This document shows positions 1 to 64,000 of a DNA stretch of 64,000 bases, piece by piece. The stretch covers positions 2,162 to 66,161 of the forward strand of contig MFCA01000022.1 of the NCBI GenBank assembly GCA_001775095.1. The letters are read 5' to 3'. How positions within the stretch are numbered: position 1 is the stretch's first letter; the number at the start of each line of letters is the position of its first letter. A program made the translations under genes and the position numbers. Source of the stretch: Candidatus Curtissbacteria bacterium RIFOXYA1_FULL_41_14 (GTDB taxonomy: Bacteria > Patescibacteriota > Microgenomatia > Curtissbacterales > GWA2-41-24). The notes beneath the pieces were generated by a model, which ran no database searches, was not told the origin of the DNA, and saw only the letters and a program-made list of their open reading frames with translations.

Positions 1-149
1 AACAGGAGAAGAGGGTAGTAGATCACCATACCATCCCCGCTTAATGATTTTCCCTCAAGAAAGTTTAGATCCTGTCGAAAATAAGTAGGGTAAATTACCA
101 GAACCGACCTCGTTGCCCTGAGTCAAAAAACGCAATTATTGAGCCGAAA

Positions 150-195
150 GTTTGTATGTCACCTTGACATACATGTTACTATGTTATAGTATTCA
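150..195 (+). promoter_or_regulatory. Candidate operator/promoter of the Phd-like gene. Inverted repeat TGTATGTCA-cc-TTGACATACA overlaps a TTGACA-like box, with TATAGT about 14 nt downstream.
   Basis: Palindrome at 154-174 and hexamers read directly in sequence. Antitoxin autoregulation at such palindromes is established for Phd/YefM. Confidence 0.3.
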
Positions 196-200
196 ACTAC

Positions 201-458
201 ATGCTAAACACAATATCGGCAAGACAAATTCAAAGGGAGTATAAAAGGGTCTTACAACTTGCAAATAAGTCCAAAGAGCCAATTGTTGTTATGGCTAATA
301 ATAAACCCCTTGGTGCCATCATCGGCCTTGATCTTTTGGAAAAAATTCAATTAGAACTAGTAGTAAAACAAGCCCTCAAAGAATCAAAATCAAGAAAAAC
401 TAAAGTTATAGAAACTGTGCAGGATTTGGAAAAAGATCTTCAAGAACTTGAAAAATAG
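201..458 (+). CDS. Phd/YefM-family type II antitoxin. No cognate toxin gene is evident downstream.
   Basis: N-terminus MLNTISARQIQREYKRVLQ...EPIVVMANNKPLGAIIGLD fits the Phd/YefM fold pattern. Confidence 0.55.
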   Translation: MLNTISARQIQREYKRVLQLANKSKEPIVVMANNKPLGAIIGLDLLEKIQLELVVKQALKESKSRKTKVIETVQDLEKDLQELEK

Positions 459-512
459 AGATATTGGGAAGCATGATAAATATAGAAGATATTAAATTTC
501 CCCCGAAGCGGA

Positions 513-740
513 ATGAAAATTTTTGTTAAAGCCAAGCCAAGTGCCAAGACGGAAAGTGTCGAAAAAGTTGACGAGACGCACTTTACAGTATCAGTTAAAG
601 AACCGCCGATAAAGGGTTTGGCTAACGCGGCTATCGCCAAAGCGCTTGCCAAGTATTTTGATGTTGCACCCTCCAGCGTCTTTCTTGTCTCCGGTTTTTC
701 GCAAAAGCAGAAAGTGTTTGAGATTAAAAGTTACAGCTAG
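513..740 (+). CDS. DUF167 (YggU/UPF0235) family protein
   Basis: MKIFVKAKPSAK...VKEPPIKGLANAAIAKALAKYF is typical of UPF0235. Confidence 0.5.
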   Translation: MKIFVKAKPSAKTESVEKVDETHFTVSVKEPPIKGLANAAIAKALAKYFDVAPSSVFLVSGFSQKQKVFEIKSYS

Positions 741-815
741 ATTGGGTAATCAGACCAAATTATTCAAATTGCCTATAGTTGGAAAATAAGCATAGTTGGC
801 TTATAATTCCTCTTT

Positions 816-1517
816 ATGTCGCCCGAACGATACAGTACATTACGTTTTCCCAGAGGTTATCATTTGGAAAAAACAGTGACATGGGGTTTATGTTTACAAA
901 GAGATGATAAGGGGGAATTTTTTACATTAGCAAATCGGCATTTTGACAAAATAGATCATTACTTGGGCTATCTACCATCACGGTTTATAGAATTCTTTTT
1001 AGAAAATGCCGGTGGTAGGAGTGTTGACATTTTAGATTTAGGGGCAGGTGTCAATCTGGTCTCGGCTAAGGAAATCTGCAAAAAGTACGGTAGGAAAGTA
1101 CGAGTGACAACGATAGATTTCGTAGTCAACAAGGCTATTAGGCCTGCCAGCGTTGATAGATTGCAAGCTGATGCTGCCCACATTTCTCTGCGAGATAATG
1201 TATTTGAGTTCATATATGCTTTTCAGCTATTAAGTTATATTCAGGAGGATAAACAACTTGAGGTCATAAGAGAAATGGTGCGGGTCTTAAAATCGGGAGG
1301 AGTAGCCCTTCTTGATGACAGTTTACCTTTTGAAACGATAAATCATCAGCTATTTGAATCATTTGGGCCGGTTGCCTATTGCATTCCAAGAGAAGGGAAT
1401 AAGTCCGAGCCAGGACAAGTTGTGTTTGGTGGACCAAGCATTACAACTATGATTATAAAAGAACCCGTGGACCAGAGAATGTACGGAATACGCGAGAGAA
1501 TAATTGGACATATTTAA
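816..1517 (+). CDS. Class I SAM-dependent methyltransferase
   Basis: Motif I DILDLGAGVN and post-motif VLKSGGVALLDD. Confidence 0.55.
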   Translation: MSPERYSTLRFPRGYHLEKTVTWGLCLQRDDKGEFFTLANRHFDKIDHYLGYLPSRFIEFFLENAGGRSVDILDLGAGVNLVSAKEICKKYGRKVRVTTIDFVVNKAIRPASVDRLQADAAHISLRDNVFEFIYAFQLLSYIQEDKQLEVIREMVRVLKSGGVALLDDSLPFETINHQLFESFGPVAYCIPREGNKSEPGQVVFGGPSITTMIIKEPVDQRMYGIRERIIGHI

Positions 1518-1583
1518 TTGATCCTAAGGACTCTAATTATCTAGATTATTAGAGTGAATCAGGTTTGTTTGAGATTAGAAGTA

Positions 1584-2060
1584 CTAATTGAGTGCAAGGA
1601 TTGCGAGGTTGAGGAAGGCAGCGAAGGTTACCCAGAGGATGTAGGGGATAAGAATAAGACCGGCGGGTTTTGATATTTTGTAAAAAGTATAAATCGTTGT
1701 GGCGATTGCCAGCCAGAGAACAATAATTCCCGCAAATGCCAGAGATGGTGATTTTAAGCCGAAGAATAAAAAGGACCATAAAACATTTAAGACAAGCTGA
1801 AATGCAAAGATCAAAAGCGCAACTTGAATTTTCTTTTTAGCAATGCCTTTTTCCCAAATTAAAAAAGCAGAGATTCCCATAGAAAGATAAAGAAGTGTCC
1901 AGACCGGAGCAAAAATCCAGTTTGGAGGATTAAAAGAAGGTTTATTTAAAGTTGCATACCAAGTCGGAATAGCAGAGGAAGTAAAGATCGAACCAATCAC
2001 GCCAGCTAGTTCGACTACAACCACAAAAACCAAAGCGCGGGTTGCTTTCTTTATCCCCAT
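1584..2060 (-). CDS. tspO: TspO/MBR tryptophan-rich sensory protein
   Basis: WYATLNKPSFNPPNWIFAPVWTLLYLSMG and a five-TM pattern. Confidence 0.75.
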   Translation of the reverse strand: MGIKKATRALVFVVVVELAGVIGSIFTSSAIPTWYATLNKPSFNPPNWIFAPVWTLLYLSMGISAFLIWEKGIAKKKIQVALLIFAFQLVLNVLWSFLFFGLKSPSLAFAGIIVLWLAIATTIYTFYKISKPAGLILIPYILWVTFAAFLNLAILALN

Positions 2061-2186
2061 ACTTTAATAATAGATTTTTCCGTAAGAAATTCAAAGAGAA
2101 CTAATCCAAAATATTCAAGATCTAAGAATCCAACGTGCTTAAATGTCCAAACTAAGGTAAAATATATCAAAAGGAGGTGATTTAAT

Positions 2187-2549
2187 TTGAGCGATGATGA
2201 TGATAAATCAAAAACAGATAAAGTTACAGAAGAAGCAGCCGAAGAGGTAAAAGCTGAAGCAGAGGAAGAAGCCGACGAAAAACCGGCGGAAGAAGCGGAT
2301 ACGGAAGAACCAGAAGCGGAGGAATCAGGAGCAGAGAAACCAAAAGCGGAGGAACCAGAAGCTGACAAACCGGCAGAGGATAAAGCAGCATCAACCGATG
2401 CAGTACCTGCGGGAGTTGACCAACAAGGCCGCCAGCTTTACAACGTAAAGTGCAGCAATTGTGGAAAGGATACACAAGTTCCTTTTAAGCCTTCAGGGGA
2501 CAGACCGGTCTACTGCCGAGATTGCTACATGCAAAAGAAAAACTCATAG
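2187..2549 (+). CDS. Acidic (E/D/A/K-rich) protein with a C-terminal CxxC...CxxC zinc ribbon
   Basis: CSNCGKDTQVPFKPSGDRPVYCRDCY at the C-terminus. The N-terminal 80 aa are low-complexity acidic. Confidence 0.45.
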   Translation: MSDDDDKSKTDKVTEEAAEEVKAEAEEEADEKPAEEADTEEPEAEESGAEKPKAEEPEADKPAEDKAASTDAVPAGVDQQGRQLYNVKCSNCGKDTQVPFKPSGDRPVYCRDCYMQKKNS

Positions 2550-2586
2550 TTTTTAAAAGTATACTAATTGGTATATTTTTTTAACT

Positions 2587-2613
2587 AAAGCCTCATACAT
2601 GGGGGCTTTTTTG
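2587..2613 (+). terminator. Candidate intrinsic terminator, a hairpin followed by a T-run
   Basis: AAGCCTCATACATGGGGGCTTTTTT shortly after the stop codon at 2549. Confidence 0.35.
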
Positions 2614-2680
2614 ATATGGCTAAATCAATATTTAGATTATGCTCAGATGGCAAAATTGAAGAAATAATTTCGGGGGATAG

Positions 2681-3331
2681 TTAGTTACCGCTTTCGATAG
2701 CCTCTAAACAGGCAGCTTTGGCCTCGGGGTTAGTAAGCTGGTCACAGAGGGATTGTTGTTGTAGGTTTGTCGTATTTGTGGATTGTGGCGTCGGCATGCT
2801 AAATTCCACAAATTGGATGTTTGACGGAGGTTGGAATTTGGAATTATCAACCGACCAGTTGGAACATTTGTAATCCACTTGGGTATTAGCATCAAAATTT
2901 TGGGTTTGAGCTCCCGGGGTTGGTGTTGGTACATTTTCTTCAACTTTCATCTTTGTTCCTTGGGGCGTTGCCGAGGACCAGGTATAGACCCAGATTCCAT
3001 CTTGGATCATATGACTGTCCATTTCTTGATCCTGGAAGTTAATTGTGAAATCGCCTCTTAATCTTTTATCACCGGCAACATAGACAGTTCCATTTGACGT
3101 TCCTTCGTCTGTTGGATAAGTGATTGTACATGTTACGTTTTTCCCAAGTCCGATAAGGTCCTTGATTGACCCTTTGCTTGTCACTTCTTGGGTCCCTTCT
3201 TCTGTCTGCTGGGAAACAGTGGGTTCTTGAGAGGGCGCTTGAGATTTTTTGGATAGAGTGAAGACTGCGGCTGCCGCAATAATTATAATTACTACTATCA
3301 CTGCTCCAATTATGGGTAGTCGTTTTGCCAT
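2681..3331 (-). CDS. Hypothetical N-terminally membrane-anchored secreted protein
   Basis: N-terminal TM MAKRLPIIGAVIVVIIIIAAAAVF, then a T/S/Q/P-rich linker and a Cys-containing domain. Confidence 0.4.
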   Translation of the reverse strand: MAKRLPIIGAVIVVIIIIAAAAVFTLSKKSQAPSQEPTVSQQTEEGTQEVTSKGSIKDLIGLGKNVTCTITYPTDEGTSNGTVYVAGDKRLRGDFTINFQDQEMDSHMIQDGIWVYTWSSATPQGTKMKVEENVPTPTPGAQTQNFDANTQVDYKCSNWSVDNSKFQPPSNIQFVEFSMPTPQSTNTTNLQQQSLCDQLTNPEAKAACLEAIESGN

Positions 3332-3392
3332 TGGTTTAGAAGTATATCGCTTACATTCATGTTAATCAAGTCTTTAAAAAAGATATATAATT

Positions 3393-3806
3393 TTGTTGAT
3401 GAGTGAGATTCGTGAAGTTCCTAATTTTAGAGCCGATCTCACCCCGCAAGAAAAGGCAAAGTATTTGAAAGAAGCCAAGAGAAGAGCAACAGACGAGAAG
3501 CCTCTATGGGTTAATCTGGGACATGCGGAACTTTTGCCTTGGACTGGGATGGGCGGCCTGATTCCTCAAAAAGGTATATTTGTTGGGGTAAATTATAGCC
3601 GATCAAGAAGCCAAAAAATTCCTCAATCAATTGTTCTTGACTTCACAAGAGTAGTTCCCATTATCGATACTCCCTATGCTAGCTTGCCACTCTCGGCTGT
3701 TGAGATTGACGCTACAAAAGAAGAAATTTGGGTAGATTGCGCAAAAGCCGTGGAGGCTGGAGTCGGCGTTCCTCTTAATCGTTTTATTGAACGTTCGCAA
3801 AATTGA
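3393..3806 (+). CDS. Hypothetical protein
   Basis: Long ORF with coding-like composition and no recognisable motif. Confidence 0.3.
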   Translation: MLMSEIREVPNFRADLTPQEKAKYLKEAKRRATDEKPLWVNLGHAELLPWTGMGGLIPQKGIFVGVNYSRSRSQKIPQSIVLDFTRVVPIIDTPYASLPLSAVEIDATKEEIWVDCAKAVEAGVGVPLNRFIERSQN

Positions 3807-3838
3807 CACTTTCGGTACAAGTGTGTATTTTAAAGTGA

Positions 3839-4165
3839 GTGGATCTTAATAAGAAATACAATCCCGCCCTGGTTGGATTTATTCAGGCGGCGGGGGTATC
3901 TGCCTACTGTGCGTTGGTTTCCGCCTTCTTCTTTTATTTGACAAAAACTAAGGTTACGCCGCCCGGATTTTTTGGTTTTTTCCTGATGCTTGCCTTGCTT
4001 GTTTTTTCAGCGGCGATAACGGGTTCTTTGGTGTTTGGTTACGGTGCATATCTCACCTTGGTTAAAAATAGAATTAAGGAAGCATTTACAATTCTTCTCT
4101 ACACTTTGCTCTTTACACTTCTTATCATTTTAACTACTGTCATCCTGATAGTTTCCTTCGCATAG
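3839..4165 (+). CDS. Hypothetical small membrane protein (three predicted TM helices; GTG start)
   Basis: Hydrophobic helices. Confidence 0.35.
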   Translation: MDLNKKYNPALVGFIQAAGVSAYCALVSAFFFYLTKTKVTPPGFFGFFLMLALLVFSAAITGSLVFGYGAYLTLVKNRIKEAFTILLYTLLFTLLIILTTVILIVSFA

Positions 4166-4184
4166 CTGGGGTTATACCAACAGT

Positions 4185-5246
4185 TTGGTTAAACTTATGA
4201 GGAAGTCTTTGATTGTTTTAGTTATCCTAGTGGTGGTCTCGAGCGCATTTTATTTTTTAAGGCATCGGTCAAATTCAACCTTTACAAGTCCTAATTCCGA
4301 AACTCTCCAACAGAAATCAACGCCTCTTATCAAATACGCCATAGAAGCATTATCTAAAACCAATTTTAATCCCAGTCAAATTTCTCTGGGCGAACTAGTT
4401 AACAGCACGCCCGATTTTACCTCGCGGATATTTTACTTTTATGTTGATCCTTCGATAAACTCAGGACAAGGTAGAAAGGTTAGCGGGCTTATTAATATTC
4501 CCAACAATGGCACAGATTTACCGGTAATTGTGATGTTTCGCGGTTATGTTGATCGGGAAAAGTACCAAACGGGCGTTGGCACTAATCATGCCGGAGAAGT
4601 TTTTGCAAAAAATGGTTTTATTACTTTGGCCCCTGACTTTTTGGGTTATGGGGAATCTGATATGCCTTCTGAAAACCCTATGGAGGAGCGTTTTCAAACC
4701 CATACGACTGCTCTGACTTTGCTTGCGTCGGTTAAAAATTTGAATGCGGCTTTGTCGGAAGCTGGCGTTGCTGCGAGGGCGGATCCTGACAGAATTGCCA
4801 TCTGGGGGCACAGTAATGGAGGCCAAATTGCCCTAACGATTTTGGAAATTACCGGCAAGAGTTATCCCACAGTTCTCTGGGCGCCGGTTTCTAAACCGTT
4901 TCCGTATTCAATCCTTTACTATACTGATGATTTTGATGACCATGGCAGGATGTTGAGAAAAGTCGTTGCCGATTTTGAAAAGGATTATGACTCAGAGGGT
5001 TATTCACTGGCTAGTTATTTTGAAAAGATAAAAGCGCCTGTGCAGTTGCATCAAGGAGGAGCGGACGAAGCAGTTCCCCTGAAATGGTCAGATCAACTTT
5101 ATGAGCAACTTAAAGAACTAGACAGGGATATCCAATACTTTACCTACACCGGCGAAGACCATAATTTTGCCCAAGGCGCCTGGGGACAGGTTGTCAATCG
5201 GAATATTGTGTTTTATCAGAGGCAATTTGGTAGTAATAAAGAGTAA
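4185..5246 (+). CDS. Alpha/beta-hydrolase (S9 peptidase / dienelactone-hydrolase-like), N-terminally anchored. The start may be the ATG at 4197.
   Basis: Nucleophile elbow GHSNGG, a downstream HQGGADEAVP region and an N-terminal TM. Confidence 0.6.
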   Translation: MVKLMRKSLIVLVILVVVSSAFYFLRHRSNSTFTSPNSETLQQKSTPLIKYAIEALSKTNFNPSQISLGELVNSTPDFTSRIFYFYVDPSINSGQGRKVSGLINIPNNGTDLPVIVMFRGYVDREKYQTGVGTNHAGEVFAKNGFITLAPDFLGYGESDMPSENPMEERFQTHTTALTLLASVKNLNAALSEAGVAARADPDRIAIWGHSNGGQIALTILEITGKSYPTVLWAPVSKPFPYSILYYTDDFDDHGRMLRKVVADFEKDYDSEGYSLASYFEKIKAPVQLHQGGADEAVPLKWSDQLYEQLKELDRDIQYFTYTGEDHNFAQGAWGQVVNRNIVFYQRQFGSNKE

Positions 5247-5248
5247 AG

Positions 5249-5638
5249 TTAGTCTCTTATTTTCTTCATTAACTTAATACCGATGTCCGCAAATTTGGCA
5301 CCGCTTGAGGCAACAAACATCATCAAAAGATAAAATAGACCGATATTAATAATACCGTTATAAAGTTCGTCGGGGATGATTTTTGTTTGTGGAAGCTCAA
5401 TTCCTTCAGGCAGGTTTGGGATTGACAGAGAAGTAGTTGGGGCTGTGATATTAAATACTTGCGGAGGTTTTTGAACTCCTGTTAGGATTCTAAATATCAG
5501 TAAAATGCTTGCCGAAATCATTATAATTCCTGCAAAAAGAAGTATTAGGCCGAAGACTTTTTCTAGGTTAAACTGTTTTTTGGGTGAAACTTCTACTTGA
5601 GGTTGAGGTGTTAATGTTGGCAGAGAGTCACTTTGCAT
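5249..5638 (-). CDS. Hypothetical membrane protein
   Basis: Two TM segments, no motif. Confidence 0.3.
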   Translation of the reverse strand: MQSDSLPTLTPQPQVEVSPKKQFNLEKVFGLILLFAGIIMISASILLIFRILTGVQKPPQVFNITAPTTSLSIPNLPEGIELPQTKIIPDELYNGIINIGLFYLLMMFVASSGAKFADIGIKLMKKIRD

Positions 5639-5715
5639 ATAATTTGGTTGGCCTAATCTATTATAACTTTAATCTATATCTTCTGACTATCTCTTAAGGT
5701 AGATAGTTAGTCCTA

Positions 5716-5752
5716 CTCTGAAAAGAGATCCTTCGTCGAGTCAGACTCGACT
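5716..5752. repeat. Mini hairpin repeat AGATCCTTCGTCGAGTCAGACTCGACTCAGGATGAC, palindrome GTCGAGTC-A-GACTCGAC. A second copy lies at 45611-45646.
   Basis: Two near-identical copies read directly. The same hairpin is nested inside the element at 28115-28188. Confidence 0.55.
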
Positions 5753-5765
5753 CAGGATGACAGGA

Positions 5766-5793
5766 CGCGGGCTAGTTGACAAAATTTTTTTCA
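5766..5793 (+). promoter_or_regulatory. Candidate sigma70-like promoter (TTGACA ... TATAAAAAT) for the VOC-family gene
   Basis: Hexamers read directly. Spacing is 12-15 nt depending on which -10 hexamer is chosen. Confidence 0.3.
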
Positions 5794-5864
5794 TAGTATA
5801 AAAATACACCTTTTAAAGAAAGCCCTCCTGCGCTAAAGCTTCGGAGGGTGAAAGGAGGTGAAAT

Positions 5865-6248
5865 ATGAATAAAGTTGTGCATTTTGAAATTCCGGCCGAG
5901 GATTTAGACCGTGCTAATGAATTTTACAAGAGGATCTTCGGTTGGCAAATCAAGGATGTCTCGATGAACGGGATGACATATTTTATTGCGACTACGGTTG
6001 CGACTGATTCCAAGAATATGCCGATGGAAGCTGGAGCGATTAACGGAGGATTGATGAAGCGCTCGAAAGATGTACGCTCTCCGGTTTTTGCGATTGACGT
6101 TGATTCGATAGACGAATACACCAAGAAAATTAAGTCAGCCGGCGGTGAAGTGGTAATGCCTAAGATGCAAGTCGGTGATATGGGATATTACGCGTATGTC
6201 AAAGATACCGAAGGCAATGTTTTCGGTATTTGGGAAACTATAAGGTAA
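5865..6248 (+). CDS. VOC/glyoxalase-bleomycin-resistance family protein
   Basis: VHFEIPAEDLDRANEFYKRIFGW is a typical VOC N-terminus. Confidence 0.6.
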   Translation: MNKVVHFEIPAEDLDRANEFYKRIFGWQIKDVSMNGMTYFIATTVATDSKNMPMEAGAINGGLMKRSKDVRSPVFAIDVDSIDEYTKKIKSAGGEVVMPKMQVGDMGYYAYVKDTEGNVFGIWETIR

Positions 6249-6289
6249 TAAGCGAAGCAGATCTCCGTAATCACTAGATGGACAGGTAA

Positions 6290-6400
6290 GATAGTCTATT
6301 GAAAACTATTATTCTTCGAACAAAGTGAGAAGTCTCACAGTTCTCGCTCCGGAGAGTACCAGCCGGTACCCTCCTACGCTCGAACAATACAATAACGGTT
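6290..6400. mobile_element. MITE-like palindromic element copy A. Core GGAGAGTACC-N-GGTAC(C)CTCC flanked by inverted TTATTCTTCGAACAA / TTGTTCGAGCG arms.
   Basis: Four copies in this window (6290-6400, 24961-25150, 34981-35095, 38245-38350) are alignable by eye in both orientations. Confidence 0.6.
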
Positions 6401-6465
6401 TTCAACAAGCTCAGTTAAGTTACTTCGTGTTTTGTTTGGGCATGAGTGGTAGAATAAATTTGGTA

Positions 6466-6507
6466 ATGCAAAGAGGAATTGCTACCCTTCGACTTCGCTC
6501 AGGGTAA
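6466..6507 (+). CDS. 13-aa upstream stub ORF MQRGIATLRLRSG* that re-encodes the N-terminus of the downstream DUF763-like gene (MHRGIAT) and reads into a CTTCGACTTCGCTCAGGGTAAAC element
   Basis: Codon-by-codon comparison with the start at 6521. The two Arg codons come from different families (AGA vs CGG). Confidence 0.4.
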   Translation: MQRGIATLRLRSG

Positions 6508-6520
6508 ACTTTCAATTTTT

Positions 6521-7696
6521 ATGCACCGGGGAATAGCTACATTTACACTCGATTACGGTAAGTGTCCCAGATGGCTATTTGAGAGGATGGTAAGGCTGGG
6601 GCGGGAAATGACCCAGGTCTTGGTAGATGAATACGGACCCGAGGAGTTTATCAAGCGGATTGCCGATCCGGTTTGGTTTCAGTCTTTGGGAACTGTTTTG
6701 GCTTTTGACTGGAATGCTTCAGGGCTGACCACAATTCTGACCGCCGCTCTTAAAGAAGCGATCCGCGGCCAGGAAAAAGATTTGGGAATTTTTATTTGCG
6801 GCGGCAAAGGCAAAACCTCCAGAAAGACTCCTGATGAAATAACTGGATGGGGAAGCAGGTTGGGGTTGGAGAAGCTAGTAGTTAACAATCTGATTTACAA
6901 CTCCCGAATGTCTGCCAAAGTCGATAGCAGTCTGGTTCAAGATAATTTTCAAATTTATCATCACAGCTTTTTCTTTTCCCGAGGTGGATCATGGACAGTA
7001 GTCCAGCAGGGGATGAATACTGGTAATCAGACTGCTAGACGTTACCATTGGTACAGCGGGGATATTAACGATTTAGTCTGCGAACCTCACAGCGGTATCG
7101 TTTCCCAAGCAAAAATTGACAAAATGTTGAATATGACTGCAAAGGAAAGCGGCAGGACTAGAGATACAAGCGTCGATTTGATTTCGCAAAGCTATGTGAC
7201 CGTAATGCGCGATATTGAAATTTTAAGAAAACACTCTTCAAGTTTGTCGAGAATGATCGCCCTTCGACGACGCTCAGGGCAAGCGTTGAAGCGTAAGAAA
7301 GAAGAATTGGTACTACTTGAGCTTGCAGACAGTGAGTTTAGCTATCACCCGGTTGTAAGTGAGGATTTTTCCAGAAGTAAGTATCTTGAAAAAATTCTTG
7401 CAAAGCTGACTGGAGAGAAACCGAGAACTTATGAGGAACTATTGGCAACAGAGGGTGTTGGGCCAAAAACAATTCGGGCACTGGCACTGGTTTCTGAAAT
7501 TATCTACGGTGCAAAGCCTTCATACGAAGATCCTGCGCGCTACAGTTTCGCCCACGGCGGCAAAGACGCAACGCCTTATCCGGTAGACAAACCGACTTAC
7601 GATCAGACAATCGAGATTTTGAAAAATGCACTCAGAAAGACCAGAATCAGCTCTGTTGAAAAAGACAAAGCTCTTAGAAGACTAGGGAATGGATAG
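6521..7696 (+). CDS. DUF763-like protein. The ORF is open upstream to 6479, but ATG 6521 is the more likely start. The CCTTCGACGACGCTCAGGGCAAGC motif is in-frame at 7258-7284.
   Basis: FDWNASGLTTILTAALKEA and GVGPKTIRALALVSEIIYGAKPSYEDPARYSFAHGGKDATPYPVD resemble DUF763 from memory. Confidence 0.4.
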   Translation: MHRGIATFTLDYGKCPRWLFERMVRLGREMTQVLVDEYGPEEFIKRIADPVWFQSLGTVLAFDWNASGLTTILTAALKEAIRGQEKDLGIFICGGKGKTSRKTPDEITGWGSRLGLEKLVVNNLIYNSRMSAKVDSSLVQDNFQIYHHSFFFSRGGSWTVVQQGMNTGNQTARRYHWYSGDINDLVCEPHSGIVSQAKIDKMLNMTAKESGRTRDTSVDLISQSYVTVMRDIEILRKHSSSLSRMIALRRRSGQALKRKKEELVLLELADSEFSYHPVVSEDFSRSKYLEKILAKLTGEKPRTYEELLATEGVGPKTIRALALVSEIIYGAKPSYEDPARYSFAHGGKDATPYPVDKPTYDQTIEILKNALRKTRISSVEKDKALRRLGNG

Positions 7697-8216
7697 TTTT
7701 ATTTCGCACCAATTGAATCAATTTGCCGGTAAATGGCAAATGGTGGATTTACTGGTAATTTTTATTGCTAATTGGTTGCCGTATATTGCCTCAATATTCC
7801 TTTTTGGAATTTTTATTTGGAGAAAAAAACTTTCAAAAAATGCGCTGGTTTTGGTATTTTTTTCTGTGATTGTAGCTTTGATCGCTCGTCTTCCACTTGT
7901 TTTTTTAATTCAACTTTTTATCAACCGACCTCGGCCGTTCGTAGTTGATAGTCAGATAATCAATATTCTTGGACAACCCTTAACAAGCTCTTTTCCGTCC
8001 GGTCATGCGACCTTCTTTTTTGCCCTTGCAGCAGCTTTGTTTATTTTAGATAAAAGACTTGGCAGTATTTTGTTTTTATTCGTAAGCCTGATGGGACTTG
8101 CCCGAATTGTTGCCGGTGTCCATTGGACAACAGATATACTGGCCGGGGCTTTCTTAGGAATCTCAATAGTGTATCTTGCCTATTTTTCCTCCAGGCATTT
8201 TTTGCCCATCAAGTAA
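7689..8216 (+). CDS. PAP2-superfamily phosphatase (undecaprenyl-diphosphatase / phosphatidate-phosphatase-like)
   Basis: PAP2 motifs SFPSGHATFFFALAAALF and RIVAGVHWTTDILAGAFLG. Confidence 0.7.
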   Translation: MDSFISHQLNQFAGKWQMVDLLVIFIANWLPYIASIFLFGIFIWRKKLSKNALVLVFFSVIVALIARLPLVFLIQLFINRPRPFVVDSQIINILGQPLTSSFPSGHATFFFALAAALFILDKRLGSILFLFVSLMGLARIVAGVHWTTDILAGAFLGISIVYLAYFSSRHFLPIK

Positions 8217-8731
8217 GAAGTTGGCAGAGAATATATGCTAGAATTTGGGGTGAGGTGAATCATTCCCTAAAAACCGGATTTAGTTTTGGTTTGACTTCCG
8301 GCATTATTACAACTTTAGGATTGATGGTAGGGTTGCAAGCAGGGACTCATTCGAAACTGGTGGTTTTAGGAGGAATATTAACAATCGCCGTCGCTGACGC
8401 ATTTTCGGACGCGCTGGGCATCCATATTTCTGAGGAGTCGGAAAATAAGCACACATGTGGAGAAATCTGGCAGTCAACTATTTCTACATTTTTGTCAAAA
8501 TTCATTTTCGCTTCAACATTTGTCGTTCCCGTTTTACTATTTGACTTGACTGTCGCCGTTGTCATTAGCATTATCTGGGGACTGGCACTTCTAGGACTTT
8601 TCAGCTACATTCTTGCAAAAGAGCAAAAAGTGAAACCTCTGAGTGTTATTAGCGAACATTTAATGATTGCAATAGTGGTTATTGTGATAACTCATTACAT
8701 TGGCGACTGGATCGGGTCGACGTTTATTTAA
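8123..8731 (+). CDS. VIT1/CCC1-family membrane protein (candidate Fe/Mn transporter). Start uncertain because the ORF overlaps the PAP2 gene.
   Basis: GLTSGIITTLGLMVGLQAG...LVVLGGILTIAVADAFSDALG pattern and hydrophobic repeats. Confidence 0.45.
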   Translation: MDNRYTGRGFLRNLNSVSCLFFLQAFFAHQVRSWQRIYARIWGEVNHSLKTGFSFGLTSGIITTLGLMVGLQAGTHSKLVVLGGILTIAVADAFSDALGIHISEESENKHTCGEIWQSTISTFLSKFIFASTFVVPVLLFDLTVAVVISIIWGLALLGLFSYILAKEQKVKPLSVISEHLMIAIVVIVITHYIGDWIGSTFI

Positions 8732-8814
8732 TAATCCTCCGATTGACAAAACTCCCGCCTGGTGTTATTATGAATATATATTCAATATACGAAGCTGGAA
8801 AGGTGGTGAAAATC

Positions 8815-9066
8815 ATGCCACGGTTTGATAGAATGGGTCCTTTTGGAGCTGGTCCAATGACCGGCAGGGGCTTTGGGCCTTGTGGTTTGGGTTTGGGTTG
8901 GCATAGGGGTTTTGGTTTCGGTAAAGGTCTGGGAAAATATTTTGGCTGGAGCTGGCCATCTGATCCGAAACAAACGCGTCAAGATCTCAAGGATTACAAA
9001 CAAGCCTTGAAGGAAGAGCTTGAAGAAGTTGAGAAAGAAGAAAAAGGGCTTGAAGCGAAAAAGTAA
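8815..9066 (+). CDS. DUF5320-family small G/P/F-rich protein
   Basis: MPRFDRMGPFGAGPMTGRGFGPCGLGLGWHRGFGFG, then a coiled-coil tail. SD AAAGGTGGTGA precedes the ATG at 8815. Confidence 0.5.
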   Translation: MPRFDRMGPFGAGPMTGRGFGPCGLGLGWHRGFGFGKGLGKYFGWSWPSDPKQTRQDLKDYKQALKEELEEVEKEEKGLEAKK

Positions 9067-9090
9067 ATCCTTTATCTTATTTATAAGCTC

Positions 9091-9366
9091 ATGCCAAGAC
9101 CTAGAATACCCAGGGTTATAAATTTTCAACCTGATGTAACGTATTTTAAACCGCGAGGTATACCACTTCGGTTTCTTTCCGAGGTAAAACTTAGTATTGA
9201 TGAACTGGAAGCATTACGACTTGCTGATTTTGAAGGTTTGGATCAGCCAAAAGCTGCGAAAAAAATGAAGATTTCTCAAAGCACCTTTCAGAGAATTTTA
9301 GCAGGTGCTCACAAAAAAGTTGCCCAAGCCCTTATTAAAGGCGAGGCTATTCGGATTGAATGGTAA
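9091..9366 (+). CDS. DUF134 (UPF0251) predicted DNA-binding protein
   Basis: MPRPRIPRVINFQPDVTYFKPRGIPL...ELEALRLADFEGLDQPKAAKKM is a typical DUF134 fold-level signature. Confidence 0.6.
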   Translation: MPRPRIPRVINFQPDVTYFKPRGIPLRFLSEVKLSIDELEALRLADFEGLDQPKAAKKMKISQSTFQRILAGAHKKVAQALIKGEAIRIEW

Positions 9367-10451
9367 AACTTCAACATATTATTTTTATACTTTTTCTTAT
9401 TTTTCTTTTTATTCCCAGAAATGTAACTGCTCAAGAGAAGAAAATTTTCCTTTTTTGGGGACAGGGTTGTCCGCATTGCGCCCAAGTAAACCAGTATTTT
9501 GAAGAAAAAGGTTTTTACGATAAATATCCAATAGAAAAGAAAGAAATATATAACAATAAGCCGAATGCAAATTTGTTAAATGAGTATTTTGAAAAATATC
9601 AAGTGCCTTTGGAGAATAGAGGCGTCCCGGCTATTTTTATTGGGAAGAATTATCTAATTGGAGGTGCAGATATTCCAAACCAATTCGAATCTTTGGCAGA
9701 TGAGTTTATTAAAAACAGACCTGGCGAAACCAAATCGCAAACCTTTCCTACATTACCTACAACCTTACCAAGGATAAATCTTTTATTACCTGCAGTTATT
9801 GCCGGCGCATTAGCCGACAGTGTTAACCCTTGCGAATTTGCTGTTTTGATATTACTTTTAACAGCTATTTTAGCTTCAGGCTCATCAAAAAGAGCATTAA
9901 AGGCTGGGCTATTGTTTTCGTTGGCTATCTTTACTTCTTATCTTGCGATGGGCTTAGGGCTTTATAAAGCTTTGACTTGGGGTAATTTGCCAAGGATCTT
10001 TTTGGTATTTATCGGGTTTTTAGCGATTGTTTTAGGGCTTTTCAATCTAAAAGATTATTTTTGGTATGGGAAAGGTGGTTTTTTAATGGAAGTACCGATG
10101 AGCTGGCGGCCTCATCTTAAGACTATAATTTCGAGAGTGACAAGTCCAGGCGGCGCATTTTTCATTGGCTTTCTAGTTAGTTTGTTTTTGCTTCCATGTA
10201 CTAGCGGGCCGTACATCATAATTCTAGGTATGCTTTCCCAAAAAACCAATTTTACTCAGGCATTTGCTTACCTTGTTTTTTATAACATCATTTTTATCCT
10301 GCCGATGATATTCATTACCCTGGCTGTTTATAAGGGTTTTAGCCTAAAACAGGCGGAAGAATTCCGCCAAAAAAAGCTGCGCTTATTACATCTTATTATT
10401 GGTCTTTTATTAGTCGGTATGGGTGGCGTAGTTTTGGCCGGCTGGATTTAG
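9360..10451 (+). CDS. Thiol:disulfide interchange membrane protein, an N-terminal thioredoxin/glutaredoxin-like CPHC domain fused to a CcdA/DsbD-type transmembrane domain
   Basis: WGQGCPHCAQV redox motif. TM region has ADSVNPCEFAVLILLL and a second Cys in LPCTSGPY. Confidence 0.6.
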   Translation: MVKLQHIIFILFLIFLFIPRNVTAQEKKIFLFWGQGCPHCAQVNQYFEEKGFYDKYPIEKKEIYNNKPNANLLNEYFEKYQVPLENRGVPAIFIGKNYLIGGADIPNQFESLADEFIKNRPGETKSQTFPTLPTTLPRINLLLPAVIAGALADSVNPCEFAVLILLLTAILASGSSKRALKAGLLFSLAIFTSYLAMGLGLYKALTWGNLPRIFLVFIGFLAIVLGLFNLKDYFWYGKGGFLMEVPMSWRPHLKTIISRVTSPGGAFFIGFLVSLFLLPCTSGPYIIILGMLSQKTNFTQAFAYLVFYNIIFILPMIFITLAVYKGFSLKQAEEFRQKKLRLLHLIIGLLLVGMGGVVLAGWI

Positions 10452-10479
10452 GAAAGATTTGTATTAAAATTAACCAGCA

Positions 10480-10905
10480 ATGAAATTGACAAAGGTAAAT
10501 ATCTTAATTGTTACAGGGTTGATTTTGGTTTCCACACTTTTGGGAGGTTGTTCGACCGGGCAAAATCAGACCTTAGGTGCTCAAACAATCAAAGAATTGA
10601 ACCTCCAGGAAGCTGAAAATTTAATTAATAATGATGACAATTTAACGGTAATTGACGTGCGCACGTCTCAAGAATATACAAGCGGACACTTGCCTCAAGC
10701 AATTAATCTGGACTATAGATCTGGGACTTTCAATGACGAACTGGGAAAACTGGATAAGAACAAGGTTTACCTGGTTTATTGCCAAAGCGGCAATCGGAGT
10801 CAAAAAGCAGTCGATATTATGAAAGAGCTTGGATTTAAAGAAGTTTACAACCTTTCAGGCGGAATTACTCAATGGGGTGTCAACAGCTTGCCAATAGTGA
10901 AATAG
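10480..10905 (+). CDS. Rhodanese-domain lipoprotein (sulfurtransferase)
   Basis: Lipobox LLGGC. Rhodanese active-site loop YCQSGNRS. Confidence 0.65.
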   Translation: MKLTKVNILIVTGLILVSTLLGGCSTGQNQTLGAQTIKELNLQEAENLINNDDNLTVIDVRTSQEYTSGHLPQAINLDYRSGTFNDELGKLDKNKVYLVYCQSGNRSQKAVDIMKELGFKEVYNLSGGITQWGVNSLPIVK

Positions 10906-10912
10906 ACTACTG

Positions 10913-12082
10913 ATGGAGTTTCTCATCCTCTTAAGAAATCTGATTAACCGCTTTTTTTACAAAATTATTCTCAAGCAAATTTTTTTCAGAATCGATCCTG
11001 AAAACATGCACGATAGCATGGTTTCCTTTGGCGTTCTTTTGGGAAAGTATTGGTTAACTAGAAAAATTGTCGGGGCGTTTTTTTCTTATTCAAATAAAAC
11101 TTTGGAGCAAAAGATATTAGGGATTAAGTTTAAAAATCCCATTGGTCTTGGCGCTGGTTTTGATAAAGATGCGGTTCTAGTAGATATTTTGCCGTATGTT
11201 GGATTTGGTTTTGTTGAAGTTGGATCAATAACCGGAGAGCCTTGCAGTGGTAATCCGAGACCCAGGCTGTGGCGGTTGAAAAAATCCAAAGGTCTTGTCG
11301 TTAACTACGGATTGAAAAATGAAGGGTGTGAAAAAATTGCCAAACGACTCTTAGGGAAAAAATTTCAAGTTCCGGTTGGAATTAGTATTGCCAAAACAAA
11401 TAGTCCTAAAACCGTAAGTGATGACGCTGGAATTAACGACTACGTCAAAGCATTCGGTAAATTTGTCACAATAGGGGATTATTTTACAATTAATATCAGT
11501 TGCCCAAATGCCTTTGGCGGTCAGCCTTTTACTGATGCAAAACGACTAGATAAACTTATAGGAAAGATCGACAAAATTTCTACCAAAAAACCGATCTTTT
11601 TAAAAATCTCTCCTGATTTAACACATCGACAAGTTGATCGAATCATTGAGGTTTCTAAGCGTCATAAAGTAGACGGTTTTGTCTGCACGAATTTGACCAG
11701 TCAGCGGAACAACAAGAGGATAGTCGATAGACATGTTTCAAAAGAAGGCGGAATTAGCGGCAAAGTTGTAGAAGAGAAGGCTAATGATTTAATTTCCTAT
11801 ATTTACAAAAAAACGAAAGGTCGATACGTAATTATTGGTCTTGGCGGGGTTTTTAGCGCAGAGGACGCTTATAAAAAAATTAAACTAGGGGCGTCTCTAG
11901 TACAGTTGATTACCGGTATGATTTTTGAAGGTCCGCAGGTAATCAGTGAGATTAATCAGGGAGTGGTCAAGTTACTTAAAACAGACGGTCTCGAAAATGT
12001 TTCTCAAGCAATAGGGGTAGATAGACAGACAATTGACCCCACTTCGTCAAGTGAACTTGACTTCGAGGGGGCAAGCAGTTGA
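10913..12082 (+). CDS. pyrD: Dihydroorotate dehydrogenase. The last ~15 codons (IDPTSSSELDFEGASS) are encoded by a repeat element.
   Basis: KFKNPIGLGAGFDKDA, GFGFVEVGSIT and NISCPN are DHOD motifs. Confidence 0.75.
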   Translation: MEFLILLRNLINRFFYKIILKQIFFRIDPENMHDSMVSFGVLLGKYWLTRKIVGAFFSYSNKTLEQKILGIKFKNPIGLGAGFDKDAVLVDILPYVGFGFVEVGSITGEPCSGNPRPRLWRLKKSKGLVVNYGLKNEGCEKIAKRLLGKKFQVPVGISIAKTNSPKTVSDDAGINDYVKAFGKFVTIGDYFTINISCPNAFGGQPFTDAKRLDKLIGKIDKISTKKPIFLKISPDLTHRQVDRIIEVSKRHKVDGFVCTNLTSQRNNKRIVDRHVSKEGGISGKVVEEKANDLISYIYKKTKGRYVIIGLGGVFSAEDAYKKIKLGASLVQLITGMIFEGPQVISEINQGVVKLLKTDGLENVSQAIGVDRQTIDPTSSSELDFEGASS

Positions 12083-12085
12083 CAA
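12033..12085. repeat. Element TTGACCCCACTTCGTC-AAGTGAACTTGACTT-CGAGGGGGCAAGCAGTTGACAA. Paralogous copy at 28115-28188.
   Basis: Two copies aligned by eye. Both begin at or just before the stop of the upstream gene and end in a TTGACAA box just upstream of the next gene. Confidence 0.55.
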
Positions 12086-12903
12086 TAAAATTAATGCCCG
12101 ATTCTGAAGAACTCGACGAACTAAAGGAAACGCCAGGGGATCCAGCTGAGCCAGCGACAACGAAGGCGTCTCCTTTTTCACAAAAATCAAAGTCGCCGGA
12201 AGATCTTTTGGCTGAAGCTAAGATATTATCCAATTTATCAATCAGCTCACAAGAAGTAACTTCTCAGGGGAAAGAGGCATCTAGCTTTAATGGTTCCAAA
12301 TCTGGGGGAGGGGGCTTGGGGCAAGCAATGGGATTGTTTTTCGCAGCAGTTATTTTGATAATTATTTCAGGCACGGGTGGCTTTTATTTGGGTAAGAATT
12401 CATCTGTGCAAACAGTAAGTAATAATTCAGGAGTACCAGCAACTAATGAGCCTGCTGGGAGTTTGCAAAGTGCAGCTGAACCCACGCCAACACCATTGCT
12501 TGAGCAGCCGGACGCTATAGGAGATGAGGTTAAACTTGCTAGCGGTTTGACCTTAATTTTAGAGAGAGCATGGATTGACAGTGCTTATAGTAAGAGCAAA
12601 ACAGCATTACCAACAGAAGCACAGGTTAATGTTGAAGTGACTTTTACCAATAACGAATCAGTGGCGATGTCGTACACTCCATCGCTATTTTTGCTTAAGG
12701 ATTCAAAGAATTTAGAGTACAAGCCAGTTGCTGGTACTTCGGGGGAGTATAAGCCTTTAGTGTTGGGGTCACTTTTGCCCGAAGGATCTGTCAAAGGTGG
12801 AATCTCTTTTATCGTACCAAAAGGAGAGAAAGCTTTTAGATTGATTTATGAAGATGCAGAAGTGATTTTTAGTCTTTCCACACAAATTAACACCTCAAAC
12901 TAA
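12079..12903 (+). CDS. Hypothetical membrane-anchored protein (start probably ATG 12094)
   Basis: Acidic and S-rich N-terminus, one TM (LGQAMGLFFAAVILIIISG), extracytoplasmic C-terminal domain. Confidence 0.4.
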   Translation: MTIKLMPDSEELDELKETPGDPAEPATTKASPFSQKSKSPEDLLAEAKILSNLSISSQEVTSQGKEASSFNGSKSGGGGLGQAMGLFFAAVILIIISGTGGFYLGKNSSVQTVSNNSGVPATNEPAGSLQSAAEPTPTPLLEQPDAIGDEVKLASGLTLILERAWIDSAYSKSKTALPTEAQVNVEVTFTNNESVAMSYTPSLFLLKDSKNLEYKPVAGTSGEYKPLVLGSLLPEGSVKGGISFIVPKGEKAFRLIYEDAEVIFSLSTQINTSN

Positions 12904-13589
12904 AAAGTAAGATTTGTTGCTTTTTCAATAGCCACAATTGACGATTCTTCCTCAATTTTTTGGAGTTTATTGATAGTTATTGAATGTTTGTTAAAGGTGA
13001 GAACCTTCTCTTTTTGGAGTTTTTCGAGCGCCAGACTTGTCGTTTCCCGGCTCAGATTAGCAAGGGAAGCCAGGATTCGGTGAGTAAGGGGCAACCGAAT
13101 AACCAAATCACCATTTGTTTCTTTTCTGCCAAAACGCCGTCCTAGAACTAAAAGAACCGATATCAATTTCCCACGGGCATTTTCGGTCAGTAAGGCTTGG
13201 GTTAATCTAACAATTCCATCCAAGCCAATGTATGTACGTTTAGTTAAAGCGAAGAGTAATTTCGGATTGTTTTTGACCAGTTCCAATAGTTTTTCGCGGG
13301 GTGCTGTATAAACCACTGTGTCTGTTAAGCTTTCGAAAAAATAGAAGTTGGGTAGATTGCCGATAGCCCAGATCATCGGGAAATAAGTACCAGGTTTATA
13401 TATGTTGAAGGTAATTTCCCGGCCAGTTAGCGCAATTAAGTAAAGCCTAACGAAACCCTTTTTAAGAAAATATACTTCTTTTGGCTCTTCTTGCGCCCTC
13501 AGAATCATCTCGCCCTTTTTATAGGCTTGGGCCCGATTAAACTGAATAAAAAACTGCTCGTCTAGTTTAAAATATGTGTTTTTTTGCAA
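12900..13589 (-). CDS. Crp/Fnr-family transcriptional regulator
   Basis: cNMP-binding-like N-domain and a C-terminal HTH (RETTSLALEKLQKEKVL). Confidence 0.7.
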   Translation of the reverse strand: MQKNTYFKLDEQFFIQFNRAQAYKKGEMILRAQEEPKEVYFLKKGFVRLYLIALTGREITFNIYKPGTYFPMIWAIGNLPNFYFFESLTDTVVYTAPREKLLELVKNNPKLLFALTKRTYIGLDGIVRLTQALLTENARGKLISVLLVLGRRFGRKETNGDLVIRLPLTHRILASLANLSRETTSLALEKLQKEKVLTFNKHSITINKLQKIEEESSIVAIEKATNLTF

Positions 13590-13888
13590 GGGGGTAGTAT
13601 ATCACAGTTAAGCTGGACTTTGTGACCTGGCTCACAAAAGTTTTGTAAGCCAGGTTACTGATTTTAAATTTTACACGAAGTAAAGTTCAAGACTTACATG
13701 ACTTTCGAAAAATTTATTATTTTCATTAGGAGCCCGCCTAGAGAAGAAAACAGATATGAAATCAATTAGCAAATTATTAAAAGGACAATCAAGGTTACTG
13801 GCAAGGAAATTAATTTTTGAATTTAAATTGTATTGGGATTTTGTTAAAAGTGTTTGATTAAAAGTTATTTCAGGGAAGGGGGTGAGAA

Positions 13889-14081
13889 AGTGAGTAATAA
13901 AAAAGGAGCCATATCTCATTTAAAGGATCATCAAATGTATCCGGCAACGAGGGATGATTTGATAGCCGAATGTAACGGTTTGTCCGATTTTTCCAAAGAG
14001 GATAAGATGTGGTTTGAGGAGCATTTACCGGAAGGAAATTATGCTTCGGCTAATCAAGTTATAAGCGCGCTGGGTTTGTAG
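13889..14081 (+). CDS. DUF2795-like small protein (GTG start after SD GGGGGTGA; the ORF is open from 13854)
   Basis: YPATRDDLIAECN...EDKMWFEEHLPEGNYASANQVISAL pattern. Confidence 0.4.
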
Positions 14082-14127
14082 ACAATTTTAAAATAAGGGA
14101 CGAGTCAAACGAAGATCCTGCGACAAC

Positions 14128-15240
14128 TTAACCTGTCTGCGGGATCTTAATTTTTTCTGCGCTTTCGGTATAGCCCTTTTCTACTAGAACCTTTTTGACT
14201 TCTTCAATAAAAACAGGAAATATTTCTTTTTCCGGAATTGTTCGAAGTAGTTTGCCCTTTTTGAATATTGCGCCTTGTTTCTTACCGCCGCAGATGCCGA
14301 TATCGGCAAAACTGGCTTCTCCAGGGCCGTTAACTACACATCCCATGACGGCCACTTGAATCGGCGCATTTATTTTTGAAAGAATCTTTTCAACCTTTTT
14401 GGCAAGACTAATTAAATCAATTTCTGTTCGGCCGCAAGTCGGACAGGAAATAATCTCTACTCCTTTTTGGCGAAGCTTTAAGGATTTAAGAATGTTCCAG
14501 GCTATTTTTACTTGAGACTGCGGACTATCACTCACGGAAACTCGGATCGTATCGCCAATTCCTTCCGCCAGGATAGAACCAATTCCAACCGCGCTCTTGA
14601 CGGCGCCGGCGATTGATGGTCCCGATTCGGTAATTCCAACATGCAAAGGATAGTCAAAACGCTTTGCAAAGGATAGATAGGCTTGCCTAGTTACAACATT
14701 ATCCGAACCCTTTAAGGAAACTACAATATTTTCGAATTTAAGGTCTTCCAGGATCTTGATATGGCGTGTGGCTGATTCAACCATAACTCGCGCAATGCCG
14801 AATTTGCCATATTTTGCCCAGAGATCCTTTTCCAAAGACCCCATGTTGACACCGATTCTTATGGGTACATTTTTCTCTTTACATACCTTGACGACGGCTT
14901 TGACATTATCGATGCTGCCGATGTTCCCGGGATTAATTCTGACTTTGTCTATTCCTTGTTTTATCACTTCAAGTGCCAGAAGATATTGAAAATGGATATC
15001 AGCAACAAGGGGGATATTAATTTGTTTTTTGATTTTTCCGATCGCTTTTGCCGATTCCATATCCGGGACTGCCACTCTGATAATCTCGCAGTCTATCTTT
15101 TCAAGATCAAGAATTTGCCCGACAGTTGATCTAACATCTGCAGTTTTTGTCTGAGTCATTGACTGGACAAGCACAGGATTACCGGCACCGATTGTGACTT
15201 TGCCAATTTTTACCGGTCTGGTTTTATCGCGCGTATACAT
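14128..15240 (-). CDS. ispG: 4-hydroxy-3-methylbut-2-enyl diphosphate synthase
   Basis: GcpE motifs, including the Cys cluster ISCPTCGRT and the C-terminal 4Fe-4S region. Confidence 0.85.
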   Translation of the reverse strand: MYTRDKTRPVKIGKVTIGAGNPVLVQSMTQTKTADVRSTVGQILDLEKIDCEIIRVAVPDMESAKAIGKIKKQINIPLVADIHFQYLLALEVIKQGIDKVRINPGNIGSIDNVKAVVKVCKEKNVPIRIGVNMGSLEKDLWAKYGKFGIARVMVESATRHIKILEDLKFENIVVSLKGSDNVVTRQAYLSFAKRFDYPLHVGITESGPSIAGAVKSAVGIGSILAEGIGDTIRVSVSDSPQSQVKIAWNILKSLKLRQKGVEIISCPTCGRTEIDLISLAKKVEKILSKINAPIQVAVMGCVVNGPGEASFADIGICGGKKQGAIFKKGKLLRTIPEKEIFPVFIEEVKKVLVEKGYTESAEKIKIPQTG

Positions 15241-16109
15241 TAACTTATTGGTTTTGTGATTATAACTTGTTTGTATTTATTTTTTAATTTTTGTTTTGCA
15301 CTTTGAGCTGCCTGTTCGTTATCAAAGAAGCCTACAACCGAGAGTCCTGCTCCGGCAAGAAGTGATCTTCGTGCACCCGCATTTGTTAAATCATCTTTGA
15401 TTTTTTTTGTAACTGGATAAAATGAAAAAACTAAATCTTCAAAATCATTGTGAAGATTTTCAAAAATTGCCTCTCTATTATTTTCTCGAATTGCGTTTTT
15501 TAAAAGAGAGAGTTTTTGAATATTTTGGCCGATTTTTTTAATGTTTAAGTGATCATACATCCAAGCACTGGAAGGTTTTTTATCCTTTGGTTCGACGATA
15601 AGCATCTTAAAATCGGGCAATCTAAAGGGGAAGGGGATTATTCTGTACTTGTTATCTTCCCCCTCGAATTGAGAAAGTTTGCCATAGTAAGAATAGAAAA
15701 AGTCCTGTCCTAACTTACTCGTTAATTCTTCTAACTTTTTTTCGTTGATCTTTAATTTCCAAAGTTTCAGAAGCCCCTTTACAGTTGCAGCCGCATCAGT
15801 TGATCCACCGCCAAAGCCGGCCTTAATCGGAATTCTCTTTTTCAGTGTTATTTTTGCGCCCAGATTTTGATCAGATGCCATTTTTTTCAGAAGTAATGCA
15901 GCTCTTTCTACCAGGTTGTTGTTTCTCTTAGGAACGTTTTTATCGTCGCAAAAAAAAACAACATGTTCCTTTTGACTTTCAAAAAGAATCTCATCTTTTA
16001 AATCCAATTGGCAATTTAAAAATCTAATAGGGAAAAAACCGTTTTTGGATTTTTTTGGGATGATATGCAAATTTAAATTAAGCTTTGCAAATGCATCTTC
16101 TTTAATCAT
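15240..16109 (-). CDS. ispE: 4-diphosphocytidyl-2-C-methyl-D-erythritol kinase
   Basis: GHMP-kinase motif IPIKAGFGGGSTDAAA. Placement within the isp operon. Confidence 0.75.
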   Translation of the reverse strand: MIKEDAFAKLNLNLHIIPKKSKNGFFPIRFLNCQLDLKDEILFESQKEHVVFFCDDKNVPKRNNNLVERAALLLKKMASDQNLGAKITLKKRIPIKAGFGGGSTDAAATVKGLLKLWKLKINEKKLEELTSKLGQDFFYSYYGKLSQFEGEDNKYRIIPFPFRLPDFKMLIVEPKDKKPSSAWMYDHLNIKKIGQNIQKLSLLKNAIRENNREAIFENLHNDFEDLVFSFYPVTKKIKDDLTNAGARRSLLAGAGLSVVGFFDNEQAAQSAKQKLKNKYKQVIITKPIS

Positions 16110-16596
16110 TCTTTGAAATGAGAACCTCGGAAATTGCTTGGATACCTTTCCCTTGACCGAAAGGGGTTAGATTTTCGCCGGAGGTAAAAGTTATTCCTAC
16201 TTGTTCTGTTTTGATCTTCAAGAGACTGGCGATTTTTGCCTTTATTTTTTTGATAGTCTCAAGATCAAGACGCGGTTTTTTAGCCTCAACACAGATTGAC
16301 ACGTTCTCAACTTTATATTTATTTCCTTCAACTTGTTTGAGAATATGTTCAACGTATTTTGCGCTGTCTATTATTCCGTTTTGACACATTTTATCTGACC
16401 AGGTGGATAGTGAATCTCCACCAACTGCAGAACTTAGAGCATTACATAAACTGTGCAAAATCACGTCGGTGTCTGAATTTCCTGACAGGCCGTTGCTTTG
16501 ATTGACCTTGACTCCACCTAAAATTAGCGGCTTATTTCCGCCGGCCGGCGGATTTAAAAATGCATGAGAATCCTGGCCCAGTCCTATTCTGTACAT
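16102..16596 (-). CDS. ispF: 2-C-methyl-D-erythritol 2,4-cyclodiphosphate synthase
   Basis: MYRIGLGQDSHAF...SDTDVILHSLCNAL matches IspF metal and substrate motifs. Confidence 0.8.
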   Translation of the reverse strand: MYRIGLGQDSHAFLNPPAGGNKPLILGGVKVNQSNGLSGNSDTDVILHSLCNALSSAVGGDSLSTWSDKMCQNGIIDSAKYVEHILKQVEGNKYKVENVSICVEAKKPRLDLETIKKIKAKIASLLKIKTEQVGITFTSGENLTPFGQGKGIQAISEVLISKND

Positions 16597-16680
16597 AATG
16601 CAGTTTGTGTCATTCCGAACTTGTTTCGGAATCTAATAATCTAAGATTAATTAGATCCTGAAATAAATTCAGGATGACAA

Positions 16681-17391
16681 TTAGTGTTTCACTTTTGAAG
16701 TGCGAAGCTTACGCACAATTTGTTCTGCAATCAACAAGTCTTGCGGGAAAGTTATTTTGAAATTCTGAAGTGAACAGGGAACAATTCTCACTTTAACACC
16801 TATTCTTTCAAGAAGTTGTGCGTCGTCCGTTCCGACAAAGTTTTGACCAGCGGCTCTTGCATGCGCCTTCCATAAATTTTTGAATGTTGACACCTGAGGT
16901 GTTTGGGCATACCAACATTTTTCCCGCAAAGGGGTTTCGGCTACGAATTCATCTTTTCCGACGATTTTGACAGTGTCTTTTGCTGGATAAGCTAAAAGAC
17001 TCGCGCCCCATTTTTTGGCAGCTCCGTAGACCTTTCCAATTTCATCTTGAGTAACAAACGGATTAACAGCGTTATGGATTCCTACCAAATCGTTATTTTT
17101 CATTCTGGTTTTCAGAAGTTTCAAAACTTCGAAGGTCGAGTTTTGACGACTGTCTTTGGCATCAACAACATCTTTTACCTTTTTCAATTTATATTTGGCA
17201 AGGATTGTTTTGATTTTTTTTAGGTCTTCTTTTCTTGCTGAGATAACGATATTATCAATGGTCTTACTTTTCTCAAATGGCTTGAGTGTCCAGTAGAGAA
17301 GAGGAAATCTGTTGAGTCCGGCAAAAATTTTATTGAATTTTAAGTTTAACCTTTGCCCTTTACCTCCGGCAACAACAATTAACCAATTCAT
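16681..17391 (-). CDS. ispD: 2-C-methyl-D-erythritol 4-phosphate cytidylyltransferase
   Basis: LIVVAGGKGQRLN nucleotidyltransferase motif. First gene of the operon. Confidence 0.8.
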   Translation of the reverse strand: MNWLIVVAGGKGQRLNLKFNKIFAGLNRFPLLYWTLKPFEKSKTIDNIVISARKEDLKKIKTILAKYKLKKVKDVVDAKDSRQNSTFEVLKLLKTRMKNNDLVGIHNAVNPFVTQDEIGKVYGAAKKWGASLLAYPAKDTVKIVGKDEFVAETPLREKCWYAQTPQVSTFKNLWKAHARAAGQNFVGTDDAQLLERIGVKVRIVPCSLQNFKITFPQDLLIAEQIVRKLRTSKVKH

Positions 17392-17457
17392 CTAAAAAGT
17401 AAGGTCAAGTTTATCATAAGTCTTGCCAGTGGGACCAGTTTAGTCCTATATTGTTCT

Positions 17458-18333
17458 TTGAAGAAACATAGTTATGGCTATATGAGTTCTACTCAAATAG
17501 AAAGACCAGGGTATCGGGGATTTTATGAATTACGGAAAGAGGGTAAGCCAATCCCGTGCGCTGATGTAAGGAATTGGGTTATCCAATTTTCTTTGCGAGA
17601 AGGGGATAGGGATCTAAGGTTGCAGAGTAGAAGACAGCTATTACGGGATTTTTTGAATGGGTTTCAAGAACACGTGCTTTTTGAAGATGACGATATTTTA
17701 ATTATCAATAAGCCAGCCGGAATTATTTCACATTGCTCATCTACACAGCCAATTGGTGTAGAAGAAATTGCCCAATACCTTCGCGGAGAAGAAATAGCTT
17801 TGGTTCATAGGCTTGATATTGAGACAAGCGGCGTATTGGCTTTAGCAAAAGGCGAAGAAGCGTTTTTTGGTTTGGTTCGCCAGTTTCGTTCTAAGAGGAA
17901 TCGTTGCATAGAAAAGAAGTATCTTGCAATTGTTGAAGGAGAATTTCCATCTATGCGTCAATTTTATGTGCGAACCGCTTTAGCCCCAGACGGATGGAAA
18001 ATGAAAGTTGTAAGGCCTGGTAACCGTGAGTCGGGAGTTGTTGAATCTACTACCTATTTTAAACCGATGGTTGCTTTCGACAGAGAAGATGGTGGAAGGA
18101 GGAGTCTTGTCGAAGTACAGACATTCACCGGCAAGAAACATCAGATAAGAGTTGTATGTGCGCAATGTTTAGCTCATCCGGTTGTGGGAGATTATCTTTA
18201 CGATCCCAACTATACTAGAGACCTTAGAGTTATGCTTCATGCCCATTTATTAGGTTTCAGTCATCCAAGGAATGGTAGACGTCTTTTTTTTAGTGCTCCT
18301 GTTCCAGAAGATTTTCTTTCTCTTATAAAATAA
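17458..18333 (+). CDS. RluA-family pseudouridine synthase with an atypical N-terminal extension
   Basis: Catalytic-Asp motif HRLDIETSGVLALAKG. ILIINKPAGI substrate loop. Confidence 0.7.
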   Translation: MKKHSYGYMSSTQIERPGYRGFYELRKEGKPIPCADVRNWVIQFSLREGDRDLRLQSRRQLLRDFLNGFQEHVLFEDDDILIINKPAGIISHCSSTQPIGVEEIAQYLRGEEIALVHRLDIETSGVLALAKGEEAFFGLVRQFRSKRNRCIEKKYLAIVEGEFPSMRQFYVRTALAPDGWKMKVVRPGNRESGVVESTTYFKPMVAFDREDGGRRSLVEVQTFTGKKHQIRVVCAQCLAHPVVGDYLYDPNYTRDLRVMLHAHLLGFSHPRNGRRLFFSAPVPEDFLSLIK

Positions 18334-18450
18334 TTTGGTACAACGAGGTCGGACCTGGTAAGTGGAATTCGGGAAAGCCCCTCTAAAAAGATCGAAAATT
18401 TCTTAAAAGGTTCTTTCGGTAATGTAGTAAGCGGATTGATATAATGAGTT

Positions 18451-18780
18451 GTGATTTTAATACTTTTGAAAAAGGCCACAGATGAGGAAGTTAAAAAAGT
18501 TGCCCAAGATCTCGACGGTTATATAAAATTTGTGGTTAATATAAAACAGGAAATTTTGGCGGCTGGCGGGAAGTTGCACTCGGATGGCGAAAAGTTACTT
18601 CTCGGGCAGGGAAGCAGACAAGAAGATTTGTGGGGTGGAGGATTAGATTTGGAAACAGATGAAATTGATTTTGATTCGATGATTAATTTAAGACCTGGTC
18701 AGGGGAATCCGAGCAGAGAAGTTTTGTCGGCCGAAATTAGAAAAAAGATTGAGGGAATTGTTAGGCGGATACTGGGATGA
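18451..18780 (+). CDS. Hypothetical protein; its stop overlaps the next gene's start (ATGA)
   Basis: Coding-like ORF. The 4-nt overlap suggests translational coupling. Confidence 0.3.
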   Translation: MILILLKKATDEEVKKVAQDLDGYIKFVVNIKQEILAAGGKLHSDGEKLLLGQGSRQEDLWGGGLDLETDEIDFDSMINLRPGQGNPSREVLSAEIRKKIEGIVRRILG

Positions 18781-19058
18781 ACGCGCATGATCTGATCTTA
18801 AATATTGCTGTAAATTTAGGAAGGATGGGCAGATGGGTTGCCGACGGAAAGACTGGACGAGTCAAGCAATTTATGACTGAAACAGAAGGTTTTCTAGATC
18901 AGCTTAGCAAAGCGGAGAAGAGCACAAGGTTCGAAAAGACATTTAGATTATTTGAGAAAAGCTTTGAGAATTTAAAGAAAAGAAAGATGGACGATAATTG
19001 GGCAGAGGAGATTTTCACTTGGGCAAATATCTTAGTCCACCGCGCAAAACTGGCTTGA
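18777..19058 (+). CDS. Hypothetical small helical protein
   Basis: Coding-like ORF coupled to the upstream ORF. Confidence 0.3.
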   Translation: MNAHDLILNIAVNLGRMGRWVADGKTGRVKQFMTETEGFLDQLSKAEKSTRFEKTFRLFEKSFENLKKRKMDDNWAEEIFTWANILVHRAKLA

Positions 19059-19062
19059 GATT

Positions 19063-20148
19063 TTGTTTGGAATGAAAGTGGTACAGATAAGAAAATACGG
19101 AGGGAATGAAGTTTTGGAGGTTAGTGATATACCAAAATCAAAACCCGGTAAAAATCAGGTATTGGTTGTGGTACATGCGGCAAGCGTTAACCCCTTTGAT
19201 TTGGCTGTCCGCTCAGGAGGAATGAGAAGTGTCTCATCCTTACAATTACCGTTTACTCTGGGCGGCGATTTTGCCGGAGTTGTTTTAGAAACTGGTGAAG
19301 ATGTAGTTGATTTTAAAATTGGTGATGAAGTTTACGGCAGCGCAATTGTATTTGGCAGTGGTTCCGGAGCTTTTGCCCAAGAGGTTAGTGTGAACATCGC
19401 AAATTGCGCTTTAAAGCCTAAAGGGGTAAATATGCAAGAGGCAGCCGCGCTGCCGCTTGTCGGATCAAGCGCTGTGCAGGCGCTTGAGGAACATATCAAA
19501 TTAAAAAATAATCAAAAGATATTGATCCATGGCGGCGCAGGCGGAATCGGCCATATTGCGATCCAGCTTGCCAAATCGAAAGGCGCGTACGTTGCCGCAA
19601 CAGTAGGGGACAAAGATAGGGAATTTGTCGAAAGGCTTGGCGCGGATGAGGTGATCGACTATAAACTTCCGAGGGCTAAGAGCCCTCGGTCTTGTTCTTT
19701 AAGTTTATATGAGCGAGCAGATGACTCAAATACTCGGAAGTATGTATTCTCTCGCATTCAGCCGCGGACTGATAGTCCACGGTATTCTGCGAGCGAATAT
19801 AAAAATCAGAAATTCGAAGATATCTTATCAGATTTTGATGCAGTGTATGATACTGTCGGAGGCGATGTCACAGAAAGGTCTTTTAGAGTTTTGAAAAAGG
19901 GCGGAATACTTGTTTCTATGAAAGGACAGCCTGATGAGAAGCTAGCTCAAAAATACCAGGTGTTTGCTATCGGACAATTCACAAAAATTAACGCAGAGCA
20001 CTTGAAGCGGCTTTCAGAACTGGTCGATGCAGACGTTGTCAAAGTTCATGTCGACAAGATTTTTACACTTGATGCGATAAAAGATGCTTTCGAATATCAA
20101 GAGATCGGCCATCCCCAAGGAAAGGTTGTTGTTAAAATTGGAAATTAA
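19063..20148 (+). CDS. Zn-independent MDR-family NADPH:quinone oxidoreductase, carrying a ~45-aa in-frame insertion encoded by a repeat element
   Basis: MKVVQIRKYGGNEVLEV...VLVVVHAASVNPFD and a GxGxxG-type GGAGGIGHIAIQ. The insertion lies between VIDYKL and FEDILSDFDAVYDTVGG. Confidence 0.7.
   Translation: MFGMKVVQIRKYGGNEVLEVSDIPKSKPGKNQVLVVVHAASVNPFDLAVRSGGMRSVSSLQLPFTLGGDFAGVVLETGEDVVDFKIGDEVYGSAIVFGSGSGAFAQEVSVNIANCALKPKGVNMQEAAALPLVGSSAVQALEEHIKLKNNQKILIHGGAGGIGHIAIQLAKSKGAYVAATVGDKDREFVERLGADEVIDYKLPRAKSPRSCSLSLYERADDSNTRKYVFSRIQPRTDSPRYSASEYKNQKFEDILSDFDAVYDTVGGDVTERSFRVLKKGGILVSMKGQPDEKLAQKYQVFAIGQFTKINAEHLKRLSELVDADVVKVHVDKIFTLDAIKDAFEYQEIGHPQGKVVVKIGN
19664..19798. mobile_element. 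~135-bp palindrome-rich repeat lying in-frame inside the quinone-oxidoreductase gene. The reverse-complement copy is at 58243-58378.
   Basis: RC alignment with 58243-58378 is about 85% identical by eye. Includes the CCGAGGGCT-AAG-AGCCCTCGG and CCGYGGACT-RAT-AGTCCACGG hairpins. Confidence 0.65.
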
Positions 20149-20206
20149 GATTAATAAACAATCTACATATCCTCTTGACTACCATTTTCGCGGTGAGAGG
20201 CTGGCT

Positions 20207-20498
20207 ATGAGGCCATTGTATGACAAGCTGATTGCAAAACTGGCTAAGGAGCTGAGCTTCAAATACAAAATTGGTAAAGCTTATATTGGTTTAATACATA
20301 CCCTTGTTTTTTTGCGCACTGCATATTCAAACAAAAAAGATAATTGTTGAATTTGTCCCTCGCAGGGAATTTAAAAACCCAAGGATTATAAAATCGAAAA
20401 AATTTCAAAAAGCACGCTGGGCGCAATATGTGGAATTAAAAGGGCTAAGCGATATAGATGGAGAACTTATTGACTGGATTCGTTTCTCGTACGAATAA
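20207..20498 (+). pseudogene. Apparent frameshifted small gene (two overlapping frames, 20207-20350 and 20304-20498, joined near an A6 run); possibly DUF5655-like
   Basis: Two consecutive ORFs in different frames with continuous coding-like sequence. The A-run at about 20333-20339 is the likely slippage site. Confidence 0.25.
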
Positions 20499-20562
20499 TT
20501 TCTTTGGCCCAAAAGCTCCTCAAATGTTAAAATAAATACCACAGTCGGTAATTGAATTAGAA

Positions 20563-21306
20563 ATGCTCTGGTATATATTACTCGCCACTTTTTTTGCCTC
20601 AATAGCCTCGCTTCTTTTGGCGGCATTTTCTCTCTTTTGGCAGAACTTTTTCAAAAAATATTCTTTCCATATGGTTGCATTTGCAGCTGGGGCGCTTTTG
20701 ACAACAGGGTTTTTAGATACTATGCCAGAAGCGATTGAGGCAAGCGAAAAATCATTTTTGACGATTACCATTTTTATTGCTTTGTTTTTCCTGATTGAAA
20801 AAGTACTTTTAGGTATGCACCACCATCATCCTAAGGAAAGTGAAGAGAGAAAACTAAGGATGCCGCTTGCCTTTCTTCTATTTGGCGATGCGCTTCATAA
20901 TTTTATTGACGGGGTTTCCATTGCCTCAACATTTCTGGTTAGTTTTCCTCTTGGGATTGTGACTTCCGCCGCGGTTTTTGTTCATGAAATACCTCATGAG
21001 CTTGGAGATTTTGGAATCCTTATCCACTTGGGATATGAAAGATTGAAGGTGTTGGGTTTTAATGCGTTGACAGGATTGGGAGCAATTTTTGGTGCAGTCG
21101 GTGGTTTTTATCTTGGCGGCAAAATCGAGGGACTTTTACCAATTTTTCTTTCACTTGCGAGCGCAAATTTTATCTACCTTGCGCTTTCCGATTTGATACC
21201 CGAAGTTCAGGAAAAATCTAAGGGGGATCGTAGCTTCTTAACGGCTATATTTTTCCTTCTTGGTATTTTATTTATAAGTCTTTTGACAAGTTTCGTCCCA
21301 GAATGA
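20563..21306 (+). CDS. zupT: ZIP-family divalent metal transporter
   Basis: HHHHP loop and the HEIPHELGDFGILI signature. Confidence 0.75.
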   Translation: MLWYILLATFFASIASLLLAAFSLFWQNFFKKYSFHMVAFAAGALLTTGFLDTMPEAIEASEKSFLTITIFIALFFLIEKVLLGMHHHHPKESEERKLRMPLAFLLFGDALHNFIDGVSIASTFLVSFPLGIVTSAAVFVHEIPHELGDFGILIHLGYERLKVLGFNALTGLGAIFGAVGGFYLGGKIEGLLPIFLSLASANFIYLALSDLIPEVQEKSKGDRSFLTAIFFLLGILFISLLTSFVPE

Positions 21307-21321
21307 AAGGGGTTGAAACCT

Positions 21322-21396
21322 ATATTGTTCGAGCCCTTCGTCGAAGCTCAGGGCGAGAACTGTCAGACTTCTCACTTTGTTCGAAGAAGAATAAGG
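21322..21396. mobile_element. MITE-like element variant with the same TTGTTCGAGC...TTGTTCGAAGAA arms as the other copies but a CCCTTCGTCGAAGCTCAGGGCGAG core
   Basis: Arms are shared with the copies at 34981-35095 and 24961-25150. The core belongs to the CTTCG...CTCAGG motif family. Confidence 0.5.
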
Positions 21397-21413
21397 TTAT
21401 CAACGGACTAAAA

Positions 21414-22337
21414 TTAGGATTCCTGGGGTAGTTTTTTAGTTTTTCTTTTTCTAACAATATAAATAATCACCAAAAGCGGTACCCAAATTACCGAATATAC
21501 ACCTACCCAAATCGAAGCATTTGCCCCAGACCGCATCGTACCCAAAAGGCTTCTGACCGCTTGTTTAAGAACAAGCTGTGGCCTGAATGCTTTGTCCGGG
21601 GTATAAGGTAGAGCCAACTCATCGGTCGAAAGATAAGCTGTTACTTTGGAAAGATTAGCATTCTGCTCAAGCGATTTTTGCTGGCCAACTAGTGAGTCAA
21701 TTTGGCTCTGGATACTTATTAGTTCCCTCTGAACTTGCAGAATCTCTGTAACAGCCACAGCCTTATCCAGAATTTGCTCAAATTTTGCTTTGGTTTTTTG
21801 AAGTGTGGCAATTCTTGCTTCGATATCAACATACTGATCAGTTACGTCTTTGCCGAGAAGCCTTTCGCTGGTGACTTTAATCGCCAGCGATCTGAAATAG
21901 TTAAGTGTTTCATCAAGCTTATTTTCCGGAATTCTAACCGTGATTGTGGCAAATGGAGATTCGTTGGGTCTATTGTAGGAGGCTTCGACCATGTAACCAC
22001 CGGCGCTTTTGGCCCGGTCAATAATTTTTTCGCCGGTTGCTTTTACATCGTTTACTAAGAGCGAAAGATTGGAGTTTTTGACAACCATGCGCTCGCTGTC
22101 AGTAGTTGTTGGGGGAGCCTCCTGAGAAGAGTCCGGAAGACCAAGCTTTGTTGAGGGTAGCATTCCAAGTGCCGGCTCTTCCATTGTCGCTATTCCGGAT
22201 GACGGCGGACTGATTGATCTTTCCACTGACCTGGTTCTCAACGCACCGCCGGATAATTCTCTAAAGAGAAGGAATAAGATAATTAAGGAAAGAGCGAAAA
22301 CGAGTTTATTTGTTTTTAGCCAGTTAACAACAGCCAC
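21414..22337 (-). CDS. DUF4349-domain membrane-anchored protein
   Basis: N-terminal and C-terminal TM segments. Coiled-coil DVTDQYVDIEARIATLQKTKAKFEQIL is typical of DUF4349. Confidence 0.45.
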   Translation of the reverse strand: MAVVNWLKTNKLVFALSLIILFLLFRELSGGALRTRSVERSISPPSSGIATMEEPALGMLPSTKLGLPDSSQEAPPTTTDSERMVVKNSNLSLLVNDVKATGEKIIDRAKSAGGYMVEASYNRPNESPFATITVRIPENKLDETLNYFRSLAIKVTSERLLGKDVTDQYVDIEARIATLQKTKAKFEQILDKAVAVTEILQVQRELISIQSQIDSLVGQQKSLEQNANLSKVTAYLSTDELALPYTPDKAFRPQLVLKQAVRSLLGTMRSGANASIWVGVYSVIWVPLLVIIYIVRKRKTKKLPQES

Positions 22338-22370
22338 TTATTACATTTTAGAATTGTTGTTTGCGATTTA

Positions 22371-23063
22371 TCAAGTTTTGTTATAAGCGGATAGTTCGCG
22401 GAGGGCGTCGTGAGCGATCCATTTGGCTGATTTTGAATCGATTTTCTCGATTTCTTTTGCCAAGTCTATGGCTTTTCCAAGAAGTTTCGGCCGGCTTTTG
22501 GCGATTTGGCGAAGGGCCCAGTTAACTGCCTTTTTGACGAAATTTCGCTCATCAGTCGAGTACTTTTTGATCAGTGGAAAGAATTCCAAAAATCTTGCAT
22601 CCGGGGAAGTTTTATCGTGCCAGGCAAGGCAAGCCATTAGGGCAAAGCCGGCACGGCGGATAAATTCCTCCTCATTTCGTGTCCACTTCTTTGCTTTTTC
22701 AAAGGCGAAAGGAGTTTTGTCGAAAAGATTCATGCAGACTTGATCGCAGACGTCCCAGGAATCAAAATCTCTCACCCAGGCATCCATCTGTTTTTCTGAA
22801 ACTTCACTCGGGTCGTCAACCATCGATGCTAAAATTTTTACCTCGTGGATACCGGAGTTCCAAAGCTCTTGCGCTAAGTTATGCCTGCCCGCCGTATCTT
22901 TAGAGAAGGCGGGCTGTTTGCCAGTTTCCCTGGCAGTTTTGCGCAAAACTGGAATTGGAACACCCAAGGTATTTTTGGGGTTTATCCCGAAACGCGCCAT
23001 CCCTGCGACATTTTTCGGATTGGCCTGTAAGCGGAGTTTGGCAATGATTGCCTCGGCGTTCAT
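22371..23063 (-). CDS. DNA alkylation repair enzyme (AlkC/AlkD-like HEAT-repeat glycosylase family)
   Basis: PF08713-like pattern: NPKNVAGMARFGI...VPIPVLRKTARE...ELWNSGIHEVKILA. Confidence 0.55.
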   Translation of the reverse strand: MNAEAIIAKLRLQANPKNVAGMARFGINPKNTLGVPIPVLRKTARETGKQPAFSKDTAGRHNLAQELWNSGIHEVKILASMVDDPSEVSEKQMDAWVRDFDSWDVCDQVCMNLFDKTPFAFEKAKKWTRNEEEFIRRAGFALMACLAWHDKTSPDARFLEFFPLIKKYSTDERNFVKKAVNWALRQIAKSRPKLLGKAIDLAKEIEKIDSKSAKWIAHDALRELSAYNKT

Positions 23064-23208
23064 ATTTATAGTTTAAATTATAAAATAAGTTTTGGTCTAG
23101 CGCAGACCGTGGCGGCGAAAAATCCAAGTTGCTGTTGGCAAAGTCACAACAGAACCTCCCGTATCTTTCAATCCGTAGGAAAAGGGTAAAATAGACTCTG
23201 GACTACTG

Positions 23209-24198
23209 ATGAAAAAGTTATTTGCGGCGGTTTTGCTATTTATACTGGTCATAATTGGTTTTTATGTATCGCAAATGGACAGAGGAAAAATTACGGTTAG
23301 TGAGAAATCCGGTACAAACGTACCGCCGGTTATTGAGCAAAAAATTGAGGATCAAACAATCACCATAATCTCGACGGGGGATATAGGTTTGGTGCGGGAC
23401 GTTAACAATGAAATACAAATAAGGCATGATCCGAATTATCCTTTTTTGAAAATTGCGCCTTATTTGAAAAGTGCTGATTTAACAGTTACGAATCTGGAAG
23501 GCCCACTCATCAAGAACTGTCCAATTGCTCTAACCGGCTTTACTTTTTGCGGAAAGGATACAAATGTCAATGGACTTACCTTTGCCGGGATTGATGCTGC
23601 CAGTCTTGCCAACAACCACGCCACTAACTTTGGATTCAACAGTCTGGCTGAAACCGCCGCTGTCCTTAAGTCAAATGGTATCGCCCCTTTTGGCTTGGCG
23701 GACAAAATTGAATATATCAACATCAAAGACAAAAAGGTCGCGCTTGTTGGTTTTGTCGAACTCGGTAACAATTGGGCGGGACTAAACAATTCTACTTTAG
23801 AAAATGTTGCAAGACTAGTATCGGAGGCCAAATCAAAAGCAAACATTATTATCGCCGCTTTTCATTGGGGTGTTGAATATACTCGTAGACCCACTCAAAA
23901 CCAAGTTAATCTTGCCCACATTGCCATTGATAACGGAGCGGATATTGTGCTTGGAAATCACCCCCATTGGATTCAGGACAATGAAATTTACAAAGACAAA
24001 TTCATAACTTACGCACAGGGAAACACTATTTTTGATCAGGATTGGTCCCAGGAGACGAAAGAGGGAGTGATTTATAAATTTGAATATAGCGGGGAAGAGC
24101 TTAAAAAAATTGATGAAAAATACACAATAATTGAAAATAATAGCCAGCCAAGATTTGCGACAGAAGCTGAGACGGTTAATATTAAAAGTAAAATATGA
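23209..24198 (+). CDS. CapA/PGA_cap-family metallophosphatase-like protein, N-terminally anchored
   Basis: ISTGDIGL, ADLTVTNLEGPL, AAFHWGVEY and LGNHPHWIQ motifs. Confidence 0.6.
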   Translation: MKKLFAAVLLFILVIIGFYVSQMDRGKITVSEKSGTNVPPVIEQKIEDQTITIISTGDIGLVRDVNNEIQIRHDPNYPFLKIAPYLKSADLTVTNLEGPLIKNCPIALTGFTFCGKDTNVNGLTFAGIDAASLANNHATNFGFNSLAETAAVLKSNGIAPFGLADKIEYINIKDKKVALVGFVELGNNWAGLNNSTLENVARLVSEAKSKANIIIAAFHWGVEYTRRPTQNQVNLAHIAIDNGADIVLGNHPHWIQDNEIYKDKFITYAQGNTIFDQDWSQETKEGVIYKFEYSGEELKKIDEKYTIIENNSQPRFATEAETVNIKSKI

Positions 24199-24244
24199 GT
24201 TAAGTTTTACTCAACTTATTTTTTGGTACAATCAGCTGGCAAGT

Positions 24245-24955
24245 ATGAACGATATCATTTTGGCAGCAAGAGAGGAATTAGAGGCCAGTGTTGATACAAA
24301 GACAAAGGAAAGTTTCCAAAGGTTTTTTAAAGAAAAGGTTACTTACTGGGGTGTTAAAACAAATACCGTTGAAAAGATCGCCAAGAAGTATTTTGCACAA
24401 ATAAAAGGTTTGGGTAAGGAGAAAGTCTTTGCGCTATGCGAGGAACTTTTGAAATCAAACTTTGGAGAAGAAGCCTGGATTGCGGCTAACTGGGCTTATT
24501 TTGTCCGTGATGATTATAAAATAAGCGACATTTTAATTTTTGAGCGCTGGATCGATAAATATATAAATGACTGGGCCAAGTGCGATACTCTTTGTAATCA
24601 CGCGGTGGGTGCGTTTGTAGAAAAGTTTCCAAAAACAATAGACAGATTAAAAACCTGGGCCAAGTCGGAAAATCTATGGCTCCGCCGCGCGGCAGCTGTT
24701 ACTCTGATCATTCCTGCCCGCCGGGGGAAATTCTTAAAAGATATTTTTGAGATTGCCGATATTCTTTTAAAAGATAGCGAAGATTTGGTCCAAAAAGGCT
24801 ATGGCTGGATGCTTAAAGTTGCAAGCCAAACCCATCAGAAGGAAGTATTTGAGTGGGTAATGAAGAACAAGGGGGAAATGCCAAGGACTGCTCTTCGCTA
24901 CGCGATTGAAAAAATGCCTCCGGACTTAAGAAGAAAAGCCATGGCGAAAAGTTAA
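24245..24955 (+). CDS. Second DNA alkylation repair enzyme (AlkD-like); start taken at ATG 24245
   Basis: FQRFFKEKVTYWGVKTNTVEKIAKKY...NLWLRRAAAVTLI. Paralogue of the gene at 22371-23063. Confidence 0.55.
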   Translation: MNDIILAAREELEASVDTKTKESFQRFFKEKVTYWGVKTNTVEKIAKKYFAQIKGLGKEKVFALCEELLKSNFGEEAWIAANWAYFVRDDYKISDILIFERWIDKYINDWAKCDTLCNHAVGAFVEKFPKTIDRLKTWAKSENLWLRRAAAVTLIIPARRGKFLKDIFEIADILLKDSEDLVQKGYGWMLKVASQTHQKEVFEWVMKNKGEMPRTALRYAIEKMPPDLRRKAMAKS

Positions 24956-24960
24956 TAGTA

Positions 24961-25150
24961 TTAGCTTTGAGCTTATTAACCCTTATTGTTCGAGCCCCTC
25001 GTTGAAACTCAGGACGAGAACAACATGCTTCGCATATTGTTCGAGCACAGGAGAGTACCATCCGGTACTCTCCGTAGCGAGAACTTTCTGACTTCTCACT
25101 TTGTCGAGTCTAACTCGACTTTGTTCGAAGAATAACAAGGTTTTCAACAA
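24961..25150. mobile_element. Composite, nested MITE-like element: the palindromic GGAGAGTACC core plus a CCCCTCGTTGAAACTCAGGACGAG module and a GTCGAGTCTAACTCGAC hairpin module
   Basis: Contains the arm motifs twice (TTATTGTTCGAGC at about 24983 and 25037), with different cores between them. Confidence 0.5.
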
Positions 25151-25203
25151 GATCTCGGCTCAAATGTTGACAAATATGTAACTATTGTATATACTTTGGT
25201 TAT

Positions 25204-25479
25204 ATGCAGACTGTAATTCATATAAAGGCTGATAAAGAAGTTAAGGAAAATGCCGCTAAGACCGCGCGGGATCTTGGTCTGAATTTAACAGATGTAATCA
25301 ATGCGTCTTTGCGCAATTTTATCAGAACCCGGGAAATAATTTTTTCTGATACTCCTCAAATGACCCCCGAACTTGAGAAACTCTTGGACAGGGTCGAAGA
25401 AGATATAAAGCATAACCGCAACATAGTTGGTCCTTTTAAGAGCGCTAAGGCGGCTAACGAGTATCTTGATTCCCTATGA
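25204..25479 (+). CDS. dinJ: RelB/DinJ-family antitoxin
   Basis: Ribbon-helix-helix N-terminus IKADKEVKENAAKTARDLGLNLTDVINASL. 4-nt overlap with the toxin gene. Confidence 0.6.
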   Translation: MQTVIHIKADKEVKENAAKTARDLGLNLTDVINASLRNFIRTREIIFSDTPQMTPELEKLLDRVEEDIKHNRNIVGPFKSAKAANEYLDSL

Positions 25480-25733
25480 TTATCAAATATCATAAGGATT
25501 TTATAAAAGACTTCAAAAAACTCCCCAAAAGAACCAAGGAAAAATTCAAAGAGAGGCAATTATTTTTTGAAAAAGATGAATTTGACCCTGTGTTAAACAA
25601 CCATGCGTTAAAAGGCAAATGGTTAGGATATAGGAGTATAAATGTGACAGGTGATATCAGAGCAATATTTAAGAGAGAGTCAGAAAGTGTACTGTTTGTC
25701 GCAATTGATACCCACAGTAATTTGTACGGATAA
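25476..25733 (+). CDS. yafQ: YafQ/RelE-family mRNA interferase toxin
   Basis: LPKRTKEKFKERQ...NHALKGKWLGYRSINVTGDIRAIF is typical of YafQ. Confidence 0.6.
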   Translation: MIIKYHKDFIKDFKKLPKRTKEKFKERQLFFEKDEFDPVLNNHALKGKWLGYRSINVTGDIRAIFKRESESVLFVAIDTHSNLYG

Positions 25734-25767
25734 AATCAAAATGAATGGTGAAAGCTCCTAATCCTTG

Positions 25768-26496
25768 TTAAGATTTAGTTTTAAACCATTCAATATAAAT
25801 TCTTTCAACTTCATCTCTAAAAGGTCCTTCTTTTATGCTGTGCGGAGCACCTTTCATAAAAACGTAAGTTAATTTATTCTTATCTTTTGTAGCATCAATA
25901 TAGTTTTGCACGGTTTGATGGGGAACGTAAGTGTCTTTTTCTGATTCGATAATTAGAATGTTGCCGTTAAAATTGTTAACGGCTTGCAAAGCATACGTTT
26001 CATTTGGTTTTTTAGCTTTTCTCCTCCACTCCATAATCGCAGGCACCTCGCTGCCTCCCGCTTTTGCTCTAGGTACTTTAAAAGCTCCTGAATCATAATC
26101 TGCAGGCACTCTAAGTACAAGATTCTTTACTGGTCTTTTTGAGGTTAGATAGGCTGCTCGGTATCCCCCGAAACTAGAACCTACAACGCTTATATTATTT
26201 TTATCTACCCCTTCCATTGTTGCAAAGAAATCATAAGCAGCTAGATCATCTTTGGTAAAATCCTCTGTTGTTGCCAAATTTACATCACTTTCACTCTCTC
26301 CGTGTCCTCTTGCGTCAAACAAAAAACAAATATACCCGAGTTTTGCTAGTGATTTGGCGTATTGAAAGCTATTTTCTTTTAATCCCGTCCAACCTTGAAT
26401 AAATAGGATTGCAGAATTATTCACTTTTGGATATTTAGGATAAAAAACATTCCCTTTGAGCTTTTGACTATCAACTACAAACTCTACCGATTTCAT
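25768..26496 (-). CDS. Alpha/beta hydrolase (dienelactone-hydrolase / S9-like)
   Basis: Nucleophile elbow VVGSSFGGY and a HGESE region. Confidence 0.6.
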   Translation of the reverse strand: MKSVEFVVDSQKLKGNVFYPKYPKVNNSAILFIQGWTGLKENSFQYAKSLAKLGYICFLFDARGHGESESDVNLATTEDFTKDDLAAYDFFATMEGVDKNNISVVGSSFGGYRAAYLTSKRPVKNLVLRVPADYDSGAFKVPRAKAGGSEVPAIMEWRRKAKKPNETYALQAVNNFNGNILIIESEKDTYVPHQTVQNYIDATKDKNKLTYVFMKGAPHSIKEGPFRDEVERIYIEWFKTKS

Positions 26497-26557
26497 GATG
26501 GCATTATAGCAGGAAGAGGGGCCTCGGTTTGTAAAGCTAATTTGATATACTTTTCTT

Positions 26558-27637
26558 ATGAATCTGTCAGTTGGAATAGTCGGGTTACCGAACGCTGGGA
26601 AGTCGACGCTTTTTAATGCCCTTCGCTCCGCTCAGGGTAAACTCTCCGGGCTGGCTACGGTTGCGAATTATCCTTTTACGACAATTGAGCCGAATGTCGG
26701 AATAGTAGAAGTCCCTGACAAACGTCTTAAGAAGTTAAAAGAAGTTGTTGAAAAAAGCGAGGGATTGAACCCCAACTTCAAAGTTATCCCGGCAATTGTA
26801 AAATTTGTGGATATCGCCGGCCTTGTTAAAGGTGCCCATAAGGGTGAAGGTTTGGGAAATCAATTCCTCTCGCATATCCGTGAAGTTGATGCGATTGTTT
26901 TTCTGCTTCGCGACTTTGAAAACCCGGATGTTGTTAGAACCGGTGAAAATCCGGATGCGGATCTGGCGGTTTTAAAAAGTGAGCTACTTCTTAAGGATTT
27001 GGAGACAATAGAAAGGCAACAAGAAACAAGAAACAAGAAACAGGAAACAAGTAACAAGTTCAAAAGTGCTTTGGAGAAGCTTCAGGAGGGGATAGCAAAG
27101 GGGGTTATGGCAAAGGATATTCAGTTGGACCAGCAGGAGCAACAGGAAGCAAAAAGCTTAAGCCTTTTAACATCAAAGGAATTTTTGATTGTCGTAAACA
27201 GTAATGAGGGTGATCTAAACAAAGAGCCACCGATTAATGGGTCGATTAGGATTAGTGCCAAACTTGAGAGTGAACTAGCTGATTTATCCCGTGAGGAGCA
27301 AGAGGAATATCTAAAAGAACTGGGTGTTTCGGAACCGGGACTTAATCGGTTGATTAAAATAGCCTATGAAACTTTAGGACTTTGTACATTCTTTACTGCC
27401 GGACCGAAAGAAGTTCGTGCCTGGACTGTTCGATGCGGTTCGCTTGCTCCTGCGGCAGCTGGCGTAATCCACAGCGATTTTGAAAGAGGATTTATCGCGG
27501 CAGATGTAATTAGTTGGGAAGAACTAGTTAAGATTGGCGGCTGGCAAAAAGCAAAAGCGGGAGGACTTATTAAAACAGTCGGAAAGTCGGAAGAAATTAA
27601 AGACGGGATGGTTGTGGAATTTAAGTTTAGTGTTTGA
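26558..27637 (+). CDS. ychF: Ribosome-binding ATPase YchF. The CCTTCGCTCCGCTCAGGGTAAAC element is in-frame near codons 22-30, and a heptamer SSR lies in the helical domain.
   Basis: G1 motif [18 protein letters not shown]-terminal TGS domain [25 protein letters not shown]. Confidence 0.8.
27018..27059 (+). repeat. Six tandem heptamers (AACAAGA-like) inside ychF, encoding [14 protein letters not shown]
   Basis: CAACAAGAAACAAGAAACAAGAAACAGGAAACAAGTAACAAG read directly. 42 nt, so the frame is preserved. Confidence 0.6.
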
Positions 27638-27671
27638 ATAAAAAGCTGTGGTCTGATATGATTTTTGCCAT

Positions 27672-28118
27672 ATGCGCTACGATTTAATGGTTGCTGTTGG
27701 TATCAAGGATGCGGACTCACTTGCCGGCAAACTTGAGAAATTTATTAAAGATGCTGCGGCGCAAGAGGTAAAAGTTGAGAAGCTGGGCAAAAAGACCTTA
27801 GCTTATCCTATTGCCAAGCAGCTAGAGGCCGAGTATTTCCTGTTTAATTTCGAGGCCCCGGCAGAGGCAATTTCTGCAATTACTCAAAACCTAAGACTTG
27901 AGCGAGAGACAATATTGAGGTATCTTTTAACAAAGGTAACAAAAGTAACAAAAGGAACAAGGGGTACAAAGGGAACAAAAGAGTTAATAGAATCAGAGGG
28001 TGAGAAAACAAAAGAAACAGGGAAAGTTGTGGTAAAGACGGTAGTAAAGGCAGGTACAAAGGTAACGAAAGGAACAAAGGGTACAAAAGGAACAAAAGTG
28101 AAAGGAAAGAAAAGTTGA
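27672..28118 (+). CDS. rpsF: 30S ribosomal protein S6 with a lysine-rich low-complexity C-terminal extension
   Basis: MRYDLMVAVGIKDAD...KTLAYPIAKQLEAEYFLFNFEA is an S6 core. The tail is KVTKGTKGTKGTK. Confidence 0.8.
   Translation: MRYDLMVAVGIKDADSLAGKLEKFIKDAAAQEVKVEKLGKKTLAYPIAKQLEAEYFLFNFEAPAEAISAITQNLRLERETILRYLLTKVTKVTKGTRGTKGTKELIESEGEKTKETGKVVVKTVVKAGTKVTKGTKGTKGTKVKGKKS
27934..28100 (+). repeat. Two blocks of tandem 9-nt repeats (GGTAACAAA / AGGAACAAA / GGGTACAAA) inside rpsF, encoding (V/G)TKG repeats
   Basis: Read directly. The repeats are multiples of 3 and in-frame. Confidence 0.55.
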
Positions 28119-28188
28119 CCCCACTTCGTCGAGTCAGACTCGACTTCGTCAAGTGAAACTTGACTTAGAGGGGCAAGGCAATTGACAA
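28115..28188. repeat. Paralogue of the 12033-12085 element carrying a nested GAGTCAGACTCGACTTCGTC hairpin insertion flanked by the direct repeat CTTCGTC
   Basis: Alignment with 12033-12085. The extra 20 nt equals the core of the mini-hairpin repeat. Confidence 0.55.
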
Positions 28189-28200
28189 TTAATAAACGAC

Positions 28201-28764
28201 ATGGCAAGTAGAGCATCGTTGAACAAAGTATTATTAATTGGAAATCTGACAAGAGATCCGGAGTTGAGATATACGCCTTCAGGCGCGGCGGTTTGTTCTT
28301 TCGGGCTGGCTACAAATAGAGTTTACGTTGCTTCTGACGGTACTAAAAAAGAGGAAGCGGAATTTATCAGGATCGTTTCCTGGAATAAACTGGCCGAGCT
28401 TTGTTCGCAGCTTCTTTCAAAAGGCAGGAAAGTTTATGTTGAAGGAAGATTGCAGACGAGAAGCTGGGAGACCCCCGATGGAATAACTAAGCAGACAACG
28501 GAAGTAGTTATTGATGACATGAGAATTCTGGATTCCCGCAGAAGTTTCGAGGAAGCCAGCACGGGGGAAAATATCCCTTATATAGAAAATACATCTGCAA
28601 GCCAGACAAAAGTCAAAGAGCCATCTTCCTTCGCTAAAGCTACGGAGGACAAGGAGAGTCTAAGGGTCAAAGAGTCAAAGGGGACAAAAGGGTCAAAAGA
28701 GCCAAAGGATTCAAATGGAGGCGGAGATGAGGATAAAATAGATTTAGACGATTTGCCATTTTAA
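28201..28764 (+). CDS. ssb: Single-stranded DNA-binding protein
   Basis: OB-fold N-terminus LNKVLLIGNLTRDPELRYTPSGAAVCSF...W. Acidic tail ending in DDLPF. Confidence 0.8.
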   Translation: MASRASLNKVLLIGNLTRDPELRYTPSGAAVCSFGLATNRVYVASDGTKKEEAEFIRIVSWNKLAELCSQLLSKGRKVYVEGRLQTRSWETPDGITKQTTEVVIDDMRILDSRRSFEEASTGENIPYIENTSASQTKVKEPSSFAKATEDKESLRVKESKGTKGSKEPKDSNGGGDEDKIDLDDLPF

Positions 28765-28794
28765 TCTTACAGACACTATTCTTAAATTAAGACT

Positions 28795-29010
28795 ATGAGA
28801 AGATTGAGACGCAGCAAGAAATGTCCTATATGCGGGACGAATGCTACTTTAGATTATAAAGATATTTCTCTTCTTAAAAAATATCTTTCTGAAAGAGGTA
28901 AAATTTTGGGCAGGGCTATCACTGGTGTATGTGCGAAGCACCAGAGGGGTCTTACCAGGAGTATTAAAAGAGCAAGATTCATGGCTCTTTTACCATTTAG
29001 CCAAAGATAA
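28795..29010 (+). CDS. rpsR: 30S ribosomal protein S18
   Basis: [42 protein letters not shown] is a bS18 signature. Sits in the rpsF-ssb-rpsR arrangement. Confidence 0.8.
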
Positions 29011-29016
29011 TCTCTT

Positions 29017-30252
29017 ATGCCTCAAAGTAAAACCCCAGCAAATCCGATCTTTAATTTCTTTTTGCAGTTTTTTGTTGTTGCCATAGTTTTTTTCGCAATC
29101 GGCTTTGCGGTAGGACAAAAAAGAGTTGAGATAGAAAAACGCGGTTTTGTACCTTCAATTTCGGTTACCAACCAGCTTCCCCCTAAAGAACAAAATCTAG
29201 ACTTTTCTCTTTTTTGGCAGGTATTTGACACCTTGCCCGAAAAGTATTTGGATAAAAGCGCGATTGATAGCCAAAAGCTTCTTTACGGGGCAATTTCCGG
29301 TATGGTGCGGTCTCTTGGCGATCCGTATACTGTCTTTTTGGATCCCGAGCAAAATGAGGAGATTCGCCAGGATCTTGCAGGCAGTTATGAAGGGGTTGGT
29401 ATTCAACTGGGTTTCAATAAAAACAAAAGGCTTGCGGTAATAGCGCCTTTGGACGGTACTCCTGCGCAGAGAGAGGGGATTTTGCCTAACGATCTGATTT
29501 TGCAGATTGACGAGCGGGACACTTTTGATTTGACATTGCCGGAAGCTGTTGACTTGATCCGCGGCCCGGCAGGGACCAAGGTTAAACTGGTTCTTTTGCG
29601 GGAAGGCGAAGATAAATCTTTCGAGAAAGAAATTGAAAGGACAAAGATAGATGTTAAAACTGTTAATGTCCAGTTTAAAGATACCCAAAGTGGCCAGGTA
29701 GCTGTAATTCGCGTCTCCAGATTTGGTGAGAATACAAATGACGAATGGGATAGGGCAGTAGAAGAAGTTTTGACAAGCGGAGCCAAAGGAGTAATTGTTG
29801 ACATGCGCAATAACCCAGGGGGACTACTGGATTCAGCCGTTCATTTGGCTTCTGAGTTTATGAGAGGGACAGTAGTTAAAGAGGAATTTTCCGATGGTTC
29901 TTCTGAGTCTTTGGGAATAGACCACGCGGGCAAGCTTTTAAAAATACCTTTGGTGGTTCTAGTTAACGGCGGTTCGGCTTCGGCTGCGGAAATTTTTGCA
30001 GGCGCAATCCAGGATGCAAAGCGCGCCGAAGTGGTCGGGGAGAAGACGTTCGGTAAGGGAACTGTTCAGGAACCGATTGAGCTATCAGGAGAAACAGCGC
30101 TTCATGTGACAATTGCCAGATGGTTGACGCCTAAAGGCAATTCGATACACGATGAGGGGATAACACCGGATGTTATAATTGAGTCTCCCGCGGAAGCGGA
30201 AGAAGGAGTAGATCCGCAATTGGAGAAGGCACTGGAGCTGGTTTTTAAATGA
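29017..30252 (+). CDS. ctpA: Carboxyl-terminal processing protease (S41), membrane-anchored, with a PDZ domain
   Basis: Catalytic-Ser region LVNGGSASAAEIFAGAIQD and the catalytic Lys in the GEKTFGKGTVQ segment. Confidence 0.75.
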   Translation: MPQSKTPANPIFNFFLQFFVVAIVFFAIGFAVGQKRVEIEKRGFVPSISVTNQLPPKEQNLDFSLFWQVFDTLPEKYLDKSAIDSQKLLYGAISGMVRSLGDPYTVFLDPEQNEEIRQDLAGSYEGVGIQLGFNKNKRLAVIAPLDGTPAQREGILPNDLILQIDERDTFDLTLPEAVDLIRGPAGTKVKLVLLREGEDKSFEKEIERTKIDVKTVNVQFKDTQSGQVAVIRVSRFGENTNDEWDRAVEEVLTSGAKGVIVDMRNNPGGLLDSAVHLASEFMRGTVVKEEFSDGSSESLGIDHAGKLLKIPLVVLVNGGSASAAEIFAGAIQDAKRAEVVGEKTFGKGTVQEPIELSGETALHVTIARWLTPKGNSIHDEGITPDVIIESPAEAEEGVDPQLEKALELVFK

Positions 30253-31367
30253 AGGTTAAAAGATTTACTTTGATCTTAATAGTTGGTGCTTTGTGGTTGG
30301 TAAGTGCCATCGCTATCGGCCGTTTTTTGGTGCAAAAACTACCTGCGCAGACTTTTGAAAATAAGAGTATTAACCAAACCCAAAAAGTTGTTAATGAAGA
30401 GTCGGTGGTTATTGATGTTGTTAAAAAAGTTTCGCCATCGGTAGTGTCGATTGCAGTTGAAAATCAACAACAATTTCTCAATCCATTTTTTAACTTCGGG
30501 CAATCAACCGAGCAGCAATCCGGGATCGGAACCGGCTTCGTAGTTTCCAAAGACGGTTTGATTTTGACCAACAAACATGTTGTTTCGGAGAGCGGAGCGA
30601 AATATACAGCGATAATTAGAGGCAGTGACGACTCAGAAAGAAAATTGCCCATTAAAAAAGTTAACCTTGATCCTTTTAACGATTTAGCCCTGGTCCAGGT
30701 AGATGCCAATGATCTATCTCCGGTCGAACTCGGCGATTCCGATCATCTGCAGGTTGGCCAATCGGTTATTGCCATTGGTAATGCTTTAGGCCGGTTTGAT
30801 AATACCGTGACAACCGGTGTTGTTTCAGCGCTGGGCAGAGCTGTCAGTCCGATTGATCCCTCAACCGGTGTTGCCGAAAGACTTGACGATCTAATCCAAA
30901 CAGATGCGGCGGTTAATCCGGGTAATTCCGGAGGCCCCTTGGTTAACAGTGCAGGTCAGGTAATCGGTGTTAATACAGCTGTCGCCAGTGCCCAGAATAT
31001 TGCTTTTGCCATCAAAATTAATGTTGCCAAAGCCTTAATTTCTGATTTTCAAAGTTCCGGAGGAAAAATCTCCAGACCCTTCTTAGGAATCCGCTATACG
31101 CATATTCCCAAAGACACAGCAATATTGAATGATGTTGTCGAAGGAGAACTGGTGCGTGAAGTTGTCTCAGGTTCGGCCGCAGATAGTGCTGGTGTTAAAG
31201 TTCGCGATATTGTCACTGAATTTGACGGTCAAAAATTAGCCGGGGATACTACTCTTAATCAAGTGATTAGAAATAAAAAGGTCGGCGACACGGTTAAGAT
31301 TAGGGTTTTTCGCGATGGAAATACTTTGGATTTTTCGGCGACTTTAGGAGAAGCACCTTCCGAATAA
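30249..31367 (+). CDS. htrA: HtrA/DegP-family trypsin-like serine protease with a PDZ domain
   Basis: Catalytic triad contexts LTNKHVV, D...ALV and GNSGGPLVN. C-terminal PDZ. Confidence 0.8.
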   Translation: MKVKRFTLILIVGALWLVSAIAIGRFLVQKLPAQTFENKSINQTQKVVNEESVVIDVVKKVSPSVVSIAVENQQQFLNPFFNFGQSTEQQSGIGTGFVVSKDGLILTNKHVVSESGAKYTAIIRGSDDSERKLPIKKVNLDPFNDLALVQVDANDLSPVELGDSDHLQVGQSVIAIGNALGRFDNTVTTGVVSALGRAVSPIDPSTGVAERLDDLIQTDAAVNPGNSGGPLVNSAGQVIGVNTAVASAQNIAFAIKINVAKALISDFQSSGGKISRPFLGIRYTHIPKDTAILNDVVEGELVREVVSGSAADSAGVKVRDIVTEFDGQKLAGDTTLNQVIRNKKVGDTVKIRVFRDGNTLDFSATLGEAPSE

Positions 31368-31403
31368 AATTCGGAATTTCAAATTTCAAATTTCAAATTT
31401 CAA

Positions 31404-31458
31404 ATCCCAGTGCACACCCCCGGGGTGCGCGTCGGCAATCGTCTATTGCTCACCCCGG
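31404..31458. repeat. Double palindrome CACACCCCCGGGGTGCG-N22-CTCACCCCGGGGGTGAGC lying between the convergent genes htrA and dedA. Likely a bidirectional terminator and a member of a mobile repeat family whose paralogue sits inside prfA.
   Basis: Palindromes read directly. Preceded by the hairpin TTCCGAATAAAATTCGGAA and (AATTTCA)x4. Confidence 0.6.
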
Positions 31459-31472
31459 GGGTGAGCTATGAA

Positions 31473-31958
31473 CTATAATACCTTCCCCAGAATATTCCCA
31501 AAGAACTTTCCAATCACGTAGTATAAATTTGCCCAGATGAAGGCAGCAATGGTTGTATAAAGCCAGAAGGTTTTGTAGGGAACTTCAAAAAGTCCGGCAA
31601 CAGCGGGCGTGACTATGCGAAGACCTGGAATGAGACGGCCGATGACAATGGTTTTTCCTCCATGTTTTTCAAACCAGCCCTCGATCTTCCTAATTTTGTC
31701 AGGTGTAAGTTTAATGTATTTACCGAATTTGAGGATTAATTTATGGCCGAAGAATCTGGCCAGAGTAAATAAAATTGTCGAGCCGCAAAGGGTAGCGGCA
31801 ACGATTGTTGCCACGAGTGCTAGATAATTGGTGCTGGGCAGGGCAGCGATAGTGGCAATAAAAATATCGCCGGGAATGGGTAGAGGAATACCTCCTTCCT
31901 CGGCAAATAGAATCAAAAATAGTCCTAAATAGGAATATTCCTGGATAAACTCAAGCAT
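31473..31958 (-). CDS. DedA/VTT-family membrane protein
   Basis: EGGIPLPIPGDIFIATIAAL and GRLIPGLR motifs. Confidence 0.7.
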   Translation of the reverse strand: MLEFIQEYSYLGLFLILFAEEGGIPLPIPGDIFIATIAALPSTNYLALVATIVAATLCGSTILFTLARFFGHKLILKFGKYIKLTPDKIRKIEGWFEKHGGKTIVIGRLIPGLRIVTPAVAGLFEVPYKTFWLYTTIAAFIWANLYYVIGKFFGNILGKVL

Positions 31959-32012
31959 GTGATTATTTTATACCAGATGTGTGTCTGGAGCACTGTTAAG
32001 GGAGGTTCGGGC

Positions 32013-32225
32013 TTACTTATGTTTGGTCCTCGTAAAATTATCAATTGCTTGCAATACCGCAGTATAGCCATGTGTATGTTTCTCTCCTCCAAGCGGTCGG
32101 GGAATACCCATTAATTCTTGCATCAACGTAGTGTCTATTTGGTCAAGATGCGCGTCCTCGTTTTTGGATTGCTGTCTTAGCCAAGCATCAGCATCGATAC
32201 GGGCTGTTTCTTTCGGGCTTGACAT
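32013..32225 (-). CDS. Hypothetical small protein
   Basis: ORF only. Confidence 0.2.
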   Translation of the reverse strand: MSSPKETARIDADAWLRQQSKNEDAHLDQIDTTLMQELMGIPRPLGGEKHTHGYTAVLQAIDNFTRTKHK

Positions 32226-32316
32226 ATTATAGGGTATTATAACTTTGTGAATTTAATTTGTCAACAAGATCACTACGCCTTGACAAAAGGCCCATAATGC
32301 ATTAGATTACTTAACT

Positions 32317-32889
32317 ATGCTAGAGAATGTTGGTTACTGCAGGTTGCCAGATGACACCTATAGAAATTTAGCAGAAGGACACTGGAGTTATACAGATGAA
32401 AAGCCAGATAATCCAGTTCTAATTCTGGCGCAGGTTTTAGAACAAAGACGTTTGGGGGTTCGATTTTTAGATAGCGAGACATCTGAAGGCGATGTAGAAA
32501 TTCATGTTTCTCATCATAAGGGCGAAGTTTTGCTAGATAGAATTATCCGTACTCCGGAACTAGGTGTTCTTATAAACGTAATTCGGTTAGGTGTTTTGGA
32601 CCCCAGGATTAGATGTTGTCATCAGTGGATCGCGGACACCCAAAAGAGAATAGAGGCTCTTGCGTTGCAAAAACAAGCTGATCATAGTCAAAAGCAGGCT
32701 GATCTGATTACGTCCACTGACATAGGGCCCGGAGAGCAAAAAGCTACTTTTCTAAAAGTAGCTCAAAACGCGAGTAACGAAGCACGGAGAATATTAGGAA
32801 ACCTTGACTCTTTAACACCAGATGATATTCGCGGACTCATTGAGGCGGTTGTTGAGCGAGAAATAATTCCGGCTTCTCAGGCTGCATAA
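32317..32889 (+). CDS. Hypothetical protein, paralogue A of a tandem pair
   Basis: Shares NPVLILAQVLEQRRLGV and LDSLTPDDIRGLIEAVV with the next ORF (NPAYVLAQTLNRVGLA and LPPLRSTDIRGIIRQLV). Confidence 0.35.
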   Translation: MLENVGYCRLPDDTYRNLAEGHWSYTDEKPDNPVLILAQVLEQRRLGVRFLDSETSEGDVEIHVSHHKGEVLLDRIIRTPELGVLINVIRLGVLDPRIRCCHQWIADTQKRIEALALQKQADHSQKQADLITSTDIGPGEQKATFLKVAQNASNEARRILGNLDSLTPDDIRGLIEAVVEREIIPASQAA

Positions 32890-32957
32890 ATTTTATCTCG
32901 AGCCGGTAAAATTCATAATTGACACAAAACCTATAATATGCTAATGTTCAGTTCAAT

Positions 32958-33527
32958 ATGAAAGAAGTAGTGGAGGTAGGCGCAGTTACCCCAGATAAGT
33001 TAGCTGAGATTGCCAATAATGGGATCTTCTGGAGTCAAACTCGCCAAGATAGACTTAATCCCGCTTATGTGCTAGCCCAGACTCTCAATCGAGTGGGATT
33101 AGCTGCTTGTGTTCCCGTAGCAGCAATTGATGGTCAGGGAATTTTAAGTAAGGGAATGGTTGCGATTTATGCGACTTCAGAAGGTGATTCAGTTTTAAAT
33201 AGGATTACCGATACCCCTGGTGTATATTGTGTTTTGGAACGGGCATATAATGGAGATTTAGTCCCGGATGATCCATTGTTCGAAACTTGCAGGTTGAATA
33301 GAAGAGCTAGAAGAAGAATTATGGCTTTTAATCTGCAGCGATCAGCAAGGGCATCTTGGAGATTAGGGTTGGGAGAAGAAGCAAAAGAAAGTCGATTGGT
33401 AGCCAGGAGAGTTTTAGGCAAACTTCCACCATTGAGATCAACTGATATTCGCGGAATTATTAGACAACTTGTTATAAGGGCACAGATGTCGCAACTTCCC
33501 AGGCCTCATAAACCAAAAGTGCAGTAA
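32958..33527 (+). CDS. Hypothetical protein, paralogue B of a tandem pair
   Basis: See paralogue A. Confidence 0.35.
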   Translation: MKEVVEVGAVTPDKLAEIANNGIFWSQTRQDRLNPAYVLAQTLNRVGLAACVPVAAIDGQGILSKGMVAIYATSEGDSVLNRITDTPGVYCVLERAYNGDLVPDDPLFETCRLNRRARRRIMAFNLQRSARASWRLGLGEEAKESRLVARRVLGKLPPLRSTDIRGIIRQLVIRAQMSQLPRPHKPKVQ

Positions 33528-33599
33528 TCGGACATTTCACAAATACTGTTTTATTAAGAACTGTTTAGGGGTAAACTTCGCAGGGCAGGCATGTTTTGT

Positions 33600-34517
33600 T
33601 TATTCATGTAGGGCATCAATTATTTTATCCAATTTGCCATTCATTACTTCTTCCAGGTTGTGCCATGACTTATTAATTCTATGGTCTGTAATGCGATTCT
33701 GGGGATAATTATAAGTGCGGATTTTTTCGGAGCGGTCGCCCGTGCCCAGTTGGGCTGAGCGTTGAGAACTGAGTTGAGAGGATTGCTTTTCTTCTTCAAG
33801 TTGATAAATTTTTGAGCGCAAGATTCCCATAGCGATTTCGCGGTTTTGGCCTTGTGAACGTTCGGTTTGAGCCTTAACAACAATTCCGGTCGGTTTGTGT
33901 TTAATTCTGACGGCGGTTGAAACTTTATTAACATTTTGACCGCCGTGGCCGCCGGAACGGAAAGCTTCAAATTCAATATCGGCAGGATCAATAATAACTT
34001 GAGTCGGAGGTACTTCCGGCAAAATCGCAACTGTAGCAGTTGAGGTATGAATACGGCCGGATGACTCGGTGACAGGAACTCTTTGAACCCGGTGGACACC
34101 TGATTCATGTTGAAGTTTTTCAAAAACGTTTTTGCCGGAAATTTTAACAATTACAGTCTTGATATTTCCAAGTCCGCCTTCGGTGCAGTCCAATTCTTCA
34201 AACTGCCATCTGTTGTTGACGGCAAACTTTTGATACATTCGCAGAAGATCGGCTGCGAAAAGCCCGGCTTCATCGCCGCCGGCAGCGGAGCGGATTTCTA
34301 GAATGACAGACGAGTTTGTGGGCCCACCCCCGGGGTGCGATCCGGGTGACGTCAAGACTTCACCCCGGGGGTGAGTCAGGGCAATTTTTTCTTCTTCAAG
34401 CTTCTCTATTTCTTCCTGCGCGAGCTCGGCCATAGAAGGGTCAGCTGACACTAATTCTTGAGCTTCTTTAATCTTCTTTTCAATATTTTCAATTTGTTGT
34501 TTTTGATAATCGGTCAT
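33600..34517 (-). CDS. prfA: Peptide chain release factor 1 with an in-frame palindromic-element insertion in the N-terminal domain
   Basis: GGQ motif [14 protein letters not shown]1-type PVT tripeptide in [16 protein letters not shown]. The extra segment [21 protein letters not shown] is encoded by the element. Confidence 0.85.
34318..34384. mobile_element. Double-palindrome element (CACCCCCGGGGTG ... CACCCCGGGGGTG) inserted in-frame within prfA. Paralogue of 31404-31458.
   Basis: Same two palindromes and a similar spacer as the intergenic copy. The ORF remains open through it. Confidence 0.65.
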
Positions 34518-34614
34518 AAAAGTTAATTGTTATATTGTTGAATTGTTAAATTGTTAGAGATTCATTTTCTATAGAACAATATGGCAATATAGCAATTCAA
34601 CAATTTAGGATTAT

Positions 34615-34926
34615 CTAGGAGGAGGCTTGCTTTTTGGCAAGATCAAGCATTTCTTTGAGGGAAGTGGGCCTGATTCTTTCGACTCTTTCTTTTTCGACCT
34701 TTTGCTTTTGGAGGCTAATCTCTTTTGATTTTTGCTGACGTTTCTGGAACTTTTCAACTCGCCCTAAAGTATCGACAAATTTCATCTCGCCGGTAAAGAA
34801 GGGATGGCACTTGCTGCAGACGTCGACGTGGATTTGGGCGACTGTAGCCCCTGTAGTAAATGCGTTACCACAGGCGCAAGTCACTTTGGCATCGTCAAAA
34901 TATTGCGGATGAACACCTTTTTTCAC
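34615..34926 (-). CDS. rpmE: 50S ribosomal protein L31 (type A, Cys4) with a basic C-terminal extension
   Basis: MKKGVHPQY...CACGN...[10 protein letters not shown] is a bL31 signature. Confidence 0.8.
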
Positions 34927-34980
34927 TTCAGGCTATTTTAGCAAAATTGGCATATTTTTTACAATTATTAACGATGATCT

Positions 34981-35095
34981 TGTTAAAAACCCTTATTGTT
35001 CGAGCACAGGAGAGTACCGTCCGGTACTCTCCGCAGCGAGAACTCAAACTTCTCACGTTGTTCGAAGAATAATAGTTTTCAATAGACTATCGATG
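34981..35095. mobile_element. MITE-like palindromic element copy C
   Basis: CCCTTATTGTTCGAGCACAGGAGAGTACCGTCCGGTACTCTCCGCAGCGAGAAC...TTCTCACGTTGTTCGAAGAATAA, a near-perfect RC of copy D. Confidence 0.65.
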
Positions 35096-35977
35096 TAAAG
35101 GGTGGGCGCGGCGTTTTTGTTCAACTAAAAGAACTGCTGTTGCAATCAAAAGTCCGCCGATTAGAAGTTGAGGTGTTAATTTCTCTCCAAGCAGAATGAT
35201 AGACAGGATAGTTCCGGAAACCGGATCCAGATAGAAGAAAAAAGCTGCCTGACCAGCCGGCATGAGCGAAAGTCCCTTTTGCCAAAACCAGTAGGCGATA
35301 AGAGAGGCAAAGATAATTCCGTACACAATACCAGCAATGCCCATTAAGTTGATTTGCGAGGTCCAATTTGGGTTCGAGATATATTCCCAAATAAATAAAG
35401 GCATAAGTGTGATGCTGCCGATTGCCATTAAATAAAAAGTGAGAACATCGGCGCTGTAAGAAGTTAAGAGTTTTTTGGCAATAATCTCGTGAACTACCCA
35501 GGAAAAGGTCGCAATTAGAAGAAGCATGTTTCCGATTGTTTGGGTCAAAGTAAAGCTGCCCAAGGGTTTGCCAATAATAATAATTATGCCAACCAGGGCA
35601 ATAATTGATGAGCTGATAAGGGAAAAGGACAGTTTTTCTCTAAGGTAAAAATGGGCTGCCAGTATAGTTAAAATCGGTACGGAAGCTACCAAAAACGAAG
35701 CAGTGATTGCTTCGGTTAATTTGAGCCCGAGAAAGAAAAAGGTCAGATTAAAAGAAACTCCTGTTAACGCTGCCCATATAAACATAAAAATGTCCTTCTT
35801 TTTTATTTCCAATTTTTTGTGAACAAAGATTAAAAGGATCAGGGCGGCTATAGAGATTCTGATAAAAACCAGTGAGAAAACCGGGACTTGGGTTAAGGTT
35901 AGTTTCATAATCGGGGCGGTCGCGCCCCAGATGATGGCGGCGGAAGCGGTAAATAAGAAGGCAGAGTTGAGCTTCAA
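35087..35977 (-). CDS. EamA/DMT-family transporter (TTG start)
   Basis: Ten TM segments and two EamA-like halves. Confidence 0.65.
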   Translation of the reverse strand: MKLNSAFLFTASAAIIWGATAPIMKLTLTQVPVFSLVFIRISIAALILLIFVHKKLEIKKKDIFMFIWAALTGVSFNLTFFFLGLKLTEAITASFLVASVPILTILAAHFYLREKLSFSLISSSIIALVGIIIIIGKPLGSFTLTQTIGNMLLLIATFSWVVHEIIAKKLLTSYSADVLTFYLMAIGSITLMPLFIWEYISNPNWTSQINLMGIAGIVYGIIFASLIAYWFWQKGLSLMPAGQAAFFFYLDPVSGTILSIILLGEKLTPQLLIGGLLIATAVLLVEQKRRAHPLHR

Positions 35978-36234
35978 TTTAATTTCTAATTTCTAATTTC
36001 TAAATCCTAAACAAATCAAAATGACCAAAATTCAAAACAATTTTAAGAGAAATTTATCTTTTTTGATCATTTGATATTTGAATTTTGAAATTGTTTAGAG
36101 TTTAGAATTTAGAGTTTAGAATTTTTATTAGTCATTAGGTTAATATCAGCATGAGCTTCGCTCATCTGATATATCAGTAAACTTCATTAGATTTTTATAT
36201 TAATTACAATAATTGAAGTTTAGCTGATATTAGG
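35978..36234. repeat. ~260-bp AT-rich intergenic element, copy 1, in reverse orientation and abutting the eamA start
   Basis: RC aligns by eye with 59764-60028. Contains the CTAAACTCTAAATTCTAAAC and TTAGGATTTAGAAATTAGAAATT blocks and a CTGATATATCAG-hairpin-CTGATAT module. Confidence 0.65.
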
Positions 36235-37134
36235 TCAATTTTGTATCGCTTCAATAAGTCGGTCAAGGCCGAAAGAAAAGCCGACAGCAGGAATTTGCCT
36301 TTTAGAAAACATGCCAATTAAGTTATCGTATCTGCCGCCTGAGCCAATGGATAAATTGCCATAAGACGGGATTTTTAGTTCAAAAATCGCTCCTGTGTAA
36401 TAATCAAGACCGCGGGCTAAAAGGGGGTCAAAAATATATTCCCGACTATCGATTCCCCCCTCATCAAGAATTTTAAAAAGTGATTTAAGATTATCAGTCA
36501 GCGGTTTATTTGCCATACTCTGGAGTATGGCAGTTGCTTTCGCTTTTGAAAGCCCCTTTTGCGTTAATTCGTTGACAACTCCTTCTTCGCCGATCTTTTC
36601 CAGTTTATCAAGAGCGATGACGACTTCCTTGTCAACTCCTTCAAAATTTTTGCGGTCGTTAATTTTAATTTGCGAGCTTTTAAGGCCAACTGCTTTGACA
36701 GCTTTAAGTGCGGCGGCGATAATTTTTGCGTCTTCTTCTAAACTGTCTGATCCGACAGTGTCAAAGTCCAGTTGAGTGAATTCGCGATAGCGGCCTTTTT
36801 GGGGATTTTCGCCGCGGAAAACCTGGCCGATTTGATACCGGCGAAAGGGCAGTGGGGGATTATTAGTTGCGACATAACGGGCGACTGGAACGGTCAGATC
36901 GTAGCGCAGAGCCAAGTCTCTGCCGCCGCGATCTTTAAACTCATAGATTAGTCTTTCCTCCTCACCATATTTACCTTTTAGAGTCTCGGCAAATTCGATA
37001 GTTGGTGTTTCGATTGGTGCAAAACCGAACTCTTCCAGTACATCGACGATCTGATTAATAACAGCTCGTCTTTTTTTGGCTAGATCCGGTTTAATATCGC
37101 GGAAGCCTTTTGGTGTCGGCGGGGCTTTTTGCAT
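36235..37134 (-). CDS. hisS: Histidyl-tRNA-synthetase-like catalytic core (class II motifs 1-3) lacking a C-terminal anticodon-binding domain
   Basis: RYDLTVPVARYVA, FRRYQIGQVFRGENPQKGRYREFTQ (motif 2) and GGRYDNLIGMF...AVGFSFGLDRL (motif 3). The ORF ends 5 aa after motif 3. Confidence 0.6.
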   Translation of the reverse strand: MQKAPPTPKGFRDIKPDLAKKRRAVINQIVDVLEEFGFAPIETPTIEFAETLKGKYGEEERLIYEFKDRGGRDLALRYDLTVPVARYVATNNPPLPFRRYQIGQVFRGENPQKGRYREFTQLDFDTVGSDSLEEDAKIIAAALKAVKAVGLKSSQIKINDRKNFEGVDKEVVIALDKLEKIGEEGVVNELTQKGLSKAKATAILQSMANKPLTDNLKSLFKILDEGGIDSREYIFDPLLARGLDYYTGAIFELKIPSYGNLSIGSGGRYDNLIGMFSKRQIPAVGFSFGLDRLIEAIQN

Positions 37135-37192
37135 ATGAGTTTATAATCGCATAAACAACACCTTTCTTCAATCTTACAGTCAGAAAATTTTT

Positions 37193-38134
37193 TTAGGGGA
37201 GTAGGTAGATTAAGTCGATAAGTTGTTTGCCTTTTTCTTCATGGGATATGATGATGGTATTTTTGTCTTTGGTGATATCTGTGATTTTGGCTTCTTTGCC
37301 GTCAACTAATATCTGAGAGGTTTTACCTAAAGTAAATTCCTCAATTTCACCACTTTGCTGATTCTTTGCCGAAAACAGGTTCTGGCGGGGGGCGGTTAAA
37401 GTTTTGACAACAGTTAGTCGCCGCGAATTTTGCGGAACAGCTTCTCTAATAATCTCGATCTTTTTGGCCTCTAGCTGGTCTTCTTTTGAGAGATTTCCGA
37501 TGACAATCGCAAAATCACCGATTCTGATATTCCTGAGTGCAGAGCCGATTGACTCTTTTTCTTTATCATCTTCTTTGGGTAAGGTTATTGCAGTTGTTTT
37601 TGAAGCACGGATCTCTTTTTGACCATCGGTAGTTGTGAGGGTAATTAGCGTATCAAATATAGTTTTGACTGGCCCAGTGTAAACCGTGTCGCCGTCCTTA
37701 GTATCTTGAGCAATCAAAAGAGTTAGGGATTTTTTATTTTTTGTTTGAAAATCAGGTGTTACGGTCACCAGATCAACTAAATTCAGGCCGTCGGCTAAAT
37801 CAATTTCCTTCTCAGAATTTCCGCTTGTGTCTGTTTTAACTACGGCTTGAGAAGTATTGGAAAAGATCGCAAGGTAAGAATTTGGCGTTGAGGTACCTTC
37901 AAATTTAACTTTTTTGGAGGTTAAGACGGAGAAATCTTTAGGGGAGAGTTTGAGTTTCTGGGGATTTTTCCCCTCAGAGGCAACTGTTTGGCTATTTATT
38001 GCAGTCTGGACTTCTTGATTTTGAATTTTCGGTTGCCTTTGCCAGAGCCAATAGAGGGCGAAGATGAAAGAGGCTGCCAGAATTAAAATCACGAGGTATT
38101 TGGCGATATGGTTGATAATAGGAAACGAACTCAT
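37193..38134 (-). CDS. Hypothetical N-terminally anchored extracytoplasmic protein
   Basis: N-terminal TM, then a T/S/K-rich beta-rich region. Confidence 0.35.
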   Translation of the reverse strand: MSSFPIINHIAKYLVILILAASFIFALYWLWQRQPKIQNQEVQTAINSQTVASEGKNPQKLKLSPKDFSVLTSKKVKFEGTSTPNSYLAIFSNTSQAVVKTDTSGNSEKEIDLADGLNLVDLVTVTPDFQTKNKKSLTLLIAQDTKDGDTVYTGPVKTIFDTLITLTTTDGQKEIRASKTTAITLPKEDDKEKESIGSALRNIRIGDFAIVIGNLSKEDQLEAKKIEIIREAVPQNSRRLTVVKTLTAPRQNLFSAKNQQSGEIEEFTLGKTSQILVDGKEAKITDITKDKNTIIISHEEKGKQLIDLIYLLP

Positions 38135-38445
38135 AATTTCTAATTGCCTTAATTACTAAAAACCCTAAACTCTAAATTCTAAACTCCTGCCTGCCGGCAG
38201 GCAGGCTAAACAATTTCAAAATACAAAACTCAAATGATCAAAAAAGAGATAGTCTATTGAAATCCTTATTCTTCGAACAACGTGAGAAGTTTGAGTTCTC
38301 GCTGCGGAGAGTACCGTCCGGTACTCTCCTGCGCTCGAACAATATGTTTATCATCCTGTTTTGAATTTTAGATTTACCTCATTTGGATTTATTTAGGATT
38401 TAGAAATTAGAAATTAGAATTTTACTCTTTAGGTCTTTTAGCTTA
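38135..38445. repeat. AT-rich element copy 2, interrupted by a nested MITE-like copy D (38245-38350) and an extra CCTGCCTGCCGGCAGGCAGG palindrome. Lies between divergent gene starts.
   Basis: Both flanks align with copy 3. The MITE-like copy D (38245-38350) sits between them. Confidence 0.6.
38245..38350. mobile_element. MITE-like palindromic element copy D, nested inside the AT-rich element
   Basis: Reverse complement of copy C. Confidence 0.65.
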
Positions 38446-38533
38446 TCACAGGTTGGCTAAATCGGGCAATTTTTGTCACTTCTTTCGTTTTTAATTTTGT
38501 GCTATTATTTTTAACGCCCCGTTGGGATAGTTT

Positions 38534-39226
38534 ATGGTTGACATTTGGTTTTATGGCCAGTCATGTTTTAAGGTCAAAGGCAAAAGTGCCAGTATTGTAT
38601 TTGATCCTTACAACGAAGAATTTACGGGACTTCCCAAACTTAAACTTGAGGCCGATATTGTCTGTGTAACTCACGATCACAAAGATCACAATAATGTTGA
38701 AGCAGTGTCAGGCGCTTCGGAGAAAAATGAGCCCTCCGGGCCAGGAGCCCCTCCGGATCGGCGGCCATTTGTAATTTCCGGGCCGGGAGAATACGAAATT
38801 TCGGGGGTTAACATTGTTGGGATTGACAGTTTTCACGACGATAAAGACGGCAGCGAGCGGGGTAAAAATACCATATATCACATAGAGATTGATGAGGTGA
38901 ACATTGTTCATTTGGGGGATCTGGGCCAAAAGAAGCTAACTCAAGAACAGGCTGAAACTCTTTCTACCTGTGATATTCTCTTAATCCCTACGGGTGGCGT
39001 ATATACCATAGGTTACAAAGATGCTCCGGATATTATCGCCCAGGTTGAACCAAAAATTGTTATTCCGATGCACTACAAGTTGCCAGGATTAAAATTTGAT
39101 CTTGATCCGGTTGATAAATTTATGGCAGCAATGGGTAAGGAAAAGGCGCAGCCACAAAGTAAACTTTCGATTTCAAAAGAGAAATTGCCGCAGGAAGTGG
39201 AAATAGTGCTGCTTTCGACAGCATAA
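38534..39226 (+). CDS. MBL-fold metallo-hydrolase (UPF0173-like)
   Basis: VTHDHKDH, an HxHxDH variant, plus a downstream His/Asp pattern. Confidence 0.6.
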   Translation: MVDIWFYGQSCFKVKGKSASIVFDPYNEEFTGLPKLKLEADIVCVTHDHKDHNNVEAVSGASEKNEPSGPGAPPDRRPFVISGPGEYEISGVNIVGIDSFHDDKDGSERGKNTIYHIEIDEVNIVHLGDLGQKKLTQEQAETLSTCDILLIPTGGVYTIGYKDAPDIIAQVEPKIVIPMHYKLPGLKFDLDPVDKFMAAMGKEKAQPQSKLSISKEKLPQEVEIVLLSTA

Positions 39227-39234
39227 ATAATCAG

Positions 39235-40608
39235 ATGGCCAAAGTTCAAACTTCAAGACAAGTTACAACCGGAAGAATTCCACCCCAGGATTTAGAGGCT
39301 GAAAAATCAATAATCGGTGCGATTTTAATTGATAAAGACGCGATAGTTGCAGTTATCTCAGTCTTGAAATCTGAATACTTTTATAAGCAGGCTCATGGCG
39401 ATATTTTCCAAGCTATTTGTGATTTATATGAAAGGAGGGAGCCTGTCGATTTGGTGACCTTGACTGCCCAGCTTAAGAAAAGAGGCGTTTTTGATGAAGT
39501 CGGGGGAACAGCATATCTGGCCGAGCTTGGTAGCGCTGTTCCGACTGCTGCCAATATTGTCCAGTATGCACAATTTGTCAGAGAAGCGCACATAAAGAGA
39601 AGATTAATTGCGACCAGCGCTAAAGTTACCCAGTCGGCATTTGACGAGACGGCTGATATCAGAACAATTCTGGATGAAACTGAACAGGCGGTTTTTGCAC
39701 TTTCTCAAGAGCAGTTGAGGCAAAATTTTATGCCGATTAAAGATGCACTGGCAGAAAGCTTTGACAGACTTGATGAGTTGCACAAAAAAGCCGGCGGTCT
39801 TCGGGGAGTTTCGACCGGGTTTTGGGATTTGGATGCAAAGCTTGCCGGTATGCAGGATTCTAATCTTTTGATTTTGGCATCACGTCCAGGTCAGGGTAAA
39901 ACAAGTTTAGCCCTAAATATTGCCGCCCATGTGGCTGTTAATGATGGTTTGCCGGTCGGGATTTTTTCACTGGAGATGAGCAAGGAGGAGCTGGTTGACA
40001 GACTCTTAGTGTCACAATCTGAAATCGATGCCTGGAAATTAAAAACCGGCAAACTTGACGATGAAGATTTTGACAGGCTTCAGGAAGCAATGGGAGTTTT
40101 GGCTGATGCGCCGCTGTTTATAGACGATACTCCGGCAGCTAGCATATTAGAAATGCGTACCAAGGCCAGACGCTTGCAGGTTGAACACAATCTTTCGTTT
40201 TTAATTGTTGATTATTTACAGTTAGTTCAAGGACGCAGAATGGAAAATAGGGTTCAGGAGGTTTCGGAGATTTCCCAAAATCTTAAAAATTTGGCAAGGG
40301 AGTTAAAGATTCCGGTTCTGGCTTGTTCGCAACTTTCCAGAGCAGTTGAACAGCGGGGGACCAAAAAACCGCAGCTTGCGGATCTTAGAGAATCCGGGGC
40401 GATTGAGCAGGATGCTGACGTAGTCATGTTTATCTGGCGGCCTGACGCCGACAACATGGAGCAGGTTAAACTTGATATCCAAAAACACCGCAACGGTCCG
40501 ACCGGAGAGATTGATATGACTTTCAGAGCGGACCGTGTCAAGTTTTACGGAGTCGAAAAACAAAGAAGACAAGTGCCGCCGCCTCCTCAAGCAGTCGCCG
40601 AAGCCTAA
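39235..40608 (+). CDS. dnaB: Replicative DNA helicase DnaB
   Basis: N-terminal DnaB domain PPQDLEAEKSIIGAIL. Walker A SRPGQGKTSLALNIA. RecA-like core. Confidence 0.85.
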   Translation: MAKVQTSRQVTTGRIPPQDLEAEKSIIGAILIDKDAIVAVISVLKSEYFYKQAHGDIFQAICDLYERREPVDLVTLTAQLKKRGVFDEVGGTAYLAELGSAVPTAANIVQYAQFVREAHIKRRLIATSAKVTQSAFDETADIRTILDETEQAVFALSQEQLRQNFMPIKDALAESFDRLDELHKKAGGLRGVSTGFWDLDAKLAGMQDSNLLILASRPGQGKTSLALNIAAHVAVNDGLPVGIFSLEMSKEELVDRLLVSQSEIDAWKLKTGKLDDEDFDRLQEAMGVLADAPLFIDDTPAASILEMRTKARRLQVEHNLSFLIVDYLQLVQGRRMENRVQEVSEISQNLKNLARELKIPVLACSQLSRAVEQRGTKKPQLADLRESGAIEQDADVVMFIWRPDADNMEQVKLDIQKHRNGPTGEIDMTFRADRVKFYGVEKQRRQVPPPPQAVAEA

Positions 40609-41237
40609 ATCAAACCTCTTCTAGAAATTTCTTTAAGTACAAATCTGGGGAGATAACCTTTGTACTTTTGTGCAAGACGCAAATCTTTTTTAAAAATATC
40701 CAAATTTGATATTTTACCCCGGCAAGATTTTGTTTTGCACAAACAATCGATCGTCCAGTTATAGTCCGATCCGTTGATTTCGCACATGCTATAGTCCCAG
40801 GTTAGTTCTTCTCCCTTTTTAATGTCACACATCGTAACGAACATACCAGCTGCTTTGAATCCCAAGTTTGGTTCACAGGAATGATTAATAAATCTTGTCT
40901 CGTTTGAAGGCAAAATCCATTTTTTGGTTCCAACTTGGATTAATACATCAATACCATAGGAGGAATAAAGGATATCTGCAACCTGCTCTCCGACTACTGG
41001 TCCGATTACTTTGATAATTTCCTCATTTTTGTAAATATTTCTTGCTGCAAACAAGCCGGTTCCGTGTGTGCATCCAGCCTTATGAACATAATAAAGGCTA
41101 AGAACAGGCGAATGGGCAATGTCTTTGTTAACTTCAACACCGATAGAATTTAAATTGAGAGTATATGGCGCAATGTTCATGAATAAAATTATAGCAAAAA
41201 GGAGAGATCGTTTCAAACTATGGGGTCGTTGTGCCAA
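40605..41237 (-). CDS. SET-domain protein-lysine methyltransferase-like protein
   Basis: RFINHSCEPN and ELTWDY SET signatures. Post-SET Cys cluster CLCKTKSC. Confidence 0.7.
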   Translation of the reverse strand: MAQRPHSLKRSLLFAIILFMNIAPYTLNLNSIGVEVNKDIAHSPVLSLYYVHKAGCTHGTGLFAARNIYKNEEIIKVIGPVVGEQVADILYSSYGIDVLIQVGTKKWILPSNETRFINHSCEPNLGFKAAGMFVTMCDIKKGEELTWDYSMCEINGSDYNWTIDCLCKTKSCRGKISNLDIFKKDLRLAQKYKGYLPRFVLKEISRRGLI

Positions 41238-41368
41238 GAGATAGTCGAACTCCTACGGTAGACAGGTTCACGGTAAGTGCCGGTGGTTCTCTCACTTCGT
41301 TCAAGATAAGCAGAGCTTGCGGTTCTTACTGTCGCTGCGGGCCTAAAACTTCATCGAACCGAGATATG

Positions 41369-41453
41369 TGGCCAGGGAGAGATTCGAACTCTCACGGCAG
41401 TTTCCTGCCACAAGTTTTTGAGACTTGCATGTCTACCATTCCATCACCTGGCC
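41369..41453 (-). tRNA. tRNA-Leu (anticodon CAA), class II with a long variable arm
   Basis: Folded by hand: 7-bp acceptor GGCCAGG/CCTGGCC, D-arm ATGG-AATGGTAGA-CAT, anticodon stem CAAGT/ACTTG with loop CTCAAAA, variable arm GGCAGGAAACTGCC, T-arm GAGAG-TTCGAAT-CTCTC. Confidence 0.75.
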
Positions 41454-41507
41454 ATATTTTAAAGCAAGTATGGAAATTTACGCTCAATTATTATATCATT
41501 TCCTCTA

Positions 41508-42482
41508 GTGACTATTGAAGAAATCTATCAACTGGCAATAAAGATGGGGACTGCTGCCGATCCGCGCGGCAAGCGCGGCGTGGAGAAGTATTTGGCGAGG
41601 CAGAAAAAGATTTATGATGAGTTGCCCCAGCGCAAGAAAGAAGAGTTCGATTTGGAAAGTCTCAAGAATCCCTATTCCGATACCAGAATTTTGTTCGGCG
41701 ACCCGTCAGTTAACGTTGATAAAATCATGGCCGGGATTGATTTTGACACCGGCGAGGTAGTCTTGGCAGACAGACTCAACGAAAAAGGCGAGGGGATAGA
41801 TCTTCTGATTGCCCACCATCCGGCAGGCGGTGCGCTGGCATCGCTTCATGAAGTGATGGATTTGCAGGTCGATCTGATGGCCTCTTACGGAGTACCGATT
41901 AACGTGGCCGAAGGAATGATGACTAATCGAATTTCAGAAGTTGCCCGCAAATTTGGTCCTATTAACCACTACCGCAGTGTTGATGCCGCGAGGATTTTGG
42001 GTATTCCTCTAATGTGTATTCATACCGCCTGGGATAATTTGGGGTGGCGCTTTATGGCCGATATTTTTGAAAAGGAGGAATTTGATACGGTGGGCGATGT
42101 GGTCAGCGAACTAAAAAAAATTCCGGAATATGCTCAAGCAGTAAAGTTTAAAGCTGGACCCAGTTTATTTACCGGGAGCGAGAAGAATAGAGCAGGTAAA
42201 GTTGTCGTTTCGGAATTTACCGGAGGGACTGAAGGGTCAAAAGAAATTTACGAAAAACTTGCGCATGCCGGGGTAGGGTCCATAATTAGCATGCACGCTT
42301 CCGAGGAAAATCGTGAAGAAGCAAAAAAGCACCACCTAAATTTAGTTATCGCCGGCCACATAGTTTCTGATTCCGTCGGTGCCAACATTTTCCTGGATGA
42401 ACTGGAAAAACGGGGAGTCCATATTATCCCGACTTCCGGCCTAATCCGCGTCAGTCGAACAAAATCCGGCAAAGGAAGGTAG
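41508..42482 (+). CDS. NIF3/YqfO-like dinuclear-metal-centre family protein (tentative)
   Basis: IDLLIAHHPAGG resembles the NIF3 HHP motif. Length is appropriate. Confidence 0.35.
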   Translation: MTIEEIYQLAIKMGTAADPRGKRGVEKYLARQKKIYDELPQRKKEEFDLESLKNPYSDTRILFGDPSVNVDKIMAGIDFDTGEVVLADRLNEKGEGIDLLIAHHPAGGALASLHEVMDLQVDLMASYGVPINVAEGMMTNRISEVARKFGPINHYRSVDAARILGIPLMCIHTAWDNLGWRFMADIFEKEEFDTVGDVVSELKKIPEYAQAVKFKAGPSLFTGSEKNRAGKVVVSEFTGGTEGSKEIYEKLAHAGVGSIISMHASEENREEAKKHHLNLVIAGHIVSDSVGANIFLDELEKRGVHIIPTSGLIRVSRTKSGKGR

Positions 42483-42688
42483 GTGGAAATTATGTACGAT
42501 GCTGAACGTCGATCAGATTTTCGTTTGGGAGTTGAACTAGCGCATTTGGGAGTGGGTCAAAGAAGTGAAATATGGCCAACAGACGTTGATCTAGTTGAAG
42601 TAGCCGCTCGCAGATACGAAAGTGCCGTGAGGAGGTCAAATATCAGAATTAAGAGAAGACATACTCCGATTCGACCACATCGCCGAAA

Positions 42689-43249
42689 ATGATACCCGTA
42701 ACAGATCTTAGAGCAGGAACTGTCTTTGAAGATAGGGGAGAATACTTCTTAGTCCTTTCATATGAGCACATTAAGATGGGGAGAGGTTCTGGGACGATTA
42801 AAGTCAGGGTAAAAAATCTGGGAACGGGTGCGACTATCCAAAAATCCTTCATCACTGGCGCAAGAGTTAACGACGTGAATCTGGAGCGCAAAAAGGCCCA
42901 GTTTTTATACCAGGACGGGCAAAATTTTCACTTAATGGATACAGCGTCTTACGAACAGTTTACTATTAACAGACGTTTGGTTGAAGATACAGCCAAGTTT
43001 CTCAAGGAGGGAATGGAAATAACTTTATTTGCGATTGATAATAAGCCTTTGTATATCGAAATTCCCAAGATTTGCGAGTATAAAATTGCTCAAACAGGCG
43101 GATCAGCCCGTGGTAATACGGTTGGCGCAAGTTACAAAGACGCAATTTTGGAAAACGGACTGACGGTGAAGGTACCTTTATTCATCAAAAACGGAGAGGT
43201 AATCAGAGTCGATACCAGAACAGGGGAGTATGTCGAGAGGGCAAAATAG
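42689..43249 (+). CDS. efp: Translation elongation factor P
   Basis: MIPVTDLRAGTVFEDRGEYFLVLSYEHIKMGRGSG...KVRVKNLGTGA is a canonical EF-P N-terminus (KOW plus OB folds). Confidence 0.85.
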   Translation: MIPVTDLRAGTVFEDRGEYFLVLSYEHIKMGRGSGTIKVRVKNLGTGATIQKSFITGARVNDVNLERKKAQFLYQDGQNFHLMDTASYEQFTINRRLVEDTAKFLKEGMEITLFAIDNKPLYIEIPKICEYKIAQTGGSARGNTVGASYKDAILENGLTVKVPLFIKNGEVIRVDTRTGEYVERAK

Positions 43250-43396
43250 TTATGTCATCGCGAGTCGTGTTCCTCGAATCTGAGTGATCTCGGAATCTAA
43301 GATCCGACCGGGTGATCTATTAAAGATTGCTTCTCCGGCTGTGCCGGATCGCAATGACATTGAGTGCCTGCAATGACAACATGAAATTTCCAGTCA

Positions 43397-43915
43397 TTAA
43401 GAGGCAAGAAGCAGCAAACTGGCTAAGGTATCTTTAATATCAGCAAAGTTAACCGATATCAAAAGAGCAATCCCCACCGCAATTATTTGAGTAACCAAAC
43501 CCCACGGAAGCTGCATTCTTGATTGGATTTTGTGACCTACCCAGTCCATCCAGGAGAAAGGCGGAATGTTGATCCCAAACATAAAAGCGGGAGCTTCGAG
43601 CCAGTCGGGTAGTTGAGCGGCAATGATCATGATAAAAAGATAGATTGGGTCGACAGCCCTCGAGAAGATTAAAAAAGAAAGACCAAAACCCAAGAGAACA
43701 TCAAAAACAGCTTCGATTCTGAGCCTAGTCATGGATTTATTCCGATGATTAGTGCCAAGGTCCCAGTGCGGAATAATATCGAATATGAAATGTGACAGGA
43801 TCGCAAGCGGTATACCCAGAAGGGGATTTGAAAATTTGGCTGCCAGGCTTGCGCCAATTAGTGCGTGTGCTGTTGCAGTCATATAAAAAAACCAGAAAAT
43901 TCTGGCTTGGCACAT
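43397..43915 (-). CDS. DUF457/YdjM-like membrane-bound metal-dependent hydrolase family protein
   Basis: Polytopic membrane protein. HALIGASLAA...SHFIFDIIPHWDLG resembles the YdjM family. Confidence 0.45.
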   Translation of the reverse strand: MCQARIFWFFYMTATAHALIGASLAAKFSNPLLGIPLAILSHFIFDIIPHWDLGTNHRNKSMTRLRIEAVFDVLLGFGLSFLIFSRAVDPIYLFIMIIAAQLPDWLEAPAFMFGINIPPFSWMDWVGHKIQSRMQLPWGLVTQIIAVGIALLISVNFADIKDTLASLLLLAS

Positions 43916-43987
43916 AATATCTTAGCATACTTTTTTAGGTGCAACAAGCTGATGTGAATAGGGTATAATTAACAAACTTCTTTTTAA

Positions 43988-44845
43988 ATGATTGATCCAT
44001 CAGTAGCCAAATTGATAGTTGTACCGATAGCTATACTTTTAGCTTCCTTTTTATTTTGGCGGGCGGGCAGGCGTGAACTTTTTGAATCTAGCCTGCTTTT
44101 CGATTTTTTGATCGTTTCTTTTATAGGCAGTTTAATTTTTGCCCGGGTATTTGATTTTTTGCTTTTCCCCGACATCTATCATTGGTCTCTCAAACGGCTT
44201 ATTTTTGTTAATTTATATGGCTCATTCAATTTGTGGGGAGCGCTACTTGGAGCAATTATTTTGGGGCAAATTTATGCAAAACTTGCCAAGGTCAATTTTT
44301 GGCAGATTTTTGACTTGGGAGTCGCGCCGATTGTATTTGCCGCCATCTTTATTTCCGCAAGTCAAGTAATCGACAATTTTTTATTAAAGAGGGAGATTGG
44401 TTTCTCTCTATATTATTTTATTTGCTACTTTTTAATTTTTTGGTTTTTAAAGCGTTTGGAGAGCAAAAAGCGACATCATGGATTTTTCTTTTGTTTTTTC
44501 CTGACTTTGGTTTCAATACTTAATTTTTTACCCTTGGTTCTTAAAGATTTGGGTCAGTCTTTCATTGTAGCCCCCTTTTTTATTTTTGGGGTCGTTGCCT
44601 GGTACCGTTTAGCCAAAAGAAAAGTGCGGGCAGATTTAAAGATGATCGTTGCAGTGTGTTTGCTTATTCTATTGAAGACACAAAGAATATTAACTTCAGT
44701 TAGAGAAGCAGATAGTTTTTCAAGATCCATTGTGCTTTCACCACTTGTCTTGGCAAAGTCGCTTGCAGTTGGTGTAAAATTGTTAGGGCGCGAAATTATT
44801 TTTTCTTTGTGGGGTTTAGTAGAGGTCTTCAGAGGAAGAAAATAG
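43988..44845 (+). CDS. lgt: Prolipoprotein diacylglyceryl transferase-like membrane protein (divergent)
   Basis: IFVNLYGSFNLWGALLGA resembles the Lgt W-GG-hGgllG motif. Seven TM. A DksA/TraR-family gene and then lspA follow directly downstream. Confidence 0.45.
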   Translation: MIDPSVAKLIVVPIAILLASFLFWRAGRRELFESSLLFDFLIVSFIGSLIFARVFDFLLFPDIYHWSLKRLIFVNLYGSFNLWGALLGAIILGQIYAKLAKVNFWQIFDLGVAPIVFAAIFISASQVIDNFLLKREIGFSLYYFICYFLIFWFLKRLESKKRHHGFFFCFFLTLVSILNFLPLVLKDLGQSFIVAPFFIFGVVAWYRLAKRKVRADLKMIVAVCLLILLKTQRILTSVREADSFSRSIVLSPLVLAKSLAVGVKLLGREIIFSLWGLVEVFRGRK

Positions 44846-44852
44846 ACTCAAA

Positions 44853-45206
44853 ATGATTGATTTTAACAAGATTAAAAACAAAGTAAAAAAACAGCAAGCT
44901 ATAATTCTTTCTAGAATAAGAAGGCTTCGCCATGACGATCCTTTTTCGACGGTAGATAGATCAATTATCGTTGAACCAGGAACTGATGCAGCGGCCCTTT
45001 TTGGCCACGAGCAAGTGGTAGTTTTGGAAAATCAGCTAAAGCGCGAACTCAAGGAGACAGAGGCAGCGCTTGCTAAAATCAAGAAGGGAACATATGGTAT
45101 TTGTGAGAGATGCGGCAAAAGAATTGATCCGAAGCGGCTAGAGGTCAAACCCCAGGCAGTGTATTGCTTGAAATGCAAGAATGAGCTTGAGGCAAAGAAA
45201 AATTAA
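44853..45206 (+). CDS. DksA/TraR-family C4 zinc-finger protein
   Basis: CERCGKRIDPKRLEVKPQAVYCLKCK at the C-terminus. Coiled-coil N-terminus. Confidence 0.6.
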   Translation: MIDFNKIKNKVKKQQAIILSRIRRLRHDDPFSTVDRSIIVEPGTDAAALFGHEQVVVLENQLKRELKETEAALAKIKKGTYGICERCGKRIDPKRLEVKPQAVYCLKCKNELEAKKN

Positions 45207-45603
45207 CAGGTTCAGTCTTTGGCTACCGGCAGTCCTGTTTGTAATAACTCTCGATCAAATCCTCAAAAATATCGCCCCAAAATTCTTGTCTGTTTATTGC
45301 AACGAGGGTATTGCCTTTGGATTTGCGAAAACTCCTTATAGTCAAATAATAGTTTTGGCGGTTTTGTTAATACTTGTATTTTATGCTTCGGGGAGTCGAG
45401 AAGTTTCCACTAAGTACGGTTTTGCGTTGATCTTAGGCGGGGGAATTTCCAACTTTATTGACAGACTGACAGCAGGTTGCGTCAGAGACTTTATTGATTT
45501 GGGATTCTTTCCAAGTTTTAATCTGGCAGACGCAGCGATAAGTGCGGGGGTCGGAATTTTAATAGCTTTTGTCATTCTGAGACCGAAGGGCGAAGAATCT
45601 TAA
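45181..45603 (+). CDS. lspA: Lipoprotein signal peptidase II
   Basis: NEGIAFGF and FNLADAAISAGVGILI signatures. Confidence 0.75.
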   Translation: MSLRQRKINRFSLWLPAVLFVITLDQILKNIAPKFLSVYCNEGIAFGFAKTPYSQIIVLAVLLILVFYASGSREVSTKYGFALILGGGISNFIDRLTAGCVRDFIDLGFFPSFNLADAAISAGVGILIAFVILRPKGEES

Positions 45604-45610
45604 TGTAGAC

Positions 45611-45646
45611 AGATCCTTCGTCGAGTTGGACTCGACTCAGGATGAC
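45611..45646. repeat. Mini hairpin repeat, second copy (AGATCCTTCGTCGAGTTGGACTCGACTCAGGATGAC). Its ATG is the first in-frame start of the downstream ORF.
   Basis: Near-identical to 5716-5752. Confidence 0.55.
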
Positions 45647-45662
45647 TTTTCTGGAGGAATTA

Positions 45663-46433
45663 ATGTTATTTAAAGTCATTTTTGAGGATGAGCAGATTTT
45701 GGTCGTTGATAAGCCGGCGGGATTGGTTGTTAATCGGTCAGAAACGAACAGGCAAGAAACGCTTCAGGATCAGCTTGTCGATTATTTTAAATTGGGTCAT
45801 GATTTGGGAATAGGTGACCGGGCTGGAATTGTCCATCGGCTGGATCGGGAAACATCCGGAGTGTTGGTAGTTGCCAAGACCCAAAAGGCATTTGATTTTC
45901 TGCAGAAACAGTTTAAAGACAGAAAAATTAAAAAAGAATATGTTGCCTTAGTTCATGGTTTTGTTAAAGAAAAGACCGGATCAGTAGTCGGTGACATTGG
46001 ACGGATCGGCAGATTTGGCAAATTCGGAGTCGTGGATGAGGGAAGAGAGTCAAGGACTGACTATGAAGTTCAAGAGTATTACCAGCATCGTCTTTTAGGG
46101 GTCGGACCTCTGCAGGAACTTACAAAGTCGAGGGTTCGATATTTGCAAAATCACGCCAAAGACTATACTTTACTTCATCTTTTTCCCAAGACAGGCCGGA
46201 CCCATCAGGTGAGAGTCCATCTTAAAAGTATCGGTCATTCGGTCGTGTCGGATACCCTGTATGCACCGGCCAAACTTTTAAAATTTGATAAGACTTGGTG
46301 TCCTCGGCTTTTCCTTCACGCCCAAAAAATCGAATTTGAGAACTTAAAACACAGGCAGGTTGTTTTTGAAGCGCAACTACCTTATGATTTAATTAAAGCG
46401 CAAGCTAACTTGAATCTACTGCCCGATGTTTGA
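45663..46433 (+). CDS. RluA-family pseudouridine synthase (RluD-like). The ORF is open from the ATG at 45642, inside the hairpin repeat, but GGAGG precedes the ATG at 45663.
   Basis: ILVVDKPAGL and HRLDRETSGVLVVAKT motifs. Confidence 0.65.
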   Translation: MLFKVIFEDEQILVVDKPAGLVVNRSETNRQETLQDQLVDYFKLGHDLGIGDRAGIVHRLDRETSGVLVVAKTQKAFDFLQKQFKDRKIKKEYVALVHGFVKEKTGSVVGDIGRIGRFGKFGVVDEGRESRTDYEVQEYYQHRLLGVGPLQELTKSRVRYLQNHAKDYTLLHLFPKTGRTHQVRVHLKSIGHSVVSDTLYAPAKLLKFDKTWCPRLFLHAQKIEFENLKHRQVVFEAQLPYDLIKAQANLNLLPDV

Positions 46434-48147
46434 CTTATCCGAAAGAATATATTTCGTTCTAGCGACAATCTTGATTATTGCCGCCGGAATCGGAATCATT
46501 TCGTCGCTTTTCTCCCAACCTTTGATACTAGCCTACATTCTTTCGGGAGCAGTAATCGGTTTCTTGTCCTCCAATTTCGTGGCTATTCCAACTCCAGCAG
46601 AAACATTTGGCTTTTTTTCTCAAATTGGCATTGCCCTTATCCTTTTTATGGTAGGGATCGAACTTTCAATTAGCGAGTTGAAAAATATTGGGAAGCCGGT
46701 TTTTTTAGCAACACTGTTCCATGCTCTGATAATCGGAACGAGTGCATTTATCCTCTCTTTAATTTTTGATTTTGGAATTTTAGCTTCCTTTTATATTGCC
46801 GTGGCCATAATTTTTTCTTCGACTGTGATCGTTATAAAACTTCTCGATCAGCAGAGGGATACAAACTCACTTTACGGCAAAATTACTATTGGTATTTTAC
46901 TTCTGCAGGATTTATTTGCGGTTATTATTTTGATGTTTCTTGCGGGTATTGGTCCTAAGGGAGTGCCTTTTAACTTTCTAAATTTAGTTCTTACCTTTAT
47001 AAAAGGAGGGCTATTGGTAGGAGCAATATGGTTTATTTCAAAGTTCGCCCTAAGGCGGATATTTGCTTATGTTGCTTCAAATTCAGAACTCCTTTTTTTA
47101 TGTACCATGGCTTGGGCCCTAGGTGTTTCCAGTATTTTTAAATTTTCAGGCTTTTCATTCGAGATAGGAGCTTTTTTATCGGGGGTGGCTCTAGCAAATT
47201 TGCCATATCGATATTCTATATCTGCAAGAATCGCACCGATTAGGGATTTTTTCATCATAATCTTTTTTATAGTATTGGGCTTGTCTATTGACTTTGCCGC
47301 TATTAAGAACATGTTTTGGCCGATTGCTGTTTTTTCAGTTTTCGTTTTAACTGTAACCCCGGTAGTGGTTGCTAATTATCTTGGATATTTAGGATTTGGT
47401 AAACGGGTGGCTTTTTTGTCAGGACTGTCACTAGCCCAAGTTTCCGAATTTTCCTTAATTATTGTGGTCGTTGGAGCGAATCTTGGTCATATAAGCGGCG
47501 AAATTGTTTCTTTTATTTCCTCTGTAGCTATTTTCACGATTGCTGCCTCTTCTTATTTGATAATTAACGGCGGCAAAATTTACAGGGTCCTTCGCAGTCG
47601 AATCAAGATTATTGAGAGAAATAAAGTTGCAATCGGAAATATTTCGGAAAAAGATCTGGAAAATCATCTGCTGCTTGTTGGCGCGGAGCAGATGGGTAGT
47701 GATATCTTGGACTATTTAAAAAATAAAGCTAAGGATACAGGGCAAAGTGTTGTAGTGGTTGACTTTAATCCGCAGATTGTCGAAAGTCTGGTAGCCGGTA
47801 ATTTTAATGTAGTTTTTGGAGATATTTCTGATCCGGAAATTTTAGAACAGTTAAATTTGGCTCGCGCAAAGTTAATAATAACGACTGTCCCTGATCTTGT
47901 GGACAACACCAATCTTATAAAGTTCGCAAAAGAAGAAGGCTATACAGGGCCGATTATCTGCGCGTCATACTGGCTTCATGACGCGGTTAAACTGTATGAA
48001 GCGGGAGCTGATTTGGTAGTGGTGCCTGAAGATGTGGGTGGCAAGCATGTTGCCAGAGTTCTTTCAGATCATTGGGATAATTTAAAGGCAATTAAAAAGG
48101 CGAAAAGTAAACGTTTTGAAGAACTAATCTCCCGCAAAATATTTTAA
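46426..48147 (+). CDS. CPA2-family cation:proton antiporter with a C-terminal TrkA-N/RCK NAD-binding domain
   Basis: About 12 TM helices with a Na_H-exchanger-like pattern. C-terminal LLLVGAEQMGSDI Rossmann. Confidence 0.7.
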   Translation: MFDLSERIYFVLATILIIAAGIGIISSLFSQPLILAYILSGAVIGFLSSNFVAIPTPAETFGFFSQIGIALILFMVGIELSISELKNIGKPVFLATLFHALIIGTSAFILSLIFDFGILASFYIAVAIIFSSTVIVIKLLDQQRDTNSLYGKITIGILLLQDLFAVIILMFLAGIGPKGVPFNFLNLVLTFIKGGLLVGAIWFISKFALRRIFAYVASNSELLFLCTMAWALGVSSIFKFSGFSFEIGAFLSGVALANLPYRYSISARIAPIRDFFIIIFFIVLGLSIDFAAIKNMFWPIAVFSVFVLTVTPVVVANYLGYLGFGKRVAFLSGLSLAQVSEFSLIIVVVGANLGHISGEIVSFISSVAIFTIAASSYLIINGGKIYRVLRSRIKIIERNKVAIGNISEKDLENHLLLVGAEQMGSDILDYLKNKAKDTGQSVVVVDFNPQIVESLVAGNFNVVFGDISDPEILEQLNLARAKLIITTVPDLVDNTNLIKFAKEEGYTGPIICASYWLHDAVKLYEAGADLVVVPEDVGGKHVARVLSDHWDNLKAIKKAKSKRFEELISRKIF

Positions 48148-48188
48148 GCCAGTGTGTTAAAATTTAAGAAAAGAGGTGTTTTTGCCAA

Positions 48189-48338
48189 ATGGGTAATTTC
48201 GGAGGATTCTATATCAGCAGGTCGCCTCGGTACAGTCCTTCGACTGCGCTCAGGACTTCATGCCGATGGCGCTTTTCTGATATAAAATTATTGTATTCGC
48301 ACATGGATATTCATAAAAAATATGAAGTAGGAGAGTAA
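48189..48338 (+). CDS. 49-aa upstream stub ORF beginning MGNFGGFYISR. It mimics the N-terminus of the next gene (MGTYGGFYKGE), reads through a repeat element and stops 3 nt before that gene's ATG.
   Basis: Read directly. AAGAGGTG upstream. TAA at 48336-48338. Confidence 0.4.
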   Translation: MGNFGGFYISRSPRYSPSTALRTSCRWRFSDIKLLYSHMDIHKKYEVGE

Positions 48339-48341
48339 CTA

Positions 48342-48479
48342 ATGGGTACTTACGGTGGATTTTATAAAGGGGAGCGTAAGAAACTAAAAAAAGAGGTTTT
48401 GGAAAAAAAGGCTGCAAAAATAAAGCGGATTGCAACAATTCCTCAAGTAGAAATCCTCGGTAAAAAAGGGAAGTAAGTT
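48342..48479 (+). CDS. 45-aa lysine-rich small protein MGTYGGFYKGERKKLKKEVLEKKAAKIKRIATIPQVEILGKKGK
   Basis: Short ORF with AGGAGA 7 nt upstream. Not in the supplied ORF track because it is under 60 aa. Confidence 0.35.
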
Positions 48480-48534
48480 GTCAGATCTTGACTAAATTTC
48501 CAAGGGCAGATTGCTAAGTTGAAGAGAAAGTTCA

Positions 48535-49521
48535 ATGACCACATATCCTGCTTGGAAAAAACGTCAGGTGCAAGCGAAATGGCGAAATTTGGTGGCTTTT
48601 TTTATTACGCTCACTCTGGTTTTGGCACTTTTAAATGGACTTTCTAAATCTCTTTCCCTAAATAAGTATTTTGGAAAGTCCAACTGGGATAGTAAATCTT
48701 CTTTTGTAGCAGCACTGTCAACAACACCGATTTCTCTTTTGGTTGTTCAAAAAGACCCAAAAAGGATTGTTTTTTTGACGCTTTCTGAAGAGACATATTT
48801 AACAACCGGTGAGAGTGAGGAACCGATTGTCAAACTCTCTTCACTTGTTGGAAAAGGCGAAGGAGAGCAACTTTCAAAGATATTGACGGTTGCTTACAGG
48901 ACTTATATTGGTAGCTATGTGGTTTTTAAAAAGGATCAAAAAATAGATAAGGATATGGTTCAAAAATGGTTTAAACAATATGCGTCTTTACTTACTCCTT
49001 TTGCTATTTTGACTGGTGGTATAAATGGTGAAGTTATGAACACTAATATTACTCGTATTGACCAGTTTAAATTGTGGTGGCAAGTTAAAGGGATTAGTCT
49101 TAAAAATGTGGATTTGGTTGATCTTTCACAATATAGAGAGGAAATGCTTGTCTTTGATAACCAAAAAGTTCTAGGTGTTGATGGTGTTGTCTTGCACCAG
49201 GTAATAAAAAAATATTTGGGAAATTTAGAGATTGAGAAAGAAAATTTAAAAGTTTTAATTACTAATTCAACAGGTGTACCGGGGGCAGGGCAGTTGGCTG
49301 CGGATTTTGTTACCAGTGTTGGCGGCAGCGTGGTCGAGGTTGACACCTCTTCTAGTAACCTAAGTAAAACCTTTATTCAAACTGAGGATAAGAATAGCTA
49401 CAGCGCAAAATATTTGGCAAAAATGTTTGATTGTGGTATAAATGGCGCGCCAGAAGGTGGGGAAGGAGCTGATATTACTCTAGTAATTGGGCAAGATTTT
49501 ACCGCTAGATACTTCAAATGA
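48535..49521 (+). CDS. Membrane-anchored protein with a LytR_C-like C-terminal domain
   Basis: N-terminal TM. VLITNSTGVPGAGQLAADFVTSVGGSVVEVDTS resembles the LytR C-terminal domain. Confidence 0.4.
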   Translation: MTTYPAWKKRQVQAKWRNLVAFFITLTLVLALLNGLSKSLSLNKYFGKSNWDSKSSFVAALSTTPISLLVVQKDPKRIVFLTLSEETYLTTGESEEPIVKLSSLVGKGEGEQLSKILTVAYRTYIGSYVVFKKDQKIDKDMVQKWFKQYASLLTPFAILTGGINGEVMNTNITRIDQFKLWWQVKGISLKNVDLVDLSQYREEMLVFDNQKVLGVDGVVLHQVIKKYLGNLEIEKENLKVLITNSTGVPGAGQLAADFVTSVGGSVVEVDTSSSNLSKTFIQTEDKNSYSAKYLAKMFDCGINGAPEGGEGADITLVIGQDFTARYFK

Positions 49522-49895
49522 TAATCTTCGTAGTTTTAGGGATTTTTATACTACTTGTTTCGTTTATTGTTGCTTTTGCTTCTTTAATTTATGAGCAGAA
49601 GAGAAACATCGAGGTCAAAGAAGACCTGGAACCTATAAAGGACAGCGGAGTAAACCAGGAACAGGTGGATCGTGCAGTAGTTTCTGATGTATCTGGTACA
49701 AGCGATATTAAAAGAGTCGAGACTTTTGAAGAAGACCGTCTAAAAACAGCAGCCACAGAAATCTTTCCATGGGAACAAGACAAAGCTAATACACCTGCTC
49801 CAAGGCAGGATTTCGTTACGTTCCCCGAAAAAACAAAACCGGTACAAAGATTGAATGGGGTAATTTCTGTCAAGGATATGCTTAGTAAATCTTAG
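49518..49895 (+). CDS. Hypothetical N-terminally anchored protein
   Basis: N-terminal TM, otherwise no motif. Confidence 0.3.
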   Translation: MIIFVVLGIFILLVSFIVAFASLIYEQKRNIEVKEDLEPIKDSGVNQEQVDRAVVSDVSGTSDIKRVETFEEDRLKTAATEIFPWEQDKANTPAPRQDFVTFPEKTKPVQRLNGVISVKDMLSKS

Positions 49896-49896
49896 C

Positions 49897-50574
49897 CTAG
49901 TCTTCCGAATAAGGGTTCTGATTTTCCAGAAATGAGGGTTGATTAAAAAACTTCGCTGAGCGGTAAGCTTCCCTTATAAAAACAGTTAAAGTTTTTGAAC
50001 TTACGCACTTTATATAAGTTTCATATTTATTGCCGCCTGCAATATAAGTAAGAAGTTTGTGGGCTAAATCGTCAGGCAGTGCACCCAAATACATCCCATC
50101 GCTAGCCATTACCGTCACTGCATGTTTTTTGAGGTTTAAAAACATCTGGTCCCCGCAATTAAATGAACAGAGAACTGCTGGAGGGGCCAGATTTATAAGA
50201 TTAACTATTTTCGTCTTGCCAGGTTCAAAAAGAAAGATATTGGAAAGGTTTGTGCTTTCCCTGGGACTGTTACTGTTTGAGTGGCCGTTTTGCTTGGTAA
50301 CCTTTTCCAGATTTTTGCGGGCGATTATATTATAAGGATCTATTTGGAGAATCTGTTTGTAAATTTTTTGAGCTTTTACCTTTTCTCCCAGACAAGTGTA
50401 GGCATAGGCCAGACGATTAAGAGCGTCAACCTCGCTTGAGGCTATCTGGAGAATTTTTTTGTTAATTCTTATAGCCTCGTTCCAGTTTGCACAAAGGGCG
50501 ACTTTTATAGCCAGTTGAGCCAGAGTTTCCTTATCAGCAATGTTTTGCCAAGTTACGGATGCTACTTGTGGCAT
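49897..50574 (-). CDS. TPR-repeat protein
   Basis: Three TPR-like units, including LNRLAYAYTCLGEKVKAQKIYKQILQIDPYN. Confidence 0.5.
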   Translation of the reverse strand: MPQVASVTWQNIADKETLAQLAIKVALCANWNEAIRINKKILQIASSEVDALNRLAYAYTCLGEKVKAQKIYKQILQIDPYNIIARKNLEKVTKQNGHSNSNSPRESTNLSNIFLFEPGKTKIVNLINLAPPAVLCSFNCGDQMFLNLKKHAVTVMASDGMYLGALPDDLAHKLLTYIAGGNKYETYIKCVSSKTLTVFIREAYRSAKFFNQPSFLENQNPYSED

Positions 50575-50731
50575 GGAACTAAATTAGATAAAAGGGGAAT
50601 GGAAGTCAATGGGTGAAAATTCTGAGACATTATTGAGAAAATTGAGTACTCAAGGTGTTCAAAGAGGTTTTTTTAAAAAAAATTTTCAAAAAGCTTGACT
50701 TTCAAGTTTTAGAAGAGTATATTTTTCGATC

Positions 50732-51625
50732 ATGGAGAGACCTATAGGTGACCAAACCCAATTTGTCCCAAGCGTGACTTTTGAAAACCTATATGGTGAT
50801 AGTAGACTAGCCCTTGACGCTTTAGAAAAAGATCTAGGAAGAGGGATTAAAGAAACACAAAAACTAAACGCTGACTGGGCCGAAGACCAGCTAAGAGTCT
50901 TAAGAAAAGATCGCAGAGAACCCTTATTGGATATTTTGCTGGTTGATGAAAATGGTCAGATACTCAGGGCTATTTCTACATACTGGTCATACGCACGCAA
51001 TGCGCAACTTGCTTTATCTCCTACCGATTTAGCCCAGTTCACTGTAAAGAATAAAAAAATAGTTTATCCGTTAGTACCCCAAAATGATTCTGCACTTTTC
51101 TGGTTGGCTAGGGATGAAGGTAGGGTTCAATCAGCATTACAAAAATATTTTGGTGAAGTAGAAGTGGGGGATTATTTAGCAGCTCATCCAGCTGCAAGTG
51201 AAATGACTGGGTCTGTTAGACTAGCATGGGTACAAAAAGGAAGGGCTGGCAAAAGTAAGTTTGCAGATGAAGGTATAATTTTTGGCAATTTGGGTTTCTG
51301 GGTGAATCGAAAGCTCAGACTTGGCAATTCTGGACCTGGTATATATGTTCAAAGAGTCCGTTTTGATGACTCAAGGTTGCTCCCAGAAGATACGTATATC
51401 TCGCCGTTAGATCCAACGCAAGTTAACAAACGTGGTGGAAAGGTGATGGAAGACAAATATCCTAATGTGAGAGTGATTAGGGTAGATCCAGTATTATCAA
51501 AGCATGACTTTATTCCACTTGCACTAAATTCTTCTCCGAATTCTGAATATCCAGTTGTACTTAGTTATACAACTGCAAGACCATGGCTTGACTGGGTGCC
51601 CAAGCATGGGGGCGTAAGTTCTTAA
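50732..51625 (+). CDS. Hypothetical protein (no recognisable family)
   Basis: Long ORF with coding-like composition. Appears somewhat GC-richer than its surroundings by eye. Confidence 0.35.
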   Translation: MERPIGDQTQFVPSVTFENLYGDSRLALDALEKDLGRGIKETQKLNADWAEDQLRVLRKDRREPLLDILLVDENGQILRAISTYWSYARNAQLALSPTDLAQFTVKNKKIVYPLVPQNDSALFWLARDEGRVQSALQKYFGEVEVGDYLAAHPAASEMTGSVRLAWVQKGRAGKSKFADEGIIFGNLGFWVNRKLRLGNSGPGIYVQRVRFDDSRLLPEDTYISPLDPTQVNKRGGKVMEDKYPNVRVIRVDPVLSKHDFIPLALNSSPNSEYPVVLSYTTARPWLDWVPKHGGVSS

Positions 51626-51707
51626 CTTTGACCGGGTCCCATACTATCAGGGATCCAACCCCTAAGACATTTGCTTTTCTAATCACCAGAGTGTATATTC
51701 CCAGACT

Positions 51708-52865
51708 ATGAGTGCGGAGAGAGTGTTTGTTCCATATGAGGAGAGAGTTGCCACTGTTGTTGGCCGTAAAGGAGCTCTAGGGAGTAGAGTATTTCCATGC
51801 TACCAAGAAGCAGGCTTTAGAGAGGTTCATGGTTGTGAGCAAGGTGATCCCTTTTTAGATTTTGTTAACCGATCGACTGATTTATTTCTAGCTGTTGACG
51901 ATGCAGAGGTAATCTCTCTTTTAGAAATTGCCAAATTCCATTTAGGCCCCCAACATACAATTCTTGACGGTGCAAGCAATAAAAGCAATGCAATCGATAT
52001 TTACCTTGATGTAGATAGCAGAGGAGCAAGTGTTTGTCCGACACATCTCGGCGCCAGGCCAGACCATCCCTGGCAAGGTATGAAATTTTGGTTATGTCGG
52101 GTTGGTCAGAATTGCGAAAGAGGGATTCGCACAGGGATGGATTTATTTATAGCAAGGAATGTGGCAATAGATGTAATCGATGTTGAAGAGCATCAAAAGA
52201 TAGAAATAGATCAATGTGTAACTTTTTTAACTGCTTATGTTGTTTCTGAAACACTTCGAAGTTTGGGGATTCCTCTTAAAGAATTCGATTGTTTCGCAAC
52301 CTTAAATGCAGAATTTTTAGCGCTGCTTGCCGGAAGAACACAAGGCCAAGGGGTTAAGGTTCCTTCAGAAGTCTTATTCCGACAAGATAGAAAGTTTGAA
52401 ATAATCGGGGCGCTACAAGCGGCCTTAGAAAGATTAAAGCAAGCTTTATCTGATAGGGAAGAATTAGAGAAATTGATGCAAACAAATATCGATTATCATG
52501 ACAACCCCGAAGGATTAATTGGCCAATTATTCAGAAAAGCGGGAATAGTAGGGTCAAGAAACGCCAATCTTAGAATGTGTAGTTTAAGCTTCAGAATAAC
52601 CAGGGATAGGCCGGGGAAACTGAGGGATGTTCTCAAGCCATTTTTTGTGGAAGATGTTAACTTGACTGCAATTGATTCAATGCAGGGTGAAATTACTGAA
52701 GAAGAAAGACTAAGAGGTGTCGATCCAGACGGGATTATCGACTTTGACATTGGTGTTAATCCCAAAACAATCAATCCAGAAAAGGCTCGCAGGATAAAAG
52801 AAACACTGTGGGCAATGGGCTGTCAGGTTGCGGATTTTCCCTTTGACAAAGAAAATTCACAATAG
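51708..52865 (+). CDS. Prephenate/arogenate-dehydrogenase-like protein with a C-terminal ACT domain (tentative)
   Basis: N-terminal Rossmann VVGRKGALGS. A HPWQG region resembling TyrA HPMAG. C-terminal ACT-like LSFRITRDRPGKLRDVLKPF. Confidence 0.4.
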   Translation: MSAERVFVPYEERVATVVGRKGALGSRVFPCYQEAGFREVHGCEQGDPFLDFVNRSTDLFLAVDDAEVISLLEIAKFHLGPQHTILDGASNKSNAIDIYLDVDSRGASVCPTHLGARPDHPWQGMKFWLCRVGQNCERGIRTGMDLFIARNVAIDVIDVEEHQKIEIDQCVTFLTAYVVSETLRSLGIPLKEFDCFATLNAEFLALLAGRTQGQGVKVPSEVLFRQDRKFEIIGALQAALERLKQALSDREELEKLMQTNIDYHDNPEGLIGQLFRKAGIVGSRNANLRMCSLSFRITRDRPGKLRDVLKPFFVEDVNLTAIDSMQGEITEEERLRGVDPDGIIDFDIGVNPKTINPEKARRIKETLWAMGCQVADFPFDKENSQ

Positions 52866-52914
52866 AACTTCACAAAAAATTGACTAAATTCTATAATAGG
52901 CGCAAAGGAGTTTT

Positions 52915-53034
52915 ATGAGCGGACATTCGAAGTGGAGCCAAATATTAGCAGGTAGTCTTGGCACGCTTCGTCGTGCCAATGGCGCTCCTCTGATATTTGC
53001 GACCATAAGGAGGATTTCCTATGTCAGGTCATAG
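52915..53034 (+). CDS. 39-aa upstream stub ORF beginning MSGHSKWSQI, identical to the YebC N-terminus but with different synonymous codons. It reads through a repeat element and terminates 14 nt into yebC.
   Basis: Read directly. AAGGAG upstream. Stop TAG at 53032-53034. Confidence 0.45.
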   Translation: MSGHSKWSQILAGSLGTLRRANGAPLIFATIRRISYVRS

Positions 53035-53773
53035 TAAATGGTCGCAAATTAAAAGGCAAAAGGGAGTGGCGGATGTTAAACGCGGCCAGACATTTACCAA
53101 AATGGCTAACGCGATTACGATCGCCACAAGGGAAGGCGGAGGCGGTGATCCGGCAAGTAATTTTAAATTGAGGTTAGCTATTGATCAGGCCCACGCTGCC
53201 AATATGCCCAAAGAGAATATCCAGAGGGCGATTGACAGAGGTCTAGGCAAAGGTGGAGGAGCAGGGCAACTCGAATCTGTCGTTTATGAGGGCTACGGAC
53301 CTGGTAAAGTTGCATTAGTTATTGAAGCAACAACTGACAATAAAAATCGTACTACATCCGAAGTCAAAAATCTTATTGAAAGACTTGACGGTTCTTTTGT
53401 TTCTCCGGGGGCTATTTCCTGGATGTTTGCAGACCAGGGACAAATTACTGTCTCAAAAGAGGGTAAGAGTCTGGATGTGGTCTTTGACCTGGCAGCCGAG
53501 GCCGGAGCTGAGGATGTTGAAGAGGCCGGGGACGAGATTCTTGTCTATACAAAGCCACATGAAGTCGAAAGCGTAAAGAGTCAACTAGTTGAAAAAGGTT
53601 TGGTTGTCAAAAACGCTGAAATTTCTAAAGTTCCCACAACGACAGTTCAAGTAACCGACGCCGATATTGCCAGAAAAATTTTAAACCTGATGGAAAAATT
53701 AGAAGAACTGGACGATATCCAAAAAGTCTGGAGCAATTTCGATATTCCGGATGAGATTTTAGAAAAAGTTTGA
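53021..53773 (+). CDS. yebC: YebC/PmpR-family transcriptional regulator / translation factor
   Basis: MSGHSKWSQIKRQKGVADVKRGQTFTK is a canonical YebC N-terminus. Full length 250 aa. Confidence 0.85.
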   Translation: MSGHSKWSQIKRQKGVADVKRGQTFTKMANAITIATREGGGGDPASNFKLRLAIDQAHAANMPKENIQRAIDRGLGKGGGAGQLESVVYEGYGPGKVALVIEATTDNKNRTTSEVKNLIERLDGSFVSPGAISWMFADQGQITVSKEGKSLDVVFDLAAEAGAEDVEEAGDEILVYTKPHEVESVKSQLVEKGLVVKNAEISKVPTTTVQVTDADIARKILNLMEKLEELDDIQKVWSNFDIPDEILEKV

Positions 53774-53824
53774 AAACGTCATTCTGAGGCGGAGGCCGAG
53801 GAATCTTGATTAAATGGAGCCCGT

Positions 53825-54055
53825 TTATTCTGCGGATGACTTGTCTCGGTCGAGGGAACTGAGTCCTGGGCCAAAGTCTATATCATAGGCTTTTCCTTTT
53901 GTTACCAAACGTAAAACAACATTTCCACCCTGGTCTAAACCGAGCATTGACTCATGGTTAGCTGGAATCTCACTTCGAGGTTTAATGCTCCGGTTTACAC
54001 CGATGGAGCCCCCGTCTTCCACACTCATAATACGTTTATCATACTGTTGGTTCAT
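53825..54055 (-). CDS. Hypothetical small protein, divergent from the regulator gene
   Basis: ORF only. Confidence 0.2.
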   Translation of the reverse strand: MNQQYDKRIMSVEDGGSIGVNRSIKPRSEIPANHESMLGLDQGGNVVLRLVTKGKAYDIDFGPGLSSLDRDKSSAE

Positions 54056-54139
54056 GTTCCCTGCTTGACAGCCTCAAAACTTTAACCTGACAAAATACTG
54101 ACACCCCTTTTTGCTTGATGAGAAGCTCTTCCTGCCTGT

Positions 54140-55465
54140 ATGATTAGGGGCGTGGGCAGTCCGATAATTGAGGTTAAATATCCAATAAAGTTCAGGGAAG
54201 AAGACGCGAAGATTTTAGGCGAACATGTCAGGCTTCGGCATAATGTTAACTTAATCGGCGCAAAAAGAGTCGGAATCGGCGATTTTTTAAATTTCTTTCT
54301 TTATCACAAGGACATCGCCAGAAAATATATCGACAGACACCACAAGCATCTTTTGATCCCGGTGGATTTGAACGATCTTGTTGAGATTAAACTTTTTGCC
54401 TTTTGGACTCTGACTTTTAAAAGAATTGTTGATGCCGTAGGGAGTTTACCGGTCGAGCCAAGCGTCAAAAAACAGATAAACGGGCTATTTTTAACTTCGA
54501 TTCAGGAAAGCGATCTATTTTTAACCGTTGAAAATTTAAGAAAATCATTAATTGAAATCGCCAAGACGGGTATCCTTCCTACAATTTTTTGGTTGCGTTT
54601 TGACAGAATAAGCGAAATTACACCCATTGATTTTTTCGCCAATCTTCAGGGTTTAAGAGAAGCAACCGGTCAGAAATTATGTTTTGTTTTGACAAGTTAT
54701 CGCGAAATTGGAAAGATAACACCTAGGCTTACCGAGAAATTACTGCCTATTTTTATTCACAATTTTTACATCAAGCCGGCAGGGGAAAAAGACGCCAAGG
54801 TCATCTTACATGAGCTAGTTAGGAAATATCATCTGAAAATAAGTGGGAAATTGGCCAAAAAAATAATCGAGGTTAGTGGCGGTCATGCCCAATATCTTTA
54901 TTTAACTCTGATTATTTTGGCGCAGTCGCTCAGAGACCAAAAGGTCGATGAGAAAATCCTTCTGGAATTAATAAGCGGTGACGAACGATTGATTTTACAA
55001 TCGGAGGAAATTTGGGACAGTTTGTTTGACGCGGAAAAAGATGCGATAGGTCTTATTACGGAAGGTAAAAAAGTCGGCGCGGATTTACGATTCAATGCGA
55101 AATATATATGGGAAACAGGCTTAGTTTTGAGAAAGTTTGACAGGCGGCAAATTTTTAGTCCGATTTTTGGCGCATATGTTCGCGAAAACGGGAAAGGTAA
55201 GGTCAACGGAAGTGTCGAATTAACCAAGAAAGAAAATCTTCTATTTTCTCTTCTTTTGGCTAGTCAAAACGAAGTTTGCGAGAGGGAAAAAATCATAGAG
55301 GCAGTTTGGGCAGAATATGAAGATTTGGGAGTTTCCGATTGGACGATTGATAAACTGGTGGCAAGGTTGCGAAATAAACTAAAAGAGCAGGGAAGCGATT
55401 TTTCGGTAATTACAGTTAAGACAAGAGGGTATAAGTTAGTTTCGACTAAGCCAAATCCATCCTGA
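54140..55465 (+). CDS. Transcriptional regulator with an N-terminal degenerate AAA/Arch_ATPase-like domain and a C-terminal OmpR/PhoB-type winged helix
   Basis: C-terminal LTKKENLLFSLLLASQNEVCEREKIIEAVW...SDWTIDKLVARLRNKL...ITVKTRGYKL matches the trans_reg_C pattern. N-terminal GAKRVGIGDF is Walker-A-like but lacks the K-T/S. Confidence 0.5.
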   Translation: MIRGVGSPIIEVKYPIKFREEDAKILGEHVRLRHNVNLIGAKRVGIGDFLNFFLYHKDIARKYIDRHHKHLLIPVDLNDLVEIKLFAFWTLTFKRIVDAVGSLPVEPSVKKQINGLFLTSIQESDLFLTVENLRKSLIEIAKTGILPTIFWLRFDRISEITPIDFFANLQGLREATGQKLCFVLTSYREIGKITPRLTEKLLPIFIHNFYIKPAGEKDAKVILHELVRKYHLKISGKLAKKIIEVSGGHAQYLYLTLIILAQSLRDQKVDEKILLELISGDERLILQSEEIWDSLFDAEKDAIGLITEGKKVGADLRFNAKYIWETGLVLRKFDRRQIFSPIFGAYVRENGKGKVNGSVELTKKENLLFSLLLASQNEVCEREKIIEAVWAEYEDLGVSDWTIDKLVARLRNKLKEQGSDFSVITVKTRGYKLVSTKPNPS

Positions 55466-55874
55466 ATTCCCAGCCCCATTTGGTAAAGCCCAACTTTTCG
55501 TAAAATTTATGAACGTCTTCGCTTGCAAATCGGGAAGTCCCGACAACTTTATAACAGCCTTTTTCTCTGGCTAGTTCTATAAGTTTATTTAAAAGGGCAG
55601 TGCCGACTCCTTTTTTCCGGGAATTTTTATCTACCACTAGCCCCTCCAGGAAAGCATAGGGTTTTCCGTAAGCCGGTATTGGGAAGTAAAGGAGTGTGGC
55701 CGAGCCGATAATTTTATTATTCTGTTTTGCAACTACAATGTCACAGTGGGCCGCATCGATTAAGTCTACGAGGATTTTTTTGGCATCTGCGTGAGGCTCT
55801 TTGACTCTGTAGACTTGGTCTTGAAGGGCCAGAATGCCCTCAAGGTCGTCTTTCGTAGCCAATTTGATTTGCAT
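55446..55874 (-). CDS. GNAT-family N-acetyltransferase
   Basis: R/Q-x-x-G-x-G/A-like SRKKGVGTALL and a KLGF tail. Confidence 0.65.
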   Translation of the reverse strand: MQIKLATKDDLEGILALQDQVYRVKEPHADAKKILVDLIDAAHCDIVVAKQNNKIIGSATLLYFPIPAYGKPYAFLEGLVVDKNSRKKGVGTALLNKLIELAREKGCYKVVGTSRFASEDVHKFYEKLGFTKWGWEFRMDLA

Positions 55875-55932
55875 AGCACTATTTTAACTTATTTTTAGTT
55901 ATAATCTCTACATAGCGGAGGATTGCCTCAAG

Positions 55933-57219
55933 ATGAAGCTTTACGAGTTTGAAGGACATCGGATTCTTGCAAAAGTCGGGATAGAAAGCCCTTTTTTTGT
56001 TGCTTGTTCGAATTTAGACGAGGTAAAACAGGCTCGCAAACGTCTTAAATTTCCAATGGTTGCCAAAGTGCAAGTACTTTCCGGCAGGCGGGGCAAGTCT
56101 GGCGGAGTAAAATTTCTCTCAAACGAGAAACAACTTTTAACCTTTGCAAAAGAAATGTTTGGGAACAAATTTAATGGGGAGGACGTCAGATTTATAAGTT
56201 TTTCTAAAAAAATCGAGATCGAAAAAGAACTCTACCTTTCGATTGCCTACGATACTATCAAAAAAAATCCCTTTTTTCTTTTTTGTGAAGAGGGTGGCGT
56301 TGATATCGAAGAGGTAAAAAAGAGGAGTCCTGAAAAGATTGTTAGAGTAGATATTGATTCGTTGACCGGACCGACGAAAAAGAATCTGGAAGCGCTGTTT
56401 AGGCATGAACTCGTCGATTTTGCAACCCGTCTTTGGGATGCTTTTTGGCGATTTGATTGCCGTATGGTGGAGATTAACCCGTTAGCACTTGTCAGAGAAT
56501 CTGGATCTCACCCCCGGATTGAAGTCAAGACGAAATCTGGGGTGCACCTCGGGGATGGGCATAGTTATGTCGCTATTGATGCCAAAATCATCCTTGACGA
56601 TGCAGGTTTGGCAAGACATCGCGATTTGGATGTTTTGCCAAAGGGCGCAGCGAGTGCGGTACCGACAGAGAGAGAACTGGCAGCAAGAAAGGTTGATGAA
56701 GGTGACTGGCGGGGAACCGCCGGCTCTATTTTTATTGAGCTTGACGGTGACATCGCTGTTTTAGCGTCCGGCGGCGGAGCCAGTCTTTTGACAATGGATG
56801 CGCTGACTTCAGCCGGCGGTAAAGGGGCAAACTATACTGAATATTCTGGTAATCCACCGGCAGAAAAAGTTGAAAAATTAACAAAAATTACTTTGGATAG
56901 AGAAAATCTCAGCGGGTGTTTAGTTTGTGGAGCAGTAGCCAACTTTACAGACATTTATGAAACCTTAAAAGGTTTTACTGAGGGTTTAAGGCAGGTCAGA
57001 CCAAAGCCAAGTTATCCAATCGTCATCCGACGGGGAGGTCCGGGACAGGAGAAGATATACGAAGTAATTGGCAAGATTGCCCAAAAAGAAGATTACGACA
57101 TTCATCTTTTTGGGCCTGAGACACCGATATCAGTTGCGTGTCAAAAGATGGTAGAACTATCTAACGACTATAAAATTCGAAATCCGAAGTACGAAAGTAA
57201 AATCGATTCGTATGATTAG
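55933..57219 (+). CDS. Succinyl-CoA-synthetase-beta-like ATP-grasp subunit (SucC/CcsA/AclB family)
   Basis: Aligns by eye along the full length with SucC (KVQVLSGRRGKSGGVKF, VEINPLAL, LASGGGASLLTMDAL). Confidence 0.7.
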   Translation: MKLYEFEGHRILAKVGIESPFFVACSNLDEVKQARKRLKFPMVAKVQVLSGRRGKSGGVKFLSNEKQLLTFAKEMFGNKFNGEDVRFISFSKKIEIEKELYLSIAYDTIKKNPFFLFCEEGGVDIEEVKKRSPEKIVRVDIDSLTGPTKKNLEALFRHELVDFATRLWDAFWRFDCRMVEINPLALVRESGSHPRIEVKTKSGVHLGDGHSYVAIDAKIILDDAGLARHRDLDVLPKGAASAVPTERELAARKVDEGDWRGTAGSIFIELDGDIAVLASGGGASLLTMDALTSAGGKGANYTEYSGNPPAEKVEKLTKITLDRENLSGCLVCGAVANFTDIYETLKGFTEGLRQVRPKPSYPIVIRRGGPGQEKIYEVIGKIAQKEDYDIHLFGPETPISVACQKMVELSNDYKIRNPKYESKIDSYD

Positions 57220-57285
57220 TATCCATTAGTATATTGGTATCAATGCTAATATACGAATTTATGCTAATTATACAAATATGAGTAT

Positions 57286-58176
57286 ATGGCCATTTTAGTC
57301 AATAGAGATACGCGAGTTTTAATTCAAGGAGTTACAGGTAGATCAGGAACGCAAGTTACGGGCGAGCTATTGGACTATGGTATGAGAGTACTTGCAGGAG
57401 TAACTCCGGGTAAGGGCGGCCAAGAGATAGAGGCGGTGCCGGTTTTTAATTCAATCAAAGAAGCGGTTGAACAAATCGGACCAGTTGACGTCTCGATGGT
57501 TTATGTTCCGCCACTTCTTGCTTATGAAGCAGCGATTGAAGCGATTGAAGCGCAAATTCCCTTAATCCACATTTTCGCCGAGAAAATTCCGATTTTTGAT
57601 ACTTGCCGAATTCTTTCGATGGCCGCTAAAAAAAACGTCCGGGTTTTAGGACCGGCTTCAGTCGGAGCAATTTCTCCAGGCGAAGGTAAGATTGGTTCAA
57701 TCGGCGGACCCAAGCCGGAGGCAGTTTTTTCAAAAGGACCGGTCGGTGTAGTTTCCAGGTCTGGCGGGATGTGTGCCGAGCTTGGTCTTTTAATTTCAAA
57801 TGCCGGTCTTGGGCAGTCAACGGTTGTTGGTATCGGCGGGGATTTGCTTATTGGAATGGACTTATCCGATGTGCTTTTGAATTTTGAGGCAGATGCGCAA
57901 ACAAAAGTTGTGGTGGCTTTTGGTGAAGTTGGGGGTAGTCAAGAGATAGAAGCTAGTAGACTTTTGAAAAATGGCCAGGTAACTAAACCTGTAATTGTTT
58001 TTCTGGCAGGAACTTTTGCTGAAAGTTTGCCAAAAGATACCAGTCTTGGTCATGCCGGAGCTATTGTCGGTCTGGAAACAACAATGAAGGAAAAGATCAA
58101 GACGCTTAAAGATTGCGGTGCAGTTGTTGCCGAAAAATTTGAAGACATACCATTACTAATTAAAAAGTCTCTATAA
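57286..58176 (+). CDS. Succinyl-CoA-synthetase-alpha-like subunit (SucD/CcsB family) with the phosphohistidine loop
   Basis: VLIQGVTGRSGT, GVTPGKGG, SRSGGM and the active His in SLGHAGAIVG. Confidence 0.75.
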   Translation: MAILVNRDTRVLIQGVTGRSGTQVTGELLDYGMRVLAGVTPGKGGQEIEAVPVFNSIKEAVEQIGPVDVSMVYVPPLLAYEAAIEAIEAQIPLIHIFAEKIPIFDTCRILSMAAKKNVRVLGPASVGAISPGEGKIGSIGGPKPEAVFSKGPVGVVSRSGGMCAELGLLISNAGLGQSTVVGIGGDLLIGMDLSDVLLNFEADAQTKVVVAFGEVGGSQEIEASRLLKNGQVTKPVIVFLAGTFAESLPKDTSLGHAGAIVGLETTMKEKIKTLKDCGAVVAEKFEDIPLLIKKSL

Positions 58177-58242
58177 ACATCCTTATAAATATCTGAAAGC
58201 CCTGTTTAGCATTATTGATTTTGATTTTGATGATTATTTATA

Positions 58243-58378
58243 TTCGCTCGCAGAACACCGTGGACTATTAGTCCACGGATGAGGAGCGAGAGAATACATA
58301 CTTCCGAGGAGCGGGATGTTCTGCTCGCTCATGTAAACTTAAAGAACAATACCGAGGGCTCTTAGCCCTCGGAAGTTT
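58243..58378. mobile_element. Intergenic copy of the ~135-bp palindrome-rich repeat that is in-frame in the oxidoreductase gene
   Basis: RC alignment to 19664-19798. Contains perfect hairpins CCGTGGACTA/TTAGTCCACGG and CCGAGGGCTCTTAGCCCTCGG. Confidence 0.65.
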
Positions 58379-58415
58379 ATAATATTTGTATCCGTGAATT
58401 AATTCATAGATACAA

Positions 58416-58853
58416 ATGGCGCAAATTTCTAAAAGACAATTAGGCAGGAAACTTGAGTTGAAAGTTTACGATTCTTTTTGGAGAGTAATAGCAAATATTA
58501 AAAATAGAGAAGAGGTCTCTGACTTTTTTTCCGACTGTTTGACTCGAACCGAGCGGGTTTATTTGGCAAAAAGGATGGCTATCGCGGTACTTTTGTCAAA
58601 AGGTTATGATTACCGATCTATAAGTAATATGTTAAAAGTTTCCACAGGGACGGTGGGAAGAGTGGCAAGTAAAATAGAAGAGAAAGGCTGGAAACTTTTT
58701 GTCAGGAAACTCGAGGGTTTAGAAGATTGGGATAAGTTTTGGCATGATATGGAGAAACTTTTGATGAGGTCTACAGGTGCAGGGAGAAGGATGTTTTTAA
58801 GCGAGGAAGAAATCGAAGGTATCGTCAGGAAGCATAAAAGATTGTCTTCATGA
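58416..58853 (+). CDS. YerC/YecD (TrpR-like) DNA-binding protein
   Basis: LTRTERVYLAKRMAIAVLLSKGYDYRSISNMLKVSTGTVGRV resembles the Trp-repressor-like YerC fold. Confidence 0.55.
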   Translation: MAQISKRQLGRKLELKVYDSFWRVIANIKNREEVSDFFSDCLTRTERVYLAKRMAIAVLLSKGYDYRSISNMLKVSTGTVGRVASKIEEKGWKLFVRKLEGLEDWDKFWHDMEKLLMRSTGAGRRMFLSEEEIEGIVRKHKRLSS

Positions 58854-59022
58854 ATTAATTCATGAAGACAAGGTTCTTTTTGATTTTAAAAATGTAGTTT
58901 TAAGTTTCATGACTGAAAGAGAAGATCTCGATTCTGATTTTGAACTCACCAGGGGAGTTTGCTTTTCAGGGCGAAGATGGGCGAAGCTAGAATGATTAGC
59001 TGAATTTAGGTATACTTAAACC

Positions 59023-59763
59023 GTGATGCCAAAGCCGTACCGGACTTCAATAACCACCCATGCTGATGGTTCACCTCATGTATACGGTTATGATCTGACA
59101 AAGCTTGCCGGGAATACCTCTTTTGCCAAGGCTATCTACCTTATTCTTAAAGGTCAAATGCCGGATAAGGCGAGCGAGAAGATGTTTGAGGCGATGTTAA
59201 CGATCGCTATCGATCACGGTGTTGAACCTCCATCAGTTGTTGCTGCAAGAAACGTTTCTTCGGGCGGTAGTCCAATTCAGGCGGCGGTTGCGGCCGGGGT
59301 ACTGGCGCTTGGGGAATTTCACGGAGGAGCAATTGAGAAGGCGATGGAAAATTTTAAAAAATATCAGGGTGTTGGGGTTAAGATAATGGTTGATGATTTT
59401 AACAAAAATGGCGAGCGTATTTCCGGTTTCGGCCATCGACTATATGCTGACGATCCCAGAACGCAAAGGCTTTTAGAAATTGCCAAGGAACTTGGTTTTT
59501 TCGGTAAATATGTCAAATTTGCTCTTGAAGTTGAAGCAGAAATTTCCAAAGAGTCAAAAAAATTACCTCTTAATATCGACGGATGTTTTTCAGTACTGCT
59601 CTTGGAAATGGGATTCAATCCCAAGGTCGCCAACGGTATTTTTATAATTGCCAGAACACCGGGGTTGGTGGCTCACGTAGTTGAGGAAACCTTGCGTGAG
59701 AAACCGGCAAGGCGGTTAACCGAAAACGATGTGGAATATGACGGACCAAGACCGAGACGGTAA
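59023..59763 (+). CDS. Truncated citrate-synthase-family protein (citryl-CoA-lyase-like, C-terminal catalytic part only)
   Basis: Conserved citrate-synthase catalytic contexts HGGA, GFGHRLY...DPR and IARTPGLVAHVVEE. It lacks the ~150-aa N-terminal region of full citrate synthases. Confidence 0.65.
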   Translation: MMPKPYRTSITTHADGSPHVYGYDLTKLAGNTSFAKAIYLILKGQMPDKASEKMFEAMLTIAIDHGVEPPSVVAARNVSSGGSPIQAAVAAGVLALGEFHGGAIEKAMENFKKYQGVGVKIMVDDFNKNGERISGFGHRLYADDPRTQRLLEIAKELGFFGKYVKFALEVEAEISKESKKLPLNIDGCFSVLLLEMGFNPKVANGIFIIARTPGLVAHVVEETLREKPARRLTENDVEYDGPRPRR

Positions 59764-60028
59764 ATTGATCTAATATCAGCTAAACTTCAATTATTATAAT
59801 TAATATAAAAATCTAATGAAGTTTACTGATATATCAGATTCGCCGAAGGCGAAGGCTGATATTAACCTAATGACTTAACAAAATCCTAAACTCTAAATTC
59901 TAAACTCTAAACAATATCAAAATTCAAATGTTCCAAAAAATAATTAAACTTAAAATTGTTTTGAATTTTGTATTTTGATTATTTGGATTTATTTAGGATT
60001 TAGGATTTAGAAATTAGAAATTTCAAAT
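59764..60028. repeat. ~260-bp AT-rich intergenic element, copy 3, filling the whole spacer between the citrate-synthase-like gene's stop and the ruvC ATG
   Basis: Aligns with the RC of 35978-36234 and with the flanks of 38135-38445. Confidence 0.65.
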
Positions 60029-60553
60029 ATGATTATTTTTGGCATTGATCCTGGGACAGCTACAACTGGCTATGGGGTTATAAAGAAAGTTAAAAGCTCT
60101 CTCGAATTGGTAGATTACGGGTGCATAAGTACATGTAAAGATGACCCAATGCCCTTGAGGTTATATAGTATCCAAAAATCTTTAAAGAGCTTACTCAGAC
60201 AGTTTAATCCTGATTGTGTTGTTGTAGAGCAATTGTTCTTTGGTGCGAATTCCCGTACTGCAATGACTGTTGGACAAGCAAGGGGAGTAGTGCTCTCGTC
60301 CGTTGCGTCCTATAGGCTTCCCATATTTGAATACCAGGGATTACATGTTAAACATACTTTAACTGGAAATGGCAGGGCAGACAAAAAAGAAATCCAAAAA
60401 TCGGTGATGAAATACTTGAGAAAAAGAACATTGAGAAAACCGACAAACGGATATCTTGACGACGCAGCTGATGCCTTAGCCGTGGCAATTTGTCATGCGA
60501 TTAAGATTAAAGGTAACAAAAGTGTCAAAGCTGACAAAAGTGTCAAAGGCTAG
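60029..60553 (+). CDS. ruvC: Holliday junction resolvase RuvC
   Basis: MIIFGIDPGTATTGYGVI... catalytic DxG/E pattern. Length 174 aa. Confidence 0.8.
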   Translation: MIIFGIDPGTATTGYGVIKKVKSSLELVDYGCISTCKDDPMPLRLYSIQKSLKSLLRQFNPDCVVVEQLFFGANSRTAMTVGQARGVVLSSVASYRLPIFEYQGLHVKHTLTGNGRADKKEIQKSVMKYLRKRTLRKPTNGYLDDAADALAVAICHAIKIKGNKSVKADKSVKG

Positions 60554-60560
60554 CTGCTTC

Positions 60561-60605
60561 TGATACTTCTGATACTTTTGATACTTTTGATACTTTTGAT
60601 ACCTC
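60561..60605 (+). repeat. Five tandem copies of the 9-mer TGATACTTT between ruvC and the next gene
   Basis: TGATACTTCTGATACTTTTGATACTTTTGATACTTTTGATACCTC read directly. Confidence 0.7.
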
Positions 60606-60618
60606 TGGAGGTGGGGAA

Positions 60619-61443
60619 GTGACGATATTTAAGCCATTAAAAAAAATATTCTCGGGATTTATTTCCTGGGAGATAACTAAAAGGCAGAAGTTTATTCTGA
60701 TGTCTTTTTTTTTGACAGTCGTTTTAATTACGACTCAAACAGTCGGCGAAAATTTACGATATCAGACGATCGGTTTCTTAGCAATATCTGCCGCTTTTTT
60801 GGCGATCTTCGCTCTTTGGGGTGAACTCTCGGGGATTAAGTATTTTTTACTTCTTTTATTGCCTGTATATTTTGTGGCTGGAGCCTCACTTTTTTATTTT
60901 TTACTGCCGGTTAGATGGTTAACCAGGTTGCCTTTTGCATTTCTTTTTGGAATTTCTGTTTATCTTCTAATGTTAACCGCAAACATCTATAACGTGGCTG
61001 CGATACGGACAATCGCGCTACTTCGCGCTGCTCATGCTGTTGGACTTCTGTTTTCCCTGGTATCGACTTTTTTTCTTGCCAATGTCCTTTTTTCACTGCA
61101 TCTTCCATTTTATCTTGTGTCAGGGGGTTCAATTTTAATAACCTTACCGATTTATTTAGTAGGGCTTTGGTCTTATGAGCTTGAGGATTTTCTTTCCCGA
61201 AAGGTTTTCGTCTATACTGTTGTTTTTACTTTTGTGACAGCCCAAATCGCACTTGTGCTTTCATTCTGGCCGATCGCGCCGATAAATGGGGCTTTGCTTT
61301 TGGCTACAATTATGTATGTTCTTCTGGGTCTTGCGAGGTTGGATTTTGAGGGAAGGTTAAAAAGTAGGGTGGTCTGGGAACATGTGGTCGTGGCTTTTGT
61401 CGTTTTTGTGATTATTTTGATGACGACACGGTGGGGAGGCTAG
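60619..61443 (+). CDS. Hypothetical polytopic membrane protein (GTG start)
   Basis: Seven to eight hydrophobic helices. Confidence 0.35.
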   Translation: MTIFKPLKKIFSGFISWEITKRQKFILMSFFLTVVLITTQTVGENLRYQTIGFLAISAAFLAIFALWGELSGIKYFLLLLLPVYFVAGASLFYFLLPVRWLTRLPFAFLFGISVYLLMLTANIYNVAAIRTIALLRAAHAVGLLFSLVSTFFLANVLFSLHLPFYLVSGGSILITLPIYLVGLWSYELEDFLSRKVFVYTVVFTFVTAQIALVLSFWPIAPINGALLLATIMYVLLGLARLDFEGRLKSRVVWEHVVVAFVVFVIILMTTRWGG

Positions 61444-62485
61444 GGATTTTGGTCTTTCCGGTATTAACAATAAGCATCTTTTTATTTTTAGGTAGTCTAT
61501 CTTTCATTTGTAACATTAAGGCGAGTCCGGCAATTCCAGAAGCTTCACAGCTGATTTTTTGTGATGACGCAATCTTAATTGTCTCATCTAAGAAATTTTC
61601 TTTTATCAGGTAAACATTTGATTCCGGGCCGCAGAATCCCGCATATCTATATAATCGTATCCATTGCTCATCGTAGTGTACAAAAGGCAGGTGTGGGGAA
61701 TAAAGCTTGTCGGCTTTTGAATTCGGGTTATTGGTTGTAGCGCCCATAAAGTTGCATCTTCGCAGTATTTCAACGTTCCCTTTAAATCGGGGATCGTGAT
61801 TTTCTGTTGAAACCTCTTTCTTGTTAGTATTCAAAATATTTTCATACAAGTTTCCAGTACCAAAGGGGATAAAAACATAATCCGGGTTGTTGTTAATAGT
61901 TTCATAGCTCATCCAGTCATAAAACCTGGTTGTCGGGTCTAGCGCCTCATTTGAAGTTATATCAAAACCTTCAGGGTTATGAGTCAGAGTTAGAATTTCC
62001 CGCCAACTATACGGCTTTTTGGACAGGTCTGTTTCGTAGATCTCGCAGCCTATTTTCTTAAGAGTTTTTAGGATATTGGGTTCAATAAAATTGACATCGA
62101 CTAAAACTTTTAGATTTGGTAATTGGTATTTTTTCAATTGTGTTTGGATAGCAATTGCAGCAGAGCCGGAGGAGATAATTGACATCTGAGGTAATGGTCC
62201 TTTGATTTGGCTGCATTTTTTGGCTAGTAAAAAATCACGGTAAGTGACAGCAATTTCCCAGGCCATTCGATCTTTGTGAGTGCCAGTTGGGTTAATACTT
62301 TCGTCTTTTAGCCAGACATTAGAAAAATCGCGGACTTTTATTCTATATGTAGGCGTTGCCGGGAATTTGGGGTTATCGGGAGGGAATTCCGGTTTTTTGG
62401 GATTGTTTTCAGAGGCGACAAATATTGACTTTAATAACTTTTCCTCTGCTTTTGATAGAGACATATTGTGACCAAATAATAACAC
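61412..62485 (-). CDS. PLP-dependent fold-type-II enzyme-like protein (threonine-synthase / Trp-synthase-beta superfamily; tentative)
   Basis: NPTGTHKDRMA resembles the PLP-lysine motif NPTGSFKDR. A G-rich loop lies downstream. Confidence 0.45.
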   Translation of the reverse strand: MLLFGHNMSLSKAEEKLLKSIFVASENNPKKPEFPPDNPKFPATPTYRIKVRDFSNVWLKDESINPTGTHKDRMAWEIAVTYRDFLLAKKCSQIKGPLPQMSIISSGSAAIAIQTQLKKYQLPNLKVLVDVNFIEPNILKTLKKIGCEIYETDLSKKPYSWREILTLTHNPEGFDITSNEALDPTTRFYDWMSYETINNNPDYVFIPFGTGNLYENILNTNKKEVSTENHDPRFKGNVEILRRCNFMGATTNNPNSKADKLYSPHLPFVHYDEQWIRLYRYAGFCGPESNVYLIKENFLDETIKIASSQKISCEASGIAGLALMLQMKDRLPKNKKMLIVNTGKTKIPSLPTVSSSK

Positions 62486-62563
62486 TATTGAATTTTACAC
62501 TTCAAGTTACAAAAGCCCTATAGTTTGACATGACTCTTTGGATTTTATATAATCTCACTTGAG

Positions 62564-63409
62564 ATGAGTGCAGAAAGAACGGTAAGTACAGGTTTAATCC
62601 CACCCGTAGAGTCGGTTACAGGGACCGGGGAAGCAGCACAACCCGTTTTTAAAAAGACGCCTTTGATGCGCAGGATAGAGGAAAGATGTGCTAAGCCTGG
62701 TGAACCAATCGACGAATTTCTTCATAGATTGTACGTTGATAAAAGTCAAAGTCTCACAGCAATTGCTCAGGCATTTCGTGAAAGCGATTGTAGTGTAAAT
62801 TACACTACAATTGGTCGTTGGCTAGAAAATTTTTTCCCCAAAATTCAAATAAGAAGAGGATATCTTGGGCAAGATCCTGAAAGAAGAAGACAAATGTCTC
62901 AGAGAATCAGAAAATCTCGGGTAAGTAATCCTGATATGTACAGGAGGTTAAGAGAGGATAGAAGGAGACGTTTTGAGGAAAACGTAGCCAGATCATTTGG
63001 TAAAGATCCTAGAGAGTTTGTAACTCGGATGGTTGTAGGCGAGAATCTTTCTGTGCCAGAGATAGCCACCAGGATTGGGCAATCGACTTATTTTGTTAGG
63101 AGAGTAGTTAGAGAATACAAAGTTGAACCTAAACCCAGACGTCGAAGGCTAATACACAATGAATTTGAAGAAAGAAGAAAAATGATAAGGCAGGCAAATG
63201 ACGACGGATTGCTTGAGCGATTAACTCCCGAGCAGCGAAAGGTATTATTAGCCCGTTATCCCGAGGAGGGCATTGTTCCTACACAAATAGAAGTTGCGCG
63301 GGGTTTGCATTTAACCTTCCGCCAGCAAGTCTGGCAGTGTGAAAGAGATGGCCTTGCCGATATCGAAAGATTATTAGCATTGGACTCTAACCGCACAACC
63401 AACCTATAG
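62564..63409 (+). CDS. Arg-rich hypothetical DNA-binding protein with three helix-turn-helix-like segments
   Basis: QSLTAIAQAFRESDCSVNYTTIGRWL, LSVPEIATRIGQSTYFVRRVV and PTQIEVARGLHLTFRQQV. Looks locally GC-richer by eye. Confidence 0.3.
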   Translation: MSAERTVSTGLIPPVESVTGTGEAAQPVFKKTPLMRRIEERCAKPGEPIDEFLHRLYVDKSQSLTAIAQAFRESDCSVNYTTIGRWLENFFPKIQIRRGYLGQDPERRRQMSQRIRKSRVSNPDMYRRLREDRRRRFEENVARSFGKDPREFVTRMVVGENLSVPEIATRIGQSTYFVRRVVREYKVEPKPRRRRLIHNEFEERRKMIRQANDDGLLERLTPEQRKVLLARYPEEGIVPTQIEVARGLHLTFRQQVWQCERDGLADIERLLALDSNRTTNL

Positions 63410-63424
63410 TTTTTATTGGGGAAG

Positions 63425-63470
63425 AGGGAGGTTAACATTTGACATTTGACAATTGACAAATGACATTAGG
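63425..63470. repeat. Iteron-like cluster of (A)ATTGACA repeats. A second cluster is at 63806-63850.
   Basis: GGTTAACATTTGACATTTGACAATTGACAAATGACATT and GGGCACAATTGACAATTAACAATTGACATTTAACATT read directly. Confidence 0.55.
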
Positions 63471-64000
63471 TACAAGTTAGCTTCAAAAATTTTTCCAAAA
63501 AAATAAAGGCAGGGCAGGCGGAGTAGGGGGTGTAGTTTACATCAAGCGAAGCGAGATGATATAGTTTGATACAAAGCGTGAAAAAGGGTCAAAGGAAAGC
63601 GTGAAAAACATTATCGAGTCATAGACTATTAACTATAAGGTGTTGTTGATTTCTACCTGCAAAGTTATAATCGGGCTTGGACATAGAGAACTATAAGGTT
63701 CTTTATTCTCTAAACTCAGCCTTGGGTCTCTTTTTAAGCAGATGATGACTATGGGTGCTAAGGGTTCAAAATAGCGTTTTGAGAGGTTTCGGGGGAAGTG
63801 CCTTTTGAGGGCACAATTGACAATTAACAATTGACATTTAACATTTTTCTTTTGCATCTTTTGTCCTATTACTCCCTACGGAAAAGAGACTAATGTTGCT
63901 GTTGCCTATACGTCGCACAATGATACTTTTGCGACGTAAGTCGTGCGCGAATAGGGCGCAAAGCTGGTTTTCTGGTTGCTGTTCTCTGGTTGCTGTTTTC

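Follow-up and report, generated by a model that had tools for sequence, protein, structure and literature searches.

Why do two unrelated genes, eamA and ruvC, have almost the same AT-rich sequence of about 260 bp directly in front of their start codons? The question is raised by the window analysed here, a stretch of 64,000 nucleotides of DNA. Its source is a population of Candidatus Curtissbacteria (Microgenomates, CPR) often encountered in groundwater assemblies of the Rifle type. Proteins identical to its RuvC and EamA were found in GCA_036738575.1 and GCA_001775235.1, and the closest named RuvC homologues are those of Curtissbacteria. An earlier note, made from the letters alone, had described the repeat and a hairpin inside it and had proposed a selected structure as well as a possible inversion of the DNA between the two copies. 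The analysis presented here points, with a probability of roughly 0.7, to nested non-coding and hairpin-forming modules of a selfish type, and not to a regulator that evolved for eamA or ruvC.

A repeat that occupies complete spacers

Three copies of the repeat are located in the window, two of them full length and one partial:

35978..36241, minus strand: copy 1, composite of the parts A and B, which fills the spacer between a HisRS/HisZ-like gene and eamA
38160..38422, plus strand: copy 2, B part alone, with two nested insertions
38186..38205, no strand: perfect GC palindrome of 20 bp, CCTGCCTGCCGGCAGGCAGG, between two heptamers of the left arm of copy 2
38266..38360, no strand: member of another repeat family (TATTGTTCGAGC…GCGAGAAC…), nested within the loop of copy 2
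59762..60028, plus strand: copy 3, composite of A and B, which fills the spacer between a citrate-synthase-like gene and ruvC

The analysis confirms the repeat that the earlier note had placed before eamA and ruvC: copies 1 and 3 can be aligned over their full length with 85% identity over about 260 nt. Compared by segment, the identity amounts to 97% in the first 78 nt, 93% across the junction of A and B and 88% in the right arm (last 57 nt). Each of these copies occupies the whole spacer from stop codon to start codon. Copy 1 includes the TGA of the HisRS/HisZ-like gene (36235-36237), and its other end lies 3 nt before the TTG of eamA (35977); at copy 3 the TAA of the citrate-synthase-like (ACL) gene is found at 59761-59763 and the ATG of ruvC at 60029, 6 nt 3' of the B part. 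The citrate-synthase-like gene belongs to a cluster of the ATP-citrate-lyase type, and the genes downstream of the repeat are unrelated. The repeat begins about 7 nt earlier than initially assigned and includes the stop codon of the gene upstream of copy 1.

Two sequence blocks quoted as shared by the copies occur six times each in the window, with 0.01 and 0.00 occurrences expected by chance. The motif ATATCAG is enriched as well (28 occurrences in the window vs 6.1 expected), and CTGATATATCAG is confined to copies 1 and 3 (2 vs 0.05 expected).

Copy 2 is flanked by divergent genes (37193-38134 on the minus strand and 38534-39226 on the plus strand). It had been described as interrupted by a MITE-like copy, and one repeat insertion is indeed present in its loop, but the number of insertions is two, the other one being the 20-bp GC palindrome. 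Further members of the TATTGTTCGAGC…GCGAGAAC family are located in the window at 6290-6389, 21317-21393, 24978-25104 and 34994-35091; GC inserts nearly identical to the palindrome were found in the same kind of position in loci from other phyla (L100 and L190). Nesting of modules is visible in copy 2, which holds these other repeats inside. The right-hand block of the repeat had been said to lie always just 5' of a start codon. This applies to copies 1 and 3, but in copy 2 the block is 111 nt away from the ATG at 38534; a degenerate AATTAGAAATT adjoins the ATG at 38134 of the divergent gene beside this copy.

The element is a composite of two parts

The element of about 260 bp is a composite of two separable parts, A (about 115 bp) and B (about 142 bp), since copy 2 has B without A and since the A and B families are distributed differently. 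This composite of separable modules and the wide family to which the 3' half belongs had been missed in the earlier reading. The parts of the two full copies are:

36125..36241, minus strand: A part of copy 1, with the 5' terminus AAATTGACCTAAT, hairpins 1 and 2 and the end TTAACCTAATGACT
36171-36230, minus strand: hairpin 1 of copy 1, closed by ATATCAG/CTGATAT
36143..36172, minus strand: hairpin 2 of copy 1, ATATCAG-ATGAGC-GAA-GCTCAT-G-CTGATAT
35981..36124, minus strand: B part of copy 1, a heptamer-armed inverted repeat of 144 nt with 19% G+C (nhmmer E=2e-29)
59762..59880, plus strand: A part of copy 3, with hairpin 1 (59773-59832) and hairpin 2 (59831-59862)
59831..59862, plus strand: hairpin 2 of copy 3, ATATCAG-A-TTCGCC-GAA-GGCGAA-GG-CTGATAT
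59881..60022, plus strand: B part of copy 3, 142 nt with 18% G+C (nhmmer E=1e-29)

The A part starts with AAATTGAYCTAAT, ends with TTAACCTAATGACT and contains two hairpins. Hairpin 1 consists of ATATCAG-CTAAACTTCA, a 27-nt AT loop and TGAAGTTTA-CTGATAT. Hairpin 2 overlaps hairpin 1 via the palindrome CTGATATATCAG and has the layout ATATCAG, 6-bp stem, GAA loop, complement of the stem and CTGATAT. The B part is 142-144 nt long with a G+C content of 18-19%, and its core, CTAAACAAT…ATTGTTTAG, is located between two inverted CTAAAnn arrays. In the left arm about four CTAAAnn heptamers lead into CTAAACAATnTCAAAATTCAAAT, followed by a variable loop; the right arm reads TTTGAATTTTG…ATTTGGATTTrTTTAG and continues with about four TTAGnnn heptamers. 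Copy 3 has a left arm made of AAATCCTAAACTCTAAATTCTAAACT and then the core CTAAACAAT, and a right arm made of the core TTTATTTAG and then GATTTAGGATTTAGAAATTAGAAATT. The B part of copy 1 contains stop codons in all six frames. Folding of both full copies yielded three hairpins, with z scores of -7.2 and -8.8 in comparison to shuffled sequence.

Insertion at the ruvC site and order of the flanking DNA

Relatives keep the gene order citrate synthase, ruvC, DUF5656, allowing a comparison of the spacer between the first two genes. It measures 265 nt in the window, compared with 107 nt in relative L213, 64 nt in L211 and 1 nt in relative L209. The single nucleotide at the orthologous ruvC site of L209 shows that the element was inserted. 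In L209, which has 80% RuvC identity, the Shine-Dalgarno sequence lies within the upstream gene. The spacer of L211 contains another heptamer-like sequence, and that of L213 contains a B-like right arm only. The empty site was found once only, in a species with 80% RuvC identity, and is not a strain-level polymorphism. At the strain level, the four assemblies with the ruvC copy and the two with the eamA copy are identical to the window at these sites, so that there is no sign of recent movement. We infer that A and B entered two short spacers as a unit and that B alone entered a third one; the similarity of the two full copies could result from gene conversion instead of transposition.

Copies 1 and 3 are inverted relative to each other and 23.5 kb apart, as had been reported, and with 85-97% identity between them they have the right geometry for an inversion switch that flips the 36.2-59.8 kb segment, which the earlier note had put forward. 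All assemblies that were read, however, show the parental junctions (24 of 24 with ruvC and 6 of 6 with eamA, 30 altogether), and so do the three metagenome contigs L219, L237 and L229. In addition, relatives retain the order of citrate synthase and ruvC, the GC skew stays positive across the segment without a flip between 36 and 60 kb, and no recombinase is associated with the copies. Such a switch is therefore extremely improbable.

Hairpin 2 changes its sequence and keeps its pairing

The A part is restricted to the Curtissbacteria lineage. It is absent from all loci that were selected via B, and a metagenome scan for the flanks of hairpin 2 recovered it from a few related CPR contigs of groundwater origin, with one or two loci per population. 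A metagenome scan built to exclude the two known hairpins gave no match; variants were found with the inclusive scan. The interiors of hairpin 2 obtained in this way are TTCGCC, TTCGTC, TTCAGC, TTCACC, GTCCGC, GATTAC and ATGAGC, plus a variant with a T·G pair and a loop variant, and the hairpin always has a 6-bp stem and a 3-nt loop (mostly GAA).

In the nine distinct sequences from the window and the related contigs, pairing is 100% and double changes are present at five of the six inner pairs; the covariation score was reached by none of 500 shuffles. Hence the proposal that this small hairpin is structurally constrained is well supported. The hairpins ATGAGC-GAA-GCTCAT and TTCGCC-GAA-GGCGAA of copies 1 and 3 do lie between identical flanks and are perfectly paired, as had been observed before, but their stems do not differ everywhere: only four of the six pairs are different, and the second pair (T-A) as well as the loop-closing C-G are common to both copies.

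The clamp ATATCAG/CTGATAT had been reported to recur around other inserted modules, and we found it again at 48211-48283 and, in an imperfect form, in the leader of yebC (52940-52996). The window contains no uninterrupted clamp site (ATATCAGCTGATAT). Between the same clamps hairpin 1 is of type a or of type b, and in relatives it is replaced by CAGGTCAAC…GTTGCTCCT. The interiors of A are interchangeable, each one staying self-complementary. Judged from these sequences, the process behind the variation looks modular rather than gradual, because most of the stem has changed between flanks of 97% identity, and because hairpin 1 is swapped wholesale.

Wholesale replacement could also mean that the covariation of hairpin 2 is a mutational by-product at the DNA level, generated by intrastrand template switching and module swapping without any selected structure. 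A change of four of six stem pairs between flanks that are 97% identical is too fast for stepwise compensation, and perfect GC palindromes are found at heptamer boundaries in unrelated genomes. Yet the 6-bp stem, the 3-nt loop and their position are kept across very different sequences, and single-pair changes from C-G to T-A (L217) and from G-C to A-T (L242) look like ordinary compensation. We consider a pure by-product rather unlikely.

A rival reading is a structured cis-acting RNA, either a 5' leader or a small RNA, whose hairpins would control eamA and ruvC by sensing a signal or binding a factor. In its favour, hairpin 2 covaries strongly and the element as a whole folds far better than shuffled sequence. 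Both window copies and seven of the ten A-like loci are in sense orientation just upstream of a gene, and the T·G pair of one hairpin 2 variant would be a G·U wobble in the sense RNA. However, the other three of the ten loci are antisense to transcription, and one of these (L222b) carries the T·G variant that is also present at the sense locus of L236 and L240. The genes downstream are unrelated, the element is tied neither to a fixed gene family nor to a fixed orientation, and it is missing at the orthologous site in a close relative. A search of Rfam 15 with the whole window at gathering score and with the element at E<=10 returned only tRNA and noise, showing that no curated RNA family matches. 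The long arms of the B part bear on the same question and are described in the next section.

The B part belongs to a widespread family

A scan with the pattern CTAAACAATNNCAAAATNCAAA and one genome per species detected at least 118 loci of the B family. Among the matches listed, the bacterial hosts include many lineages of CPR, Chloroflexi/Dehalococcoidia, Planctomycetota, Desulfobacterota, Nitrospirota, Nitrospinota, Bacteroidota, WOR-3, Aminicenantia, Elusimicrobia and Binatia, and the archaeal hosts include ANME-1/Methanophagales and Methanosarcinales. With the exception of one chance match without flanks in Rodentibacter, all matches listed are from MAGs, and nearly all of the loci among them have heptamer arrays on both sides. 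The spread over phyla rests on MAGs, some of which may be mis-binned; several of the matches come from contigs 1-3 Mb in length. When 65 short copies were combined into a profile, a search with it (nhmmer) matched both full window copies with E values of about 1e-29 and the two halves of copy 2 with about 1e-10.

Plasmid and phage collections contained no match to B, and short-pattern scans of viral contigs gave mostly chance matches, with real B-like copies only in L028, L030 and L038. No description of the B family was found in a literature search (literal repeats, MITEs of CPR, the IVS protein), and the family is apparently undescribed. The termini are sharp in 69 short copies (TAAAYYCTAA … TTAGRRTTTA). 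When these 69 aligned termini were inspected by eye, no target-site duplication was discernible, the flanks being A/T-rich and the ends TAAAYY…RRTTTA being able to hide a TA or TAA. Neither a transposase nor another known mobility gene was seen with the family.

In the same 69 copies the conserved CTAAA/TTTAG positions of the two arms are 81-100% complementary. The free positions, two to three in each heptamer, are Watson-Crick paired in 16-57% of cases, which is no better than chance, with T·G and C×A about equally frequent there. When copies were split by the direction of the gene, no bias towards G·U on the transcribed strand was found in the arms (125 G·U vs 155 C×A). Since the free positions pair no more often than by chance and show no preference for G·U, the B arms are inverted arrays of a motif and not a helix kept by compensatory change. 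Covariation in further copies, to which the earlier note had looked for a conserved RNA, is thus present in hairpin 2 but not in the long arms of B. The orientation of B relative to transcription is evenly split (14:14), which likewise speaks against a cis-acting RNA. Taken together with the unrelated downstream genes, the 1-nt spacer in the relative and the lack of an Rfam match, the arms make a conserved regulatory RNA tied to eamA and ruvC very doubtful.

The short copies are set closely between genes. In the 69 copies the stop codon of the upstream gene falls between -9 and +10 nt relative to one end, often being provided by the element, and the start codon lies 0-12 nt from the other end (at most 12 nt in 30 cases among the 53 ends facing a gene start). 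Of the 69 copies, 65 have a stop codon in every one of the six frames. Starts only 0-12 nt from the ends of the element would suit an exapted portable expression cassette, in which the terminal heptamers (TTAGAAT, TTAGGAT) act as -10 boxes or as weak Shine-Dalgarno sequences and, in a genome where leaderless genes prevail, provide a promoter or translation start for the abutting gene in the manner of Correia elements. The majority of genes in the window have no Shine-Dalgarno sequence and carry a TAnnnT box 5-8 nt before the ATG; the heptamer geometry yields TTTAGR-N17-TAGRAT, and such sites were flagged by a promoter scan. The PF05635 ORFs described below also begin right after the inner left arm. 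On the other hand, promoter-like matches are at or below the level expected from shuffling in all three spacers, and the window copies end in TAGAAA, without the key T at position 6. Ends adjoining a start and ends adjoining a stop differ little, with the latter even slightly ahead (TAnn[AT]T 0.40 vs 0.50, AGGA 0.20 vs 0.27), and the ATG lies at widely scattered distances (2-14 nt) with no peak at leaderless spacing. An expression cassette is therefore quite unlikely. A terminator scan of the three spacers found none.

A PF05635 gene is the sole cargo of longer members

Longer members of the B family carry a gene for a PF05635 four-helix-bundle protein as their sole cargo. Among the matches listed, six copies and one degenerate copy (L096) enclose a PF05635 ORF of about 120 aa between the B arms, and enclosed ORFs matched PF05635 with E = 2e-12 and 5e-21. 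PF05635 homologues that were fetched independently and at random (from Chloroflexi, Euryarchaeota and others) were bracketed by B arms in four of four cases, and the ATG of their ORF is located directly 3' of …CTAAACAAATTCAA in the inner left arm. Altogether, ten intact ORF-bearing relatives were found besides the degenerate L096. This subfamily of PF05635 ('23S rRNA intervening-sequence protein', S23p, Avd-like) is enormous, and its members are 75-83% identical across phyla. In the window copies the arms are present and the ORF is absent. The B half of the element reveals a widespread family linked to a PF05635 gene.

B copies are not limited to spacers between protein-coding genes, where all window copies are found. 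In L098 a copy is contained in a 16S rRNA gene, in its 5' region, and in L181 a copy is located between 23S and 5S; none of the window copies is in rRNA. In Curtissbacteria relatives L207 and L209 a B-like copy is inserted in frame within carB, between the motifs FALNP and IIEVNARLSRSS, and TAG is changed to TCG or TAC exactly at the in-frame positions. The B family settles wherever a long AT-rich hairpin is tolerated, that is in short spacers, as intervening sequences in rRNA genes and their spacers, and in frame in carB.

These observations allow a more far-reaching and tentative idea, which we regard as possible, if on the unlikely side: the heptamer hairpin might be the hallmark of an unrecognised mobile element of many bacterial phyla and some archaea, which has no gene other than that of the PF05635 protein, a relative of Avd from diversity-generating retroelements. 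The protein would recognise CTAAAnn arrays and promote spread or maintenance of the element. If this were true, recognition of the arrays by the protein would explain the scatter over rRNA genes, spacers and coding regions of CPR, Chloroflexi, Planctomycetes and ANME. Copies without an ORF, such as the three in the window, would then be non-autonomous derivatives onto which lineage-specific clamp hairpins have been grafted.

Spread, tolerance and class of the element

The element is structured, inserted, modular and flush with coding boundaries. As a selfish-type element it would spread by copying at the DNA level; no transposase is encoded in it, and the PF05635 protein is a possible helper in trans. 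We propose that it is tolerated, being co-transcribed with its neighbours and folding into three hairpins. An RNase III-type enzyme might then cleave the long B hairpin, by analogy with rRNA intervening sequences, and the stop codons in six frames together with the AU-rich 3' end would let the flanking genes work in a genome that is mostly free of Shine-Dalgarno sequences.

The MITE-like flavour that the earlier note had attributed to the element was recognised correctly. Like a MITE, it is small (below about 500 bp), non-coding and multi-copy (142-144 bp for B, three copies in 64 kb). It has terminal inverted repeats in the form of inverted heptamer arrays with sharp termini, and it is present or absent at an orthologous site (265 nt vs 1 nt in L209). 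An autonomous parent encoding a transposase was not found; the ORF-bearing relatives with the same arms encode PF05635 only. Measured against an S23p-type intervening sequence, the window copies lie outside rRNA helices and enclose no PF05635 ORF. Insertion in frame, as known from Rickettsia palindromic elements, is seen in the carB copies of L207 and L209 and not in the window copies. We infer a MITE- or IVS-like selfish element, its presumed mobility and role at the RNA level being deduced from these features.

Implications and comparison with known systems

For annotation this means that AT-rich CPR spacers which resemble shared regulatory regions may be stacked selfish modules, and the shared upstream sequence described here should not be taken as a sign of co-regulation. 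Three phenomena that are commonly considered separately, namely intervening sequences of rRNA, spacer MITEs and palindromes inserted in proteins, are brought together by the B family under one sequence architecture, which extends across phyla and domains. PF05635, so far an orphan '23S rRNA IVS protein', gains a concrete genomic partner. The clamp hairpins offer a compact natural system for how small palindromes arise and persist. In addition, the B family can serve as a marker for horizontal exchange among uncultured anaerobes, and it probably leads to broken contigs and wrong gene calls in MAGs.

Several known repeat systems share features with the element. REP/BIME sequences and the pneumococcal clusters of the BOX/RUP type are small palindromic units located after stop codons, which are modular and nest as the units do here, and which may stabilise or process mRNA. 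They differ in that no RAYT-type transposase was seen here and in that a clamp with interchangeable interiors, as in the A part, has not been described for REP sequences. Rickettsia palindromic elements (RPE) are palindromes of about 150 bp that reside in spacers and also in frame in housekeeping genes, whose reading frame stays open, as in the carB copies of L207 and L209. They show no sequence relation to B and are confined to one genus, and the window copies are all intergenic.

Correia elements (CREE) are AT-rich inverted repeats of 100-160 bp just upstream of genes and in this respect resemble the element described here, for which a co-transcribed hairpin is likewise predicted. In Neisseria the Correia hairpins are cut by RNase III and may carry outward promoters (PMC10969869). 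There is no sequence similarity between the two; Correia elements have 26-bp terminal inverted repeats, a TA duplication and an IHF site and are restricted to one genus, whereas B spans many phyla and both prokaryotic domains, and the promoter test carried out here was negative.

The rRNA intervening sequences with an S23p/PF05635 ORF, known from Coxiella burnetii, Leptospira, Brucella and Xanthomonas, differ from the window copies, which are located in mRNA spacers and have no ORF. The heptamer is CTAAAnn here and GACAGAT in Coxiella, and the arms described here are periodically mismatched in contrast to a near-perfect 28-bp stem. The Coxiella IVS has terminal inverted repeats, an S23p ORF and tandem heptamers in its stem, and it is excised by RNase III (PMC4990558). 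As in the B family, long stem-loops are formed by terminal inverted repeats in rRNA intervening sequences, and the cargo, when present, is PF05635 in both. As proposed for B, these sequences are regarded as selfish elements that are tolerated because their hairpin, once transcribed, can be taken out or disregarded.

B family in carB and rRNA loci

The B part of the element, two inverted arrays of CTAAAnn heptamers (arms) around a core, belongs to a family found in many phyla, and members of this family were detected in carB of two Curtissbacteria relatives (L207 and L209) as well as in rRNA loci.

B-family and B-like copies in other genomes
L207 17240-17385: B-like heptamer element in carB, in frame
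L209 18059-18209: B-like heptamer element in carB, in frame
L209 17220-17311: weaker second match to a B-like element
L098 ~7660-7810: B-family copy within the 5' region of the 16S rRNA gene, Thermodesulfovibrionales MAG
L181 5725-5880: B-family copy occupying the whole 23S-5S spacer, WOR-3 MAG

In carB of L207 and L209 the B-like element contributes 42-48 extra residues between FALNP and IIEVNARLSRSS. Two further relatives (L211, L213) carry insertions at the same site that are unrelated to it. The linker joining the two CarB halves is variable too, and it looks heptamer-derived.

Perfect GC-rich mini-palindromes, for example CCTGCCTGCCGGCAGGCAGG and CCTGCCTACCGGACAGGCAGG (the latter twice in L100), were seen in B-family arms at window 38186-38205 and in L100, L190, L170 and L092. 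Since they recur exactly at heptamer boundaries and in hosts from unrelated phyla, they suggest a second tiny hitch-hiking module.

A+B-like copies in L222 and L236

Two A+B-like copies of ~330 bp each, in direct orientation and 5 kb apart, are present in a related population (L222 5140-5560 and 10200-10560). Their sole difference is one A/G in hairpin 2 (GGCGAAGG vs GGCGGAGG); in L236 both copies have G at this position, which suggests gene conversion between the copies.

Gene starts and clamp-type modules

Across all gene starts of the window, most genes have no Shine-Dalgarno sequence and show a TAnnnT box whose end lies 5-8 nt upstream of the start codon, suggesting that expression in this CPR genome is largely leaderless.

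At yebC (window 52916-53030), the first ~10 codons (ATGAGCGGACATTCGAAGTGGAGCCAAATA, MSGHSKWSQI) lead into a clamp-type module, ATATTAG-CAGGT…GCTCCT-CTGATAT. Downstream of it come AAGGAGG, a Shine-Dalgarno sequence, and another ATG TCA GGT (MSG…), where the called ORF starts. Because the MSG… start both precedes and follows the module, the yebC 5' end appears to be present on either side of the insert. A small ORF (window 48190-48470) is arranged similarly: its first start, ATGGGTAATTTCGGAGGATTCTAT (MGNFGGFY), continues into an ATATCAG…CTGATAT module at 48211-48283, and 3' of this a second start, ATGGGTACTTACGGTGGATTTTAT (MGTYGGFY…), lies at 48343.

Other repeats

Further repeats in the window
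6290-6389, 21317-21393, 24978-25104, 34994-35091, 38266-38360: separate family, ~80-100 bp
19660-19803 and 58237-58381: inverted pair, ~145 bp, 90-91% complementary, 38.5 kb apart
31370-31465: tandem AATTTCA heptamer run, then paired GC hairpins (GCACACCCCCGGGGTGCG … CTCACCCCGGGGGTGAG)
34322-34375, 56507-56560: similar hairpin pairs
27921-28114, 28675-28715, 60507-60556: 9-bp periodic repeats, ACAAAGGTA-like, at coding-region ends

The ~145-bp pair has no relation to the A or B part. Copies of the ~80-100-bp family share the layout TATTGTTCGAGC…hairpin…GCGAGAAC…CTTCTCAC…GTTCGAAGAATAA with varying internal GC hairpins; one is nested within B copy 2 and one lies directly downstream of eamA. The 9-bp repeats include one at the ruvC 3' end.

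Follow-up and report, generated by a model that had tools for sequence, protein, structure and literature searches.

A hairpin repeat between two copies of a gene start in a Curtissbacteria genome, and its relatives at gene ends in other Patescibacteria

In the window analysed here, a stretch of 64,000 nucleotides from Candidatus Curtissbacteria bacterium RIFOXYA1_FULL_41_14, a 74-nt hairpin repeat lies between the two copies of a direct duplication of about 80 nt, each comprising a −10 box, a Shine–Dalgarno sequence (SD), an ATG and eight codons. The best explanation is that the downstream copy, which is continuous with a gene for a 44-aa protein, is the working start, whereas the upstream copy, with the native promoter and SD, has been cut off by the hairpin and persists as a 'stub'. 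The gene survives an element at its codon 8 because it has its promoter, ribosome site and first eight codons in duplicate. The features of the locus (48131–48476) are as follows.

48131–48212 (+): copy 1 of the direct duplication (global alignment with 48284–48365: z = 4.7, 0/500 shuffles)
48145–48147 (+): stop codon of a Kef-type transporter gene, whose last codons lie in copy 1
48155–48163 (+): extended −10-like TGTTAAAAT in copy 1
48173–48178 (+): SD GAGGTG in copy 1
48189 (+): stub ATG plus 8 codons in copy 1, the last being TAT (48210–48212)
48189–48338 (+): stub ORF of 49 codons, MGNFGGFYISRSPRYSP...YEVGE, which reads MGNFGGFY and then through hairpin and leader to the stop TAA (48336–48338)
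48210–48283 (+): hairpin repeat, 74 nt, long-apex subfamily (55-copy covariance model, CM: 62.1 bits, E = 4e-20), laid out as TATATCAG-C-AGG-T-CGCC-...apex...-GGCG-CT-(C/T)(C/T)T-CTGATAT
48278–48279 and 48281–48286 (+): TG and TATAAA, a possible extended −10 across the hairpin end
48284–48365 (+): copy 2 of the direct duplication, namely a leader (48284–48341) with a second TAAAAAAT box, then the real ATG (48342) and first 8 codons
48329–48333 (+): SD AGGAG in the copy-2 leader
48342–48476 (+): working gene of the 44-aa lysine-rich protein, MGTYGGFYKGERKK..., N-terminus MGTYGGFY

The sequence-only reading had given the stub its ATG at 48189 and its TAA at 48336–48338, 3 nt before the ATG at 48342, and these positions and the accompanying sequences are correct. 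Its description of the stub as mimicking the N-terminus of the small ORF is the wrong picture, since a direct duplication that includes the non-coding leader accounts for the stub as one of its two copies. The likeness between stub and gene (5/7 identical residues) was reached in 0/50 shuffled flanks. As judged from its conservation, the small ORF, whose reality the same reading had treated as decisive, is a real gene: it is found in 14 protein clusters with 70–100% identity and 20 of 44 columns invariant, and on 164 blocks of contigs, with no relative in Pfam, NCBIfam or PDB. The TGATATAAA junction is a possible alternative promoter of this gene, beside transcription from the stub promoter through the hairpin.

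The same architecture is present in L155, L152 and L048, and the TGnTAAAAT box, GAGGTG and ATG upstream are kept in L155 and L152. The stub peptide, which the sequence-only reading expected to persist in relatives, does so as MGNYGELY in L155 and MGVYGGFY in L152. L155 also retains the open stub frame and the TAA-CTA-ATG arrangement, with a hairpin 9 nt shorter. In L152 the stub matches the gene at 24/24 nt and the leaders differ, which requires gene conversion or a very close donor. The insertion is common to three species that are ~33% diverged and is therefore old; the small-ORF stubs show non-synonymous decay in 2–3 of 8 codons. Between the window and L155, the copy-2 leader is 86% identical, the neighbouring coding sequence 69% and the next intergenic region 36%. 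Among the relatives examined, the closest to the window species shares ~64% protein identity in the upstream gene.

A sister locus lies at yebC. The left boundary and the block that the sequence-only reading had found common to the two loci, ATATCAGCAGGT and CCRATGGCGCTYYTCTGATAT, each occur exactly twice in the 64 kb (48211/48263 and 52942/52976), and the long block occurred in none of 100 shuffles.

52869–52944 (+): copy 1, native yebC promoter and stub, with SD AAGGAG and stub ATG 52915 (MSGHSKWSQI)
52869–52897 (+): yebC promoter TTCACA-17-TATAAT (promoter scan 11/12)
52941–52996 (+): hairpin of the same family with a short apex (CM 66.2 bits)
52997–53773 (+): copy 2, a leader with SD AAGGAGG and then the complete yebC (53021–53773; Pfam TACO1_YebC_N and Transcrip_reg)

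Stub and gene are identical in 10/10 residues here, and all of the 12 differences in 30 nt are synonymous; 7/7 identical residues were reached in 0/50 shuffled flanks. The stub-hairpin-leader-gene layout recurs at yebC in two other species (L070 and L150), and across 82 yebC loci a stub was seen only where the ATATCAG...CTGATAT hairpin is present. We also considered and rejected an inserted second gene copy with the remainder of the old one elsewhere; a tblastn search of the window for additional fragments of yebC or the small ORF gave none, and no further H+-PPase fragment was found in L019. That the stub is specific to its gene while the element is shared by unrelated loci, as first proposed from the two window cases, is borne out at more than 12 other loci in other genomes.

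Both window elements fold as long imperfect hairpins (48210–48283: −34.8 kcal/mol, z = −5.3; yebC: −29.4 kcal/mol, z = −5.1; 0/200 shuffles as good in each case). They belong to a family of the form TATATCAGCAGGTCGCCTTG-[variable apex]-CAATGGCGCTCCTCTGATAT, with more than 55 copies in Curtissbacteria and other Patescibacteria and up to 10 per genome (in one MAG). A pattern search returned 54 loci against ~2 estimated by chance, nearly all of them in Curtissbacteria or other Patescibacteria, and the covariance model, built from 55 copies, found additional ones. The apical stem covaries: 62 alignment cells are changed on both sides against 14 ± 3 in shuffles (0/500), five apical pairs carry compensatory changes, and 96.8% of cells are paired against at most 52% with partners slid. 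The ends, TATATCAG and CTGATATA, are invariant or nearly so and form terminal inverted repeats, the internal bulges are kept, and variation is seen in the apex. The flanks read TAT/ATCAG...CTGAT/AT (slashes mark the joints) and could hide an AT/TA duplication. A strand-specific excess of G-U pairs (21 vs 7) is confounded and is not used as evidence, because the search pattern fixed the right arm. We rejected the reading of a 'Module 2' (X'-TCGCnnnGCTC-X after the hairpin) as a guide-like hairpin of its own, the start of the duplicated copy with its AT-rich −10 and leader being the better explanation. Rfam 15 identified only a tRNA in the window at the gathering threshold and nothing credible in 48100–48500 at a permissive E ≤ 10, which leaves the hairpin without a family; it is neither a tRNA nor a tmRNA. 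A phage origin was rejected, as a search of 2.9 million viral contigs with the hairpin pattern gave no match. Two smaller relatives with ATATCAG...CTGATAT termini lie elsewhere in the window.

36143–36172 (+): mini-hairpin, followed in tandem by an AT-rich hairpin with the same ends
59831–59862 (+): mini-hairpin ATATCAGattcgccgaaggcgaaggCTGATAT, of a type also found after the main element in L027

A pair of 260-nt inverted repeats (35981–36241 and 59762–60022) brackets both stub loci.

Copies just downstream of start codons, which the sequence-only reading had suggested looking for, do exist, but the family is not confined to such places: duplicated flanks were also found at C-termini, tRNA halves and a promoter −35 region. 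They involve yebC, dnaK (two species), a cobalamin adenosyltransferase gene, fpg, rplK, two tRNAs (one a 3'-half stub, at L045) and the −35 region, as well as three C-termini, those of rpoC, atpD and H+-PPase. Stubs of 20 or more codons occur for H+-PPase, GAPDH and rpoC. Where a duplication can be detected, it is long, and its length varies from 17 to ~140 nt; similarity exceeds the 99th percentile of mismatched flank pairs in 7 of 48 loci, where 0.5 were expected, and ~70% of copies have no detectable long duplication. Relatives L147, L069, L048 and L156 hold empty sites with the same gene order. These counts, together with the z of 4.7 and the absence of the long block from shuffles, speak against chance resemblance. 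Its counterpart, a chimera of metagenome assembly, would draw on the fact that the genomes are metagenome-assembled and that repeats can cause mis-joins; the structure is nevertheless identical on NCBI, JGI and ENA contigs from many samples (164 and 121 index blocks), stands in more than 100 independent assemblies and recurs in other species with diverged sequence. We give chance or chimerism almost no weight.

The reading frame of the stubs bears on two further explanations. In both the window and L155 the frame is open through the hairpin and stops 3 nt short of the real ATG, so that translational coupling, which forms part of our preferred reading, would be possible: translation of the stub would let ribosomes open the hairpin and re-initiate at the real ATG. 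At dnaK in two species the end of the stub ORF overlaps the gene start as ATGA, and at yebC in the window and in L070 it lies 10 nt past the ATG. Stub, hairpin and leader could then be an evolved cis-regulatory device, in which a translated leader ORF opens the hairpin and couples or attenuates the gene and the peptide itself is selected. Frames open up to the real start at three independent genes in two species each, the copy-2 leader as the best-conserved segment of its locus and a yebC stub peptide perfectly conserved in three species would all suit such a device. We nonetheless consider it unlikely, as the hairpin also occurs at 3' ends, beside tRNAs and where two genes converge, and it points either way relative to its neighbours. 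Moreover, the stub ORFs of five other loci end inside the hairpin (CTC TGA), one stub begins with ATT, close relatives do without the device, and coupling accounts for an open frame but not for the kept amino acids.

The second explanation places the joining at the level of RNA or translation, with a ribosome hopping from the stub to the matching codon of the gene (T4 gene 60 type) or with hairpin and second start acting as an intron. Both small-ORF copies do end in the same Tyr codon TAT (48210–48212 and 48363–48365), and a strong hairpin follows the would-be take-off site. At yebC, however, the codons differ in decoding tRNA (ATA vs ATT) and those at dnaK are quite different, the last shared codon of the stub is not followed by a stop codon at either window locus, and all relatives conserve the separate SD and ATG of the real gene. 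With no ribozyme or intron family match in Rfam, and elements at 3' ends and tRNAs where such joining cannot work, we regard this explanation as close to refuted.

Across stub and gene copies there are about 65 synonymous and 15 non-synonymous codon differences; in the H+-PPase tail, all 27 residues and the stop are identical despite 17 synonymous changes, and Ser, Arg and Leu codons switch six-fold families between copies. The coding and −35 parts of the duplications are conserved, whereas the non-coding parts are barely alignable. On these comparisons the copies resemble two alleles that both function, not a target duplication in decay. Genes adjoin either side of the element about equally, yet the stub of a right-hand gene lies on the element's left in at least 12 loci and the mirror case was seen once (L059), a count that comes partly from cases found by eye. 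An unbiased scan of gene starts gave a left stub in 4 of 34 and a right stub in 0 of 33; the unbiased counts are small, at about 8:1. In the single pair available, L070 and its empty-site relative L073 are 88.8% identical up to the last base of the stub and 72.7% identical in yebC.

The serious rival to our preferred reading is a classical long target-site duplication, in which ordinary cut-and-paste or replicative transposition of a MITE, with widely spaced staggered cuts, would produce long and variable duplications that later diverge, with occasional gene conversion; insertions in essential genes would persist only if the duplication restores the gene end. The geometry fits, with both copies abutting the element, and so do the perfect direct repeats of L152 (24 nt) and L033 (19 nt), while the TAT/ATCAG...CTGAT/AT flanks are compatible with a short AT/TA duplication. 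Precedent is provided by IS1549/IS1634, whose direct repeats measure 8–514 bp by a mechanism that is not known (PMC2266710). Divergence that is almost purely synonymous, six-fold family switches included, is nevertheless hard to reconcile with it, the H+-PPase stub being the clearest case (0 non-synonymous vs 17 synonymous in 27 codons). So is divergence that is uneven along the repeat, with functional parts conserved and the rest saturated. The left/right bias is not what a symmetric mechanism would lead one to expect, and a parent insertion sequence with these ends was not seen in the loci examined. On balance we judge long target-site duplication rather improbable.

We lean instead, with modest confidence, towards a non-autonomous REPIN/MITE-like element whose long, variable overlap duplication spares the target and arises from a polar, one-ended, homology-assisted event, and we favour such an event because the copies are allele-like and the stub lies almost always to the left of the element. 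In the multistep mechanism that we propose, (i) the hairpin and the DNA to its right would enter as one strand from a related genome or a sister molecule; (ii) the incoming right part would pair by homology with the resident gene; (iii) the left end of the hairpin would be joined, perhaps by a nickase of the HUH type, to an ...AT/A site slightly deeper in the resident copy; and (iv) the outcome of this one-ended joining would be an overlap of 17 to ~140 nt. One-ended integration and the formation of the duplication are the steps that we infer, and the inefficiency of homologous pairing between DNAs that are 30% diverged counts against them. Also weighing against this reading are the ~70% of copies that have no detectable long duplication, the age and non-synonymous decay of the small-ORF stubs, the perfect 24-nt match in L152 and the failure to find an enzyme linked to the hairpin. 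More tentatively, Patescibacteria might have a polar gene-transfer route, previously undescribed, that uses the hairpin as its handle and works by strand pairing and AT/A joining. A nick at the left foot of the hairpin would free a single strand made of the hairpin and the adjoining gene end, which would pair with the recipient's homologous gene, and the hairpin end would then be joined to AT/A in the displaced strand. Were this true, heads and tails of genes from other lineages would be pasted in and the gene never disrupted, each copy being a gene-specific 'homing cassette', with the end of the resident gene remaining as a stub.

Candidate enzymes were sought in the same clade. HUH Y1 (RAYT-like) genes are present in the clade of the window, and the Y1_Tnp genes of L157, L041 and L132 have TTAGGGGTCSGACCCCTAA or ACGAGGTCSGACCTCGT on their flanks, a GC-rich palindrome with a GGTCSGACC core. 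No ATATCAG hairpin stands beside these three genes and no enzyme linked to the hairpin was found, ~0.7 Mb of sequence being covered in both cases; phmmer with an approximate IS608 query gave no match for an IS200/IS605 TnpA.

Bacteria of the Candidate Phyla Radiation have tiny genomes and are thought to carry few mobile elements. The hairpin family nonetheless sits at the very ends of core genes such as dnaK, rpoC, atpD, rplK and yebC and of tRNAs, and it is tolerated there because the target stretch is present twice. For annotation, the stubs appear as short false ORFs and may lead to wrong start calls upstream of real genes. As for expression, a strong hairpin and an upstream frame that is predicted to be translated now precede the real gene. 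The allele-like copies point either to an unusual insertion chemistry, with long variable duplications that are unexplained even for IS1634, or to hairpin-marked, homology-assisted transfer, and either, if true, would offer a testable handle on the exchange and repair of core genes in these uncultured bacteria.

Compared with known systems, the elements differ from integron attC sites (RYYYAAC ... GTTRRRY) in their ATATCAG/CTGATAT ends and in their neighbours, which are housekeeping genes rather than cassettes, and from the T4 gene 60 bypass in the points on codon match and stop given above. They resemble tRNA- and tmRNA-targeting islands and gene-end prophages in that the gene stays intact with a displaced partial copy across the insert, and the tRNA stub of L045 looks exactly like such a case. 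Those integrative elements, however, measure kilobases, carry an integrase and use one fixed target, whereas the insert here is ~60–130 nt and the target gene differs with each copy. Correia elements of Neisseria and the palindromic elements of Rickettsia (RPEs) are likewise small, palindromic, non-autonomous repeats that are co-transcribed, have promoter-like ends and are tolerated near or within coding regions. Correia elements make a fixed TA duplication, and RPEs insert in frame and are translated as part of the protein; to our knowledge, neither restores a gene by duplicating its end.

REP sequences and REPINs are short imperfect palindromes with inverted arms that form a hairpin in single-stranded DNA or RNA (PMC3116915). 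Like the REP/REPIN-RAYT system, the present family is a short imperfect palindrome with many copies per genome, mainly extragenic (of 55 copies, 3 fall within a predicted ORF), in which two conserved inverted arms around a variable spacer form a hairpin, and RAYT-like Y1_Tnp genes occur in the same clade. Unlike that system, it has no GTAG-type tetranucleotide at the hairpin foot (consensus TATATCAGCAGGTCGCC), and the Y1 genes found in the ~0.7 Mb covered border a different palindrome. We know of no reports of long flanking duplications, or of positions inside gene ends, for REPINs. Terminal inverted repeats are shared with MITEs derived from DDE transposons. Those make a short target-site duplication of fixed length; here the flanks could hide such an AT/TA, and the duplications that can be detected measure 17 to ~140 nt. 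Flanking direct repeats of very variable length (here about 17–140 nt) are shared with IS1634/IS1549. Those, however, are DDE insertion sequences of 1.5–2 kb, whereas the present insert is a hairpin of 48–75 nt that has no coding capacity, and its repeats resemble different alleles, identical only in L152 and L033.

IS91/ISCR elements and Helitrons use a polar, HUH-based mechanism that starts from one end and can carry flanking host DNA, and Helitrons, inserted in AT, end in 5'-TC...CTRR-3'. The hairpin ends A/TC...CTGA/T resemble these, a likeness that may stem simply from the palindrome; the element is a single hairpin with no linked Rep or helicase gene at the loci examined. In homology-facilitated illegitimate recombination, homology joins one end and the other joint is illegitimate (PMC3240628); sequential displacement of effector genes is reported for Vibrio cholerae T6SS loci (PMC5361080). 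By analogy, homology-facilitated joining could leave remnants of displaced genes. The allele-like stubs and the drop in identity at the stub end between L070 and L073 (one pair) would be compatible with such recombination. Unlike it, the illegitimate joint is always at the left foot of the hairpin, ...AT/ATCAG, which implies a site-specific activity rather than random microhomology.

Our analysis shows a mobile hairpin repeat lying between two copies of a gene's 5' region, of which the downstream copy is the working start and the upstream one, a short start-like stub, retains the native promoter. At the small-ORF locus, the sequence-only reading of a stub at ATG 48189 encoding MGNFGGFY, whose frame passes through the element and ends at TAA 48336-48338, 3 nt short of ATG 48342, is borne out: the frame runs across TATATCAGCAGGTCGCC...GATGGCGCTTTTCTGATAT (48210-48283) and then through a 58-nt leader. 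The ORF at ATG 48342 is lysine-rich, comprises 44 aa and begins MGTYGGFYKGERKK.... 48131-48212 aligns with 48284-48365 (z = 4.7, 0/500 shuffles); the stub is one copy of a direct duplication, each copy directly adjoining the hairpin:

48131-48212, copy 1: end of the upstream transporter gene, TGTTAAAAT, GAGGTG, ATG plus 8 codons
48284-48365, copy 2: leader, AGGAG, ATG plus 8 codons

The yebC locus of the window is built the same way: its duplication spans ~47 nt, and the native promoter TTCACA-17-TATAAT precedes the stub.

The possibility, named with the sequence-only reading, that the small ORF is not a real gene is dispelled by its conservation: the 44-aa protein belongs to a family of 14 clusters (70-100% identity, 20/44 positions invariant), for which Pfam, NCBIfam and PDB yielded no relative. 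Identical proteins are encoded on Candidatus Curtissbacteria (Patescibacteria/CPR) MAG contigs from many groundwater metagenomes, and the same local structure in all of them excludes an assembly error. When the stub was looked for in relatives, the architecture proved to be kept at the small-ORF locus of two other species. One (L155) has the stub MGNYGELY and a different hairpin apex; in the other (L152), the stub matches the gene at 24/24 nt beside a short GC hairpin, a locus that suggests gene conversion between the copies and hairpin turnover. At this locus (L152 1421-1530 = L150 1-130, GCA_964372335.1), the GC hairpin, CTCGCCGAGAGCGGCGAG, is without ATATCAG ends, and the two leaders are very different despite the stub identity. 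The small-ORF locus of L048 has a simpler form, the hairpin starting right at the first ATG.

Both window elements form long, imperfect hairpins with a stability well beyond that of shuffles (z about -5). Two conserved blocks occur in the window only at the small-ORF and yebC (52941-52996) loci, the long one having 0 matches in shuffled sequence. An Rfam search gave no family for the element, and a tRNA check ruled out a tRNA. Further copies beyond the window, as the sequence-only reading had proposed to seek, were found with the pattern AGCAGG-N15-45-ATGGCGCTNNTCTGATAT: 54 loci in the genome collection against ~2 estimated by chance (the GC-rich L038 looks like a chance match), nearly all of them in Patescibacteria, Curtissbacteria among these, and as many as 10 in a single MAG; viral contigs gave 0 matches. 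Across 55 aligned copies, the arms and unpaired bases are nearly invariant:

Left arm: TATATCAG-C-AGG-T-CGCC-TTG
Right arm: CAA-T-GGCG-CT-CCT-CTGATAT

In the apical stem-loop, the sequence varies with compensatory changes, 62 stem cells being altered on both sides (14 +/- 3 in shuffles, 0/500) and 96.8% of cells being paired, against <=52% with partners slid. The same apex subtypes recur at non-orthologous loci of different genomes, and the apex type can differ between orthologous loci, for example between the window and L155. A covariance model of the 55 copies, scanned on the window and the retrieved loci, found a few additional copies in the latter and, in the window, only the two known main copies, together with two mini-hairpins:

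36143-36172: mini-hairpin, ends ATATCAG...CTGATAT
59831-59862: mini-hairpin, ends ATATCAG...CTGATAT

A tandem mini-hairpin, ATATCAG-(15-25 nt)-CTGATAT, directly follows the main element in L013, L020, L025, L027, L050, L059, L064 and L066, overlapping it by ATAT (CTGATATATCAG); these tandems suggest that the element either inserted repeatedly at its own end or is compound. A ~260-nt inverted-repeat pair (35981-36241 / 59762-60022, 88-97% complementary, with a third partial copy at 38154-38423) consists of AT-rich 'tctaaa/ttagaa' low-complexity repeats and tandem hairpins ending ATATCAG...CTGATAT, and brackets 23.5 kb including both stub loci. In L019, comparable 'tctaaa' tracts come after the H+-PPase stub.

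The proposal that the stub is gene-specific and the element common to two unrelated loci is supported by gene-specific stubs adjoining family members at many loci beyond the window:

Duplicated segments beside the element at other genes
Stub: dnaK (L018, L055); cobalamin adenosyltransferase (L023); fpg (L043); rplK (L044); ferredoxin-like gene (L017)
Stub: tRNA 5' end (L014); tRNA 3' half (L045)
Duplicated promoter -35 region: L033
Stub of a C-terminal end: H+-PPase (L019); rpoC (L056); atpD (L042/L051); another gene (L021)
Stub in mirror arrangement: GAPDH (L059)

Against mismatched flank pairs, a permutation test placed 7/48 loci above the 99th percentile (0.5 expected), and with peptide- and tRNA-level cases added, roughly a quarter of copies show a duplication. 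In L045 (3040-3230), the element separates a complete tRNA (anticodon loop CTTATAA, minus strand) from the 3'-half stub, whose T-arm is intact and shows compensatory differences from the complete gene (GATGG/CCATC vs GTAGG/CCTAC).

Genes adjoin the element about equally on either side (within 200 nt: head-right 18, head-left 14, tail-right 15, tail-left 21). The right-hand gene's stub lies on the left at >=12 loci (at least 12), the mirror arrangement at 1, and an unbiased gene-start scan found a left stub for 4/34 right-hand genes and a right stub for 0/33 left-hand genes. On the left, the junction invariably reads ...(T/A)AT|ATCAG, and the complete copy has AT|A or AT|T at the homologous position. 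Junction and stub-side bias point, in small numbers, to a directional process.

Among 82 yebC loci from many Patescibacteria, a second MSGHSKW occurs only in the window, L070 and L150, with the ATATCAG...CTGATAT hairpin at the same yebC codon in 3/3. L107 has the stub and an SD-type leader with no hairpin, and is therefore probably a filled site that lost it; ~45 nt upstream of yebC, a TATAAT box precedes the stub ATGTCAGGTCATTCAAAA (MSGHSK), after which come AGGATTTATAT and the real ATG. Relatives of the same gene order have empty sites (L147, L069, L048, L156), with only TATAAT and 9-12 nt before yebC. Curtissbacteria-like empty sites (L067-L079, L147, L156) have TATAAT only 9-12 nt ahead of the ATG and lack a Shine-Dalgarno, so their yebC mRNA is probably leaderless or nearly so; unlike these, filled loci have an AAGGAGG leader before the real start. 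Some database YebC proteins have 16-34 extra residues before MSGHSKW, which may stem from miscalled starts or from upstream insertions of another kind; a second MSGHSKW was found in 0/4 of the homologues P0145, P0162, P0163 and P0199 (266-284 aa).

Codon differences in 13 stub/gene pairs are ~65 synonymous and 15 non-synonymous. Three yebC stubs show 14 and 0, respectively, including Ser TCN/AGY switches; the H+-PPase stub keeps 27/27 residues and the stop with 17 synonymous changes; rpoC has 10 and 2, with Arg and Leu family switches. Within the duplications, the coding parts are conserved, as is the -35 box, and the remaining non-coding parts are almost unalignable. The copies thus look like functional alleles, or orthologous regions of different species, rather than a segment decaying in place. 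Small-ORF stubs show some decay (2-3 non-synonymous changes per 8 codons), which fits an older event common to three species. In one pair from the same sample set, filled L070 and empty L073, identity is ~90% across the upstream gene and the greater part of the intergenic region and 28/29 nt over the stub, yet only 72.7% in yebC proper, with no similarity downstream; in this single pair, the change of ancestry appears to fall at the stub/hairpin junction. No relative close enough for such a comparison was found for the window species. Compared segment by segment between the window and L155, the small-ORF locus is most conserved in its copy-2 leader:

Copy-2 leader: 86% identity
Small ORF: 78% identity
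Neighbouring coding sequence: 69% identity
Next intergenic region: 36% identity

A similar high-identity block, which begins at the hairpin and reaches about +110 of yebC, is shared by the window and L070. Such blocks could reflect strong constraint or a recent shared origin of hairpin, leader and gene head.

The main rival, a transposition that produces long target duplications of varying length like those of IS1634/IS1549 (PMC2266710), explains the geometry but leaves the synonymous-only divergence and the polarity unexplained. We favour a polar, homology-assisted joint, in which the hairpin and right flank would pair with the homologous resident locus, the hairpin's left foot would then be joined to an AT|A site further in, and the resident gene end would be left behind as the stub. 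Such a joint explains why the copies diverge like alleles, why the overlap varies, why the stubs show polarity and where the L070/L073 breakpoint falls. The required chemistry would suit an HUH-type enzyme, and Curtissbacteria relatives encode RAYT-like Y1_Tnp genes (HUH = HFH, Tyr motif RYIHLNP; Pfam PF01797, 43.5 bits):

L157 760-1404, minus strand: flanked on both sides by TTAGGGGTCSGACCCCTAA; directly upstream of an empty yebC
L041 ~4326-4980, minus strand: flanked on both sides by ACGAGGTCSGACCTCGT
L132: a short GC-rich palindrome on either side

Their link to the hairpin is only circumstantial, because the flanking palindrome is a different one. L157 and L041 each have a main hairpin 1-1.7 kb from the RAYT-like gene. 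The window holds three GGTCSGACC cores (18347, 40495 and 46100, the last inside a pseudouridine synthase ORF; 0.11 expected), resembling those palindromes.

Transcription from the stub promoter would pass through the hairpin. An extended -10 (TGnTATAAA) can be read across the hairpin end/leader junction CTGATAT+AAA, where a second transcription start point is therefore possible. Translation of the stub ORF may continue across the hairpin and end where the real gene starts: the stub frame is open up to that point at the small ORF (window, L155), yebC (window, L070) and dnaK, with an ATGA overlap at the dnaK start in two species, which suggests that translational coupling was retained at these genes. 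Such coupling would not be universal, since the hairpin's CTC TGA closes the stub frame at five other loci.

In form and distribution, the element is like REPINs and MITEs, but it lacks the GTAG motif of REPINs, and no cognate RAYT was found in the ~0.7 Mb of sequence covered; no parent IS was seen. Gene-end restoration resembles that of tRNA-targeting islands, and the joint that of homology-facilitated illegitimate recombination (PMC3240628). The element is a palindromic non-autonomous repeat of a kind already known, while the combination of a ~60-nt hairpin, 17-140-nt gene-specific overlaps and allele-like stubs is that of no single known system, and the insertion mechanism is possibly new.

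Follow-up and report, generated by a model that had tools for sequence, protein, structure and literature searches.

The integrative element e14 and phage 21 in the icd gene of E. coli, as well as the islands at tRNA 3' ends, carry a diverged copy of the gene end that they displace, which leaves the gene intact, and in e14/icd the displaced native fragment persists as a pseudogene (icdC). When such an element is lost by recombination, the gene that remains is a chimera in which synonymous changes are clustered (PMC13626634). In the 64,000-nt stretch of DNA from Candidatus Curtissbacteria bacterium RIFOXYA1_FULL_41_14 that was analysed here (the window), an insert at the 5' end of yebC likewise carries its own version of the first codons of the gene, and the severed upstream copy (the stub) persists in the same manner as icdC. 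Elements of the e14/icd type are 15-40 kb long, have their own integrase, target a 3' end and hold their two copies kilobases apart, whereas the inserts considered here (the cassettes) measure 55-152 nt, have no gene and no ORF besides the read-through, and target a 5' end, where, unlike the e14/icd type, they supply a new SD and ATG and follow an expression logic that depends on reading through the stub. Integrase and an identical att core, which define the e14/icd type, are absent from the cassette, the junction identity being only 1-5 nt.

Translationally coupled gene pairs share with the cassette the ATGA and TAATG overlaps and an inhibitory helix at the downstream ribosome-binding site (RBS), and the MIRUs of mycobacteria, reportedly described by Supply et al. 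in 1997, are said to be intergenic repeats with small ORFs that overlap the flanking stop and start codons. In these systems a real gene forms the upstream ORF, or the repeat is intergenic; at the cassette, by contrast, both ORFs belong to one gene, the upstream one being its severed head plus the repeat and the downstream one starting with a duplicate of that head. The Rickettsia palindromic elements (which are in-frame), IStrons, group I introns and inteins are, like the cassette, selfish inserts that spare the host ORF, and IS605-family elements combine seamless insertion with homing (10.1101/2023.11.20.567912, PMC10055086). Unlike introns, inteins and the Rickettsia elements, the cassette has no splicing RNA (no Rfam match) and no nuclease or transposase gene; moreover, in contrast to the in-frame Rickettsia elements, its stub ORF stops, and the rescue would be a stop and restart with a duplicated N-terminus.

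MITEs and REP-like repeats resemble the cassette in being short, in having terminal inverted repeats (ATAT(C/T)AGCAGG...CCTCTGATAT in the cassette core) and several copies per genome, and in a variable centre with nested hairpins, but the cassette has no target-site duplication, bears a gene-specific coding payload and occupies, in many species, one fixed position of a conserved gene. Set against the IS200/IS605 type, it is seamless at a fixed site between ...A and TTAA(A/G) and has two hairpins, the right hairpin arm being the terminus and co-varying. Homing elements share with it a fixed site, a patchy distribution and flanking co-conversion, all of which are seen at yebC, although the cassette has neither coding capacity nor an Rfam match. 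In comparison with a leader-peptide attenuator, it has no terminator and no conserved peptide past codon 10, and its stubs have missense changes. The logic of the cassette is that of the gene-end-replacing integrative elements (e14 in icd; PMC13626634) joined to translational coupling. It fully matches none of the known families considered, having no integrase, target duplication, splicing or leader-peptide features, and no description of the stub and restart arrangement was found in the searched literature.

The yebC locus in the window and its relatives

The features of the locus, all on the + strand, are listed below.

52869..52897, +: predicted promoter-like site TTCACA-17-TATAAT, native, which would drive the stub and hence yebC
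52905-52910, +: SD AAGGAG of the stub, 5' of ATG 52915
52915..52943, +: stub, ATG 52915 and codons 2-10 (MSGHSKWSQI), the putative displaced native yebC start
52942..52996, +: T-family palindromic core ATATTAGCAGG...CCTCTGATAT, member of a repeat family, with a central hairpin
52944..53049, +: restart cassette (insert) of 106 nt, which runs from the palindromic core through an antisense spacer and the second SD to the ATG and its recoded codons 1-10
52995..53006, +: 5' helix arm ATTTGCGACCAT, reverse-complementary to main codons 7-10 at every position (12/12)
53007..53013, +: cassette-borne SD AAGGAGG for the new start
53021..53773, +: yebC (main copy), YebC/TACO1 family, 250 aa, PF20772 and PF01709; first 29 nt (53021-53049) cassette-derived and recoded
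53032..53034, +: stop TAG of the stub ORF, 11-14 nt inside yebC
53038..53049, +: 3' helix arm ATGGTCGCAAAT, within main codons 6/7-10

The promoter-like site matches the sigma-70-like consensus at 11 of 12 positions and is the sole such site in 52750-53150; in the scan of this interval neither a sigma-70-like promoter nor a terminator was found inside the insert. The stub ORF that starts at 52915 has 39 aa, MSGHSKWSQILAGSLGTLRRANGAPLIFATIRRISYVRS, and ends at 53034, while the yebC product from ATG 53021 begins MSGHSKWSQIKRQK. That the stub re-encodes MSGHSKWSQI with synonymous codons, as the earlier note had claimed, is confirmed: over codons 1-10 the two copies differ in 7/10 codons and 12/30 bases, all synonymously (the differences listed being AGC/TCA, GGA/GGT, TCG/AGT, AAG/AAA, AGC/TCG and ATA/ATT, with three codons identical), and they use the opposite codon family at all three serines. 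The central hairpin of the core, GGCACG-CTTCGT-CGTGCC, lies at 52960-52977; the right-end motif CRATGGCGCTYYTCTGATAT has two copies in the window (52977 and 48264; 0.02 expected), and the insert runs 53 nt past the right repeat of the core. The edges of the insert are ambiguous by up to 5 nt because CAAAT, which is part of the recoded codon copy, is common to both junctions.

A metagenome-assembled source in which two versions of a 30-nt segment stand close together may raise the suspicion of an assembly chimera, which the earlier note had allowed for, or of collapsed strain variants. Identical structure at yebC in at least five independent assemblies or samples of this organism (NCBI, JGI, ENA), however, excludes a chimera at this locus, and homologous structures exist in ~10 other species, leaving an artefact with a vanishing probability.

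Relatives came from two sets. Among ~45 Patescibacteria yebC loci from one-genome-per-species data, four more have a stub at the same codon (L006, L008, L049 and L038). A metagenome scan for the right end of the element followed by a yebC start, with no stub condition, gave 118 loci, nine of them with a stub (L091, L099, L103, L128, L168, L177, L193, L202 and L205); L193 is the same as L006, L202 is close to L168 and L205 equals the window, and the remaining 109 loci are chance co-occurrences which were used as controls. An insert is present at the same yebC codon in ~11 distinct Microgenomates genomes. All yebC inserts fall after codon 9/10, between ...A and TTAA(A/G). The ATATCAGC...CTGATAT core is found in nine distinct yebC loci with a length of 23-96 nt; at this site L049 and L038 carry an insert with another hairpin. 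An SD is present in most related cassettes and absent in L177.

Relatives with and without the stub, which the earlier note had suggested looking for, were both found, and two close pairs of occupied and empty loci bear on the question of which start is native. L006 (occupied) and L210 (empty) share 92.3% nt identity in the yebC body; the 5' end of L210 agrees with the L006 stub at 25/29 positions and with the L006 main copy at 21/29. Upstream of the ATG, 58/60 nt match between the L006 stub and L210, L210 has the Ser5, Ser8 and Thr9 codons of the L006 stub, and the two loci are identical after codon 10. Against L210, L006 has exactly 152 nt added; the target is not duplicated, and the ambiguity is 1 nt only. 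In the second pair, L168 (occupied) and L207 (empty), the bodies are 91.4% identical (nt), and the L207 5' end agrees with the stub at 27/29 and with the main copy at 21/29 positions. In both pairs the empty 5' end matches the stub better, and it is well supported by these alignments that the stub is the native start, displaced by an insert which brought in the SD, the ATG and the recoded codons 1-10. The earlier note had allowed for a stub acquired from a different lineage; an acquired copy is retained here, but with the polarity reversed, main codons 1-10 and their SD appearing as the acquired part and the stub as the native one.

The nearest empty alleles of the window species, at 75-79% protein identity, point both ways (L086 and L088 are main-like at 26/29 positions, L087 is stub-like at 25/29). 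For the window yebC we infer a native stub by analogy with the pairs of the relatives and from synteny with L019, which has the upstream gene of the window and an ATG ~50 nt past the stop of that gene, like the window stub.

The polarity bears on another explanation, namely an in-situ tandem-inversion duplication, or a template switch at a hairpin, the copies of which diverged later. Tandem inversion duplications, known from work on Salmonella, have a direct-inverted-direct order around a palindrome, and the direct stub, the inverted spacer and the direct main copy around the palindrome resemble it, the inverted repeat being strictly linked to the duplication. However, in-situ copies begin identical, whereas the L006 main copy differs from the native start (L210) at 8/29 positions, including two Ser family switches, and the stub at 4; neutral decay of a stub, moreover, would not be synonymous-only. 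The synonymous-only differences, Ser family switches among them, are attributed instead to separate evolution of the two copies, each as a functional gene start in a lineage of its own. We thus hold an in-situ rearrangement to be improbable at the loci studied, though it could still describe the origin of the first cassette.

Stub and main copy are more diverged than native starts are from each other. Relative to random pairs among 36 native yebC starts, the mean identity of stub and main copy is 19.0/29 nt (random pairs 21.3; P 0.005) and the number of opposite Ser families, of three, is 2.33 (random pairs 1.35; P 0.0003), these P values being indicative only since the loci are not fully independent. 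The Ser8 family is opposite in 9/9 stub/main pairs vs 41% of random native pairs. The excess fits a filter that removes cassettes with too-similar direct repeats, or with a too-similar stub and spacer, and it lends support to the selection against recombinational excision, or repeat identity, that had been put forward earlier.

Cassettes are far more alike than their host genes, which argues for horizontal movement. The window and L168 are unrelated upstream of the stub ATG, 86-97% identical from stub codon 3 to main codon 13 (88% in the core), 80-87% identical in main codons 14-33 and 63% identical (nt) in the rest of yebC, with the same codon in 0.38 of identical residues. Across hosts with yebC bodies 60-66% identical, the cassettes are 79-93% identical; the cores of L008, L091, L103, L128 and L177 are 79-84% identical with bodies again at 60-66%. 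Codons 11-13 of L168 follow the window and not L207, the 95%-identical relative of L168, and stub types group with cassette subfamilies, not with host similarity. At the third locus of the window (see below) the non-coding insert is 33/36 identical between two species, vs 64% for the upstream intergenic sequence and 74% for the gene. Horizontal movement of the cassette, as a block that would be passed between lineages with co-conversion of its flanks, is well supported by these comparisons.

The empty allele L209 (1201-1230) consists of stub codons 3-7 and main codons 8-10 of the 93%-identical L006 and resembles a loss chimera of the e14/icd type. It is a possible scar of cassette loss by recombination at the common AAATGG, and scars of this type would explain the rapid turnover of Ser codon families among close relatives.

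Elsewhere in the window, the intergenic region at 55875-55932, when compared with L205 (reverse strand, ~3100-3330) and L088 (3060-3230), exists as two unrelated alleles. The swapped segment comprises the region between the divergent acetyltransferase and ATP-grasp genes plus ~10 acetyltransferase codons; the window allele bears an SD, and in L205 (with an otherwise identical yebC locus) as well as in L088, which is more distant, the allele has a T-family hairpin but lacks an SD. The two alleles point to recombinational swapping of promoter and 5'-end segments in this population. The T copy 5' of the ATP-grasp gene in L205 was considered as a clean presence/absence insertion and rejected, the whole intergenic region having been replaced.

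Probable translational coupling and the stub peptide

In 11 of 13 loci no stop interrupts the stub frame within the insert (shuffle probabilities of 0.05-0.4 for each locus), while the other two frames are open in 4/26 cases only; the stub frame of L103 has an early stop. Relative to the new start, the stub stops as ATGA in five of the 13 loci, as TAG directly followed by ATG in two, as TAATG in one (the second locus of the window) and at +11 to +14 in three, including yebC of the window. The open frame and the stop at the new ATG agree with the earlier view that the arrangement would be compatible with translational coupling.

The first 12 nt of the spacer are reverse-complementary to main codons 7-10 at 10-12/12 positions in all stub loci, vs 6-9/12 for the stub and 2-7/12 for the equivalent match in the 109 controls. 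On these figures the spacer was rejected as a guide to the invaded target, its match being to the cassette's own codons. In a 9-locus alignment of the helix, 92.6% of cells are paired, with compensatory changes in 7/12 pairs; this pairing was reached by 0/500 shuffles, and slid registers give 28-46%. Folding predicts the 12-bp helix, which encloses the SD and AUG, so that a structure sequestering the main SD, raised in the earlier note as a point to be checked, is indeed predicted.

In models of coupling by RNA unfolding and reinitiation, an upstream ribosome melts the inhibitory helix around a downstream RBS, with ATGA or TAATG overlaps (PMC12548453, PMC6728339). Judged from the sequences, coupling of the main copy to the stub by termination-reinitiation is probable. 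The missing SD of L177 fits reinitiation on the carried start; most cassettes carry their own SD, which could permit independent initiation.

An open stub ORF is also what a functional uORF, or a leader peptide under amino-acid selection, would have, if the stub were to regulate yebC. Most loci have kept stub residues 1-9 intact although many nt differ, and at the third locus the stubs of the window and L212, two species, differ at three third-codon positions only, a synonymous pattern that could instead mean amino-acid selection on the stub. The stubs of other relatives, however, have missense changes (H4Y in L091, L099 and L103, K6E in L103, S2L and K6N in L038) and I10K at three junctions, the peptide past codon 10 shows no conservation, and its frame varies between loci. 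Furthermore, three unrelated genes would each have their own N-terminus as a "leader", there is no terminator or antiterminator, and the close empty alleles show the stub to be a recent native start. We consider such a regulatory peptide unlikely, and neither the amino-acid selection on the stub peptide nor the leader-peptide/uORF attenuator of the earlier note is upheld.

The change of His4 to Tyr (CAT to TAT) in the stubs of L091, L099 and L103 affects the most conserved residue of the GHSKW motif. Having arisen independently or jointly, it could be due to a mutational hotspot, shared ancestry or selection disabling the stub peptide.

Further loci and repeat families in the window

A systematic scan and more sensitive scans detected three stub/restart pairs in the window and no more. 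The two further loci of the earlier note, 48189-48345 and 6466-6530, are both real and have the same arrangement; its assertion of a systematic arrangement that comes with a repeat element holds in the three window loci and in the inserts of the relatives at the same yebC codon. The second locus (48189..48476) and the third (6466..6540) comprise the following features.

48189, +: stub ATG of locus 2, MGNFGGFY; the main start at 48342 reads MGTYGGFY
48211-48283, +: long T-family core of locus 2
48340-48342, +: stop TAA of the locus 2 stub, overlapping the new ATG 48342 (TAATG)
48342-48476, +: main gene of locus 2, a 44-aa basic protein of unknown family
6466, +: stub ATG of locus 3, MQRGIAT, at the native short-leader position
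6484-6505, +: CTTCG hairpin of locus 3
6505-6507, +: stop TAA of the locus 3 stub
6521, +: recoded restart ATG, MHRGIAT, of DUF763 (gene 6521-7696)

The insert-free L214 begins DUF763 9 nt past a TAGAAT box, and the stubs of the window and L212 are at the same, native position (TAGAAT+10 nt). The closest DUF763 relatives start with MQRGIAT, which is the form of the stub, the main copy being MHRGIAT. Locus 3 agrees, on this sequence evidence, with the polarity proposed for yebC, the stub being the likely native start. In L213 (1960-2000), a 3-codon ORF (ATG AAG TTA TAA) stands 5' of DUF763 at the native start position and is followed by GTTAYAA repeats and then by the ATG of the gene, which may be a minimal start displacement.

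A public gene call, P0121 (405 aa, 6479-7696), starts DUF763 at TTG 6479 within the stub and reads through the hairpin; its false N-terminal extension MLPFDFAQGKLSIF is an annotation artefact caused by the locus 3 cassette. The long gene calls P0029, P0083, P0046 and P0047 were considered as in-frame stub fusions and rejected, being ordinary upstream extensions.

The T family has four copies in the window, namely those at the two core loci and shorter members at 36143 and 59831. It also occurs without stub or inverted repeat, at the plain intergenic sites 36143 and 59831 and in the yebC 5' UTR of L111, so that the core may be a vehicle or a mere passenger. The short ATATCAGC...CTGATAT members at 36143-36172 (+) and 59831-59862 (-) are mutually inverted, lie ~23.7 kb apart and bracket the region with the yebC locus and locus 2. 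Each is in tandem with a second palindrome, ATCAGTAAACTTCA...TGAAGTTTAGCTGATAT, and adjoins AT-rich 67-nt repeats. One small CTTCG hairpin is nested mid-core at locus 2 (48238) and stands alone at locus 3 (6486). Further GC-rich palindromic repeat families are present in the window (GAGAGTACCNNCCGGTACTCTC; pairs of CACCCCCGGGGTG; CTTCGTCGAGTCAGACTCGAC). The repeats have the following positions.

36059-36125, 38357-38423, 59957-60023: neighbouring repeats of the short T-family members
6336-6386, 25035-25085, 34994-35044, 38291-38341: other palindromic repeats, first group
31412-31465, 34322-34375: other palindromic repeats, second group
5719-5761, 28124-28165, 45604-45646: other palindromic repeats, third group

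Runs of 9-nt tandem units (ACAAAGGTA and similar) at 27921-28114, 28675-28715 and 60507-60556 lie in or adjoin the ORFs 27672-28118 and 28201-28764 and presumably give Thr/Lys/Gly/Val-rich repeats. The ORF at 201-455 has a borderline match to the Phd/YefM antitoxin family (29.4 bits vs a cutoff of 29.8).

Mobility and the proposed restart cassette

The searches yielded no transposase, recombinase or nuclease tied to the cassette, and neither the window nor 1.3 Mb of loci showed an autonomous partner that would encode a transposase and have matching ends. A Pfam scan of 86 window ORFs had no transposase among the families listed (25 of 106), a scope in which a recombinase could be missed, and tblastn with the Y1_Tnp of L088 found no Y1 transposase homologue in the window. 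Rfam gave no family or ribozyme, either at the gathering threshold or at E up to 1. Viral contigs had no copy of the cassette pattern, and a phage origin was rejected on this ground. The L088 gene (760-1404, 214 aa, Y1_Tnp, PF01797) is flanked on both sides by TAGGGGTCSGACCCCTA hairpins in a RAYT/REP-like manner. Its position 96 nt 5' of an insert-free yebC made it a candidate for a Y1/HUH enzyme, which was rejected, as the gene has its own unrelated REP hairpins and no window homologue.

The same searches bear on the reading of the cassette as a transposase-driven site-specific MITE, or an ssDNA element of the IS200/IS605 type, that captured the 5' end of its target and inserts seamlessly after codon 10 between ...A and TTAA, an origin which we regard as possible though unlikely. 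Its palindromic core and the hairpin of spacer and codons 7-10 would then be, with an equally low likelihood, the structures by which the enzyme recognises the ends. Such an element would account for the palindromic ends, for more than one family copy in a genome (intergenic ones included), for an insertion that is seamless, duplicates no target and has the same fixed position in many lineages, and for a second hairpin that ends exactly at the right boundary of the insert, and Y1 HUH transposases occur in the clade (L088). However, no transposase was found in the window or beside any cassette, and the hairpins of the L088 gene are unrelated ones of its own. The arm of the second hairpin co-varies freely with codon choice, a misfit with sequence-specific end recognition; the same site hosts unrelated hairpins (T-type, H-type and a short CTTCG hairpin), and a gradient of flanking co-conversion is unexpected from cut-or-peel-and-paste transposition.

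The explanation that we favour, with some confidence, is a small non-autonomous cassette that spreads horizontally within the first 7-10 codons of a conserved gene and keeps the gene active. It would consist of (i) a palindromic core, which belongs to the ATATCAGC...CTGATAT family or, elsewhere, is another hairpin; (ii) a spacer that begins with 12 nt antisense to codons 7-10 of the new start; (iii) usually an SD; and (iv) an ATG that opens a synonymously diverged version of codons 1-10. The native start would stay upstream as a stub under the native, often short-leader, promoter. Ribosomes that initiate at the stub would read on across the insert and open the helix enclosing SD and AUG; they would stop at the new AUG or shortly beyond it and then reinitiate, so that YebC would still be made under native signals. 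Spread of the cassette would most likely proceed by recombination via two homology arms, the stub on the left (an arm of only ~25 nt) and codons 11-33 on the right, giving the co-conversion gradient, though a transposase or nuclease acting in trans is conceivable. Recombination or slippage would probably eliminate copies with too-similar direct repeats, and this would account for synonymous recoding being maximal. The first cassette possibly had a template-switch (tandem-inversion-like) origin, followed by horizontal spread.

A bolder version, which we put forward only tentatively and consider doubtful, would have gene-specific, selfish restart cassettes of ~100 nt home into the first codons of conserved, often leaderless CPR genes. 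They would move as hairpin-folded ssDNA with a dedicated trans-acting enzyme, the host gene being rescued by a programmed stop-restart, and the 5' coding sequence of the targets would be continually overwritten, which would explain the fast turnover of Ser codon families at yebC starts.

For the annotation of CPR genomes the arrangement already has a consequence, as gene callers yield false N-terminal extensions such as that of the 405-aa DUF763 call. If the proposed explanation is true, the cassette would represent a third way, beyond splicing and in-frame tolerance, for a mobile insert to reside within an essential-type coding sequence: the head of the gene is severed, read through and stopped, and translation restarts on a carried, recoded head. 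Clusters of synonymous changes at 5' ends would then read as scars of recombination or of cassettes, not as point mutation, and the recoding would be a natural case of selection against direct-repeat identity. The loci would also offer a natural system for termination-reinitiation and leaderless initiation in unculturable organisms.
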